Shown: positions 1 through 63,289, counted from the first letter of the whole stretch. The stretch: DNA of 63,289 nt, filler included, from Folioceros fuciformis (GCA_049999805.1; 5 parts of 5 records of this genome joined end to end with filler, not necessarily neighbours in it), one strand, 5' to 3'. Notes: generated by a model not told the origin, from the letters alone. Made by a program: numbers and translations.

Positions 1-329
1 CGTATCGGCTGCTTCGTCTGGTGGAGATGTGGATGTGGTGTGCGAGGCTCGTCTCTTTGGACCTGTAGGCTCGTGAGGGCCGGGATGTTGGTGGTTGTGG
101 ATGCCTTGGACAGACCGACAGGGAGGCGGTTAGGGTCCTCGGAGCGCGATGGTTTCGTGACCCCGTGCGTCATTTAGTCTGTGGAATTTACTTTCGGGTG
201 TGAGATCGCCGGATGAGCTGCATTTGCGCTTGCCTTGTTGACTTGGAGCCGTGAATGTTGGGGGAAGGGTACGTTTCTGTGCTGTGTGCATTGGTGGTGA
301 CATTTTCTTCTTCTCGTTTGCCTTTGCAG

Positions 330-1520
330 AAGCGTCCTACACATGTTCCCAAGTTTGGCAACTGGGATGCCAATGATCACATGCCTTTTACGGCCGTGTT
401 TGACCACGCTCGAGCAGAGAAAGGAGGGAAGCCGATGAATCCCAATGATCCAAATGAGAACCCTGGGGCATTCGGGCGAGGCTCGTTCAACCCTAATGAT
501 CCCTCTGACAATCCTGCTGCTTTTGGGAGAGGGAGAGTTTTCAACCCTAATGACCCCTCTGACAACCCTGAGGCGTTTGGTCTACGCAATCCCTCTGCTC
601 CAGGGCCTGGAGCACCGCGGGGTCGGCATGAGCGGAAGCCCAGCGTAGAGGAAAGTGATCTGCGCCGGCCTGTTGAGTTTCCTGGTCGCAGCAACCCCTA
701 TGATGGGCGTAATCCTGGTGGCGACCAAATCCGACGAGCTGGATCTGATCCTGTCGCAAGTCGACCCCAGGCTGATCTTCGCCAGCCTCCCCGCCCTGGT
801 TCAGGTGGAGTTATAGGTGGTGTTGGACCTGGAAGAACAGGATCTGGAGGTCTTGTAAGTGACCGAAGTAATGGGGATAGTGGTCACGGCAGCGCCCATG
901 GTAGCGCCCACGGCAGTGCCCATGGCAGTTCGCATGGAAACCAGTCACCAGCGCACCCTCCAGCCTATCAGCAGCGGTTTGGAAGACCGTCACCAAGCTC
1001 TCCTGCAAGGACGACAGGGGATCCAGTCATTGCGCCCCCAACCCCAAGCAGATTACGACCAGGGGGAAGGCCAAATGATACCGTAAGGAGCAGCTCATCG
1101 TGTTCGGTTTCATGATTTTTTTGGTCTCATCTTGATCTCAGATTTCCACTTTCCTATGATACATCGTATCGTTTCTTGATATGCTCCAGCCGGACCGAAG
1201 TGTGCCGAAGTTTGGTGATTGGGGCAAGGCCGATGGTTTCACTGTTATCTTTGAAAGTGCCCGCCAAGATAAAATCACTGGTGGTGTGCCTGGACGTCCG
1301 AACTTCCCTGCCGAGTCGCCGGCACGTCGTGGTGATGAGGATCTGTACAAGACTCCCGGCCGTGAGAAGAAGCCGGAGGTAAGTCTCGTTGAGTTTCACA
1401 TCCTTGTAAGCTTTATACTTGCGTCTTGAGTGAGTGAGTGAGCCAACTTTGCCCTGTGTGCTCTGTTGGCAGCCGAAATGGTACCACAGCTTGTGCCCAT
1501 GTATGGCTCCACAGGAATAG
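330..1520 (+). CDS. RIN4: RPM1-interacting protein 4 / NOI-domain protein, 5' partial. Exons 330-1082, 1190-1378, 1473-1520; the tiny first exon is probably upstream of the window.
   Basis: N-NOI HVPKFGNWD..PFTAVFDHAR followed by NPNDP; C-NOI SVPKFGDW..ADGFTVIFESAR; C-terminal Cys cluster (KWYHSLCPCMAPQE*). All introns are GT-AG and phase 0. Confidence 0.9.
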
Positions 1521-3005
1521 CCTTGGTGGCCCGTACTGTATGGAAGAACATGGCAGGGCTTCGTATGGGGACTGTTTCAACCTTGGAAGGATAAGCTTAG
1601 CGCACATTTATGAGTGACCGACGATGAGTCGGCAAGAACCGTGAGGGCAGGCCATCGCCCACCTTACTTTACTACCTGCTTTGTGAGGGAGTTCCATTTC
1701 AATCGTCCACGCGCGAGAGAGCATGTGACGTGCTCGCCAGGTGTGGAGCACAGCCAACATTTTAGATGCAGGTAGATTGATAACACTTGCTACTTCGGGT
1801 TATCACCCTCCGGCACATGATGTTTTGAAACAGAGTCTCAATGCGTGAGTCATATTGTGTCTTGCCAGCCCGGTGTCGGATGCTGAGGCTGTCAAGCTTT
1901 GTCTATTTGTGGTGCAAGTTGCAGTTCTCAATTCTAGCTGTAAGCTTGGTTGTCTTCCTACAGCTCAGCTGTGCTTGTAGGATGCCATCTAAGAATTTGT
2001 AATGTCTGACATGACGAATATAAGCCTGTGTGCAGTCGCTGTGGCTATAAGCTCACATCGAGCGAATTATTGTATTGCTCTTGATTCCACATTGCATCTA
2101 GAGACGATTGACATTTCTCCATCTGTTCCATGGATTGCTGCACTTGTACTCTACCAGTTGACAGCCACAAGCTGTCAGCCCACGAAGTTACTTCAAAGTC
2201 CACCATGTACGGAGTTTGCCGTCGTGGGTCTGAACGCCACTATGTGAAGGCCACCCAACCTGGGGCTGGGGTACATTACCAATCGCACCTGGGGTACTAC
2301 ATTACTATCTCAACTGGGGTACATGTCCTCTCTCACATGCGCGACACCATCTCTTTCAACAGGGGCAATCCTGGTAGCCACAAGATATGTTCCAGCTGTT
2401 TCATGCTTTGCCGTTGTTCACTCGTGGGTGACGAGTAAGCACGGCCAAGAAGGCTACGGGGAAGCTTCTGATAAAAAAACGTGCAAACTTCTAGCAATCA
2501 CCATCGTGGACGTGGAGGAGGTGGTCCGACCGTCAGATCGTGTCCACCATTTGCAGCGGAAAAGCTTGCAGACCGGGCCAACTAATTCATGTAAACATAC
2601 CCCTCTCTACCGCGTCAAGCAACGTTTTACCTTTTGTTTTTCACATTTTTCTTATCACATCATTTTTTCCACGAAAAGGATGATCTGCGGCATCAATATT
2701 ACTAGTACGATACGAGCACGAGGATCGGCATGCCACATGCCTCATAAGCACAGACTCAAGGCCAGATCGTCACAAATCCATCCACGGCAGAACTCCACAA
2801 TTCACCATACACGGCGCAAGGAGCAGCATTGGCTCCACCCGGATGTGGCCTCCACACCTTGTAAACAATGCAAGCTGAAGGCAGCCGGAGCTCAGTGGGA
2901 GCTGCAAAGGCGATGGTACCATTTCTTCTGCCAAGTCAGAGAGGTTCACAACCACGAATTAGCACAAATGCGCTCAGAGAGGAGCACACCAAGCTCATCG
3001 CACTC

Positions 3006-3185
3006 TCAGTGCGACCTCACCTTGGGAGCACTTCCAGGGACCGGGGACATGTCCTCTCCTAACTGTGGCAGAGGTGGCCCAAGCTGCGGCGATCTCGGTT
3101 TAGGAGTCGGCTCATCGTACACGATCGTGAACCGATCCCCCTGGATCTCACCTTCGGTATATGGATGAAACTTCGATCTCCCCAT
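3006..3185 (-). CDS. Putative 59-aa Pro-rich small protein (MGRSKFHPYTEGEIQGDRF...)
   Basis: ATG at 3185 with TATATAAA about 110 bp upstream on the same strand (~3296-3303). No recognised homology. Confidence 0.3.
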   Translation of the reverse strand: MGRSKFHPYTEGEIQGDRFTIVYDEPTPKPRSPQLGPPLPQLGEDMSPVPGSAPKVRSH

Positions 3186-3712
3186 GACTGCACAGCAAAC
3201 GGATCTCGCACTCCGCTGCTGCCGGTTGCGGCGAGTTGCTACGAGCAACAAGGTGCCGAAACTAGCAGAGCTAACGCGTAATTTGGCCTCCATGAGTTTA
3301 TATAACTCACAAGGTAACGGTAGACATAACACTCAACGGAACGGTGGGACAGCTGACGGGAGAACCTACTGAAGTGAAGCCCATGTCGTGCATACAAAAC
3401 ATCCATGCTCATTCATGTATGTACATTTTGCTGTCAATTGTCTCCGCTTTCCTTGTGGGTTAAGCGGTCTACGTTTTGCAGTGGCCGTTGCTACAGATCC
3501 GGCTCCAAGACCGCGTACAATGAACCTAACAGCAACCAGGCTCTTGCTTCCACGAGCACTTCTGGAAGCAAGTTGTCCTCAAGCCTGTGCAATGCTAGCT
3601 GTTGTTGCTGGACTCATCCCCTTTCATAACCTGCGACAACGAATAATGTAAACCCCAGAACAAAGCGGCAAGAGTAGGACGAGGATGGAACGGGGAATCG
3701 GATGTACCGGAG

Positions 3713-3988
3713 TCACTCCCTTGTAGAGCTTTTCGCGGGGAGCTGCTGCTCAGGTGAGAGATGGCGGTGGTAGTAGCCCCAGGTCGCCACCCCGGCCAGA
3801 ACAATCACCCCGGCAAGCACCACCGGGTAAGCCCCTGCTTTTTGTAGAGACACGCCGCTCCGTTGGTGGAGCACGCCGCCGGGGTTCTGGCCTGGCGGCC
3901 GTTTGGAACCTTGAAGCCCTAACTTCTCCACTTCTTCAGGGCTCATTTTGGTAGTATCCGCATTCGTCTTCCATCCCTCGCGCGCCAT
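3713..3988 (-). CDS. Conserved small single-TM plant protein (91 aa), DTTKMSPEEV..SKRPPGxNPGGVLHQR family; AT4G31830-like by recall
   Basis: The motif ADTTKMSPEEVEKLGLQGSKRPPGQNPGGVLHQR is followed by a hydrophobic helix (PVVLAGVIVLAGVATWGYY). Intronless. Confidence 0.75.
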   Translation of the reverse strand: MAREGWKTNADTTKMSPEEVEKLGLQGSKRPPGQNPGGVLHQRSGVSLQKAGAYPVVLAGVIVLAGVATWGYYHRHLSPEQQLPAKSSTRE

Positions 3989-4169
3989 GTTTCCTTGCTA
4001 GGTAAGCGATTTCTGTCTAGTGGTAGGCTCGTCAGCTTGCGCTTGCTGATAAAGCTTCTGCCTCCGCTTCTGCCTGCCCATGCCGCGTCATGGCTTGGAA
4101 GGACTGCGTGAAGAAAGGGTTTGTAGGGGGACAAGTGTCGAGGTCTGCCAACTGTCGTTCGAGCTTGAA

Positions 4170-4185
4170 ACGTGGCCTGCATGCA
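4170..4185. promoter_or_regulatory. Adjacent ABRE (ACGTGGC) and RY (TGCATGCA) elements upstream of the 91-aa gene
   Basis: aaACGTGGCcTGCATGCAcc lies about 180 bp upstream of the ATG at 3988. Confidence 0.5.
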
Positions 4186-4564
4186 CCTCCAAGTCCTGCC
4201 CATCAGGCTCCGTGTCAGGTAATGGTTGCGAGAGGTGATGAGCCCTGCCTGTAGGGTGAGGAGTGAAGTTCGTGGGTGCAGGTTTGCTCTCACCCGGAGA
4301 CGGGATTCCAGGGATGAGCCACGGGAAGTCTTGTGATGTTCGATAGATCTAATACACTCGGAATCGAGATGCAGCAAATGATGTCATCTAACTTACGGCC
4401 TGATTCCCAAGACGGAAAGTTTGCACGTATTATCTGATGCTGCGTATCTCAATTCATAGTGCACGGTCGAGTTCTCCACTCACTATCTACCACTGTTGCC
4501 GGTTAGCACACCGATCCTTCCAACCACGTTGGTAGACAGGCTCATGAAAAGTGGAATAGTGGCT

Positions 4565-7500
4565 TCACAGGGCAGCGGAGAGGGTGCGGAATTCTTGTAG
4601 GCAGTTGCTCAGGATGGTGCATCGCTTCTGTAGAGATTCTCTTTCCTTCCCCAGTTGGTCAGTAGCTCCGGGAGCCATGAACATCTGCATGAACTTGTCA
4701 TCGCTCACAGCAAATAGCTCGAGCCCCACAGCTACTGCCAACCCATCTCGACTGAAACGCAACAACGTTGAGAGTGAGTAGGTTAGGACATATCCGTTTT
4801 CTACGGCACGCAAAGGGGAAGGAGAAGGGTGCACACACCATGGATTGAGGAACCCTGCATTCAAGGTAGCTGGGACGCTGCGTTCCACGAGCAGGGCACG
4901 AATTTTGCCGAACTGATCAGCAGCCGTGGAGCATACTTCCTCATAAGCTGATCTTAGGGCTGTATCCTGGCCATGATGCCGAGGTTCCTTATGCTGAGCT
5001 AGCCGCCCGGTCAAGGATGTGCCAGACCTTTTCCTTACAGATGGATCCAGTCCCGCAGCTGCACCATTCAAACGTCCACTGACAATAGCGAACTCTTTCC
5101 TTTTTGCCACTTTCACTTCGCTTGCTGCCATTTCAGGTGAAGGGGTGTCCGGGATGGTTATTTGGCTCTCACGGAGTGGTTCCCTGTCTTCTCTGGTTGG
5201 GCTGTACGCAGTAACCTTTGCTCCTGCAACGGGGTCTGCATTCTCGTCGTCATTGATGCACTCCTCCACAAAATCCACAAGTACCTTGGACCTTTGCGCT
5301 TTGATGCCCCCTACAGTGATATCTGAGAAGTAGCTATGTGGGTATTGGCCTTCCAATCCAAACAACTGTGCACCAGGAAGTACCCACGACATTAGGCCCG
5401 GAACAAACACAAGGGAACGCTTGCAGACTGCAAGCGATGCGAATCTTTGGACATGTACCTGAGAGTATGGGCTTGTGGCTGTTGTCAAATGGTGCCGGAC
5501 CAATTCTTTGCATCTGTTGGTTAGCTCTTCAATGTATTTGTTATGAGCCCTTCTTAGGGCGGCATGGAAGGTAACAAAGGCGGAAAGCTCAGAAGATTCT
5601 TTGCGAGCTGCAGAGTCACGTTGAACAACAAGGAGATTACCACCATGCCTGCTCAGTGGCCCCACTTGCCACACTGCATAATCGCACACAGATCAAATGC
5701 CTTACGTGGACTCAGCTCTTGAAGCCGGATGCATTCCAATGCAAGATCAAACAGACTCCGAAGAACGTGAGCGAGGCGGTTGCATGCTGTGTCGAGCAAT
5801 GGACCCAGCCAAGATCGAGCTTCTGACCGGGCTATAGCAGCGGCTGCAGCTCCCACCCCGCCACCTCTTCCTGCATGGGCGAGTAGCATGTTTTTCACCT
5901 GATGACGTCTGAATGTTATCACAACTTGTTGTAGTTGCTGACATCCAAAACAGGGTCCTGAAGGGAACCAGAATTCTCACCTTTTCCTTGGAGACTATGG
6001 GGCATTCCAATGTACAGGCAGCACAACGAAATTCATTTAGCACTCTCTCAAAAGCAGCTCCGCCATACAACCTGAGCCCTGCATCTAGAGGCCTGACTTC
6101 AGTGTTCAGACCGGGCCAGTGCATTGCACCACTAGCTGCCCTCTCCTCTTCAGTGGTTCGGCCCCATTCAGAAGGATCCAGCTCAGCCGCTCCATCCAAA
6201 AGGGCAGCCTTTTCCAGCAAACAGGTGTAAGAGGTATGTAACATAAATGTGTCAAGAAAATTGAATTCACACAATCATAGGTTAAGGGTGAAAGCAGTTG
6301 CTGCACAAACTCGTGCGTTTAAGGCTAGACGACAGGCATACCACATGACTGGCCACGGCAGCCGCGTGAGTCATAGCAGCTCTGCGTAACGATGCTACAT
6401 CGGCAGCCCTGGAAAGTCTTGAATCAAGTAACGTCAATTCCGTACAGATCTCAGAACATCGCTCTTCCAGTAGAGCCAATGTCGCTGGAGCAGCATCCCT
6501 GTACCTGAAAATTGCCATAAGAGGATATGTTACAACCTACCAACAGAAAGGGTTCATGTTCGTACTGGCATACGTGATGCACCTTCGTTGGAGTTCCTGC
6601 CCCAAATATCTCTTCAGATTACCGAAGCCAATGTGGAGACCGAAACGATCTTCATCAAAGCCTCCAGTAATGTTCTCACGGAGGTGCTTCACAATTTCAG
6701 CGTCAACCTCACAAATCTGGTTGCGAAACTCCTCGTTATTCGACGTAGTACGATCCTTCGGCAGCGCAACAAAAAAAGGTCGGGCATTCTCTCCAAGATA
6801 ACCTCCAGCACTCAAATACCGATCCACTTCCCAACGCTCTACAAACTCCTGAAAGAACAGAGGCAAGATGTTGCTGTCAACAGCAGCCCCAGAGCATTTT
6901 TCCTGGACCCTCGAGATTCAGCAAGTAGGCAAACCATTCCATATCATGCTTCCATCTCTATGCAGTCTCACCTTCAGACGATTATCAAATTTTGACACCA
7001 CGACCGTTGTTCTTCGAAGAGATGGATCAATTGACCGAACGGTATCCAGCCAGAGAGATGAGCACCACTCCACACTACTCTGTTGAAGGAAAAGAAGCAT
7101 TCGGTGCTGAGGAGCCGCGATGGCCCTTACCATCTCAAGTATGTCCTTAGGAGTTGAATCCGGTTCCCCTTTCTTTGCCTGCCAACCAGAAAAGCATGTG
7201 AGAAACACAGTACAACCTCCACAACACAGCTTATAGAAACCAAACATCATAGTTCCATCCAGCACACTGAAACGCGGCAGTGAAACAGGATCACCGACCT
7301 TGAGAATGAAACCGGGAGTGTCGATTATAGTGAGGTTTGGGCAAAATGCATACTCCGCTCGCATAACAATTGGTTTTGCACTCACAGCTGTCCCGACGAC
7401 CTTCAGGTGCTCCTCAGTTCTGATCCTAATGGCCTCGGCCACCGAGGATGCCGGTTCAATCAGGGGGCCATAGTCATCCGAGTCCTCGTTCTGGAAACAA

Positions 7501-7917
7501 CATGGACAGAAATGCCAAGTGACGACTCCCAAACCTGCTATCATCAACATCCAGTCAACACTCACAGACAGAGTCAAAATCGAGATCCCGTACTTGCAAA
7601 CGGCACCGGGGCTCCAGAGCCTCTGCATCGTGCACCATCTGCAGCATTAAAGGCCGCCTGGTGCCCATCTCCACCTCCCGCACATTGAACCGAAACCCGA
7701 GCAGGGCTTCCAGAAGGGTGCTCTTTCCATCCGACTGCCCTCCCAAAGCGACTATCTCAGGGATCGGAAGCTTCTCCCCGAACGCAACTGCGGTTGCCTG
7801 CAGCTTGCTGTAAGCCTCGTAGCGGAAGCGCGCCTCGGAGCTATTGTACAAGTTGTCACAAATCTTCTTTCCCCCGGCCTTCCTTGTTTCAATTCCCGAC
7901 ACTGAAACCTCCGCCAT
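4565..7917 (-). CDS. DRP5A: Dynamin-related protein 5A (cytokinesis dynamin), multi-exon
   Basis: YEAYSKLQATAVAFGEKLPIPEIVALGGQSDGKS (P-loop), EMGTRRPL, IIDTPGF, LQQSSVEWCSSLWLD, VVSKFDNRLK, LYGGAAFERV, C-terminal VSDDKFMQMF. Short GT-AG introns. Confidence 0.93.
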
Positions 7918-10900
7918 GCCGCTGCCCCCAGCAAGCGCTCTACTGCAACGTTCTCAGCACGACCTGGGACCGGTGGAATGAAGCCCTCCCTCCCTTCCTC
8001 ATCCAGACCTCTCCAGATTCCGATGTAGGAAATCTGCACAACACAATGAGCATAGAGGTTCCGCCCACACCACTCTCCAAGTCCAGGTACGGCCCGGAGC
8101 TCAAATTCGTCTTGGCGGGAAGCCGTTTCCGAGTTGAACAGCGAGTAAAAGCTATCCAAGCAGAATACTCTTGACATGCTCACGATTTCAGTGGCGAGAG
8201 AAGTAAAATACATAAGTACATATGTATTGTATGGAATACCGATATTGGCTGATACCATATTATGATTTTGAGAGAAAGGTGGAGAGTTTATTTTTTTTAA
8301 GCTAAGCTTTTCATACAGCTGCCAAGTCAAATCGAATACGGGTCTCATTTTACTTTCTCATTCTTATTTTTTTAATAATATCTAACTAAATAATTATATT
8401 ACTTATCATTAATCATACTTATTCACACAGATTATTTTTTCAAACTGGATACTATTTACATCCACCCTCATCACACTCGATCGTGCTTGACAGCGGTTTG
8501 TAAATGGGTTCTTTAGGTCATATTTTTGAGGTTATGGGCAATATGGACTGTTGCCAAAACTCATGGACTGGGGAAGGCAACGGAGGAGTCTCCTACAACC
8601 GCTACATTCCCAGGTCGGGACGAGACAATCTGTTTATCACCGATGACATCAGTCACAGTAAGCAGCAGGAATTGATCAAGACCGACGGTCAGTAAGCTGG
8701 GAATGCGATCTACCTGGTAATTGTTCAGAGTGCCAGTCTTGAAGACGGAAGCACAGTAGTGGAAATAATAGTGTCACGTTCGAATAAATACGTCACTGAA
8801 CCCAAGCTCCGGAATTTCCATCAAGCCAGCGCTTAGCAAGTGTTGTTCCCACGGTGTGCATGTTACATGCCTGCTTTTAGCCAAGAACTTGTCACGCCAG
8901 CAGCGCAGAGTTTGCGTGCAGTGTCTTCCGACGCTTTCAATGTGCTCCACGTTGTAAGAGCAATCAACAGTGAGCACCTCCTTCTCAGCTTTATACTTGT
9001 CCTTTGGAGGAGGAAAACCAAGGGTTACAATCACGAGACTGCAGAGGGAAGTAGCGGTGAGGCCGTACCAGAACGACGATCTGCTCGCCATGGCTGCTGT
9101 AAGAGCGCTCAGCGAAGGAGTTGATCCGGCAGGGAAAATGTATTCTTTGATGAAGTCTAAACTCACGGTAGGTTGCGGACCTTTCTTCTGGCATACAGCT
9201 TACATGTGGGAACAGCAGGGACGCTAGTACGAAGGAACCGGAAATCCTTGACCAAGGTTTGCAACCCTTGTTGGAAGAGAACTAGGAGACCATCTTTGGC
9301 CAGAAGGTGATCGCACCGACTGAAGAACTCCTTGTAGTATTCGTGACCAACGGCTTCCAACAGCTCGCTGAAAACAAAGATTGCACCGGACAGGTTAACA
9401 TGGCGCTCCCTTGCATTGAAGCAAGAATTTGGCTCACACGAACTTGTAGCGAATTGCACGCACCATGCTACGATCAGATCATACTTATGATACTCAGGTA
9501 AAAGAACGGTCGTCACAGAGCCTTAGGGTGATCTTATCGTGTGGACAGTCAGAACTAGCATCGTCAGGTTCGCGGAGGGACTGTAACGATGCATCAGAGG
9601 TTAGGTTTGCAGCACATCGAACGTATTGAGCATGCTCCCTGGTTCGGAAGATACCCCCAGCTGGGCTTGCTTCACAAGGCTTCGGGAGTACTGCAACTGC
9701 TTTTTGGAGAGGGTGACGCCTGTGTACTTGCATCCGGTCTGCTGAACAATTGCTGAAGGTAAACTGCCCCAACCGAACCCGATTTCTGGCACCTCATGTG
9801 TGATTTTTTGCCCTGGCCTGCCAACGGGACAAGGAACATTGTAGAAAGTGAGTAGAGCTCATGGTGGTAACACTCATAAGATTGACATGGAATGTGTAAG
9901 CATGAACAACCTTGTCGACCAGGCAATTCATTTTCCGCCTCTGTGCATCCACCAAAGGTTCCTCAGTGCTCTGTCGCATTATCAAAAAACGTAGAAGTAT
10001 GTGTTCTGAGTTTCACTGCAGGCGGAAAATCTCCAGGACGCCCAGTGCAAACCTGGAGGAACTCTGAAGGTACCTTGAATATTGCACATGAGTACAACAT
10101 CGTCCCGTCCATAAACAGAGCGACCATCTCATTGCTCTGCGAGCGAACCACCAGTTTTCACATAAACTGTAGTAGTGAAGTACATGAAGACCGCAGAAAA
10201 TCAAAGGAAATCTGAGTGGACGACAGGGATTTGGAACTGTGGCAGACCAAATCATAGTGTTGAGAAATGTTTCTACGAGCGTTGGTGAGGTTGTTCTTGC
10301 GGGAGGTATGTCGAAGATACGATACAGCTGAACCAACTAATGAAGTTAGAATCACGGGACTCCACCACACCTTGCAGAGACATGTCGACAAGGTTGGGAT
10401 CGCTCCCGTTCATGCAAGAAGTTGGCAAGGAGAACTTAACCTGCTGTTCTGTTGAGGTGCCGAAAGTTTGCTAAGGTCCCTATTGGCGATCAGGATCTGG
10501 ACACAAACGCAAGCAATTATGTCATTTGATTAATGCTGGGCGAAACCGAGCACACTTTCAGCAGGAGAATTGAGAGAGTTACCTCAAAGAGATTGAGAAG
10601 GCCATTCCTTGTGTCCATACAGGGGACGTACCACCGTCGATGAACGCATCTGCAAGTCCCAAATCTGCCCTAGATACCACCTGCTCCACAATCCATATGC
10701 CAGAGGACATTGATCAGGTGCTGGATATAGCACGTATTCCGCAAATCAGTTACGATCCAAGGCCACAATCTGAAGCTGAACCACAAGATTCTGAATCGAA
10801 CCTTCCAATAGAATACAGGACTGTGCACACGCGGATGCACTTCACGTTGCAACCCTTCTCGCCTCCGATGAAGTCCACAACCGTTCCCCCATCTTCTAGC

Positions 10901-12787
10901 AGTCTACAAGGCGGAACGACCCTCAACAATGATCCAGACCTCTAGTTGACAACCCAGATCCAGGCAGCATTTACTCACTGAAGATGTCCTGTTTGAATAA
11001 AGGTGCGCAGGAATTTGAAAACGGCGAGGCGCGCTGCGAATTCCGACCATGAGACGACCTTTTGCTTGGATTTTTCATACCCTCGAACTTTCGTCCAAGC
11101 AGACCGTTCGCGGCTGCCAATCCCGCCTTCACCACAAACACGTCAGTTGGTAGCCTGGATTCCTAAAGCAGATGCTGCATCTGTTTGAGGTCCATGTTTT
11201 AGGTACTGTATCATGTTTGAAGTACATGTTTTAGGCACTGGAAGTTGCAGCAATTTACAATGCTGACAGTACCTTGAGGCCGTCGTCGTGAAAGCCGTAG
11301 CTAGTAAGAACGGACAGAACCAGCTGACGAAATCAGGGATGCAGGGCCTTTGATATGGGCGGATACCCGTGCAAAGGGCATGTTACTTTGGTAAGCACAA
11401 ACCAAATTCGTCTCTTGCCCTGTATCTGTTGTAGACGTTGTGATGCAGTAACAGCGGCCAGAGATGGAATCGGGTGGCTGGTTTGCCATGTTGCCACGAC
11501 GTGCTGAGGAGGGATTGTTGGATTCATCGTAACAAGTATTGGGCGTCCTGTATCTCCCAGATTCCGCGAGCAAAAAACACATGAGACAATTGGCTAATTA
11601 TAAGGAGCAGGCAACGGCAAAACAGCAGCAGCGCAAGCTGCAAGATTGAAGCACCTGAATCGCACTCAACCAATAGGTGGAAGAAACTCGTGCGCCCACT
11701 TCTCCCAGGAAGTTCCAAGCACACCATGCAGCAGGATTCCTTAGCATCAACTTGGCATCACGATGCAGGTAGAGATCACTGTAGTGATGAACATCACACT
11801 AGTTAGTCTGCAAATTCTACTTCTGTGTAGAGGAAACGTAAATCAACTGCCCATCTACAAGCATCACTTAGAACTGTACTGGAAAGCTCTGAGAATGCTG
11901 CGCTCCTCAAGGGTGGCGCTCTCCGGTAGCGGCATCTGTTTGGTATTGCCAAGGCATCTGGGGCACGGGCCGCTACCAAACATCTATCTGCCAAAGACGT
12001 CACTCCTGCCCTTGTCGTCAACAACTGTCACCCCAGCAACAGGCCATGATTTTTCACTCTGAGTGAGGAGGCAATATTTAAGGGGTGCCGAGCCCGGCAA
12101 AACAGGGCTGAAGGGATCACCTTCTCCGGTGCACAACGTTAGACTGTGTTCTGACGTCACCGCCCAGACTCTCGACAATTGATCGGATCTGCCAGGCATG
12201 ATGATGTCACTTCACAGCACGAGGACAACGGTTGCTCAATTAAGTCGCATTAACCAGCTGCAGCTATGAAGCAATTGTGTGACGTTGGGGGCGTGCGTCT
12301 CAATCTCCGAAGCAATAAATGCTTCGGACGGTCTGACGTCCCATGCGGCATGGCATGTACCACGTCATGAGCACTCTCTCTCTATCACGACGTATAGCCC
12401 GCTTGCAAACAACCTAGGTTTCGCCATAAATAAATGGTGGCATAACTTTTAATACAACCCGCTTGGTGGGTTGAACCGTGCGGTGTGTACAACCATGCGC
12501 AGGTTATAAACCGAGTTTAAAACCGTGAGCGGGATCACTCCCTTCCGAACATGAACAAGCATCAAGCTCTTGAACCTCATTTTCGCTATTTGCCTACCCT
12601 AATATAAGCAAAGAGGAACATGCACACCATGGAGTGTTCGTTGTTCATTCAATCGTCAGCACTTGGGCACTTTAGTGCAGATATCTAAGTTGGCAGGTCG
12701 TGAAGGACATAAAGCTTGCTTATATCCCTTGGAGTAGAGTGGATGGCTACATTTCAGGAGAAGGCTTGAGATGTGATGCAAGCTTCT

Positions 12788-12928
12788 GCCGGAAGGATTC
12801 GAAGAGTCAACAATCCTTGCCTATACCAATTGTGCCGGAAGGATTCGAAGAGTCAACAATCCTTGCCTATACCAATTGTGGCGGAAGGATTCGGAGAGTC
12901 AACATTCCTTGCCTATACCAATTGTGCC
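12788..12928 (+). repeat. 46-bp tandem repeat x3 interrupting the transposase ORF
   Basis: The unit GCCGGAAGGATTCGAAGAGTCAACAATCCTTGCCTATACCAATTGT starts at 12788, 12834 and 12880. Confidence 0.95.
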
Positions 12929-13559
12929 GTCCCTCGAGACTGCAAGCACATACATTAGGTACAATCGGTCTCCCTCTCCAAGTTGTTGCACTCCATAGCT
13001 TTTTCTGATCACATGTTTTTTAGGTTACCGTGTTTAAGTTTGACAAGGCTTTTGCTTCAAACAAGTATGGGGGCACATATACTGGTATGGGGGTAGGGGG
13101 GCACATATACACGTATGGGGGCACATATATATGTTTGTGTTGTGCTTATGGCATGGCAGGAAGGCATGGCAACAAAACCTTTTGAGAAAGGTGAAATGTA
13201 GTATTGCAAGGAAGAAAATTTTGGCTACTCTTGCATGAACTATGTATGTGAAAGGCCATGGCACATATGAGGATACTCTTACATGAGTAGTGTATTATTA
13301 GAGTCCTTATAGACGGAGTGGCATGGAAGGGTGAATCTATAGGTATTTTGCTCGGGTGAATCTATAGGTATTTTGCTCCCATGTTACAGTGTTATTTCTA
13401 TAATTTAAGAGTTGTATTCTTGGATGTAGTTGGGTAAGGAGTATAATGGTAAATTTTTATTTTATTTTTTGATAGGAATGTGGTTGTAGAATTGCAGGTT
13501 GTATTCTCACGCCACACAAGATTCTCAATCTTGGCCACAACACCCCCATACCACGGTGT

Positions 13560-14440
13560 GACCACGCTTTATTGATTTTGAAATCCAGGTCCCAAATCCA
13601 AACCACTATGAGAGTGTGTGCATCCCGTAGCACCCCCCCAAAGCACCATGTAAGGGCGCATTGCCACATAAGCCTTCCTAAACAACCCTATGAGTGTGCG
13701 CTCATGCACACTCTACTGATCCTAAATTCTAGGACCTAAATCCAAACCACGATGAGAGTGTGTGCTTCCCGTAGCACCCCCCCAAAGCACCATCTAAGGG
13801 CGCACTGCCCATAGTAGCCCTCCCAAACAGCCTTGTGAGTGTGCCCTCATACACACTCCGCTGATCCTAAATTCCAGGTCCTAAATCCAAACCACTATGT
13901 GAGCATGTGCTTCCTGCAACACCCCTAAAGCACTGTGTGTGGGCATGCTGCCCATAGCAACCCTCTGAAGCAACCCTATAAGTGTGCTCTCATGCACACT
14001 CTGCTGATCCCAAATTCCAAATCCTAAATCCAAACCACTATGTGAGTGTGTGCTTCCCGCAACACCCCCCAAATCTTCGTGTGTGGGCACATTGCCCATA
14101 GTAGCCCTCCCAAACAACCCTATGAGTGTGCGTTGATGCACACTCTATTGATCCTAAATTCCAAGTCCTAAATCCAAACCATCATATGAGCGTGTGCTTC
14201 CTACAATACCTCCAAAGCACCGTGTGTGGGCTTATTGCCCATAACAGCCCTCCCAAACAACCCTATGAATGTGCTCTGATGCACACTTTGCTAATCCTCA
14301 TCCAGGTCCTAAATCCAAACCACCGTATGAGAGTGTGCTTCCCGCAGCACCCCCAAAGCACCATGTAAGGGAGCGCTGCCCACAGCAGTCCTCCCAAGCC
14401 AACCTTTGAGTGCGTGGTCAATACTGATCATCAAATCCAA
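13560..14440 (+). repeat. ~144-bp tandem repeat, about 6 diverged copies
   Basis: CCTAAATCCAAACCA recurs at ~13591, 13735, 13880, 14022, 14167 and 14308. Confidence 0.9.
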
Positions 14441-15429
14441 GTAAAGCATCCTCGTGGTTGTTGAATGTTAGAAATCAAGCTCTAACTGAATTGTTATTAA
14501 GAGCATACAATACTTACGATAATGTAGATTATCCCATATTGAACTCAAAGTTATCTACCACCTAAGTGTTATTAGGATATACTAGGATATTGCACCCTCA
14601 AGACTAAGGCTTACCTTATCGAGGGTTGCCCCGCCTGAAGGCTATATATGTAGCATCATGTGCACCATAAGGAATGTATTATGGAGTTCATCTAAGCTAG
14701 TGCTGCTATTTGAACATTGAAGACGTTGGCCGAGCTGCGTGTAAAGCAAACGATGGTCGGGCTGTGTGTGAAGCACGTTCTGGTGTTCGAACGGCTCTTG
14801 AACCATAAACCCTAAACGATGGTCAGCCTGTGTGTGAACCCTATTTTGGTGCTCAAATTGAAATGGATGGGGGGGCAGCATTTGAGAAATATGGACAATG
14901 TGGGAGGAGCTGGAGGTGGAAGGCCCGATGTTTTGCCTATGGCAAAATACAATAGATATTTGAGAGATACGGTGAGGGACATACGGGGTGCGAAGGCAAG
15001 AGTTGCGCATGCTATGAATGATGGACCATCTTCCAAGCATTTATTGCTTCGGAGATTGAGAGGCTTCGTTTGGATGTCTTGTATGGCTTTGACTTAACTT
15101 TGACAATGCGCCATTGGGGCCGATTGAGAATCTGAACAATAGGCCCCCTGTTCTGCATGCAGATACTCTTCGGCAAGCTTATAATTCCTATGCTTCTAAA
15201 TCCCAGGGTCAACCTCACTTGAAGAAGGTTCTAAAATTACAAAGAGAATCCACAAGACGCGATCACCCACAAGATAGCAGTCTTCAAACTTTTGAGAGTA
15301 GTCACGCGAATCAAGAAAGTCACTCAGCAGTCTTCAAACTTATGGGAGTAGCCAAGCGAATAAGAAAGCCACCCAATGCACATGCTTGATTCCTCTCAAT
15401 AACTATGGCATATTTGCATATGGCATATC

Positions 15430-16518
15430 AAAGAGGACAAAAGGGAGGTTGTCAGAATTTTTCTTAACACTGCACATAGGATCGTTAGGGCACCTACCAC
15501 AAAGATTTAACCCTCAGAATAAAGCCATAGTGACATGGCCCGACCTTATTCGAGCTTTAGGATAGGGAACAAGATTTAGGGCTAGCTTCATGTTCTATAT
15601 TGATTTTGAGCTAAGTGAGTTCAAACCTAAGGAAGCAAATGTCGCAAGGGGCAAGGCCTCAATCCTTGTGCAAACAAGGACCTAAGGTCCCGGAACAAGG
15701 CTTAAGGTGCAAGGCCTCAACCCTTACGCTCAATCTCCTTCATCGCTCCCTCCGCTCAGGGGAAATGAACGCTTGAGCCTCGCGCAAGCCCAGTCGATGT
15801 GGTCATAGCCTCGGGCACATAGAGGCTGATATCCTTGGTTTGGCCACACCCTTGCACCGAAGGCGATATCCTTGGTTTGGCAACACTCTTGCATCGAGGC
15901 TGATATCCTTCGTTTGGCAACACCCTTGCACTGATCGGTGACCGCTTTGGGGAGGTCCCAAAGAGGTCATGGCTATTGAGGGTATATACCTTCAGATACC
16001 CTTGAAAAAAATTAAAAAGAAAACACATCCCCAGCCTTCGTCACCACAAGGGGTCCGCCCTCTTCCGAACAACAAGAGTGATCTCATTACATGAGATTGT
16101 GCTATCCCCCCCTTCTGGTGACCAAGTTTGCGGCCTGTGCGAGGGGCTGTGGAATGACCACAACGTTCGAGGATTGAACTCGATAAGCCTCACTACAACG
16201 ACTAGTTGAAAGCGGAACCCCGAAGTAAGCTCCCGTACCGAAGCGTTCTTCTGGAATCTTGCCAATCCGTGCTTTCATACCCCTCTCGTCTCACCCTCCA
16301 CTTGTTATCCGCTCCTCACCTCGCCCCCACAACACCTATTGTCCCTGACGAAGTCAATTGATTGGTACAACACGTCCGCCGACTCGGTAAATCCCCCGGA
16401 CAATCCCGTTGGTTCGCTCGCCGCTCTGGTGGAGTCGAGAACCCGCACTCTGGCCAGTTCATCACTCCGCCATTGAGTGCACGATCGACGACGGGACTCT
16501 GTGGCTGGGAGAGCGACA
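15430..16518 (+). mobile_element. Probable 3' end of an LTR retrotransposon: PPT plus ~1.07-kb LTR (15450-16518)
   Basis: Purine tract AAGAGGACAAAAGGGAGG is followed by TGTC, and the segment ends GACA at 16518. Internal short repeats (GATATCCTTGGTTTGGC x3). Confidence 0.45.
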
Positions 16519-17509
16519 ATTGCCAAACATTTACAAGCTATTCAACATTATTTTATTGAGTACATCTTAGAGAGTTTGTTCATTATCAAATCCATGGTTT
16601 CTTGCCTTTACAAAATGAGAACAAGGATTATGGGAACTACACTTGATGTTTGCAGTACCACATATGCAAGTGGAAGTTACACCAAATTTGGACAAGAGGA
16701 TACAATTGACCAATACTTAGTTACAAGCAAGCCTTATCCTTACAGGGACTAGCCCCATGAATACGAGGGACCAAATTCCAAGTAGACATTGTCTTTTCAA
16801 AAAATAATAATAAACTAAGACTACTAGCATAGCAATGAAAGTTTATAAAACAATTATGATAAACATTGAACACAATATTTCCAAGTTGTTACAGGGCGCG
16901 TGAATGGTATAGAATATGAAATTTTTGTATAAGAAAGTAAGTATGAAACCAAAGTGGTAGAATTTTTGTATAAGAAAGTAAGTATGAAACCAAAGTGGTA
17001 GTAGATTGTGATTTGGACCATGCACCACTAGATACAAATTTATCTTGAATGTTAGAGCCATTTCTTAGAATAGTAGGAGACGCTCTATTCTAGCTACATC
17101 TTACATAGAATTAAAATACATAGCAACACTTTAGGCCCATAAAGACAAAGATAGTTGAACAAAATACTAAATGAGATAGAATTCAAGCAAAAAAAAATAC
17201 AAAAAATCAAGGGAATCTTCTCAACTAAGAATGCTATTTCTTTTATGCAAGAATGACACGAATATTACTTTATGGTGAAAAGATCAAAGGGGCTCCGGGG
17301 ACTATTTGCATAGAAGAAGAATGTGGTGAGTTCTTTCTTTTTGCACATGATCAAGGAGGTCGTCAAGTTCAAGGCTCTGAAGTAAGCTATGGAGCTAGTA
17401 GGTTGATGAAATTTGTAGAACATCTCTCGATTACGTGCAGTGCATGTCTTGTGAGAACGGTGACGAGATGGAGAAGGGGGGAGAAGAAGATGGACACAAA
17501 CATGTAAAA

Positions 17510-19913
17510 GACCCGAGGCCCTTGTTCGCCATCTTGCCTCCGGAAGATTAACATGTTGGGCCGCGATGGTGTTGACATGGCGATAGAGCTCTTCCAGAGC
17601 AGCGGAGGTGATTGTCGCCGATTCCCGAAGACGGAGGGTGGACACAGCTTTCGCCTAAGCCTGGAGTAAGGCCACCTTGCATTGATCCTCTTGGGTCTTG
17701 AAGTTGGCCAGTTGTGCCCACAATTCTTCAGCCTTGCTCCAGAAGCTGTTCACTCGATCTACGAGTTGCTTCATCTCCTATGCCCAGCCTTCCCCATGAC
17801 TCTGCATGGTCTTGCAAGTTTGAGCGAGTTCGGTCTTCAAAGCGTGAATCTCTTGGTGAGCAGCCTTTTCTGCTGTTTGCAAGGTCCGCAGTTTGGCCCA
17901 CATCTCCTCCACCTATTGAGCGGCTTCGGCCAGCTTACGAGAAGCCTCCTTCTCCGCCTCAAGAGCTTGGTTGCGCTTCTTCCTATACCGATTCCGATCC
18001 GACGTATGTTGTCGACAGGCGGCCAAGGAGTCCACGTCCCGTTTCCTCCATGCCTATTGTTCATCAGCATGGATGGCTTCCATCTCGAACCATGACCTCT
18101 CTAACTCTCCCTGCGTCGCTCCGAGTTGGTTCTCCAAGTCCGTGGTCCTACTAGTGATTTGAGCCTTTAAGTCCGTCAACTCCCGCAAGTAGCTGTCCCA
18201 TTCTTCCCGGTACTTGGTTGACTCTTCCTGCAGCTTGGTGTTATGCCCTGCTGCCTTCTCCCTTAGGGTGGACAACTGAGTGGCCAGCTTAATCATCCTT
18301 CGCCAAAGGGCGATGTTTTTGCCCTCCTGTGCCGCTACCTTTCCGAAGGACCATGCAAGTCCTTCTGCCACACTAGCTGCAATCCCTTGGGCTGCCTTTG
18401 TGGCTCCCTCCGAAGTAACTCCGGTGTAGAACAGAAGTTGGGAGGTAGCTTAGCCCTCTCAAAGGACATCCATATTGCCCTCCTCATCGGCTTTGGGTCC
18501 GTGATTCCCCCGTCAATCAAGTCCTCCAGGACTATTGAATGAGGGAGGGTCCTCCGCCGCTCCTCTTCTTCCTGGGTCGGAGTGGGAGTTGGTCGGGGAG
18601 CCAGAGGTAAGACCACTTTGGCGGGCGGTGGGTTGGGCGAGCGAGGACCTTTTTCCATCTTTCGGCCCCGTGGTGAAGGGGGTCGCTTGACACAAGAGGG
18701 TCCGATGCCATGCTGCTCGTTGTAATCCAGATGTGCCGCCAAACAGACCAGCTCCATGCGGTTCACTTCTTCCCGAGTCTTGGGTGCCAGGCCTGTGGGT
18801 GCTACAAGAGCTAGGAAATCTTCTGGCTCCGAGCTAGGGCGCAGCGAGGAACTCCGGATCGGGATCTTCCGTCTTGCCGGTGACATAGCGTGGAGGTGCC
18901 TCCGCTTGGGCTGGGGTCCTTGAGTCGATGGAGGATAGCTTGTCGATCTCCTTTCCGTTTCTGAGGTCGAATAATGGGGGAGTTGGGTGCGAAAGCCATG
19001 GAGGGCAAGTTCAGTGTGGCTCCACGACTGCCTTCCGATGGCTCCGAGACAGGTAAGGGGACCGGGGCTGTAGCGAGGGCCTTAGGTTGAGTTACTAGGG
19101 TTGGAGCCTTCTTCCGAGGGGCAGGAGTGGGGGTGGTGGCTGGAGGAGCGGGTGCAGGAGGGAGTCGGGCTAAAGCTGTCTTTTCCGAGGTGGTTAGGAC
19201 TGCGGAGTAGTCGCAGATATGGAAAAGGAAAGGAGATAATCCTCGGGCGGGTGGCTTCTCTTGCCTAAGTTTTCCACCATCGGATTGTATCTTATGTGCC
19301 ACCACCTTCCCCCAATCAACGGGGTTACCCTATGTTAGCCTATAGAGGAGTAGTGAAACTTTGTCTGCAATATGGTCTGTCTTCGTCACGAGAGGATGAG
19401 CCTGGCTACTCCCCTGATTCTTGGGTCTCAAATATCGTGAATCAACCACTCATGGGAGGTCTTCATGGAGTCCTCTGGCAAAAGTGCTATTGCCGCCTCC
19501 TTGACCTTGTCTTTGTTGTATTGTGAATTGAGGTAGAGGCCACCACGCTCCTCGGCTGGCCTCTGATAAACCTCACGCATCATCTGTCCAGTCCAAAGTG
19601 TGGGATTGTCTCAGACCCTGGCTTTCCACGAGCACATAACAACATGGTCTTGGCGAACTTGCGGACAGTGACAGGGGAATTGATGCCCCATGGGAACTGG
19701 AAGACCCCGAGTTCACACTGCTCCATCTTGTCACCGGCCGCTGTAATCTAGGGGGCCAGGTTTGGGTAAGCGCGTTTGGATTTGCTCAACGTTGAGTTTC
19801 CAGGTGTTGTCGATCTCCAAGAACTGGCCTGGAGACATGATGAGAGGCTCTTGTAGGTGTCGAGAGGTTGGAGATAGGAACATGACGTGGCGCAACAACA
19901 GGCGGAAGTGGAG
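17510..19913 (-). mobile_element. Degenerate repeat family with a long frameshifted ORF (Pro-rich middle, coiled-coil C-terminus); copy 1
   Basis: Peptides match copy 2 at 43660-45225: GLAWSFGKVAAQEGKNIALWRRMIKLAT vs GLAWSFGQVALQEGENTDLWRRMTKLAT; MSFERAKLPP vs MSFGRTKLPP; SMAFAPNSP vs SMSFAPNSP. Confidence 0.6.
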
Positions 19914-20149
19914 NNNNNNNNNNNNNNNNNNNNNNNNNNNNNNNNNNNNNNNNNNNNNNNNNNNNNNNNNNNNNNNNNNNNNNNNNNNNNNNNNNNNNNN
20001 NNNNNNNNNNNNNTTTAGGCAAGAGTAAGCGCTTACACTCCAGCACAAGTACGCCTGCAATCGTCCATGGTGGTTACACCCCGCCTTCTACATGATGGCA
20101 AGGTACTACTTCTTGAACAGACTGTCTTGGCTATCAGTCTGACGGCCGA

Positions 20150-20910
20150 TCTGGTGGGACAGAATCCAAAATGTTGACAAAATCCAACATGTTGACAGAG
20201 TCCGGCATGTTGAACACTCCGAAAACTCGACTTCATTGTGAATCCTAAGTTTTTTCAAGTTCGCTCCGTTTCGTCGGACTTTGGGAAAATATTTCTGGTG
20301 GACCATCGGAGTAAGGCTCCGATAGGTATTTTTGGGGCTAACACCAATATATAGTACNNNNNNNNNNNNNNNNNNNNNNNNNNNNNNNNNNNNNNNNNNN
20401 NNNNNNNNNNNNNNNNNNNNNNNNNNNNNNNNNNNNNNNNNNNNNNNNNNNNNNNNNTTCAAAATCATTGCAAACTAAGATTAGTCCTTAAACAATAATG
20501 ATCATCGTGGACTTTCCTAGATCTTCATTGTAAATACTAATTTTTTTCAAGTCCTTCGTCTCGTCGGACTCTGGGAAATATCTCTGGTGGACCATCGGAG
20601 TAAGGCTCCGATAGGTATTTTTGGGGCTGACACCAATATATAGTACAAAGCATGAACGAAGTAATTTTAGATCTCTTGTATCAAAACTATTATCAAAAGT
20701 TTCATTTGTACTCTTCAATAGTTCAAAATCATTGCAAACTAAGATTAGTCCTTAAACAATAATGATCGTCATGGACTTTTCTACCGTCTAATATAAATGT
20801 TCCAATCTTTATTTGTTAAAGTTTTATTTGTACTCTTCAATAGTTCAAAATCATTGCAAACTAAGATTAGTCCTTAAACAATAATGATCATCATGGACTT
20901 TTCTACAATG
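20150..20910. repeat. Local direct repeats, probably TE subterminal sequence
   Basis: ATGTTGA x3 at ~20-bp spacing; 20275-20357 duplicated at 20565-20647; TCAAAATCATTGCAAACTAAGATTAGTCCTTAAACAATAATGATC x3. Confidence 0.75.
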
Positions 20911-21340
20911 TAATAGAATGTGACAAATTTATAGAATGTCACATATTTATTTGTTTTTGTTTTAAATAAAATGATTAATATAATATAATATTTTTTTTGA
21001 GGTAATAAATTATGAGTTTGTATATTTTATTTAAAAGAGATCGGAGATCTTGTCAACCTCAAGTTAAAAGAAGAAACCAAAAGATGGCCAAAGTAGGGAC
21101 TAGCTCTATGAATAACAGGGGCCAAATTCCAAAAAAAACTAATAAATTAAGTAGACTTTTAAAGTCTATGAGGCACTTGCAATGTTCAAGACTCTACATA
21201 TGATGAGGACAAATGCTAAAATCGCCTAGAAGAAAATGATACTTTTAAGTTTGTAAAGGTTAAAATTGCAATGTTTAAGACTCCACATATAACAAGAACG
21301 AATACAAAAATGGTTTGGAAGAAAATGATACTTTTAAAGA

Positions 21341-21717
21341 TACAGTCCACCCTCCCTAAATGTTACCTGTTGGGAGTAGGGCATTGGGTAACATTTAAGG
21401 AGGTGTAACATATAGAGAATTTAAGTATTTATTAAAAAACCCTTAAATTTATTGAAAATATTTTAATATAATATATTATTATATATAATAAAAATATTAT
21501 ATATTTAATAATGATATAAATTTAGAATAAATAAAATAAAAAATGAACTTTAAAACGGCTTAAAAAAACGGGTTATTTCTACTTGTTTCAAAGAGGACCT
21601 AACTTGCTTTAAAACTTCTTTCTCGATTTGTTGCAAATATATAGACATCATATCATTTGGTTGTTGCTCCAAAAACATGCGTATCACTCCAAGTGCATCT
21701 TCTACTTGAGCAATCTT
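21341..21717 (-). mobile_element. pogo/Tigger-like (Tc1-mariner) element, 3' end remnant
   Basis: TA + CAGTCCACCCTCCCTAAATGTTACC terminus with an inverted subterminal copy (GGTAACATTTAAGGAGG). 21717-21550 encodes KIAQVEDALGVIRMFLEQQ...LKQVEITRFFKPF*, the KQxxITxFF C-terminus typical of pogo-type transposases. Confidence 0.7.
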
Positions 21718-21952
21718 CTATTTCTTCGTAATAGGGCGTGTCATTCTTATTGGTTTGTCTCGTATTTGGTCGAGACATGCCATCGTATGATACTTACGTA
21801 TTAGATCAAATACATTTGGGCTGCGTCGAATCCACTAGGGGGTATCCTAATAGATTTCGCTAATACGTAATACTTCGTGAACTCATACGCTACCCGCCAT
21901 TCCATCCCCATGTGACCAGGGTGTGACCCACCTGTATAGGTGCCGTGTTGCT

Positions 21953-22060
21953 TATCGCCCTTCTCTCCCTCCAAATCGCTCTTACTTCTCATTGCCCTCG
22001 CTCTCCCTCCAAATCGCTCTTGCTTCTCATCGCCCTTGCTCTTCCTCCAAATCTCTCTGC
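21953..22060 (+). repeat. ~38-bp pyrimidine-rich tandem repeat x3 upstream of the Harbinger ORF
   Basis: ATCGCCCTTGCTCTCCCTCCAAATCGCTCTTGCTTCTC-like units. Confidence 0.8.
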
Positions 22061-22154
22061 TTGGATCCCTGTAGGCTGCCCACCTTCCAATGCATCACTG
22101 AATGGCTTGCCAAGGGTTTGGTGTTGATTACTTTGAATGTTGTGGGCCATCACT

Positions 22155-23463
22155 ATGTCATACCGCTCACTGCGAAAGCAATTTTTATTGGACTTAGAGA
22201 AAGTTATGGCCATTACAAGTTTGCTCAACGACACTTCAGAGGAGGAGGATTCGTCTGATGAGGAAGAAACTCTCTCTGATTTATATATACTTGCTCAAGC
22301 ATCTCGATTTGTGAATGTGAAAGGCAAACGCCATCGCCCCTTGTACTTGTGGTCATCCACACTTTCTAACATGCATCCAGATGAGTTCAGACAATTGCTA
22401 CGTACTTCACATCAGGGTTTCAAGTCGCTCTGCACCCTCCTTAGCAACAACTAAGTTTTCTTTAACAACTCCAATTGTTCTCAGAGTCAAGTTGCTTGGC
22501 AATTGGGAGTTGCTTTATGTAGATTTGGAGCTGCAGGAAATGGAGCAAGCATTGGGAAAATATGTCAACTATTTCACATTGGCCATGGCACCGTTGTAAA
22601 ATGGACCCAACGTGTGATCACTGCTTTGCTTGATATGCGGCATGAGTGAATGAAATGGCTAGATGAGAGTAGACGTTCTGAGATTAGTGAAGTGATGTGC
22701 CCAGAGGGTTTTGAGGGATGTGTTGGCTTCATTGACGGGACAACTTTGCCGTTATCACAAAAGGCTGGTATTGGCGGCGAGCAATATTTTGATAGGAAAC
22801 GAAGGTATGCCTTTAACATTTCACAAACATCAAAGACCTCCAACATGCTTGATTTATGATTCCAATACTATGTTTTGTGTGTACATGTATTCTATGAACC
22901 TCCAAGTTGTCTGTGATGTAGACAAAAGAATCACTTCTCTACATGTTGGTTGTCCTAGCTCTAATCATAATGCATTTGTGTTTCAAAGAATGAGTATTTA
23001 TAAGGATCCAAGAGCTCATTTCTCGGCAGGGCAATACCTTCTAGGAGATTCCGCATATTCAGTGTCACATTTTTGTATTCCATCATATCGAGCTCCTACC
23101 TCTAGGGAGAATATAGAGCTCAATTATTGCTTATCTAAAAGCAGAGTTCGAAATGAGTATTGCATTGGCATATTGAAGTCCAGGTGGGGATCTCTGCGAG
23201 AGCTACGACGCCAAATCAAATGTGAAGAGGATGTTAGACAAATATCTAGGTGGGTTGTTGCATGTTGCCTGCTACACAACATGTTGGCCAACCTTGGGGA
23301 TGCTTGGAATGAGCTTTGTCATGAGGAAGATCCTGTGTTGAATGCACAAGATGACCCGACACAAGTTTATGGAAATACAGCTGCAAGCTTTCGTGAAGTT
23401 TTAAAGCCAAAAGTACTAGCTAGAAATTATGAGAGAGGTGTATTGCCGTTAACTCATGTATGA
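22155..23463 (+). mobile_element. PIF/Harbinger (DDE_Tnp_4) transposase, degenerate
   Basis: QLGVALCRFG..GNG, CVGFIDGT, YFDRKR|YSMNLQVVCD, YLLGDSAY, SRVRNEYCIGILKSRWGSL, CCLLHN. In-frame stops at 22452 and 22647; intron from 22805 with a damaged acceptor. Confidence 0.88.
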
Positions 23464-23629
23464 ACTGTTACTTTTGAAGGGCTATCTACAGACTCTTATC
23501 ATTGCCAAAATTCTTTTCCAACTTCTGAANNNNNNNNNNNNNNNNNNNNNNNNNNNNNNNNNNNNNNNNNNNNTTAATTAATTAANNNNNNNNNNNNNNN
23601 NNNNNNNNNNNNNNNNNNNNNNNNNNNNN

Positions 23630-24379
23630 GCAGGAGGGGAACGGGGCAAGAAATCAGCAGGAAGGAGAAGAAGGCAGGCTTGGCCCTGCATCGGCCGAAT
23701 CCTGCAGCTCGCCTCAGCCTCCTCTCCTGCACACATTCGCTCCCATTACCCGTCGATCCCTCCTTCTGCCTACAATCTATATCCAAAGAAGAAGAGGCAC
23801 AATAAGATGGGAAGGGAGAGGGAGATGAGAGGGAAGGGGAAGAAGAAGAAGAGGGGGCAAGAAGGGAATGGAGGAGGAAGGGAGAAAGGGAGAGGGATGG
23901 GGGCGGCCGCAACCCCTGCCTCTAGCTCTAGCTAGGGCATGGCCTTCATGGCCGTTCATGCCAGCCAAGCAATCAGCCAGCCTATCGTCAGACCCTGACC
24001 CCTGACACTGACATACCCGGATACCCGTTCCTATGTTCAAACCATTATTATATTATTTTTATTATTTAATAATATTATATTATTATTTAATCATTTAATA
24101 TTACATATCTTTAATTAATATTAAACTAATCACCCAACCCTATGGCCTGGTACCGAACCTAAACCTTCCCAGGTCTGGGACCAAACCTATATCCACTCTT
24201 ATAACCAAACCAACTATTTCTTGGTCAATTAACCTAATTAGCACAAAGAAAAATAGGAAAAATGACCAGAAAATCAAGGAAAATTAGGGAAAATAAGTTG
24301 AAAAAGAAAACCAAACCATACCACTATTAACCCTTTTTCAACCAAAACAAACTACTACCCCAAACTTTGGAGGTTCACA
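23630..24379 (-). mobile_element. LTR family X, 5' part (copy A), inserted in Copia gag
   Basis: Begins TGTGAACCTCCAAAGTTTGGGG at 24379 and matches 40283-40526. Preceded by GTCAC of gag; runs into a gap. Confidence 0.85.
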
Positions 24380-25667
24380 GTGACCAATAGAAACATAGCT
24401 CTCACGGAATCTGGGAACGAGATACCTTGAGATGAGAGCTGGCGGAAAATGGTATTGAACTCATTCAGATGATCGGACATCCTCATCCCTTCCTTCATCT
24501 TCAAGTCCACCAGCTGTTTCAACCAATGCACATGAGAAGCCGCAGTTTGCTTCTCATATAGGTCACACAACTTCTGCCATAGCTAGTAACTTGTAGTCTT
24601 GTCTTTCACGTTGAAGTAGACCGATTTCGACAATGTTAGCATGATGGTAGACTTAGCAAGCTCATCTAGATCCTGCCACTCATCCTGAGTTATGCTAACA
24701 GGTTTCACTCCTAGCAACTTTATCGGCTTGATTTGCTTCTTCTGCACTAGAACATTATACACTTGTTCTTTCCAGAACGGGAAGTTAGTACCATCTAACT
24801 TCTCGATATTGAACATGACGTTTTTTGAGGACGTCATGATTCAAAAATCGATGCAAATCAATTAAAAGGCTAGTTAGAAAACAGTCGGAATGTAATGTAG
24901 ATCCTCAAAGTTACCCTCACAACTTGTTCCAAATCGGATGTCCACAACTTGGGCTTCGATCGCTCACAACTGGAATGTCTCCTATCGTCCGATCGAGATC
25001 TCGACTTCCGCGGTCGGGGTCAGTTCGGCACCCACACCCTCGCTCTCGGCGACCGCAATTTGTCCGCTTTCCGGCGCCCGTGTAGTGCGCTCGGCGCCTG
25101 GCCAAATCCTTGCCTCGCCGGCGAACGGCTGCCGTCCAGGTGTCGCCGACTGGCATTCAAGAGGCGCCCTGCTGGCGCCTCGCTGTCGGGTGTGACCCCG
25201 TTGGTGCCCAAGTGGCGCCTTGTTGGCACCCCAATGGTGCCTCGCTGGCGCGCAGGTGGCGCCCCGTTGGCGCGTCGTTGGCGCCCGGGTGGCGTCCCGC
25301 TGGCGCCTCATTGGTGCTCGGGTGGTGCCTCGCTGGCGCCCTAACCCTAGCTACCGGCTGCGCCCTAACCGGCGCCCTAGTGGCGGCTGCGCCCTAACCT
25401 GCGCCCTAGCCGGCGGCTCTGATACCACTTGAAAGGATCGATAGAGGAGCATGGTGAAGGAGAGGAGAGAAAAAGGCAAGGACGAGAGGAGAAAGAGAGG
25501 TCACACTCTCACATTGAGTCTCTCAATACAAGGGAGCTCAAGGGGGTATTTATACCCTCTAGAAGAGCTCCCTAGGAAGCTTCACAAGAAGCCCACATGA
25601 AGCTGCACAAGAAGCTTCCTACATACTAGCTTAAGCTAAACTAAACTAATGATACTTAACTAGACAC
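24380..25667 (-). mobile_element. Ty1/Copia 5' portion: LTR 25430-25667, Met-i PBS 25415-25427, GC-rich leader, gag (UBN2-type)
   Basis: TGGTATCAGAGCC PBS; FNIEKLDGTNFPFWKEQV; LKMKEG..HLNEFN. Same family as 54771-59592. Confidence 0.9.
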
Positions 25668-26420
25668 ATCAAGGTACCTCCACCATTGGAATTGGCCGTT
25701 TTCAACGCAGTCTTCCGCAATTTATCCCCGACATCCCAATTCCAAGTCCCTGTTGCGATCTTCGCCATCACTTCTGGGCTTGGGTCTCCGGCCACCGTAG
25801 CCTCAGCTTCCACTTGGTAGGGTTATTAAAGCCCAATGTGCTTAGACTAATGTGTTTAGTCTAAGAGCAGGAAGCTTGCCAGACTTAGTTGTGTAGGGGA
25901 AGAACGTCGTGTTTTGCAGATGGAGCTCGATATGGTGGAGGCGAGTATTGCGAGACACACAGTAGCTGGCGGAGGAGGTCCTTGGGGGACCCCATGTAAT
26001 GGTGCAGGGTAGCACGGCCAGCGGGGTGATGATCCGAATCGAAGTTTGAGGTCCAACATCCCGCCAATGAGGAGGGTGCACAAGCGGCGGCGCAAGCTCT
26101 CCTACTCTGAGGCGTGTTCCTCTTGAGAGGAGGAGGATGACAAGCCTGTGTGTCCACGCCAAGGTGCTGCCCACGGTAGACAAAGGTGATGCGCAACGGA
26201 AAGAGGGAGCAATGGAGGCAATATCGCGGACACCCTAGCGGACGCGGTGTATGCTTTGTACAACAACCTAGGCTTGGTGGAGTCGCTGGAAAGTAATTTG
26301 CACAAGCTGAGGGCAAACATATGTGACTGTGCAGCAGATGTGGAGGCTGCCTCTCGTGCTAGGGATCGCGAGGTTTAGGGATGCATGTGGTGTGCAGGGT
26401 CTGGAGGTGTAGGCGGGTTA
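25668..26420 (-). mobile_element. Degenerate TE fragment (possibly the 3' region of a CRE-like LINE), partly inverted; contains the first 51 bp of the Copia LTR at 25816-25866 on the + strand
   Basis: 25816-25866 matches the LTR start TGTAGGGTT.TTAAAGCCCAATGTGCTTAGACTAATG. The identity of the flanking fragment is weak. Confidence 0.35.
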
Positions 26421-27588
26421 GAGGCACTGGCCTTGGTACTGTAGAGATGGTGAACCTATGGAGTTTCACCTAAATTTGTTGTTGGTAGACTAATCTTGTA
26501 GCAGTAGCGTTGGTAGTTTGTAGATGTTTTGTGGAAGGTGCTGTTGGTTGCCTTCTTGCCTCCGTGGTCTAGCTTAATGAACTTGATGTTGTTGTGAACC
26601 CTGTAAGAGTAGCTGTAATTGCTGCTGTGGCTTCTTTTATCTGCAATTCCTAAGGTGTCATTTGCAGAGAACTGTTGCAACACCCTCAAGCTGCAGTATG
26701 ATGGAAATGCAAGCTTGAAAATTATTGTTTAGTGGGGATGGTAGAGGCCCGACATCCTTGGACATCATGAAACCCTTAAGAGCTTGTTCCATGCATGAAG
26801 TGGATTTTGAGAAGCAAATTAAGCTGGTTCCTTAGGAATGCATTTTTCACGTGGATGTGCACTGGATTGAATGGGGTAGCTGTATAATGGAATTGTGTTG
26901 CTATTGTAAGTGTGTCGGTGTGCACTTCATGGACTAGACCTAAACCCTTTCCCATAAACGACAGTGGTTTTAATTGGTGCATCTCCGAAACACTACCAAA
27001 CCCTAACCCCTGCAAACCCCGGATATGTTGCATATGTGTGTAGTGTATCTTAAAATACTGTATGATTTTTTATGATGCATGAACTCTCCACATGCCCGTT
27101 ACAAGTGATAAGCAAAAAAGTCCCTCGAGGGTGTACAAGTAGGTCCTTCGACGTGGCTATGTTCAGTAGGAGAAACTGTGGTAGATTCTACCATATATTC
27201 TCGTATAAAATACGCATAGCAGGAAAAAAAAAAAAAGTGTCTAGGGCGTGTCCGAATCGGTATTCGTAGCTCTGGTGGGAGAGCTTAGGCCCGCCGCCGT
27301 CGATCCTCAGCTTTTCCCTATGGCTGTAGCCAAAATACCAACCACGGGATGCTTAATTTAATCAGTACGTTCTAAACAGGTGTTGGAAAGTGTGTTGGCC
27401 AACGATAGACACATTTGAAGGCTTTACGTTACTCTTCTGGGCCTAATTAAGAAAATTGAACCGCACTGTGCCGGAGCCTTGGTTGGTACATCGACAGCCC
27501 CCTTCGAGCTTGAAAGATTTGGTAGGCCTTATCAGACAAGGTAGAGAGCACCGGCGTTACCACGAGACCGTCAGGAGCGGGAGGAGCC

Positions 27589-28065
27589 ATGAGTGGCGCG
27601 GATAGCGCAGGGAAGCGCAAGGCCGCGGAAGCGGAGGTGGGAGATGGGGCAGCGGCGAAGAGGAAACTGATGTCGCCGCTTCCCGAAGAGCGGCAACAGG
27701 AAAATGTGGGGAGAAGGTGCGTGCACGAAGTGGCTCGGCCTCCGGGGTACGTGGCTAGGCAAGACCAGGCAGTCCATGGAAGCATCGACAATCCTGTGTA
27801 CCGGGGAGAGATGGCAAAGAAGTATCCCTTCAAGTTGGACGCCTTCCAGGAGGTGTCGGTGGCGTGCCTAGAGCGCAATGAGTCCGTGCTGGTGTCGGCG
27901 CACACTTCCGCTGGCAAGACGGCTGTTGCGGAGTACGCTGTGGCTATGGCGTTCCGGGACCGGCAGCGAGTCATCTACACTTCCCCGCTCAAGGCGCTGA
28001 GCAACCAAAAGTATCGGGAGCTGGCGCAGGAGTTCGCGGACGTAGGGCTTATGACAGGGGACGTG
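27589..28065 (+). pseudogene. HEN2: 5' fragment (159 codons) of the exosome Ski2-like RNA helicase HEN2/MTR4-type; the ORF runs on into antisense Copia gag to 28224
   Basis: [41 protein letters not shown] (motif I), [24 protein letters not shown]; similarity then ends abruptly. Confidence 0.85.
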
Positions 28066-28253
28066 TACTTCCCCCTTGAAGTGGACCTTCCTCTCACCAT
28101 AAGGGCATTGAAACCTTTGGAAGGTTCTATATTCTTCCCGTTCACCTCCTCTGTTAACAGGCTACCTTCTACATTTACAATGGTAAGACCACGGGCAAGA
28201 GCGGAATTACTCAGAGCTGTATGAAAGGTGTCCCAGCTCTCTGGTAATGTGAT
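28066..28253 (-). mobile_element. Copia gag fragment, the exact continuation of the gag broken at 24380
   Basis: Encodes [17 protein letters not shown]...[15 protein letters not shown], matching 56108-56295. Confidence 0.9.
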
Positions 28254-29628
28254 TGTGGAGGCAAAACCCCAGGCACTGATTGCCAACGGGTTCCACCTTT
28301 AGTGGCCACACTTATCCCACTGTCGTTGAGACATTGGGTTTCGTTCCCACGAAGGAGCGATGAGGTTCCTTGCTACTGTGGATGGAGGGTCGGACTTGAT
28401 CGACTCGATGATGGATTCGAGGGCTCCCCTCCAGCTCCGATCAGGCATAGGACAGGCCTCGCTGTCCAGCGGTCAGCTGCACCTCTCTCGGTGCCCACAA
28501 ACTCACTCCAGTCACTACAACGACTCTAACCTCTCAGATCTGCGACTACCCTCACACACTTCACTCACTCTCACTCCAACACCAACACCAACACCAGCAA
28601 CTACCAGCAACCAGCAACGACACTACTACCTTCTACACTTCCCTACTGACTCCTCCTACCTGGCAAGAGTCACTAGACTAACCCCAAACAAAAGGAAGAA
28701 GGGAACACACTCCCCTCTTGGATATCTCCTCCTCACAACCTTACCAGATGCTATGAGCCATGGCCGGCCTACAGCACTTGTCCAAGCAAGGAACAAGAGT
28801 GGACAGGTCGAGAGAAAGACACATTCTTTAAAATCAAGAGCTAGGGGCAAGCCCCTTCACCCTGGTCATTACACCTTGTGATCCTACCAGACACTATACA
28901 ACCGGCAACACGCTGCCCGCGATCCTACCAGACACTGATAGCCGGCAACACGCTGCCTGCAATCCTACCAGACACTGTACAGCCGGCAACACGCGGCTTG
29001 CGATCCTACCAAACGTTGCACAGCCGGCAACACACTACAGGTCCTAAAACAAGCAGGGACAGACCACAAGAGCTCATGAAGAGAGGACCTCCAAGAGCTC
29101 ACGAAGAGATAGACTGACTCCCAAAGTGAATGACTCCCTCCTCCTACAGGCTCACCTGATCTTATAGGAGCCTCTCTCTCTCTCTGACTTCACCTCTCTC
29201 TAACTTGAGAAATATTATTTTAATAGCCTAACTGGCTGTCACCAGCCACTTATTTAGACTTCTAGCACATCCTGCCACCAATGAGCTGGCCCTACCACCA
29301 CAAGGATCTACCACCTCTTAGACTATCCTGAGACTTCAGAGGATGTCTGATCTTCAAAGATCTGCGGACGCCGCCTCTTCCTTGCTGGATGGCCGCCCGC
29401 TAAGTCTTCCCCTGCAACTATTCACCCTTGGTGGCTGAGCCATCCTCCAGGGGAGGAGTATGAGAAGTGAGAAAGATAGTGAGGAGGTGGGAAGGAGTGG
29501 GATCAGTAGCCGGAACCTGGCCTGAAAACGGTAGCTTATTCAGCGGGATCAGGTTCTAGCCGAAATGGTTCCTCAGCCATGGAAGACTGATCTTGGGGTG
29601 CTGGGGGAGGCCCTGAACTAAGAGGAAA
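28254..29628 (-). mobile_element. LTR family X, 3' part (copy B), with a ~41-bp tandem repeat x4 at 28880-29035
   Basis: Ends GGTTTTGCCTCCACA at 28254, followed by ATCAC. 28254-28885 matches 41025-41652. Confidence 0.85.
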
Positions 29629-29728
29629 NNNNNNNNNNNNNNNNNNNNNNNNNNNNNNNNNNNNNNNNNNNNTTAATTAATTAANNNNNNNNNNNNNNNN
29701 NNNNNNNNNNNNNNNNNNNNNNNNNNNN

Positions 29729-30919
29729 ATCCATGTGGCACGCTACTTTCAACTAATTGATGATATGGAGGAGCTCGTTAGCGTCGTAATAGAGACATTA
29801 CAACTTCCAAACCTAAAGAGAAAACATAAACAAAGAGAAATGTTTGCAAACCTACTATCGCTTGCACTCAAATGCTTGCCCACAGATGTGGAGGCCTCCT
29901 TCTTTGAGTTTTTGATCAAGAAGATTTTTTCTACTTCCATTTATAACTTGACTTGCGAAGACTTGAGTTCTAAGGCGCTAGAGTTTTTGTTATCCAACAC
30001 AGTGCAATGTTCAAACCCCTGGCCATACACTTTTACCTCCTATTCTAGTGAGTTTAAGATCTTTGACTACGTGGTGCGATGGTCACGCTCTCATTTATCA
30101 AAAGATGTGCAGCTGGTATTGGACAAAGTATTCTATAAGCTACTTGTAGATAATAGCTTTGACATCAACAAGTGCGAGCTGGAGGACGTAGAGGCATTGC
30201 AGAGTTTAGCCAACATTGCTCGTCCTTTCTTTCGCTTCATAGATTTTAGGCTTATACAACCCGAGCAATTATCTCGAGTCATTGAGCCCTTGAACATAGT
30301 TCCTAGCGAAATGTTGGTTGCAGCTTTTTGCTATCACGCCAGGACCTCCAACTTTAGGGCAACCATTCTTTACCGAGGGGCATGTATTCTACAGTGGTCC
30401 CCGACAGCGCATGCCAATGAGTTGATTTTGTACAACTCAAGAGAATTATTATTCTATAGCAACATAGAGACAGCAGGATTTGCAAGGGCCTACTCGTGCT
30501 TAAAGGGTGGTGGGCAACATAGCTGGATTATTAGTATTGACAACATCTCTAACCCCACAGGCATCGGGATCGGATTTTGCTCTAATTTAGCAAAAGATTA
30601 CTCCGAGTGGCTTGGAACCAGTCCTTATGGTTGGATTCTAGATGGTGCTGGCAAGTTTTGGCACGATGGTACGTATACAATTAGGGATGACAACACTCGA
30701 TTTCAGGTTGGTTCCACAAAAGTTCAAGTTACGGTGAACCTAGATCTAGGCAAATGCTATTTTCAAATTATTAGAAATGAAAGTAAAATAGGGTCCTATG
30801 TTGAATTCACGGTTCCCGAGCTTCGTCAAGATTGGCTCAACATTCCTAAGCGTATCTATCCTGCTGTGAGCTTTTCTAGAACAACAGGACGAGTTTCTCT
30901 AGAGCCTTGTCTTACTTGA
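29729..30919 (+). CDS. Intronless BTB(end)-BACK-like-SPRY/ConA-like domain protein, 5' truncated by the gap
   Basis: Frame is open from the gap (IHVARYFQL, end of BTB); SSEFKIFDYVVRW; FIDFRLI.PE.L..VIEPLNIVPSE.L..AF.YHA; SPRY-like W.ISI..IGIGFC, WLG.SPYGWIL, V.VNLDLGKC.F, LNIPKRIYPAVS. No stops over 394 codons. Confidence 0.75.
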   Translation: MHVARYFQLIDDMEELVSVVIETLQLPNLKRKHKQREMFANLLSLALKCLPTDVEASFFEFLIKKIFSTSIYNLTCEDLSSKALEFLLSNTVQCSNPWPYTFTSYSSEFKIFDYVVRWSRSHLSKDVQLVLDKVFYKLLVDNSFDINKCELEDVEALQSLANIARPFFRFIDFRLIQPEQLSRVIEPLNIVPSEMLVAAFCYHARTSNFRATILYRGACILQWSPTAHANELILYNSRELLFYSNIETAGFARAYSCLKGGGQHSWIISIDNISNPTGIGIGFCSNLAKDYSEWLGTSPYGWILDGAGKFWHDGTYTIRDDNTRFQVGSTKVQVTVNLDLGKCYFQIIRNESKIGSYVEFTVPELRQDWLNIPKRIYPAVSFSRTTGRVSLEPCLT

Positions 30920-31419
30920 AAAATAAATTTAGAGTGATTGTTGTGGCCTTCTTTGTTGGTCCTACAATTTTAGTAATATACTAGCATTTTTAAAGGTTGT
31001 TTTATGTTTTCCTTCACCTTGCAAGGCTTTGGGTTGGAGCAAGTTGGTGTAGCTTTAACCCCTTGAACAAGGCTTATAGAGAACTAATAAATAGAATATT
31101 GTCATGACTTAGAAAGTCTGCTAGAGTGTTGCATTTGTGTGAACTTGCTGTGCAGACCGGTACCATACGAGTTGACCACTCATGGCAAATAAGTGCGTAG
31201 TGAGGATAAATCCATTGCGTTTTGACTAAAGAGGCAGCTAATGGATGAAAGTTCTCACAAAAGGACGGTTGGAGAGCACAAGTATGTTGGTAGTTAACTT
31301 TGTGAACAGGTTATACCGGTTAGGAATGCTCACCCAGGTAGTTGGCAACGAAATGTTGCAAGTATATAGGGTTCTGGAAAGAATGAATGGGCATTCTTTT
31401 GATAGTTCGCTTAGAAAGC

Positions 31420-33485
31420 TGAAAGATAAGATACAATTGGCGGATCTTAGCATTACACTTTGATCATTGAGCTTGTAGCAAACTGAACAATTGAATCAAA
31501 CCTCTGTGTTATGAATTCGCATACACACAGTTCATTGCATGTGGGAAGGGTACGATGACGTGATATAGAGGATAGTCGAAATGACAGCACGAAACTTGTT
31601 ACTATCAAAAGAATTGTGCTCTCCTTGGAGCATGGCACCTTTAGGTGGAGTCTTAGCAAATAAATAAACAGATCCAAGATACAAGTACACGTTAGAGTGT
31701 TCAGTTGTGTTTGGGTCAAAGAGAGACAAGTGCTACCATGTTCCAAGGAAGGAAAGGTTTTTGGTTGGAGCAAAAGTGCAAAAGTTTGTAAAGCCAAGAC
31801 CCGAGGACAGATGTTTGTTTTCATTTGAGGCAACTTGAACAAGAATGTTAAGAGTGTGGATGTGAGTATTTAGGTGTTTGACTTGGAAGGTGATGGGTTG
31901 GAAGGTGAATTAGTATTACAATTTTGTGGCAAACCATAGTGTGGTGGTGAAACCTATAACAATGTTGTTGAAAAAGGATGCAGTGTGGGTTTGGGTAGAA
32001 GATCAACAGAGAGCGTTTAAGGAGATAAAAAAACATTTTGATGAGCAACCCTTTGCTGAGAAGACCCAATTTTGACAGAAAGTTTAAGTTATATACTTAT
32101 TGGAGCAAGCTTGGTTTGGGGGCAGCGTTGGCATAGGATGATGAAAATGGAGTGGAGCATATGATAGCATATGCAAGTAGGAGTAACAATTATGCTGAGA
32201 GTAATTATTCCTCATATCATGGAGAATGTTTGGCGGCAATATGGGCGGTATCATTTGTATGGTACTCAATTTGAGTTGGTGACAGATCATCAACCTTTGA
32301 AGTGGTTGATGAAAAGTGAAAAATTGACAAGAAATTAGCAAGGTGGGCACTCATTTTACAGGAGTATAATTTTGCTATTGAGCATAGAGTAGGAGTGAAA
32401 CATGCTAATGCAAATGTGTTATCAAGGAATCCGTTGGGAAGTGCGTAGAACTCCACAATTGCCAGGCAAGATTTTGATAAAGATGAAAGGGTTGAGTATA
32501 ACTTGGTGGTGTCCAAATGAACACCGAGTGCATGCCTGGCGAATTTTGTGGGGTTTGGAGTTTCTTCGGCAATGGTGGAAGTTTGGGAAGACAAGAAGAC
32601 ATTGAAGCGGGTGATGATGGGTAGGAATAAAGAAACATTGACGATAAGGAAGAATGATAGAGTGACAAAATGAAGTAGAAGGTATGTATGGGTTGACAAT
32701 AAGTTATTGTTTAGGGAAAACATGAAAGTGGTGCCAAGACTGGAAGAAAGGATGAATTTGACAAAAAAGATTCATGTAGAGTTAGGACATTTTGGTACAA
32801 AAAGGACACTGAGTTTACTCATAAACAATTATTATTGGAAAGGAATGATGGAGGTGGTGGAGAAGGTGGTATCTACTTGTGAGGTTTGTGAAAGGGTGAA
32901 AGCGAGTTTTTCAGGCAAAACTTCTCAACTTCATCCGTTGCCCATTAGGGGGATGTTTTATAGGTGGAGTTTGGATTTGGCTAGAAAGTTACCAGTCACG
33001 CGTACAGGTTTTAAATATGTGTTGGTAATGATAGAACATTTCTCTAAGTGGATAGTTTTGGTGCCTTTAAGAGAGAAGAAGGCACATGACATTAAAGAAG
33101 CGTTTCTTAATCATGTGTTGAGCGTTTTTGGGGCTTGTGTAGAAGTTTTGACAAATTAAGGTACTGAATTTATGGGAGATTTTGATGAATTTTTTAAATG
33201 AGTATCTTATTGATAATAGGGTTTCTTCAAGGAATCATCCAGAGGCTGATGGTTTGATGGAGAGAATGGTACAAACATGTAAGAGGGCTTTGAGGAAGTA
33301 TTGTTTGATAATGGACAAGAGTGATTGGGATAGGATATTACCATTTCTTGCAATGGGTTATAAGATGAGCAGGCAAGCATCATTGGGAAAGTTTTCGCAA
33401 TACATGTTGTTGTTTGGGCTAAGGCCATAGTTATCTAGGATGTTGGAAGACAAGGTGAATGCTATAGTGGAGTTGGATGATCCTA
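31420..33485 (+). mobile_element. Ty3/Gypsy pol (RT-RNaseH-integrase), degenerate
   Basis: IAYASRSNN.AESNYSSY.GECLA, TDHQPLKWL, ARWALILQEY, HVELGHFG..YYW..CEVC, VMIEHFSKW, HPEADGLMER. Many stops. Confidence 0.88.
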
Positions 33486-33585
33486 ANNNNNNNNNNNNNN
33501 NNNNNNNNNNNNNNNNNNNNNNNNNNNNNNNNNNNNNNNNNNNNNNNNNNNNNNNNNNNNNNNNNNNNNNNNNNNNNNNNNNNNN

Positions 33586-34550
33586 NTACCCACCGCCCCC
33601 CCCCCCCGTTTCCTCAAGGACTCCAGCACCAATCCTCCCTCTTCTCGCTGGTCACGACCATACACCCTCCTCACTAGCTCCAGGTTCCACCCCTACGATC
33701 TGCCTCTGATTACCTTCTCACGGACAGGTTCCCTCAACCTCAGGGTGCACTCCCTGACCAACTGTGGTGCTGCGTGGTTCCACTTCTGGGTCACAAAACC
33801 CAGACCCAATTCATCCACCAGCCCTCCTGCTCTAATCCTCCAGTGCTCCATGTTGGGCCACAAGAGTAGGTCGATCCGGGGAACAGGAGGTTCCCCCTCC
33901 TGCTCGGGTACTCCAGGCAGTAGTTCAGGACGTGACCTCATACCAATCTCCTCCTCGTGCTCCGGCTTCTGCAGTCCCTCCTCTCTCTCGCTGAGCACTC
34001 GCTGCTTGCCTCGGCCCGTCCTGTTGCCTCAGCGTCTGCTTCCCTTCCAGCTGCCTTTACGCTCCCGGGTTACTGCCCTTCACGTTCGAAGACTAACTTA
34101 ATTCCCCTCCAGACTTCCCATTAGGGTTTTTATATTGGCCGTTTTCTTCTCTCACTACTGCCAGTTAGACTACCACCAGTCGTCCTTTTCGCGACGGTTG
34201 CCTCACTGGTCACCGTCGCCCAGTCACCTCAACCCATCCTTTTCCTAAATCCACAACTAGCTAGCCCCCTTTCCTACTCATTTCTATTTCTTATTTCCAA
34301 AAAAAGGGGGGGGGGGGGTATATACAACCTCCTAAATGCCCCCGAACCACCAAGGCCCAAGGACACCCTCACTCACTCACTTCCAAATTGTGGTTTTCGG
34401 TATCCCAAACACCCAAAGACCAAGGCCATTTTTGGGTATGAACACCCCCATTTTATTTACATACTAAGCCGATTCGCTCGTTCCTTCACACAAAAAATCG
34501 CAGCCTGCTCATTCTGTCACTCAAAATGGGAGTGTCGAAAGTTTTTTTCC
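33586..34550 (+). mobile_element. Probable Gypsy 3' region: antisense extra-ORF fragment (33693-33998), PPT (34299-34318) and start of an LTR at ~34321
   Basis: AAAAAAGGGGGGGGGGGG followed by TATACAACC (degenerate TG start). The minus-strand ORF fragment precedes it. Confidence 0.45.
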
Positions 34551-35650
34551 TCTACAGGCTTCAACTAGGTAGTCATTTATGGCCAACGTTTAGACCTCCT
34601 CCTTAAAGTGCTACTCTAATTGCACTCAACTCTTACTAGACAATACTAGGCTTCAAATATTCAATTATCCAGTGACAACTTTAAGATCAATTCATTGGGG
34701 TGTTACTCTAATTGCACTTAGCTCTCACTAGATGGTACTAGGCTTCAAATAGGCAGTTGTTTGCTTACTAGTTTTAGACCACCTCTTGTATATGTTGTTG
34801 TAGACTCTCACCACACAATACGAGGCTTCAAATAGATGACTATCCACTAACAAATTTTAGACCACCTTCTGAAGGTGTTGTTGTAATTATACTGAAGGAA
34901 CGCTCTAGGAGCTACATGGTGAAGGAGAGGAGAGGAGGAGGCAAGGAGGAGAGGAGAAAGAGAGGTCACACTCTCACAATAGAGTCACACCTACAAGGGA
35001 GCTCAAGAGGGTATTTATACCCTGTAGAAGAGCTCCCTAGGAAACTTCACAAGAAGCCCACATGAAGCTGCACAAGAAGCTTCCTACAGATTAGCTTAAG
35101 CTTAATCTAAACTAATGGTACTTAATTAGACACTAATCTTAGACTAAACACATTAGTCTAAGCACATTGGGCTTTAAGAACCCTACATATACTCAACTCT
35201 CACCACACAACACTGTGCTTCGAGTAGGCGGCTATCTGCTCGACAACTAGCAAACCATTGCCTTGACGTGGTTCTATAACTCTTAAGAGTTATAGACAAC
35301 GGAATCTAGCTGCCCTCAACTGCTAACAACCCTTCTCTCCAAACTTTCTTATCCTCTCTCTCTGAACATGTCTCATGACTTTATAGACCACATCTTGTAT
35401 ATGTTGTTTTAGATTCTCACCATACAATACTAGGCTTCAAATAGGTGATTGTCCAGTTACATCTCACCACACAACACTATGCTTCGAGTAGGCGCCTATC
35501 AACTCGATAACTAGCAAAACACTGCCTTGGGGTGGTTCTATAACTCTTAAGAGTTACAGAAAATAAAGTCTAGTTGCCCTCGACTTTTAATAACCCTTCT
35601 CTCCAAACTCTCTTCTCCTCTCCCTCTAAACATGTCTCATACCTTTATCT
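34550..35650. repeat. Diverged ~90-bp tandem units plus a ~270-bp-spaced duplication
   Basis: AGGCTTCAA(A/C)T recurs at ~34556, 34648, 34740, 34823 and 35432; 35196-35370 resembles 35462-35640. Confidence 0.65.
34893..35187 (-). mobile_element. Copia solo LTR (295 bp) with TATAC target-site duplication
   Basis: TGTAGGG...CCTTCA on the minus strand; TATAC at 34888-34892 and 35188-35192. Same family as 59300-59592. Confidence 0.95.
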
Positions 35651-35785
35651 TCTCAAAGCTCAAGAGTTGGGCATCTTCTCGTCATCTTCTCATAACTCAG
35701 GAGTGCAAGAGGCCAATTGGCTCCTCTCATCCCTTTTGTTTTCTTCTCCTATGGCTTGCCATCCAAGCTCTAATACCAACATAGC

Positions 35786-36210
35786 TTGACCATTGAGGGG
35801 GTTTCTGTTTTTTATTCAACAAAGGGCACAAAGCAAGGGGATCCGCTAGGAGGTGCTCTTTTTGCAATGGCGCATTTTCAAGTGTTGTCTTCTACTGTCT
35901 TGGCATTTTTGGAATGCCTTTTCCCATCCATGGTGAATGATACTCATATTCTTGGGCATATTGCCTTCTTGCAGGGACTTTGAGTCTTGGGTGTTCTCAT
36001 TGGACCTCTTGATTTTGTTCATAGGTTTGTGGATGAAACATTGGATGAAGATTTGGCTCATATCATAGACCTCTCTCAATAAGTGATCCTCTTATTGCGT
36101 TTGGTATTCTTTCTTCTTGTTTTACGTGTCGACTAGATTACCTCACTAGAATTGTTGCGCCTTCTCCAGTTTTCATATAAAGTCTCAAGAAGTTCGACAA
36201 TCAAGGTATG
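35786..36210 (+). mobile_element. CRE-clade non-LTR retrotransposon RT fragment
   Basis: GTKQGDPLGGALFAMAH...LFPSMVNDTHILG, matching the CRE-type QGDPLG..LF / xADDTHIxG signature. Confidence 0.7.
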
Positions 36211-39200
36211 TAGGTGTTATGCCAATATGACTTGGGTGGCTACACACGAGATAGTTGGGTGCATACACGTGTTGAATATATGGACTTAGGCAACAACCTA
36301 GGATGCTAACGTGAGGAACAAGTTAGTGGCGGTAAGACCATATTCAAGAGCAGTCACAATCGCGGGATTTACTGGGTGGTGTTAAGGCATAACGACACCA
36401 GCCAAATAAGAAGCTAGGAAGGATGGTTGGCGCACACATTGCTTGATGTTCATTAGGAGAGTGGCCAGACAAATCCTAAGGACAGACAACTGAATTTTGC
36501 CGATCTCGCCGAAATGGATTACAGGAAGCCTCAAAGCCAATTAGAATTTCCAAAGACATGTATTTTGATGGATGCCTCTCTATGCTAGTAAGGAGGCTTG
36601 AGCTAGGCTAGTGTGGAGTGAATTTTTGTGTCTAGGGACACAATGAGGCCCACATTCACCCTCTATGTTGTTGTAGTCCTAGGATTCAATCCCAAGGAAA
36701 TGGTTTGTGTCAAGTTGCTCTAATTCTATGACTTCTAGACTTACTACAATAAGTTCCTACCCAAACGTACTCCACCACCGAACATGAGTTCACCACTATC
36801 GTACTTGGCTCCGCCACCGTAATGAGTTCCGCCACCGTGGTAGTGGATTCCATCACCGTGGTGGGTCCCACCCATTCGAAGCACGCACACGTCGCGGAAC
36901 CTCGATGACACAGGATTTTTGGCCCCGCTTGTGCGCCGCGCTCTTATATAGGCTTCCTAGAACTTATTCAAACATCGAGACCCAAGGACCAAGTAGCACC
37001 CTCCCTAACCTGGTCTACAGAAGGTGAGTCAGCCACGATAGGAGGCGTCTCCATTACAATCCACCCAGAGCAAACACAAAATGTGTTGGAGACAGGACCG
37101 GACGAATCCGGGAGATTTGTTTGGGTGGTGTTGCAGACTCCTCAAGGCCCCCTGGGCATTTGCAATGTCTATGCTCCTAATGAGGCTTCGGAGAGGAGTA
37201 TACTGTGGGGGAGGCTTGGTGAACATCTGAATGATCAGATACCATGGCTGTTGGCGGGGGACTTTAATTTTGTCGAAAGGCGAGAGGACATACAAGGGTC
37301 GAGCGAGGTGGATATTCGGAGGGTACATCTATTGTGGCAAGAACTAAGGGACACCAGTCTGAATGTGCAAGACCCTTGGCTGGCTCTGCCGGCGCATTGT
37401 CAGCAGGCCTCCCTCAAGTTCAGTTGGTCCAATCAGCAGCCAGCAGCTTATGGGGCTCGAAGGCTGGATAGATTCTATGTCCTCGTCGGGTGGCTACCAT
37501 TTGTGCATGATTATTGTATTTTGGCTGGTACAGTGCTTTCGGACTACCATCCTATCAACTTGACCCTGCAACTATCCCCCGAAGACCTTCGGCACAAAAG
37601 GGACAAGAGAGTTTTTCGGATGAATACGTCTCTTCTAGCGGAAGAAGGGGTGTATGAGCGCGTAAAGGAGCTATGGCAAGGAATAGAGCAAGGAAAAGAG
37701 TCGGCTGTGCAACGGCTCATGAATGCGAACACCGAAGCCACCACCTTTCTTGAAGAAGCTGGGCGCGAAGCGCAAAAAAGACAAAGCTCGGATCGAAGAC
37801 TTTTTGCGGGAGGATTTGGGGTACATCCGAAGAATGGGGGATGAGCGTGCGCTGACTGAGGAAGAGGAAAGCCGACTCCAGGAAATTCAATGCAACCTGG
37901 CAAAGCTTGAAGAGGACAGAGTTAGGGGATGGTACAAACGTGCTAAGGTGAAATGGGTGCAAGAAGGAGACTGCCCCTCTAAGTTCTTCTTTGACAAGGT
38001 GGCAGCGAATCGGCATAAGTCAAGAATACCTGCTCTTCCCGACGCACAGGGTAACAGGCAAGACTCCATCCGTGGTTTGAAAAAACTGATCACATGCTTT
38101 TACGTAGGGATTTTTGCAAGTCTTGGAAAGCTGGCAGGCTAGGAGGATCTTTGGAGCTCAGCCTATGGGCAATTACCTGCTAAAGTGTCAGAGGAGCAAC
38201 GCAGTGTTCTTGACAAACCTATTACTGCTGCGGAGGTGGCTCAAGCGTTGAAGGAGATGCCGAGGAACAAATCTCCAGGGCATGACGGAATCCCCCCCTG
38301 AATTTTTTGCTTGGGGATGGGAGTTTATGAGTCGACTCTTTATGGAGGCAGTCAACACAATCTGGGAGGAAGGTAGTATGGGCCCGTGGTTTAACCTGGG
38401 CCTCATCTCCCTTCTACCTAAATAGGATGCTAGTCTCTCAATTGCTGATTGGCGTCCCATCACTTTGCTTACAACAACTTATAAAGTGATTGCCAAGGTC
38501 TTAGCAAACAGGCTCAAGCCATTTCTAGACGAGTGGTTGGAAGTGGAGCAACGGGGTTTCGTCCAGAACAGGTGTATTCTTGACAACTTGTTGCTGTTGC
38601 GTGAGGCTAAGTACAATGCTCTAGTCCAGCATAGTCCATCATTGTTCATTTCCTTAGATTTCTATAAGTCTTATGACTCTGTTGAATAGCACTTCCTATG
38701 GAGGTGTCTGCGAAGCTTTGGGTTTGGCAACAACTTCTGCAGGTGGATTGCAATTCTATGTGAGGATGCAAGCGCTATGGTCTCTGTCAACGGCTCCTTT
38801 ACCAAAAGGTTTGGTATTACGCGTTCAATGTGGCAAGGATGCCCATTGGCCCCATTCTTATTCATCATTGTCACTGACTTTCTCTTGCGAGCAGTCAAGC
38901 AGGATTCAAGGATTGAAGGCATTCAGAATCCCGATGGCTCGCAGTTGCGTATCTCAACTTTTGCTGACGACACCATGCTCTTCTTATCGGCAAATACGAA
39001 CTCCTTAACAGCCCTACTCTCTCAGTTACAGATTTTTGGGCAGCAATCAGGATGCAATGTGAATTGGAGTAAGACAAGGATGATGTGCATTAACTTGCAG
39101 GGGGAACCACCTGCACGTATCAGGCACATAGAGCGGGTCCAACCCAGCTCGTCACACAAATACCTAGGCCTACCGTTCTAGGAAGAGGATGAGAATGCGG

Positions 39201-40282
39201 AGATTGGTAAATTTGTTTGTCTTCGGTTCATCCGGAAGGCAACCAGCTTACGACTTTTGGAACTTAGTCTGGCAGGCAGAATTGTTGTCAGTAATCATAT
39301 TCTCACAGCGTTCCTATGGTACTACTTGTTCTTGTGGGCTCCTAACAAGGCGGATCTGAGACGATTGCAACAGATAATTTCTAACTTCCTATGGAGCAAG
39401 TCTAGGAGCTGCTCTCTTCTTCCCATAAGGTGGCGTGGCATCATATTATTCAGTGCAAGCGCTTGGGGGGTCTGGGGTTGGTTGACCCCACGAGCAAAGT
39501 GAAGATCCTACATGCACAATGGGTGCTGAAGGCAGCTGGACCAACGGAATACCCCTGGAAAAGCTGGTTAACCCAACACTTGCAGCTTTCTCAAGTGGTG
39601 GCCGGGGGCGGAGGTCTATGGATAACCTCCTGGCGAATAGACCTCTGTTGGATACCAGGAATTGCCCCCCTCTTTTTGCTTCAATCTGGCGCAGTTTCCT
39701 AGAGGTGAAAACCTTTCTTATCTATGCCAAGCCCAGGAATAGAGACGATGTGCTGGGGCTCCCTCTCCAAGGTTTTAAGGGGCTGTGGTCTCAGAACTTC
39801 CTTCCCCGAGTGAACCGGTCTCAAATCTTTGGTTCTGCTAGCAAAAGCGGCATTGTGCAGCTCAGACACCTGTGGAACCATAGAGAGGCTGGTTGGAAAT
39901 CAGCGGAGGAGACGCGGGAAGTGTTTGGGATCCCTGTTTGACACGTGAGACTTATGCTTGCCTGGCTCCAGGAAGGGATGGCCGAGGATGTGAAGCTAGA
40001 ACTGCTACAGAAAGCTTAGGTTGGCATCGATATGTGGGGAGCTTACCCCATGGACAATAGAGTAGGTGGCTCCGACTAAGAGCAGGATGAGCCCCTCCCA
40101 AATTTTGATAGAGCGGTGCTAGTGCCATCAAGGACTGATGAGGAAGGAACCCTATCTTATAGGACGCTGAACACAGAAGGGCTGCTGGAGGAAAAAGGAA
40201 GAGTTGCAGGCGCGATGGGTGGAGCCACCCTCAGAGGGATTACCATACTGTATAGGGCTAGACGAGCCGGTTTTTGGCTTAC

Positions 40283-41652
40283 TGTGAACCTCCAAAGTTT
40301 GGGGTAGTAGTTTGTTTTGGTTGAAAAAGGGTTAATAGTGGTATGGTTTTGTTTTCTTTTTCTACTTATTTTCCCTAATTTTCCTTGATTTTTTGGTCAT
40401 TTTTCTTATTTTTCTTTGTGTTAATTAGGTTAATTGACCAGGAAATAGTTGGTTTGGTTATAAGAGTGGGTATAGGTTTGGTCCCAGACCTGGGAAAGTT
40501 TAGGTCCGGTACCGGGCCATAGGGTTATTAAAGCCCAATGTACTTAGGCTAATGTAATTAGTCTAATTAGGCTAATGTAATTAGTTTAATTAGGCTAATG
40601 TAATTAGTTTAATTAGGCTAATGTGATTAGTCTAATTAGACTAATGTTATTAATTTAATTAGGCTAATCTAATTAGTTTAATTAGGCTAATGTAATTAGT
40701 TTAATTAGGGTAATGTAATTAGTCTAAGATTAGTGTCTAATTAAGTATCATTAGTTTAGATTAGCTTAAGCTAATTTTTAGGAAGCTTCCTACATAGCTT
40801 CCCGTGAGCTTCTTGTGAAGCTTCTTGTGAGCTTCTTGTGATCTTCTTGTGAAGCTTCCTTGGGAGCTTTTCTAGAGGGTATAAATACCCTCTTGAGCTC
40901 CCTTTTCAAGGGAGATGAGAGAGATGGGAGAGAGCTATGAGAGACATTGTGAGACCTCTCTTTCTCCTCTCTTCCTCTCCTCTCCTCTTCTCCTTCATCA
41001 TGTGGCTCCCTTTCCGATCCTTCAAGGATCACAAGGTGTAATGACCAGGGTGAAGGGGTTTGCCCCTAGCTCTTGATTGTAAAGGATGTGTCTTTCTCTC
41101 GACCTGTCCACTCTTGTTCCCTGTTTGGACAAGTGCTGTAGGCCGGCCATGTTTCATGGCGTCTAGTAAGGTTGTGGGGAGGAGATATCCAAGGGGGTGT
41201 GGGGGGAGAGTGTGTTCCCTTCTTTCTCTTCTTTGGGGTTAGTCTAGTGACTCTTGCCGGGTAGGAGGAGTCAATAGGGAAGTGTAGAAGGTAGTGGTGT
41301 CATGGTTAGTTGCTGGTGTTGGTGCTGGAGTGAGAGAGCGAGTGAAGTGAGTGAGGGAAGTCGCAGATCTGAGAGGTTAGGGTCGTTGTAGTGACTGGAG
41401 TGAGTTTGTGGGCACCAAGAGAGGTGCAGCTGACTGCTAAACAATGAGGCTTGTCCTACGCCTGATCAGAGCTGGAGGGGAGCCCTCGAATCCATCATCG
41501 AGTCAATTGAGTCCGACCCTCCATCCACAGCAGCAAGGAACCCCATCGCTCCTTCGTGGGAACGAAACCCAATGTCTCAATGGCAGTGGGATAAGTGTGG
41601 CCACTAAAGGTGGAACCCGTCGGCAATCAGTGCCCGGGGTTTTGCCTCCACA
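40283..41652 (+). mobile_element. LTR family X solo LTR (copy C) with CTTAC TSD; carries a Copia-family LTR at 40520-41024
   Basis: TGTG...CACA termini; CTTAC at 40278-40282 and 41653-41657. Confidence 0.93.
40540..40730 (+). repeat. 23-bp tandem repeat (~8 copies) inside the captured Copia LTR
   Basis: AATTAGGCTAATGTAATTAGTTT units. Confidence 0.9.
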
Positions 41653-43659
41653 CTTACCTAGGAAGAGCAAGGCAACCGGAAACAAGTCATGCAACAGCGT
41701 CCTATAAGATGCTGGTTTCGCTTGAAGGAGAATTGGGAGTTAGTGATACGCCCCGACCTATACATGTGGCCTGGGAGCGCAGAAAGTAAGTAGGCCACTT
41801 GGAAGTCACTCTTCAATTTTCCGTTGGCAACCATGTACCTCCGATTGGTGCGAGCGCAAGAAGGTCCTCAGCAAAGTCGATTGGCTCCTAGGTTGCAGCT
41901 CTCCTAGCGTCGGCAAAAGGAAACGATCAAACTCTTGTGGTCGACCCTAGGGATCCCCCCTAAGGTAAGGGTTACCATCTGGTGTTTTTTCCAAGCTTGC
42001 TTGCTTAACGCAGACCAATGGGACAGGCTATTGGTGGCCACGGGGGAGGAATGCTGCAGGCTATACAACGTTGGCGCTCCACATAAAAGCCAACATATTT
42101 TCTTTCATTGCGAGTATGCGCAAGGTATTTGAAATGAAGTCGGTAGGTAGCTATAGAGACTTCTCCCTGAGAGAGCCAACTTGGTTACTGAGCAAGCTGC
42201 CTTATTTGGGCTGGACAGACAGGTAGGGAGGCCACTTCTCAAATTCCAATGGTGGGGAGTGGTTTGGTCCCTATCACTGTTTTCCTTGTGGCAAAACTGG
42301 ACAGCAATGGTATATGGTGGGAGTGAGCCGGCCGCTAGGAAAGCTTTGCTATGACACATTTGGGAGCAGGTACTTGTGGTCACGAAAAGTATTCGAACGT
42401 CCACTCACTCTAAGTTCAGGCGGAGAGAGTGGATACTTGCAGGCTTCCTCCGGCACAATGACCAATGGGAGTACTCCTGCCCGTGGGGCAAATAAGTCTC
42501 ATAAGGGCTGGGTGGCTCTTGATCATAGGGCAGTTCAGCTTTGCTCGCTTCTGCAGCTTAGATTTTGAGTCCAGGCTAAGGTATTCAGTTGCGGACGCAA
42601 TTGATATGCCATTGGTGTAGCCTAAACTGCGAATACTCAGATTTTTTCTTCGCGAAAAACAAACCTGGTCTACAGACCAGTTATTGGTCAACCCTGCACT
42701 TACCTCAAAACTTCGAGACCCAAGGAGGTCTTGAGCATAAATACCCTAGCCTATTCCCAACCTAAGCCAGTTGCGCATCCATCTTACTAAAAAACAAAAA
42801 ACCACCAAGTCTCGCAGTTGGTGAGGGAATTTATGAACATTTTTTCGTCTACAGCAAAGCTGGAGCGGATCTTGTAGGCAAGGTGGGCCCGAGAGGAGAT
42901 TCTGCTTCGTCAATTGAGATAGCCTATTAGCAGAGCCGGCCTGAGGTGATCAGACCAACAGCTAGAGGTTCGGGAAGCTAGTCCGGCAGCCTGGGGCTTC
43001 GGACTTCTTGGCGCGGTGCGTTTGCTAGAGGGAGGTGTTGGAGTAGTTGCAGCCGCCACGGCCTCCGCGGTCTCACTCAAGACTTGGATGACTTTGTCAT
43101 GGAAGAACGCATGCCTATCATCAAGCTTTTGGATGGCATCTACTACCATCCGTCGGAGCATTTAATACTCCAGTCGCCACTGGGCTTCTGGTAATTTGGT
43201 GTGCTGTGCTGCAGTCGAGGTGATGTACCTCCAAAAATCTTTGAGGGCCGACAATGTGATTGTGGCTAATTCTCTCAACCGGAGGTTGGAAACAGCCTCC
43301 ATCTAAGCTCAGAGTAGTGTTAGCTCTTGATGATCTTTGCATATCTCGTAGTCCATTAGTTGAGCTTGCAACTCCTCCGTTCTGGCCCGAGATTCATTGG
43401 CCCGCCTTACTAGCGTTTTCCATTCTTCCTCTCAAGCTTGCCCGTGACTCTGCATATCCTTGCACATCTGCGCGAGATCGGACTTCAAGGTCCGAACTTC
43501 CTATTAGGCCACCTTCTCGTTGCCTTGCACCGCACGGAGTCTACCTTGCAACTCTTCCATCTGTCAGAGCACCTTGGTCACTTTGCGGGAGGAGTCTTTC
43601 TCCCCCTCTAGGGCTCGTATCTGCTCCTTTTTGTAGTGGTCCAGTCCGCTATGTGTTGA

Positions 43660-45225
43660 TGGCAAGCCTCATGGGTATCCACCTCCCATTTTTTCCTGGC
43701 TTGCCAATCTTCTGCATGGATGGCCTCTAGGGCAACTTGTGATTCGGCGTTTTCTCCTTGGACCTCACTGAGTTGCCTCTCCAAGTCTACAGTCCGCTCC
43801 GCAACCTGGGCCCTTAACTCTTCCGGCCCTTAACTCGGCGGACAACTAAGTTGCTAACTTAGTCATCCTTCTCCAAAGGTCAGTGTTTTCACCCTCCTGT
43901 AATGCCACCTGCCCAAAAGACCACGCTAGCCCCTTCGCCACACTCATGGCGATGCCATGGGTTGCTTGTGTCACTCCTTCTGTAGTTGCTCTGATAAAAA
44001 ACCGATAGAAGGGAGGTAACTTGGTCCTCCCAAAGGACATCTAAATGGCCTTTCTCATGGCCTCTAGGTCAGTCACACATCCTTTAATGAGGTCTTCTAG
44101 GACTATGGACCGTGGCAAGGTTTTCTGCCGCTCAAGCTCCTCCTGGGCAGGGCGAGGTGCCGGAGTGGGTATTACTCCGACGGGTGGCAGACTGGGAGAG
44201 CGGGGACCCCGCCCCTTCTTTCTCCTATGAGGTGAAGGAGGCCACTTAACCCCAAATGGCCCGATCTAGTGCGTTTTGTTATAGTCCAGCTGAGCGACCA
44301 GCCGGACTAGTTCCATGCGGTCTGCCTCCTCCCTGGTCTTTGGCGCACCTTCTGTTCCTTAGACCGGAACGAGAAGTCCTCCGGCTCTAGAATGGTGGCG
44401 GGGTGCTCTAGAGCAGGATCCGTCTGCCCGCTGTGGACATCGCCCTAATTTTCCGCCGCATGGGCAGAGGTATCCAGGCCGGTGACGCTCTTGCTTCCGC
44501 TTTGGAGGCGAACTGGCTGGGGAGTTGGGAGCAAAGGACATAGATTGCGACTCCACTACTGCTCTGTGGCTATCCTCCGAGGGGTTCGAAATCGGTAGAG
44601 GTACCGGCGCAATGGGAAGGGGGAGAGGCCTGAGGTAGGTGGCTTCCCCTGCCTGAGCTTTCTAACATCGAATTGTATCCAATGTGCAACTACTTTCCCC
44701 TAATCCATTGGAGATCTCTATGCCAATTCGTAAAGTAATAGCAGAACTCTGTCTACTACATGGCCGGTCTTGGTCACTAGCAGCCAGTTGACAATGAGTC
44801 GGGCCACTCCTCTCATCCTCAAGTCCGCAATGTCATGAATCAACTACCCATTGATGATCTTGGTGAAGTCTGCAGTCAGGAGTGCAGCTACCGCCTCCTT
44901 CACCAACTCCTTGTTGCACTGTGAATTGAGGTAGAGCCCTCCACATTCCTCTGCCAAACGGTGATAGACCTCCCGTATCATTTGGACGGTCCACAACGTA
45001 GGATTATCTCATATTTTGGAGGACACTGGCTTGCTCCGGGCGAAGTGCAACATGGTCTAGGCAAATTCCCAAACGACCACCATTGAGTTGATGCCCTATG
45101 GGAACTGAAAGATCCCCAGCTTCCACTGTTCCATGAGGTCTCCTGCCGCTATTATCCAAGGTGTAAAATTGGGGTAGGAGCGCATCTGGATCTGCTCCTC
45201 ATTGAATCTCCATGAGGGCATCTTC
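43660..45225 (-). mobile_element. Degenerate repeat family, copy 2 (paralog of 17510-19913)
   Basis: Shared peptides listed for copy 1, plus MEQWKLGIFQFP vs MEQCELGVFQFPW. Confidence 0.6.
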
Positions 45226-45230
45226 ACAAA

Positions 45231-45350
45231 TTTCTCTAAAGCCTATCTCACATTTGGACAAATGTTTTTAGAGTGATTGTTGCAGCCTTTGTTTTGGGTT
45301 CTCCAATTTTAGGAGTGTACTAGTATTTTTAACTATTTCATGTTTTCCTC
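45231..45350 (+). pseudogene. Remnant 3' end (last codons + 3' UTR) of a paralog of the BTB-SPRY gene
   Basis: TTTCTCTAaAGCCT...TTTAGAGTGATTGTTG..GCCTT...CAATTTTAG..TACTAG.ATTTTTAA..ATGTTTTCCT aligns by eye to 30894-31013. Confidence 0.65.
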
Positions 45351-46154
45351 GATTAATGAAAAAATGCAATATCTCTAGCAATGGAGAACATGATATTCTA
45401 GATGGTCACTCACACAGAGGGTATGAGCTAAGTGCATCCCGAAGTCATCAAGAGAGGTCTTGTAGATGTAAGAGAGGATGCCAAAGAGGTCCCCAAGCTC
45501 AAGCAAAAACAAATCCTATTGAAGAGTGTTACTAGCGCTATGCAAAACACCTTAAAACTAGGTTGAGTGAGAAGCCAAGCTCCAACCACAATGGCTACAG
45601 GAGAATGCTAACTTGAGCTCAAAGACTAGGTACGTAGATTGAGCTTGAAGCCAAGGTCCAACTTCCTTCTCTAAAGAAACACTTAGGGAATCCTAGTTGA
45701 CAGCCAACTACAACCGCTTATATTACTTTAAAATATATATAATATGCTTGTACAGCTATTACACAATTTCAGTTGGGAAGCGAGCGGGTGCTCCGATAAG
45801 GTACATCTCGTTTCCACCTTCGGCCTTTGTACTCGACTAGCACTCGCAGAAGGGTCGTTCGTGATCCCGGTTTTTTTTATCCTTAACTATTCACAAAAAA
45901 TAGGTCGTGCCGGCGGTTTGCGGCTTCTACGTCAGCCGTTGGCCTCACCAAGGGCTGACGTGGATTAAGGTGAAGGAAAAAGCGAAGAAAACATGGACCA
46001 GCGACTCAGACCTACACCGTAGGCGACTTTTGCTGCATTCCACGTTTACAAAGGTTCCATTGCAGAAAGAGCCTCTCATGGGACACTTGCTAGAATTCAC
46101 AGGTCGAAACGAGCTCGGCAAACGTCCCCACCTGGCACAGGTAGCAAGGCACAT

Positions 46155-46310
46155 CTAAGAGGCTGCAGCTGCACCCTCCATAACACTTGCAGCCTCACCC
46201 TCCACAGCACTTGCAGCCTCACCCTCCACAGCACTTGCCGCTTCACCTTCCATAGCATTTGCAGCTTCACCCTTCATAACACTTGCAGGTTCCCCCTCCA
46301 TAACACTCAT
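46155..46310 (-). repeat. 24-bp tandem repeat x6 forming a 51-aa ORF, M(SxxEGEAA)6AS
   Basis: ATG at 46310 to TAG at 46155; units SVMEGEPA, SVMKGEAA, NAMEGEAA, SAVEGEAA x2, SVMEGAAA. Confidence 0.7.
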
Positions 46311-46754
46311 CTAGGAGCGCTGTAGCGCAAAGCAACGGGCACGCCTGGGTACGTATGCACTCTTTCGAGGCAATCAATCAGACACGCTGCCCGTGCCAGC
46401 AGAGCAGAATGGTAATACAGCGGCGGATGATGTAGATGCGCGCTGGTAGCTGTTTCAACAGCTGACGGCAGTTGCTAGCAAGATACCTGTCCTTCACAAA
46501 ACTAGCACAGAGGACGTCCTTCCTAAGCTCCGGTTCTTCCGCCGTCTGTCGAGAGCACGCAAGCCTGACGCCACACTGCCCCATGCCGAGACCAGCAAGC
46601 TGCAGAATTTGCAATCTGCAGCCTTAACACAGTTCGCCAAACTCACGGCAACATACAGACGCTGCCGGCAGCGGCAGCTTGCAGGCGCGGAGAGCGTGGA
46701 AAGCAAGGTAGGCCACTCTCATCTATGCAACCTGAAGGCAATTTACAGCTGCAA

Positions 46755-49700
46755 TCACTTCCTTCCCGATTGAGGCCTGCCGGACCCACGTCCTTTGCCA
46801 ACCCCCTTGGGCCTTGACCCCGCTTTACTAGCGCCCGCTTTGCTACGCCCCTTGCCGGCGCCCAATTTCACTCCTTTCCTCTTGAAGCCGCCCTTGACAG
46901 GACCGCTGCCCCTGGACCGGGCGTCCTTTTTCATCCGCCTATCTACTATTACTCGGCCCTTCCCACCCTTGGCTCCTACTCCTTTCTTGGCCACCACAAT
47001 CTCGCGCTTTCCCTTCTTCGGGGCCGCTAACGCCTTCTTATAAAGTTTCTCCATCATGCTGTTTTTCGACTTGGCGCTAAGATCAGGCTGGTCTGCTATT
47101 GCAGTAGCCTTGTGGCGAACTTGCTCCAATTTTTTCTGAACTCGCCGCTTTTTCCTAGCCTTGGCCTCCGCCACTTTCTTCACAGGTCGGGCATTGATGT
47201 CCCTGAACTGAGCTTTCATAGCCTCCACCTCTTCCTTCGTCACAGGCTTCTGGGGTTGGTGGTGTTTTCGTTCATCGTCTGCAAACCATCTTGGAAGGTT
47301 GTCATCGTTAAAGGTGTACCTGTTGTATGCAGCATCCAGAATGTCTTGCGCGCTTTTCTTCCGCAACATGTGCCTTGCATACGCAAGAATCTCGGCCTTT
47401 TCATCACTGTCATAGTCAGCATCGTCATCTGTGGAGGAATCATCACCTGAAGCGCTCGCCTCTGCAGGAACGATTTCGAATTCGCCATCGGCGGCATCTG
47501 GACTTGCAGATCTCTGTCCATGTTTCTTCTGCCCATCCACGCCCTTCTGCTCTGCCCTGATCGCCTCCTCAAATTCTAGATTCTTTTCTGTGTGCTTTTC
47601 CACCCCCTCCAATTCATCATCGCTTATGTCATTTATTGTGTCCACGCCCGCAAATACATCTTGACTGAACCATTGCTGCGCTACCTGCTCCTTAGCTAGT
47701 TTCACCTTCGGCACTAGAGGCACTACCAACGGGTTTGCATTCTCGTCTTCTTCGGCTGAATCAGATGCAGCTTCATGCGCATCAGTACCTTCCACATCTT
47801 CCTGCGGGCAAACCAAAACGGATCAGCACAAAAGAGGAGCCAAATCCGAATAACCCAAAGCAGCAACGGCCCTCAGACAAGAACGAAAGCCAAGCGAATC
47901 AGGCGACCTTCCAAAGGTCTGAATCCTTCTCCAAATCAGCTAGCTTAGTACGTTGTCTTCGTTTCGTACTGCCGTCCTTGCTGGCTCGAAATTTATCATA
48001 CGCATACTCCAAATATTCATCGAGTTCAGCATCATATCTGCTTGCAAAACGAACAGAGGAGCAATGCTTATGAGAAATGACAGGACACAAAACAATGTCC
48101 GAACGTCAGAATAAGTCACCCTAGTGATCACACCATGCTGCATCCAAAGCGCGAACAAGCTGAAGCACAAACCTCTGCCTCTCCTCTTCTGAATCCAGAT
48201 CACTATCCTCAGCGTCTGGCTGCACACCATTCAGTATCTTATCTTCGCTGTCGTAATCTTCATCATGATCTGCCGACTCTATGTTCTCAACAGTGTGAAG
48301 GTCCTTTTTCCCCTGTCAGACACACCCAGAACGTCAGGTTCTCCATGAATCTATTGATGCTCTCATCCAAAAGCCAAGCCTCTAGATACCTTTATCGCTG
48401 CCAGTGAGAAAAGGTCATCATCTCCGTAAGCATCTTCCATCACATCCACCTGCATGCCTGTTGCAGAACGCGCCTTGGCCTGGAAGGAAAACTCGCCATA
48501 TGCAAAAATTTTGAGTGCGGCACAGGTCATTCCCAAATATACAAATACATCCGATCAAGAAGTACTGCATAGAAAATCTGATTAACCTTTGCTTTCCGTT
48601 TGGACAGCAACTTCTTCTGCCGCTTCTTCTTTCTTTCCATCAGTCCCTTCAATTCCTCCATCTGAGCCAAAACTCCCTCCTCTTCAGCATCCGAATCCTT
48701 GGACACATCTGTTTTGGCTTTCTCACTTACTTCAGGATGAGCCAAGGCTTTCCTTATCTGCAACCTCCACCTTCAGAAGCACAATGTCAGACCACATGTG
48801 CCACTGCGAATCATAAAGAAGTACCTGTGCCCTCCACCACTTACTTCAGGAGCTGTTTGAACTCTTGCTTGCCAAGTACGCGCAGATCCTCACAGCAAAT
48901 TAATATCTGACACAACATCAAAACCATGACTAAGACAGTTCTTGCGGCTTACACCAAAGACGCAGCAAAACTCAATTACAATCCCTTGCCCAATGTCCGA
49001 TCTTTCCTACCTCCTCTTTAGTGAGAGGATGATCCTTAATCACTGAGCACCTTGTATCTTTGAAAGAGATTGCAGTTACCGTCCCCAACAAGTCCAAAGG
49101 CTTGTCACACCAGACGAACTCTGTTGCAGCACATTCTTTACGCAGCGTAGTGTTGCCTTCCTCATAACTAACATCATGGACGTAATACGATCAGGGGCCA
49201 GGCAAATATGTGCGGAAAGCTTCTCTCACGATGAGACGTCATGCTACAAAAGGAATTACAGCTAATGACAGCAAAGGCTTCAAGTGCAGGAGCTACCCTT
49301 CACGATGCCTCTTTCGCTTGTTTGGAGCAAGAACATCGACCACCTAAACCAGACCAGACACACATACAGTTAATTACACTGCCCTTTGCAATGATCTCCA
49401 AAAGGAAACATCATCTCAGATACCTTAGCTGGTTCCAGAATCTCCTGAAATAAATGCTTAGAGTCCAGCAGTCGAGGATCGATTTTAGCAGGCGCGTTGT
49501 ACTCCAACCCTATGACATAGATCTCAGCGGAAGTTGCTCGACTGGCTACAGGCTTGGTGACCTCGACCTTCCTAAATAGCTGCATAGTCCACAACAAAGA
49601 AGGTCGGAACCCATCATCCAGGACATGAATCGAATTTCATCCGGTATATCCAGAGGGCACGACGGCACTCCTTGCAGATGTCAACATCAACCACAATGAG

Positions 49701-50329
49701 CAGCAAGCTCAGTACCTGCTTCAAGGCGTAAAGAAGAGAGCTGTAGTCCTGAGAACGAAACACCTGACGAAACAGAAAACCACAAGCGTTAGCCTTCAAA
49801 ACAATTATCAACCCTTTCAAACAACAGGGCACAAAGGTGGCATGAACACCTTGGTCACAAAAGTTCCTCCTGGAGACAGGAACTCGGTGGCCAGTTTAAT
49901 TGCATCCAGAACCAGGGCTGCCTGGGACGACGCCTCCTTGGACCAAGCACCACCCACATTTGGTGAGCCATCATGTAGTACCACGTTAACCAGAGAATAG
50001 CCCTTCTCCTTCAAAACCTTCTTCAGACTCGCCCTGCACTTGGGGGTAGTAATATCCTCCTGCAAACTAACAGCACCTCGGATGGGCCTGATAGGCACCA
50101 AGTCCACCCCCACGATGAGAGAACCCACGGGCATGTGTTTGGTGGCCACTTGCATCCATCCTCCTGGTGCAGCACACAGATCCAACAGAGACCTCGCGGA
50201 AGCGAGAAACCTGTACTTCCTATCGAGCTGCACCAGCTTGAAGGCGGCACGTGATCTGAATCCCTGTTCCTTGGCTAAATAATAGAACCTATCCAACCGC
50301 CCCTTCCCAGTCGTCTTGCTCTTCCCCAT
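46755..50329 (-). CDS. SPB1: AdoMet-dependent rRNA methyltransferase SPB1/FTSJ3, multi-exon
   Basis: [108 protein letters not shown]. Confidence 0.95.
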
Positions 50330-50522
50330 GCTGTCCGCGCTACTCCGACAGGAAACCCCTAGACCACCAACGTCACAAGGGCACTTGACGAAAAAACGAA
50401 GCCCAGTCTGCGCAGCAAACGTTGCTCAGAATTTACTGTTTCACGTCACGCTTTCAGCGAGGGACAGTCGTTGACGGTTAAAAAGGAAACCCTGGGCATT
50501 TCTTTCCGTTTTCGTGAGCCGG

Positions 50523-50554
<32 letters not shown>

Positions 50555-53500
50555 TTTCTTTATCATTAGGCGTATGGAGCCTCACAGCTATGACGCCTGA
50601 ACTCGAATCAAAAACATGAGTGAACTCGAATCAAAAACATGAGTGAACTCGAATCAAAAACATGAGTGAATGGATACTTTGGGAAAGTGCAAAAGAAAGA
50701 GGATTAGAGAAAAAAAAATAGCAAATCTAGATAGCTATGTCAATAAGCCTAAGTTAAGTAATCGCCAATCACCTTGAAGTAAAAGAGAAGTTTTTCCCTA
50801 AGTTTGGGAACACTAAGAAGTTGGCGGATATTGTAGTAAGAGCTTTGAAACATCTGGATCCAAGCGTTGCGAGTGGCCATACACTTGCCAAGGATGTGGT
50901 GACGAGTTTCTTCTAAAGACCTACATTTCCGACAAAATGGATCTTCTACAATGTTGAATCTCCTACAGTAAGCCCCAATAGCCATATGCCTAGTCCGAAG
51001 CTGGGTGAGAAATGATGAGAGCTTACGGTCATGGAGACCAAGGCGTTGTAGCACCGAGGCCGAAGGGCCACCAAGCACCACCATCTTAAGCGCAGAAGCC
51101 TTAGTTGAGGAAACCCGCCGTAAATGCCACTCCTGTAGACTTGCAGCATGAATTTGCTGGTGAGCTCTAGACACAAATAGGATGTGGTCTTCGCTGGAAA
51201 TGGGAAGAAGAGTGGCAGCCTTGGCGGTTACATCTGCATGCTCATTACCAACTATATTTTGATGGCCAGGAATCCAATGGAGATTAAGGGAAACCTCCGG
51301 ATGAGCTACCGAGAAGGCATGGAGAGATGTCCTAGCTTGGAGAGATATGGCTTCGGCTGGGCGAGCCGAAGTGTCCATTAAAGACATGATAGCTGCTTGA
51401 TTATCAATGAAAATTGTAACTGACGAAATCCTGGGGATGGAAGCAAAGAGGGTGGGCAGGCATGAAATTGCTTTGACCACAGAGAGGAGTTCTGCCTCAT
51501 AAACCCCGTAGTATGTTTCTAAACCAAAAGATAATTGATGGACAATATCCCCTTTGAAGTAGAAAACAGCCGCGCCTCTAACGTGACCATCCAAAAGAGA
51601 ACCATTAGTGTAAATGACAAGGGCATCAGGAGTCAAAAGATGTAGGGAATGTGAGGCAATAGCAGAAGTGGGAGATTGTAAAATTACGATGGTTGTAGGT
51701 AAAGAAAGAGGAGAGGCCTAGGGAGGCATGAGTCGAGGAAAAATAGTCTCAATGGCAGTGGAGGTGGGCAGTCCTAAAGCAGAGTACAGAGTACTAGGGG
51801 AAAGGAGTGTGAGGTGACTGCGGATAGCATTGTGGTAGCGTTTTTCGTAGTTAGTCGTGGGAAGAAAGACTTGATGGATGGGGGGAGAGGGAGGGCAGGA
51901 GACGTTGCGAAGGAGAAAACGAAGAGAATGGCGTTGGAGGCGCAACTCCGTGGGCAGAAGAAAAGCTTCAAATTCCAAGGCATCAGTGGAGGGAGTTCAA
52001 AACGCACCAGTAATGGCCCTACAGGCTAGACGTTGGACCCGTTGGAGGTGTTGAATGTGTGTACGACCTCCGTTGAACCATGCATTGCAGCCGTAATCGA
52101 GCTTGAGCAGGACAACACTTAATTTATAATTGTCGAAGAAGCTTGGCATTGAGGCCCCAAACTGAATTCCCAAGAGAGATTAAACCTGACAAAGTACGCA
52201 TTGCGAAAGCCGAAACCTGATGAACATGTCTGTTCCAAGTTAACTTGGAATCCAAATAGAAGCCCAAAAACCTAGTACACTCGGAGGGAGTGATAAGGGA
52301 ACCATCAGGAACAAAAGAGTACATTCCTTTGTTGATTCCTTATGCTTCAAGGAAAAATGAATAAGTTCAAACTTGTTAGAATCGAACTCCACGATGTGCG
52401 TGGAGGCCCACTCCGATGCCACACGAAGCATAGCCTGAAGTTTTTTTGTTGACTTTTTGCATGAAAGAGCAGTGACATATGCCCCCGTGTCATCAATCCA
52501 GCAAGTGCCACCACCCATGGTTTGAAGTTGAGTGATGAGATCAGAAGTAAAGAATAGAAAAAGAATAGGCGAGATTGACAAACCCTAGGGTAACCCAGAA
52601 CAGATGGGAGCAAAAGTGTCATACTAACCATCTAGGCAAAGTGACGTCGCCCGTTGAGACAGAAAGTGGAAGACCCAATGGATCAGCGGAGTTGGAAGGC
52701 CTTTCTTACACAAGATAGATAAGAGAATCTAATGGTAAACTAAGTCATCTGCACCTTTGATATCCATGAGGAGCAAGGAAAGAACATGTCGTTGACCCCA
52801 AGCCTTACGGATATCCTGAATAAGGAGAGTTGCTGCATCGCTTGTATTCCGTCCCGGCCAACCCCCCAAATGACCAGAGGAAAGAAGACCATGATTGTTC
52901 TCAACCAAGAAGGAGAGACATGAAGCCATAAAACCCTCCAGGGCCTTGCCTAAGCAATTAAGAAGAGCAATAGGGCAATATGAGCGGGGTAACAAATAAT
53001 TAGCCCGATTGAGTTTGCGGAGAATAATGGTGAGCGAGTGACGCCACGTCAAAGGATGATAACCCAAAGTGGAGCAGGCCTGGAAGATATATAAGTAAAA
53101 AATTTTGAGGAGGTCCCAACCCCTCTGAAGAAAACCTGTAGCAATAGTGTTCAGGCCTGTCGCTTTCCAGGCCTTCGCACCAAAGAGAGCCTACTGCACC
53201 TCATGCAAAGCAGGGGTGGGCCATGGGAAATGGGAAGCAGCGGAAGGGGGAAGAGGAGGGGTGTTTGAAGAAGAGGGGAATAAAGTAGATCGGAGGACTG
53301 CACACTTGGCAGCATGAGAGTGAGCAAGTGACCCGTCTCCAGAGAGTAAAGGAGGAGTGAAAGACGAGGAAGCGGGTTTATTGGAGCGATAAATCTTCCA
53401 AATATCCGAGTCGCTAGCCTTCTTCAGAAATTTCTTCCAATGGTCCTTCTTAGCAACTTTCACACTCCGAAAGTACTCATTTCTAACAGACCGAAAAGCT

Positions 53501-54604
53501 GCAATATCCCTTGGAGTGTTAGTAATGCGCATGACCCAACGAGCCCAAGCAAGCCCCTTGCAAAGAGAGGAGAGGGTAAGAGACCACCAAGGTTTAGCAC
53601 GGAGGTGAGGGCATATTACGGAGGTAGAGGTGGAGATAGCCTTCTGTAGAGATATTGTGACTTAAGCCACAAGATGATCAATCTGAGCAATAGTCTGAGG
53701 AAGCCCAAGTCCCACCAAGTTAGTTGAAATCTCAGAAGCTTAAAGTGGAAGAAAATTTGTCCCAATCAGTAACTTTGACATTAAGGCGAGAAGGAAGAGG
53801 AGGTGGAGGAGGGGAATCTAAACAGGAAGGAATAGTAAGGAACAAACCGATAGCTTGGTGGTTAGACCCCGCATCTAGATCCGGGAGAATATCACAGAAA
53901 TCAACCAAGTTGCGAACATCCGCAGAAGAAAGCGTGAGATCCAAAGTGAAAGTGTTATTTGTAGAAGACACGAAGGTGGGGCAATCCGAGGGGGTGAGAA
54001 GAAAGAGGGGCGTAGTGTTAATGAAGAGGGCAAACTCATCGGCCACCGAGGAAATCACTTCATTAGATGCACTAGATTCCCACAAGGGATGATGAAGATT
54101 GAAATCTCCGAGAGTAAAACAATGTTGAGAGAGGAAGTGGGCATGTGGAGTGAGAATGCGGATGGTGCTATCGGGCCCAAGCGGATTGTAAAGGTTAACA
54201 AAGTTAATGACTTGGCCTGGACAAGAGACCTAGACACATTGGATATAAGGATGGTTAAAAAGATTCTAGCGGGGAAAAATACTACTGGAGCAAAGGCTTT
54301 TGTTAACATAGGTGAGGACCCGAGGGCGGGAGGGGAGACTAGGAGAGGGGAGGATAGGAGTCCATTGCAGGTGAGAGAGTGCAGTGGAAGGGTTAATGAC
54401 ATAAGGCTCCTGAAGGAAAAGAATGTCAAAGGACGACAAAAGCAGATTTAGAAGAGTAGAGATGACCACACATGATCGGTGACAGTTAAGTTGAAAGATC
54501 TTGAGGGGACTCATGAGAGGCCTAGTCGAGAGAAAAACTTGGAGTTAGCTTCAAGGTGAGTAGGGCATGAAGGGTCAGTGGCCCGATGAGATCCATGGCA
54601 GTTG
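50523..54604 (-). mobile_element. Tad1-like LINE with RNase H: end of ORF1 zinc knuckle, ORF2 54514-50749 (APE-RT-RNaseH-CCHC), 3' UTR and (TAAA)n tail
   Basis: NCHGSHRATDPSC; ATGA stop/start overlap at 54514; LKIFQLNCHRS..DILFLQEPY; TLDLT, SNHQAI; GYHPLTWR..IILRK..YCPIALLNCLGKALE; WIDD; YTNGS, VYEAEL, DNQAAI, WIPGH..IVGNE.AD; CRKC..ETRHHIL..C. Multiple stops. Confidence 0.88.
50598..50670. repeat. 23-bp tandem repeat x3 in the LINE 3' UTR
   Basis: TGAACTCGAATCAAAAACATGAG x3. Confidence 0.95.
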
Positions 54605-54704
54605 NNNNNNNNNNNNNNNNNNNNNNNNNNNNNNNNNNNNNNNNNNNNTTAATTAATTAANNNNNNNNNNNNNNNNNNNNNNNNNNNNNNNNNNNNNNNN
54701 NNNN

Positions 54705-54770
54705 TGGGATAAGTGTGGCCACTAAAGATGGAACCCGTCGGCAATCAGTGCTCGGGGTTTTGCCTCCACA
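54705..54770 (+). mobile_element. LTR family X 3' terminus (copy D), inserted in a Copia 5' LTR
   Basis: Ends GGTTTTGCCTCCACA and is immediately followed by the last 23 bp of the Copia LTR. Confidence 0.85.
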
Positions 54771-57700
54771 TAGCTCCTTCTAGCAATCCTACAAGTGGTA
54801 TCAGAGCTCAGGTTGTGGAGCTTGGATTGCGGAGCAAGGGTGATGGCTCAGGTTGCTTCGGATAAGGTGCACAAGGCGACTTTGAAGTGAACACGTTGTT
54901 GGGTACAAGGTACTCCAACCCCCTTGCAATGCGGAGCGGGAATAGGAGCCAGAGACCCGGCTGCGGGCGCACAAGCGGAGAGGTGCCGCGGGCGCAGAGG
55001 GCGCAAAACCAGCCAAGCGCCCGACCAGGCCGGGGAACCAGGCAGCACGCACGGGCACGACCAGAACCCCGGCAGCGGGGGGTGCCAGAGCTCGCTGAGG
55101 GGGCGCCCAAGCCCCAGGGCCTTGGGGCACAAGCGGGCAGTGCAAGCCCCTTGGCCGGCAGGCCACCCTGGGGAGGGGGCACCGCCAGCCCCAGCCAGCC
55201 AGGGGGGGCCTGACCTCGGGTGCGCCAGGGGTGCCCAGGGCACCGCTAGAGCCCCCGGGGCACTAGGCCGGGGCGCGAGGCTTAAGCGGCGCCAGCCCGC
55301 CAAGGTCGTGGGGCGTGCGCCTAACATGGGCAGTAGCCCGGTGCGGGCGCACGGGTGCCGGCAGGCATAACGGTCGTCACAAGCGCCAAATCGCGGCGAG
55401 GCTACGGGCATCAAAGCACGACTAGGCTGCACGCGCTACGGGCGCCGAAGCTGGGGAGTAGTGAGCGCCGGAGAGCGGACGCAGGATAGCGATTGCCACG
55501 AGCGTCAAAACCGATCCCGGCTGCGAGGCGGCCAGATATCAATTGGAGGATTTAGGCCCATCGAGTCGGCTTGTGAATAGCCGATTCGTAACGGGTGTCA
55601 AGGTAACAAAATCTACATTTCATTTCGACCGCTTTCTAACTAGACTTTTGGTTGATTTGCATCAATTTTGAAACATGTTCAATATCGAGAAGTTAGATGG
55701 TACTAACTTCCCGTTTTGGAAAGAACAAGTGTATAATGTTCTAGTACATAAGAAGCAGATCAAGCCTATCAAGTTGCTAGGAGTGAGACCCGTTAGCATG
55801 ACTCAGGATGAGGGGCAGGATCTAGATGAGCTTGCTAGGTCTACCATCATGCTAACATTGTCGAAGTCGGTCTACTTCAACGTGAAAGACAATACCACAA
55901 GTTACGAACTATGGTAGAAGTTGTGTGACATGTACGAGAAGCAAAGTGTGGCTTTTCAGGTGTACTAGTTGAAACAGCTGATGGACTTGAGGATGAAGGA
56001 AGGGACGAGGATGTCCGATCATCTGAACGAGTTCAATACCATTTTTAGCCAGCTCTCATCTCAAGGTATCTCGTTCCCAGATTCTGTGAGAGCTATGTTT
56101 TTGTAGGTCACATTATCAGAGAGCTGGGACACCTTTCATACATCTCTGAGTAATTCCGCTCCTGCCAGTGGTCTTACCATTATAAATGTAGAAGGTAGCC
56201 TGTTAACAGAGGAGGTGAACAAGAAGAATATGGAACCCTCAAAAGGTTCCAATGCCCTCATGGTGAGAGGAAGGTCCACTTCAAAGGGAAAGTACAAGGA
56301 GCAAAGTCATTCCCGTAGTAAATCTCGTAGTCGTAACAATATTGAGTGTTACCATTATCACAAGAAGGGTCACTTCAGAAGGGACTACGAGAAGTTCAAG
56401 AAGGACAAATGCAAGGAGAAGAAGTAGAGCGACAACATGGCAAGTCCGAGTGTCAAGCGTGATGAGGTGAACTCTGTTGATGATGGAGATGTTCTTATCT
56501 CTTCTTCCTTCGATTCTGCACAACTGACAGCCGTGGAGAGTCACTTATTCTCTAATTGGATAATTGACTCTGGAGCATCTTTCCATGTTACTCCACGTAG
56601 GGAGTGGTTTAACACTTATGATGCTACTAGGAAAGGATGTGATCGGCTTGGAAATAACTACGCATGCGAGATTGCAAGCGTTGGTGATGTGTTGCTGAAG
56701 TTCGATAATGGATCTTTCGTACTGAAGAATGTTAGGCATGTTCCGAAGTTGACCAAAAGCATGATTAGCGCACGGCAGTTGGATGACGCTGGCTACCACT
56801 GTTGGTTTGGAGATCGTTCTTGGAAGATCTCCAAAGGTTCTCTTGTGTTAGCTTGTGGATCGAGGTGTGGCACTTTGTACTCACTTCAGGTAACCACTGT
56901 CAAGGTTCATGTGATTTGTGTAACGGAACAGCCAAATGTTTCCTTGTGGCATAGTCGGTTAGGACATATGTCTCAAAAAGGAATGAAGATCTCATCTCGT
57001 TTTGGTTACGTCCCTGCTTTTGACTTCTCTGATTTCTCGGTGTGTGAGCACTTTTTGTATGGGAAACAGACAAAGTCACCACATGGAGCAAGAGGTAAAC
57101 ACAAAAGTAAACCTCCTGAGTTGGTTCAAGGGTTTAGGGTTAGCCTAGTGTAATGCTATGAAATGCATCTAGAGAACTAGCATGCACTCAGAACATTAGC
57201 CTAGATGGCTCTAATACCATCTTATAAATTGTACTAGCGAAAGCGTTTGCAAGTAAAACAATATGCAATTAAATTATGAGTACACAAAATTATCTTAAAT
57301 AGCTGGTATTGTGCCCCTTGGGTAATTAGCCTAATTATAAATAAAAAATATGCTAGGTTAAACTAACCCCTAATTATTAATAGCACCCGTGTTGCCCACC
57401 TCCTCGCCTGCACACTTGTCGAGCACCGCTTGCCTTGGAATAGCAGTGAAGGAACCTATGGGAAGGGGTGTTTGCAAGGAGGAGCACAAAGCATTGGAGG
57501 CAGAATTGGAGGCGATTGAGTGGAGCATGAAGCAACAATTAAGGGAAGATGTGGGAGTAGCGAGGTCACTAGCTGCCATGGTGGACAACATGATGCGCTC
57601 TTTAAATTGGATGCGGGCCGGAGCCTTGAAGCAAGGAAGCAACCAAGCAAGTGGGCACGAAGGGAAATAAAATATGCGGAGGATGCTTCCTTAGAGGAGG

Positions 57701-59592
57701 AGGCAAACAAGAGCAATGCAATGAGGCCATGTCAGTGACTGAAAGGACAAGTGGGAGAAGGCGATGCAGTCGCAGATGGATTCACTCCATCAGAACCAAA
57801 CTTGGGAGTTGGTTTGGTTGCCTAGGGGCAAGAAGGCGTTGCCATGCAAATGGGTGTATAAGATGAAGGACATACCCCATTATGGCAAACCCAAGTACAA
57901 GGCATGATTGGTTGCTAAGGGTTTTAAGCAACAGCAAGGTATTGACTTTGATGAGATTTTCTCACTAGTTGTCAAAATGACCACCTTGCGATTTGTTCTT
58001 GCTCTGGTTGCGAGGAACGACATGGAACTTGTCTAGATGGATGTCAAGTTGGCATTTTTGCATGGTGATCTCCATGAAGAGGTACACATGCAGCAACCAG
58101 AGGGTTTCATTGAGAAGGGCAAAGAGAGTCTGGTGTGCAGGTTAAAGAAGAGCCTTTATGGTTTGAAGCAGGCACCCAGGGAGTGGTATTACAAGTTCCA
58201 CTCATTTATGCTTTCTCAAGGCTACAAACCTAGTGATGAGGATCATTGCCTCTATACGAAGCAAGCTAAGGATGGAAGCTTGCTCATTCTGGTCCTCTAT
58301 GTGGATGATATGCTAATTGCTGGGACTAACAGTGATGAGATTTCAGCGCTGAAGTCAAAGTTGAATGCTCGCTTTGACATGATAGACTTGGGAGAGGCAA
58401 GCCATATTCTTGGCATGCGTATTCATTGAGACAGCTAGAAGCGTTTGCTTTACTTGTCTTAGACTGAATACATTAACAAGGTGCTTCAACGTTTCAATAT
58501 GGAGAAGGGGAAGGTATTGAGTACTCCGTTCCCTCCATATGTGAAACTTTCAAGCAAGGATTGCCCAAGCTCTACGGAGGACAAACCTGAAATGGAGAAG
58601 GTTCCATACTCATCAGCTGTAGGGAGTTTGATGTATGCAATGATTGCTACACGTCCTGACATTGCTTTTGTAGTGGGAGTGGTTAGCAGGTTTATGTCAA
58701 ACCCTGGCAGGAAGCATTGGGAGGCAATGAAAGGAGTTATGAGGTACTTGAATGGTACGAAAGCTTTGTGCTTATGTTTTGGTAGTGAAGATGTATTTGT
58801 CGTGGGATATACAGATGCTGATTATGCAAGGGGTATGGACAAAAGGAGGTCCACATTAGGTTATGTCTTCATGTGCACTGGAGGGTCAGTCTCATGGCGA
58901 TCTTGTTTGCAATCGTGCATAACGCTATCTACCACAAAGGCCGAGTATGTTGCAGCGTCTGAGGCGTGCAAGGAAGCCATGTGGCTTGCTCGTTTAGTGG
59001 GAGATTTGGGGATCAAGGCTGAGCTGCCAGTGTTGCATTGTGATAGCCAAAGTGCTATCTAGTTGGCAAAGAATCCAGTATTTCATGCGAAGACCAAACA
59101 TGTGGAAGTGAAGTATCACTTCATTCGAGAGGTGTTCGAAGACAAGAGGGTACAACTTATCAAAGTTCACACCAATCAAAACCCTGCAGATGTTCTTACC
59201 AAGGGGCTTGCTTCGGAGCAATTCGCACAAGCTCGGACACTCATGGGCATGAGGTAGACCACTCTCCTATGAAGGTAAATTGGCCTTTAAGTGGGAGGTT
59301 GTAGGGTTAATAAAGCCCAATGTGCTTAGACTAATGTGTTTAGTTTAAGATTAGTGTCTAGTTAAGTACCATTAGTTTAGATTAGCTTAAGCTAATCTGT
59401 AGGAAGATTCTTGTGCAGCTTCCTATGCGCTGCTTATGAAGCTTCCTAGGGAGCTCTTTTAGAGGGTATAAATACCCTCTTGAGCTCCCTTGCTATAGAG
59501 ACTCTATATGAGAGTATGACCTCTCCTTTCTCCTTCTCTTTGCCTCTCCTCCTCTCCTCCTTCACCATGTAGCTCCTTCTAGCTATCCTATA
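54771..59592 (+). mobile_element. Ty1/Copia element, degenerate: LTR end, PBS 54796-54807, gag-protease-GAG-pre-integrase, integrase core missing, RT-RNaseH, PPT, 3' LTR 59300-59592
   Basis: TGGTATCAGAGC; WIIDSGASFH; LWHSRLGH; MDVKLAFLHG; KSLYGLKQ; LYVDDML; YTDADYA; AEYVAA; KTKHVEVKYHFIR; GTGGGAGGT|TGTAGGG. Confidence 0.93.
57126..57381 (-). mobile_element. Fragment of a short-LTR element in reverse orientation, at the site of the missing integrase
   Basis: Reverse PBS GGCTCTAATACCA at 57208-57220 next to a ~160-bp AT-rich LTR-like segment. Confidence 0.5.
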
Positions 59593-62130
59593 AGAAGACC
59601 TGTGATTAAAGGTGTCAGAGTGACGCGGGCGAGTGTTAAGAGAGCTGGTGTGCTGCCTAGGTCGAGAAGTGAGGCAGACACTGTAAAAGTTGGGAGAAGT
59701 GAAAAGAGAGTAATAGAGGATAAAAGTTTAGACAGAGGATTTAAGAAAAAGGCTGAGCAGACAAAGATGAAGAGTAAAGGGGTAAACACTAAGAGTCTGG
59801 GGGGAAGTTATATTTCAGGCAATGCGTTGGATGAGGAAGGAGGAAATTCGCCTAGGGCGAGTGTTTTAGGTAGAGAGATAAAGGGAGAAGTTGGAAACAT
59901 AGATCTTAATAGGAACATTGATAAAATACACAAAATGTCTGTAGGGCTAGAAGCAAGGGAAGAAAGGTTACAACTGTCAGATGAAGAGTGGAGGCATGTG
60001 TGCAAAGAAAGAGGGCTTGTTATTAGAGATAAAGAACTTATCATGGACGTACAGAATCGGACTGTGGAGCCTATGGAAGTGCAAGGACAGCCGGAAGGAG
60101 TGAATGATGTTGGAAAGTTGGTGAGAAGAACATACAATCAAATGTTAAGCTTGTCGACTGAAAACGCTTTTGGGTTGGAAAGAAAAGGAAGAGGGGGAGT
60201 GGTACTACCTGCAAAGAGTGAGAAGCATTCCGGGCATCCTAAGTCATCAGTTTCCATTAGCCAGTTAATGTGTATGTTTAATATGATTAAGTTAGAGGAG
60301 TGTGGAGGTGAGGACGTTGAGTTAGATCTCAGATATGAATTTACTTTGTTAGGGAACTTGTTGTGTGGAGATGCTTACAAGTTTTATCTAAAGAGTTTCA
60401 TGGATTTGGTAGTGACCAGTAAACATGCTGAGCCGGTGAAGGAATTCTTCATTCGATTGGAGATGAGGTTTCCATCTGTTAATGCCATGAAGATAGAATA
60501 GTTGGCAAATTTGAAGAGGAAGCCAGATGAGATAGTACTTATGTTTTACAATCGTACTAGTCAACTAGTGACAGATACAGGGATGCACAATGAGATGGAA
60601 GTTTGTTTTAAGTATATTTGCAATTTAGATGAAGATATTAAGGAAGATGTGTTTAGAGAATTGACAACATTGTAAGGTAAAATATACACACTGGACCAGG
60701 TATTCCCAATTGCAGAAAAGCATGAGCAGGCAAGAGCATTGCTAAAGGCCATGGGAAAAAAGTTTGGGACAAATAGAAAGGGAGGTATATTTTCAGCGAC
60801 AGTTCCCCGACATAATTTTCTGCCTAAAAAGAGACCAACTTGGCAGCAGCAACTGAACATGTCAAGAATGGACAACAGGTACATGAAACCTGTCATGAAT
60901 ATAGAGACAGAAAAAGGGATAAAGTGCTTGCGTTGTGGGAGTGGTTCTCATGTGATGATGGAGTGTTCAATTAAAAGGGATGTAGGTTGTACTCATTGTG
61001 GAAAGAAAGGACATTTGGAGAAAGTTTGTTGGCAGAAGTATCCATCTCTCAAGCCCACAAAGTTTGGTTTTAAGGGGCATAGTGTTAAGAATGTGAGACA
61101 GGTGCAGAGGGTTGAAGGAAATAGATTTGGAGGAGCCAGTGCAGATAATTTGGGTCGGATGAGCAAATCTTACAAATCGTTAGAGTTGCAGATACCAGAC
61201 TTGAAGGCTGAGAATGATAGGTTGAAGGCAGTTGGTGGTCAGAATGGCGAAGTTAAAATCAAGGAAGTTAGGACAATGGAAAAAAGGAAGGACTTGGGTG
61301 AGAAGGAGAAAGCTTACAAGGAGTTTCAGCTGAATGCATTTGTTTGTGAAGTGGACAGGGGAGATGCATTGGAAGTATAGGTTGCTCAGAAAAGATACAA
61401 CACAAGACTGGAAGGTCAGCATAAAGACCATGGAAGATTGGCAATGTCAGGCTAGAAATATTCGCAATCATTTGAAGTATTAGATGTGGATATGAAAGAT
61501 TTTGGTGAGAAGATGCATGGCAGAGCAGTGAAGGTGTTGGAACAGCAAGTGAGCAAGAGAATGCAGGTGTCTCAGAGTGATGTGATTGGTTGTATTCGTA
61601 GTGTGTTAGAATTGGGAGTCAAAGTGGGGGTAGCGAGTCAAAAATTCGAGAACTTTTACAGGATGTGATAGTAGAGTGGCCTAATGCAAGTGAAAAGCTG
61701 AGCAAGATAGTTTCACTCTGTCTCAATAGTAATATGCGAAATAATGGAGACATAATAAAAGTTAAACCAGGAATTGCATTTCTGGACAATGGTGGGTGTG
61801 AATTTTTGATAGAAGGTTTTGCGCCTGAAAAGGTATTGATAGATTTGGGAGCGCAACCTACATTGATCCATTTCAGCGCGGCATATGCTATGGGATTGAG
61901 AAAGGAAGATATACAGGAGACAAGATGAAAGATTATGATGGCAAGTAGAGGCCTAGAGGTAGTGATGGAGGAAACTAAAGAGAAATTACAGTTATGTTTT
62001 AAGCATAGGACAGAAGAAGAGACAGCGATTGATATGAAGTGTTTGATTGTCAAATCTGGAAATTTTGATGTTATTTTAGGAATAGAGACTTTATTTATGC
62101 ATGGAGGATGAGTGGACTTATGGACAGAGG
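59593..62130 (+). mobile_element. Ty3/Gypsy-like gag-protease region, degenerate
   Basis: Two zinc knuckles (CLRCGSGSHVMMEC, CTHCGKKGHLEKVC); protease-like VLIDLGAQ and FDVILG. Confidence 0.7.
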
Positions 62131-62230
62131 NNNNNNNNNNNNNNNNNNNNNNNNNNNNNNNNNNNNNNNNNNNNTTAATTAATTAANNNNNNNNNNNNNN
62201 NNNNNNNNNNNNNNNNNNNNNNNNNNNNNN

Positions 62231-63289
62231 TTCAGCACTTCCAGCTGTTTCACACTTTGAGGATTCTTCCCATGAGGATACTGCTCCTGTAGGTGGGGAA
62301 GATGTTGCTAGACGAGACACAGTTGCAGCTGATCCTATGGAGGAGATTGTATCAGCTGAAAATGATAATATATAGGAGCCACATCCTGAAATTGCTCCTA
62401 ACGCTGAGGATGCTATACCTGAAGAATTGAGTGTAGCTGATCCTGCACATGTTGCCATTCTTCCAAATGTTGAAGAAACACCTAATCCACCTCCTGAGCG
62501 TCGATATCTTGCAAGGATCCGCCGAGCCCCTGATTATTATCAGTCACAAGACTTTCGGCCACAAGCTCATGCAGCTTCTTCTTTTCTCCATGTGGAACCT
62601 CAGTCTTATGAAGAAGCTCTTCACAGACCTGATTCAGCAGAATGGAAAAAGGCCATACAGTCAGAGTATGACTCCTTAATAAAAAATGGCACTTGGGAAC
62701 TTGCTGAATTACCTCCAGGACGAAAAATGGTGTCTTGCAAGTGGGTATTCAAGCTCAAAGTGAAGGCTGATGGTACCTTTGATAGGTATAAAGCTCGCCT
62801 TGTTGCTCGAGGCTTCTCCCAAGTACCAGGCCTTGACTATTTTGAGACATATGCACCTGTTGTAAAGATGGCTACCTTTCGAACTCTCTGCGCAGTAGCT
62901 GGATTCAAAGACTATGAGCTACAAATGTTTGATGTGAAGACAGCTTTCCTTCATGGGAAGCTTGACACAGAAATCTACATGCAATAGCCACCAGGCTATG
63001 AGGTTAAAGGGAAAGAGGATCATGTTCTTCTTTTGAAGAAAACTCTATATGACCTTAAACAGTCAGCTCTAAAGTGGAACAAAGCCCTTGATGAAGAGCT
63101 TCAGACTTTAGGCTTTGAGAAATGTAAGGCTGATGGCAGTTTGTATGTCCAAAGGAAAGGTGAAGTGGTTTGCTATCTGGCTGTCTATGTAGACGACCTG
63201 ATATTAGTTTGCAACAGCCCTAACTACATTCTAGAATTGAATGGACTGTTAGCAGTTAAATTTGAGATGACAAACCTAGGACCACTTCA
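62231..63289 (+). mobile_element. Ty1/Copia RT fragment (different family)
   Basis: EPQSYEEAL, TWEL..LP.GRK.VSCKWVFK.K, YKARLVARGF, DVKTAFLHG, VYVDDL. Stop at 62985. Confidence 0.9.

What the first reader, a model, noticed from the sequence alone, without database searches (positions are those of the whole stretch)
29729..30919. Intronless BTB/BACK-SPRY gene of mycorrhizal-fungus type in a plant scaffold: horizontal transfer candidate
Seen: a stop-free, intronless, AT-rich frame of more than 394 codons amid decayed TEs, whereas the large host genes here are GC-richer and intron-dense. Recalled knowledge: the motif order AxYFQL / SE(Y/F)xxF / IDFRxI..L..IEPL..(V/I)P / YRG..W / GW(I/V)L / NLPxxxYPxVS matches the BTB-SPRY (ConA-like) family expanded in Glomeromycota (Rhizophagus, Gigaspora). 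I do not recognise it from angiosperms, though bryophyte members may exist. Inference: a retained gene shared with, or acquired from, symbiotic fungi, possibly a Cullin3 adaptor.
Basis: partly seen in the sequence, partly recalled or inferred. Interest (0 to 1): 0.75.

Follow-up and report, generated by a model that had tools for sequence, protein, structure and literature searches.

The report
Hornwort BTB-SPRY gene resembling mycorrhizal fungi
This is a genuine plant gene for a probable protein-degradation adaptor, from an old family shared by hornworts and ferns whose most similar non-plant relatives are in mycorrhizal fungi; an ancient gene exchange is possible but unproven.

Summary
The frame is real: 396 stop-free codons with all seven cited motifs. 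It begins at a contig edge, so nearly all of the BTB domain is missing and 'intronless' holds only for the part seen. It folds as a helical domain plus SPRY (Z 21). The host is probably a hornwort (LCIB present). It is not contamination: eight family loci were found, several beside plant genes, and three are full-length single-frame BTB-SPRY genes. The low GC marks a young duplicate (GC3 0.44 versus 0.69 in a paralog), not a fungal origin; dN/dS is 0.49. All 20 named hit clusters of 30 looked up are Glomeromycota (about 25-30% identity), but Adiantum ferns and ulvophyte green algae also carry the architecture. Land-plant copies form one clade spanning hornwort and ferns, so the family probably dates to the land-plant ancestor. 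No tree nests plants inside fungi with support (AU p=0.50). Verdict: a probable Cullin-3 adaptor of an old non-seed-plant family. Ancient plant-fungus exchange in either direction about 0.5; vertical descent with losses about 0.4; recent transfer or contamination under 0.05.

The parts
29629..29728 (.). Assembly spacer (two N runs around a short all-frame-stop linker); the gene's 5' end and nearly all of its BTB domain are not in the assembly
   Evidence: C5644 begins at 29729; a BTB-region search found no contig carrying the missing part
29729..30919 (+). 3' part (396 codons plus stop) of a BTB-helical-SPRY gene, young low-GC duplicate of subclade A
29729..29782 (+). Tail of the BTB domain (residues 1-18, equal to residues 159-176 of paralog C6119, whose Pfam BTB match is 77-176)
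29783..30343 (+). All-helical middle domain (residues about 19-205), 3-box/BACK-like by position
   Evidence: AlphaFold2 model pLDDT 83.7; the family profile matches KBTBD2 and gigaxonin over profile positions 9-223; Pfam BACK not detected in the plant copies
30386..30916 (+). SPRY/B30.2 beta-sandwich (residues 220-396), probable substrate-binding domain
   Evidence: VIA-align: TRIM67 PRYSPRY Z 21.0, rmsd 2.1, 158 aligned; RanBP9 SPRY Z 19.4, rmsd 3.4, 170 aligned
30920..31099 (+). 3' flank shared with paralog C1933 (82-83% DNA identity), so a DNA-level duplicate including the flank
31100..33486 (+). Multi-copy host repeat DNA with a decayed Gypsy-type integrase remnant, contiguous with the gene
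   Evidence: Integrase Pfam hits at 32674-33156; exact-match run contig 30384-31234 bridges gene end and flank
46755..50425 (-). Host Spb1/FtsJ3 gene in several exons on the same scaffold C5644, beyond a 100-N gap at 33487-33586

Best explanation
A genuine nuclear gene of a probable hornwort, cut at its 5' end by the assembly. It encodes a BTB - helical (BACK-like) - SPRY protein. Shown: the frame, the fold, the paralogs, purifying selection, and one land-plant clade holding hornwort and fern copies. Inferred mechanism (about 0.75): a substrate adaptor of a Cullin-3 RING ubiquitin ligase. The BTB domain dimerises and, with the following helices, binds the N-terminus of CUL3; the SPRY loops bind target proteins, which are ubiquitinated and degraded. 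The window copy is a young duplicate in repeat-rich DNA with faster-changing SPRY, which suggests substrate diversification or early decay. Inferred origin (about 0.5): the land-plant and Glomeromycota families share an ancestor much younger than the plant-fungus split, through one ancient gene exchange between stem land plants and stem Glomeromycota before hornworts and ferns separated. The direction is unresolved (about even).
For: Host gene: 8 family loci found; paralogs lie on 10-197 kb contigs beside genes for ribosomal L12, a DIRP protein, a Roc-COR protein and a bulb-type lectin. dN/dS window versus C1933 0.49 (bootstrap 0.35-0.72), versus C6119 0.30. Architecture: BTB in P0063, P0064, P0078 and BTB plus SPRY in P0078; SPRY fold; the phi-x-E Cullin-3 motif (motif recalled) reads M-K-E in C6119 and M-A-E in C5421; a cullin gene is in the genome (CUL3 type recognised from recall). 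Age: 13 land-plant rows form one clade, 96/95; subclade B joins hornwort C5421 with Adiantum, 100/98. Plant-fungus closeness: a land-plant profile scores Glomeromycota 307 bits on average and chlorophytes 196; mean tree paths plant-fungus 3.34, plant-chlorophyte 4.44; the land-plant stem is 0.16-0.22 substitutions per site against a crown depth of 1.75 and a chlorophyte stem of 1.5-2.1. All 20 named fungal clusters are Glomeromycota.
Against: The topology is unstable. Fungal monophyly is not rejected (delta lnL 0.06, p-AU 0.503). One 30-row tree joins land plants with chlorophytes (41/65). Another joins plants with fungi at only 66. The MAD root on the chlorophyte stem barely beats the next (0.193 versus 0.198). 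The sequences are about 25% identical, so short internodes may reflect saturation or rate shifts. BTB-SPRY occurs widely: nematode and haptophyte clusters, Naegleria (PMC4381221 table passage). Only one unnamed long-branch outgroup was available. Cullin-3 binding, expression and the BTB domain of this copy were not shown.
Confidence: 0.5

Rival explanations
1. Vertical descent with many losses. The BTB-SPRY adaptor is an ancient eukaryotic family kept in chlorophytes, hornworts, ferns and Glomeromycota and lost or unrecognisable in seed plants and most fungi. The plant-fungus likeness reflects slow stems, later fast expansions and sparse sampling.
For: Green-algal members exist: 2 of 15 hits named Ostreobium and Bryopsis. 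Land plants plus chlorophytes form one side in the best 30-row tree (41/65) and that split is not rejected (p-AU 0.50). The architecture also occurs in nematode and haptophyte clusters and Naegleria. LCIB shows that hornworts keep algal genes lost elsewhere (PMC8075897 passages).
Against: It needs a very short path (about 0.3 substitutions per site) between the plant and fungal crowns for over a billion years on each side (age recalled), while the chlorophyte stem is 1.5-2.1. No non-Glomeromycota fungus is among 20 named clusters.
Confidence: 0.42
2. Sub-case of the best explanation: fungus to plant. A stem Glomeromycota gene entered the land-plant ancestor.
For: Deep paralog diversity across Paraglomus, Ambispora/Geosiphon, Diversisporales and Glomerales. 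In the 41-row careful tree plants sit among fungal lineages and fungi are one side in only 16% of bootstrap trees.
Against: That nesting has support 72/40 and costs 0.06 lnL to undo. Fungi are one clade in 3 of the 4 rooted trees. Green algae have the family.
Confidence: 0.25
3. Sub-case of the best explanation: plant to fungus. The gene is native to green plants and passed from a stem land plant to the Glomeromycota ancestor, where it expanded.
For: It explains chlorophyte, hornwort and fern presence and the restriction of named fungal hits to Glomeromycota without fungal losses. In the BTB-plus-helical tree fungi are a clade (88) inside paraphyletic land plants (77). Plant-to-Rhizophagus transfers of other genes are reported (PMC5982333 passages).
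Against: The SPRY-only tree does not repeat that nesting; supports are unstarred; early-diverging fungi were not searched sensitively.
Confidence: 0.25
4. Recent, hornwort-specific transfer of this gene from a mycorrhizal fungus.
For: Low GC, single exon, repeat-rich setting; best non-plant hits are Glomeromycota.
Against: Only about 25% identity to fungal proteins but 49-70% to host paralogs; nested in starred plant clades with fern members; low GC is confined to the two young copies (GC3 0.44 and 0.41 versus 0.55-0.69).
Confidence: 0.03
5. Contamination by a fungal symbiont in the assembly.
For: The contig piece holding the gene is short (29729-33486) and is joined to the host Spb1 gene only across a gap.
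Against: 82% DNA identity to paralog C1933 beside a host DIRP gene; exact-match run contigs cross from gene into host repeat at similar depth, 8-9 (possibly the assembly's own sample, so not independent); full-length paralogs on 63-197 kb plant contigs.
Confidence: 0.01
6. About this copy only: it is a decaying duplicate (no longer functional) of an adaptor whose working copies are C6119, C6030 and C5421.
For: Relaxed dN/dS 0.49, lower CpG (observed/expected 0.65 versus 0.82), repeat-rich setting; broken relatives exist (C6373 with 3 stops, C1245 remnant); 5' end unknown.
Against: No stop or frameshift in 396 codons in spite of dS 0.35 from its sister copy; the upper bootstrap limit of dN/dS is 0.72.
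Confidence: 0.3

Closest known systems
Glomeromycota BTB-SPRY proteins (annotated 'concanavalin A-like lectin/glucanase domain-containing' or BTB/POZ; e.g. CAG8523609.1 Diversispora, KAG9295231.1 Geosiphon, GBB88631.1 Rhizophagus clarus)
   Same: Domain order BTB - helical - SPRY, length about 450-550 aa, shared motifs; best-scoring non-plant relatives
   Different: Only about 25-32% identical; the plant copies form their own clade; the fungal family is much larger (BTB/POZ is a high-copy class in R. irregularis, PMC8647823 passages)
Adiantum capillus-veneris GOP47_0005687 and A. nelumboides L7F22_050910 (BTB + SPRY hypothetical proteins)
   Same: Same land-plant clade; same Pfam architecture
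   Different: Subclade B with hornwort C5421; the window gene is in subclade A, so far seen only in this genome and one unnamed sequence (P0004)
Anthoceros angustus AANG004618 (BTB + SPRY) and AANG007601 (BTB; InterPro SPRY)
   Same: Hornwort genes of the same architecture with transcript hits and no Swiss-Prot/TrEMBL annotation (PMC7027989 Supplementary Tables 29 and 32)
   Different: Sequences not compared, so orthology is untested; not listed among the HGT genes of Supplementary Table 31
Ulvophyte chlorophyte BTB-SPRY clade (Ostreobium quekettii, Bryopsis sp.)
   Same: Same architecture in the green lineage
   Different: Highly conserved (51-86% to P0052), separated by a stem of 1.5-2.1 substitutions per site, and less similar to land-plant copies than the fungal ones are
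Cullin-3 substrate adaptors (SPOP, KLHL/KBTBD) and SPRY substrate receptors (SPSB1-4, RanBP9/10, TRIM9/67)
   Same: BTB region matches SPOP, KLHL22, KBTBD2; SPRY matches RanBP9/10, TRIM9/67, SPSB; both modules serve in ubiquitin-ligase substrate recruitment (established knowledge)
   Different: None of the 60 best solved chains shown combines BTB with SPRY over the whole profile; binding and substrates untested here

Membership tests
BTB-SPRY protein family (Glomeromycota-type) | N-terminal BTB/POZ domain | tested here: inconclusive
   Missing from the window copy because of the contig edge; present in paralogs C6119 (E 1.3e-7), C6030, C5421
BTB-SPRY protein family (Glomeromycota-type) | C-terminal SPRY/B30.2 domain | tested here: met
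   Model residues 220-396 align to TRIM67 PRYSPRY, Z 21.0, rmsd 2.1, 158 aligned; Pfam SPRY not detected in this copy but found in C5421
BTB-SPRY protein family (Glomeromycota-type) | Homology along the helical middle region and SPRY, not one domain only | tested here: met
   phmmer stretches covering most of the query, e.g. P0006 2-382, P0013 1-394
Cullin-3 substrate adaptors | phi-x-E motif in the BTB domain (motif recalled) | tested here: met
   Met in paralogs only: M-K-E in C6119 and C6030, M-A-E in C5421; not visible in the window copy
Cullin-3 substrate adaptors | 3-box/BACK helices after the BTB domain | tested here: inconclusive
   Helical region in both models; profile matches KBTBD2 and gigaxonin over positions 9-223; Pfam BACK not detected in plant copies
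Cullin-3 substrate adaptors | Physical binding to CUL3 and substrate ubiquitination | not tested
   A cullin gene is present; no complex prediction or assay was run
Fungus-to-plant HGT gene | Best non-recipient hits in the donor group | tested here: met
   20 of 20 named clusters Glomeromycota among 30 of 59 looked up; higher scores than chlorophytes
Fungus-to-plant HGT gene | Recipient nested inside the donor clade with support | tested here: inconclusive
   72/40 in one tree; p-AU 0.503 for fungal monophyly; other trees give other arrangements
Fungus-to-plant HGT gene | Absent from the recipient's outgroups | tested here: not met
   Present in ferns and, as a distant clade of uncertain orthology, in chlorophytes; streptophyte algae not sampled
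Fungus-to-plant HGT gene | Integrated in the host nuclear genome | tested here: met
   Paralogs beside plant genes; contiguity with host repeats
Fungal contaminant | High identity to fungal genes, foreign neighbours, no host paralogs | tested here: not met
   About 25% to fungi versus 49-70% to host paralogs; plant neighbours

The most novel reading that the evidence does not exclude
A ubiquitin-ligase adaptor gene passed from a stem land plant into the ancestor of arbuscular mycorrhizal fungi around the origin of the symbiosis and seeded one of their expanded BTB families, while plants kept it only in non-seed lineages. Exchange in either direction has probability about 0.5; this direction is the more surprising half.
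Probability: 0.25. Interest if true: 0.8.

Novelty: new variant of a known kind. Interest (0 to 1): 0.45.

Why it matters
BTB adaptors are one of the hallmark expanded gene classes of arbuscular mycorrhizal fungi. A family whose closest known counterpart sits in hornworts and ferns, and dates to the land-plant ancestor, would be a candidate molecular relic of the earliest plant-fungus partnership and would add a non-seed-plant class to the plant Cullin-3 adaptor repertoire. It is directly testable with existing bryophyte, fern, algal and early-fungal genomes. If it proves vertical, it is a modest finding: an overlooked ancient adaptor family retained in seed-free plants.

Tried and rejected
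Pfam scan of the fragment: no family. Word-indexed protein search with the fragment: 2 hits among 2094 candidates, both Glomeromycota; this tool is lossy (it missed P0004, known to be in the collection), so the lack of named moss, liverwort, lycophyte or seed-plant hits is weak evidence of absence. Search for the missing 5' BTB part in the genome: none found. Metagenome contig scan: 26 pattern matches, none confirmed. Sequencing runs: no RNA holder listed; runs X4 and X5 laid nothing, which is no proof of absence. Earlier scan notes: nothing by sequence, words or place. Low GC as a fungal signature: rejected, older paralogs are GC-rich. Lack of introns as an HGT sign: rejected, a neighbouring L12 gene is also a single frame. 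C6979 and C6239 BTB hits were dropped as other BTB families. Rooting by MAD was ambiguous. No CUL3 complex prediction was run: the host cullin's N-terminal region is split by an intron and the pair is a textbook one, so binding remains untested. Literature: BTB+SPRY+Rhizophagus 0 papers; BTB-SPRY phrases 1 paper, a Naegleria table row; hornwort+HGT+BTB+fungi 1 paper, listing only; hornwort+HGT+Glomeromycotina 0; searches listed nothing on this family by title or abstract start. Two recalled papers on plant HGT and hornwort genomes were not held, and the HGT data tables of PMC12513842 were not among its held supplements, so the family may already be listed there.

Full report
OBSERVATION. Window 29729-30919 (+) is one frame of 396 codons and a stop, far beyond chance (shuffle maximum 204 in 2000 shuffles). 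All 7 of 7 cited motifs are present in order, the last reading NIP rather than NLP. GC is 0.42, GC3 0.44. The frame starts at base 1 of contig C5644, behind an assembly spacer at 29629-29728. Its first residue aligns to residue 159 of a full-length paralog, so the start and nearly all of the BTB domain are missing, and a search with the paralog's BTB region found no contig holding them. Summed run-contig depth over the first 250 bases is 16-52 against about 8 further on, and two other contigs (C1933, C1245) begin at the same short sequence inside the gene. I infer that near-identical copies broke the assembly here.

HOST. The genome is 87 Mb in 7240 contigs with land-plant genes in the window, such as a NOI/RIN4-type gene. 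It has an LCIB match over the Pfam cut-off, split over short frames. LCIB is reported from hornworts and no other land plants (PMC8075897, passages). The host is therefore probably a hornwort; this is a one-marker inference.

FAMILY IN THIS GENOME. Searches give 8 family loci, a lower bound. Five are open: the window copy; C1933 (70% identity, also cut by a contig end); C6119 (about 50%, 549-codon frame); C6030 (32%, 604); C5421 (568). Three are broken or partial: C6373 (3 stops), C5956 (SPRY part) and C1245 (52-base remnant). Two further BTB hits were dropped as other families. The three full-length copies are single frames with a Pfam BTB domain. Neighbours are a ribosomal L12, a DIRP, a Roc-COR and a bulb-lectin gene on contigs of 10-197 kb. 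The window copy shares scaffold C5644 with a multi-exon Spb1 gene, across one 100-N gap. Run contigs matching exactly cross from the gene into multi-copy repeat at depth 8-9; these two runs are one sample and may be the assembly's source, so they are not independent. Contamination is very unlikely.

COMPOSITION AND SELECTION. GC3 is 0.44 (window) and 0.41 (C1933) but 0.69, 0.55 and 0.58 in the full-length paralogs; CpG observed/expected is 0.65 and 0.49 against 0.82 in C6119. At third positions where the two young copies agree and C6119 differs, 58 are A/T for G/C and 22 the reverse. Low GC is thus best read as a derived state of young copies in repeat-rich DNA, not a fungal signature. Window versus C1933: dS 0.35, dN 0.17, ratio 0.49 (bootstrap 0.35-0.72); helical part 0.38, SPRY 0.56; versus C6119 0.30. 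Selection is purifying but relaxed.

STRUCTURE AND MECHANISM. AlphaFold2 gives the window protein (pLDDT 83.7) helices to residue 205 and a beta-sandwich after; the sandwich aligns to TRIM67 PRYSPRY (Z 21.0, rmsd 2.1, 158 aligned) and RanBP9 SPRY. The full-length paralog folds as BTB, helices, SPRY. The family profile matches SPOP, KLHL22 and KBTBD2 at the N-terminus and RanBP9/10, TRIM9 and SPSB at the C-terminus. Full-length paralogs keep the phi-x-E Cullin-3 motif (motif recalled), and a cullin gene is present (CUL3 type by recall). From established knowledge of BTB and SPRY adaptors I infer a Cullin-3 substrate adaptor: BTB plus following helices bind CUL3, SPRY binds substrate (about 0.75). 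Binding, substrate and expression were not tested. 'Concanavalin A-like' in fungal annotations names the SPRY fold and is no evidence of sugar binding.

RELATIVES. A full HMMER search gave 59 representatives. The best, P0004, is unnamed, 45% identical to the query and 67% to C6119. Of 30 clusters looked up, 20 carry names and all 20 are Glomeromycota; 10 are unnamed; 29 hits were not looked up. The Atlas's first hit is a Mucoromycota BTB-SPRY cluster, followed by nematode and haptophyte clusters (leads only). A plant-profile search returned 6 proteins: 3 unnamed, 2 Adiantum, 1 Acaulospora. A broader profile returned 15 proteins of one conserved clade, 2 named Ostreobium and Bryopsis (their placement in ulvophyte green algae is recalled). 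Anthoceros angustus has two annotated BTB/SPRY genes with transcript hits, absent from that paper's HGT table (PMC7027989: passages and supplementary Tables 29, 31, 32 in part). Naegleria has a BTB-SPRY protein (PMC4381221, one table passage).

TREES. With 61 rows (rows under 280 aa and near-duplicates left out), 13 land-plant-type rows form one clade (96/95) with two halves: A (window, C1933, C6119, C6030, P0004; 100/100) and B (C5421, two Adiantum, five unnamed; 100/98). The unnamed rows are called plant-type only by this grouping. Hornwort copies on both sides and ferns in B put the duplication before the hornwort-fern split, which under bryophyte monophyly (PMC7027989 abstract listing) is the land-plant ancestor. 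The deeper relation is unresolved. In 41 rows with six chlorophytes, plants sit among fungi at 72/40, but holding fungi together costs 0.06 lnL (p-AU 0.503). In 30 rows with outgroup P0059, plants join chlorophytes at 41/65. Quick trees on 39 rows: whole protein, plants plus fungi 66; BTB-helical part, fungi a clade (88) inside paraphyletic plants, with a long-branch warning; SPRY alone, plants a clade (75) and chlorophytes among fungi. Land-plant monophyly itself is unstarred. No tree nests plants in fungi with support.

What still points to an exchange is distance. Land-plant copies score higher against fungi than against chlorophytes. The land-plant stem is 0.16-0.22 while its crown depth is 1.75 and the chlorophyte stem 1.5-2.1. 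Vertical descent from the last eukaryotic ancestor would need very slow stems and then fast crowns in both groups. That is possible for ligase adaptors that expand late, and saturation at 25% identity can shorten internodes. I weigh: ancient exchange 0.5 (about even between directions), vertical 0.42, recent hornwort-specific transfer 0.03, contamination 0.01.

NOVELTY. The architecture is known, and hornwort and fern members already sit in public annotations as unnamed proteins. My searches of the held library (listings only unless stated) found no description of the plant family or its link to Glomeromycota. PMC5982333 (passages) has no BTB or SPRY mention in its main text; PMC12513842 (passages) has none either, but its tables of 1,809 HGT families were not visible and may list it. 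PMC8647823 (passages) names BTB/POZ as a high-copy class in R. irregularis. Verdict: a real, old, seed-free-plant BTB-SPRY family with an intriguing but unproven tie to mycorrhizal fungi; the window copy itself is a truncated young duplicate and the least informative member. Interest 0.45.

Noticed in passing
window 23530-23629, 29629-29728, 54605-54704, 62131-62230: Four identical 100-base spacers (N runs around an all-frame-stop linker); the one at 29629 and the one at 54605 mark the ends of C5644, so neighbours across them need not be adjacent in the genome.
   Followed up: partly
window 27526-28224 (+): N-terminal part of a DEAD/DExH (Mtr4-like by recall) helicase that runs into a repeat shared with 56108-56296; the gene looks interrupted by a mobile element.
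   Followed up: no
window 22137-23463 (+): DDE_Tnp_4 (PIF/Harbinger-type) transposase frame, E 1e-22.
   Followed up: no
window 13563-14420: Tandem array of about 145-base units at roughly 80% identity.
   Followed up: no
window 45231-45349: 120-base stretch 76% identical to the gene's stop-codon region and 3' flank (30894-31013) and similar to the C1933 flank; a small dispersed repeat or a remnant of another copy.
   Followed up: partly
L007 (G000:C1919:2450-5545): LCIB-family gene in several short frames, used as the hornwort marker.
   Followed up: partly
L029 (G000:C6030:9000-18900): Roc-COR gene upstream of paralog C6030; the two 5' regions share a near-identical stretch of about 30 codons, suggesting a local duplication.
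   Followed up: no
P0052, P0085-P0098: A strongly conserved, mostly unnamed BTB-SPRY clade with Ostreobium and Bryopsis members; its function seems unstudied.
   Followed up: partly
PMC7027989 Supplementary Tables 31-32: A. angustus BTB-SPRY gene AANG004618 is four gene numbers from AANG004622, listed as transferred from Mucoromycota; may be coincidence.
   Followed up: no
P0002, P0003, P0026: Glomerales relatives with BTB and helical region that end before the SPRY domain.
   Followed up: no
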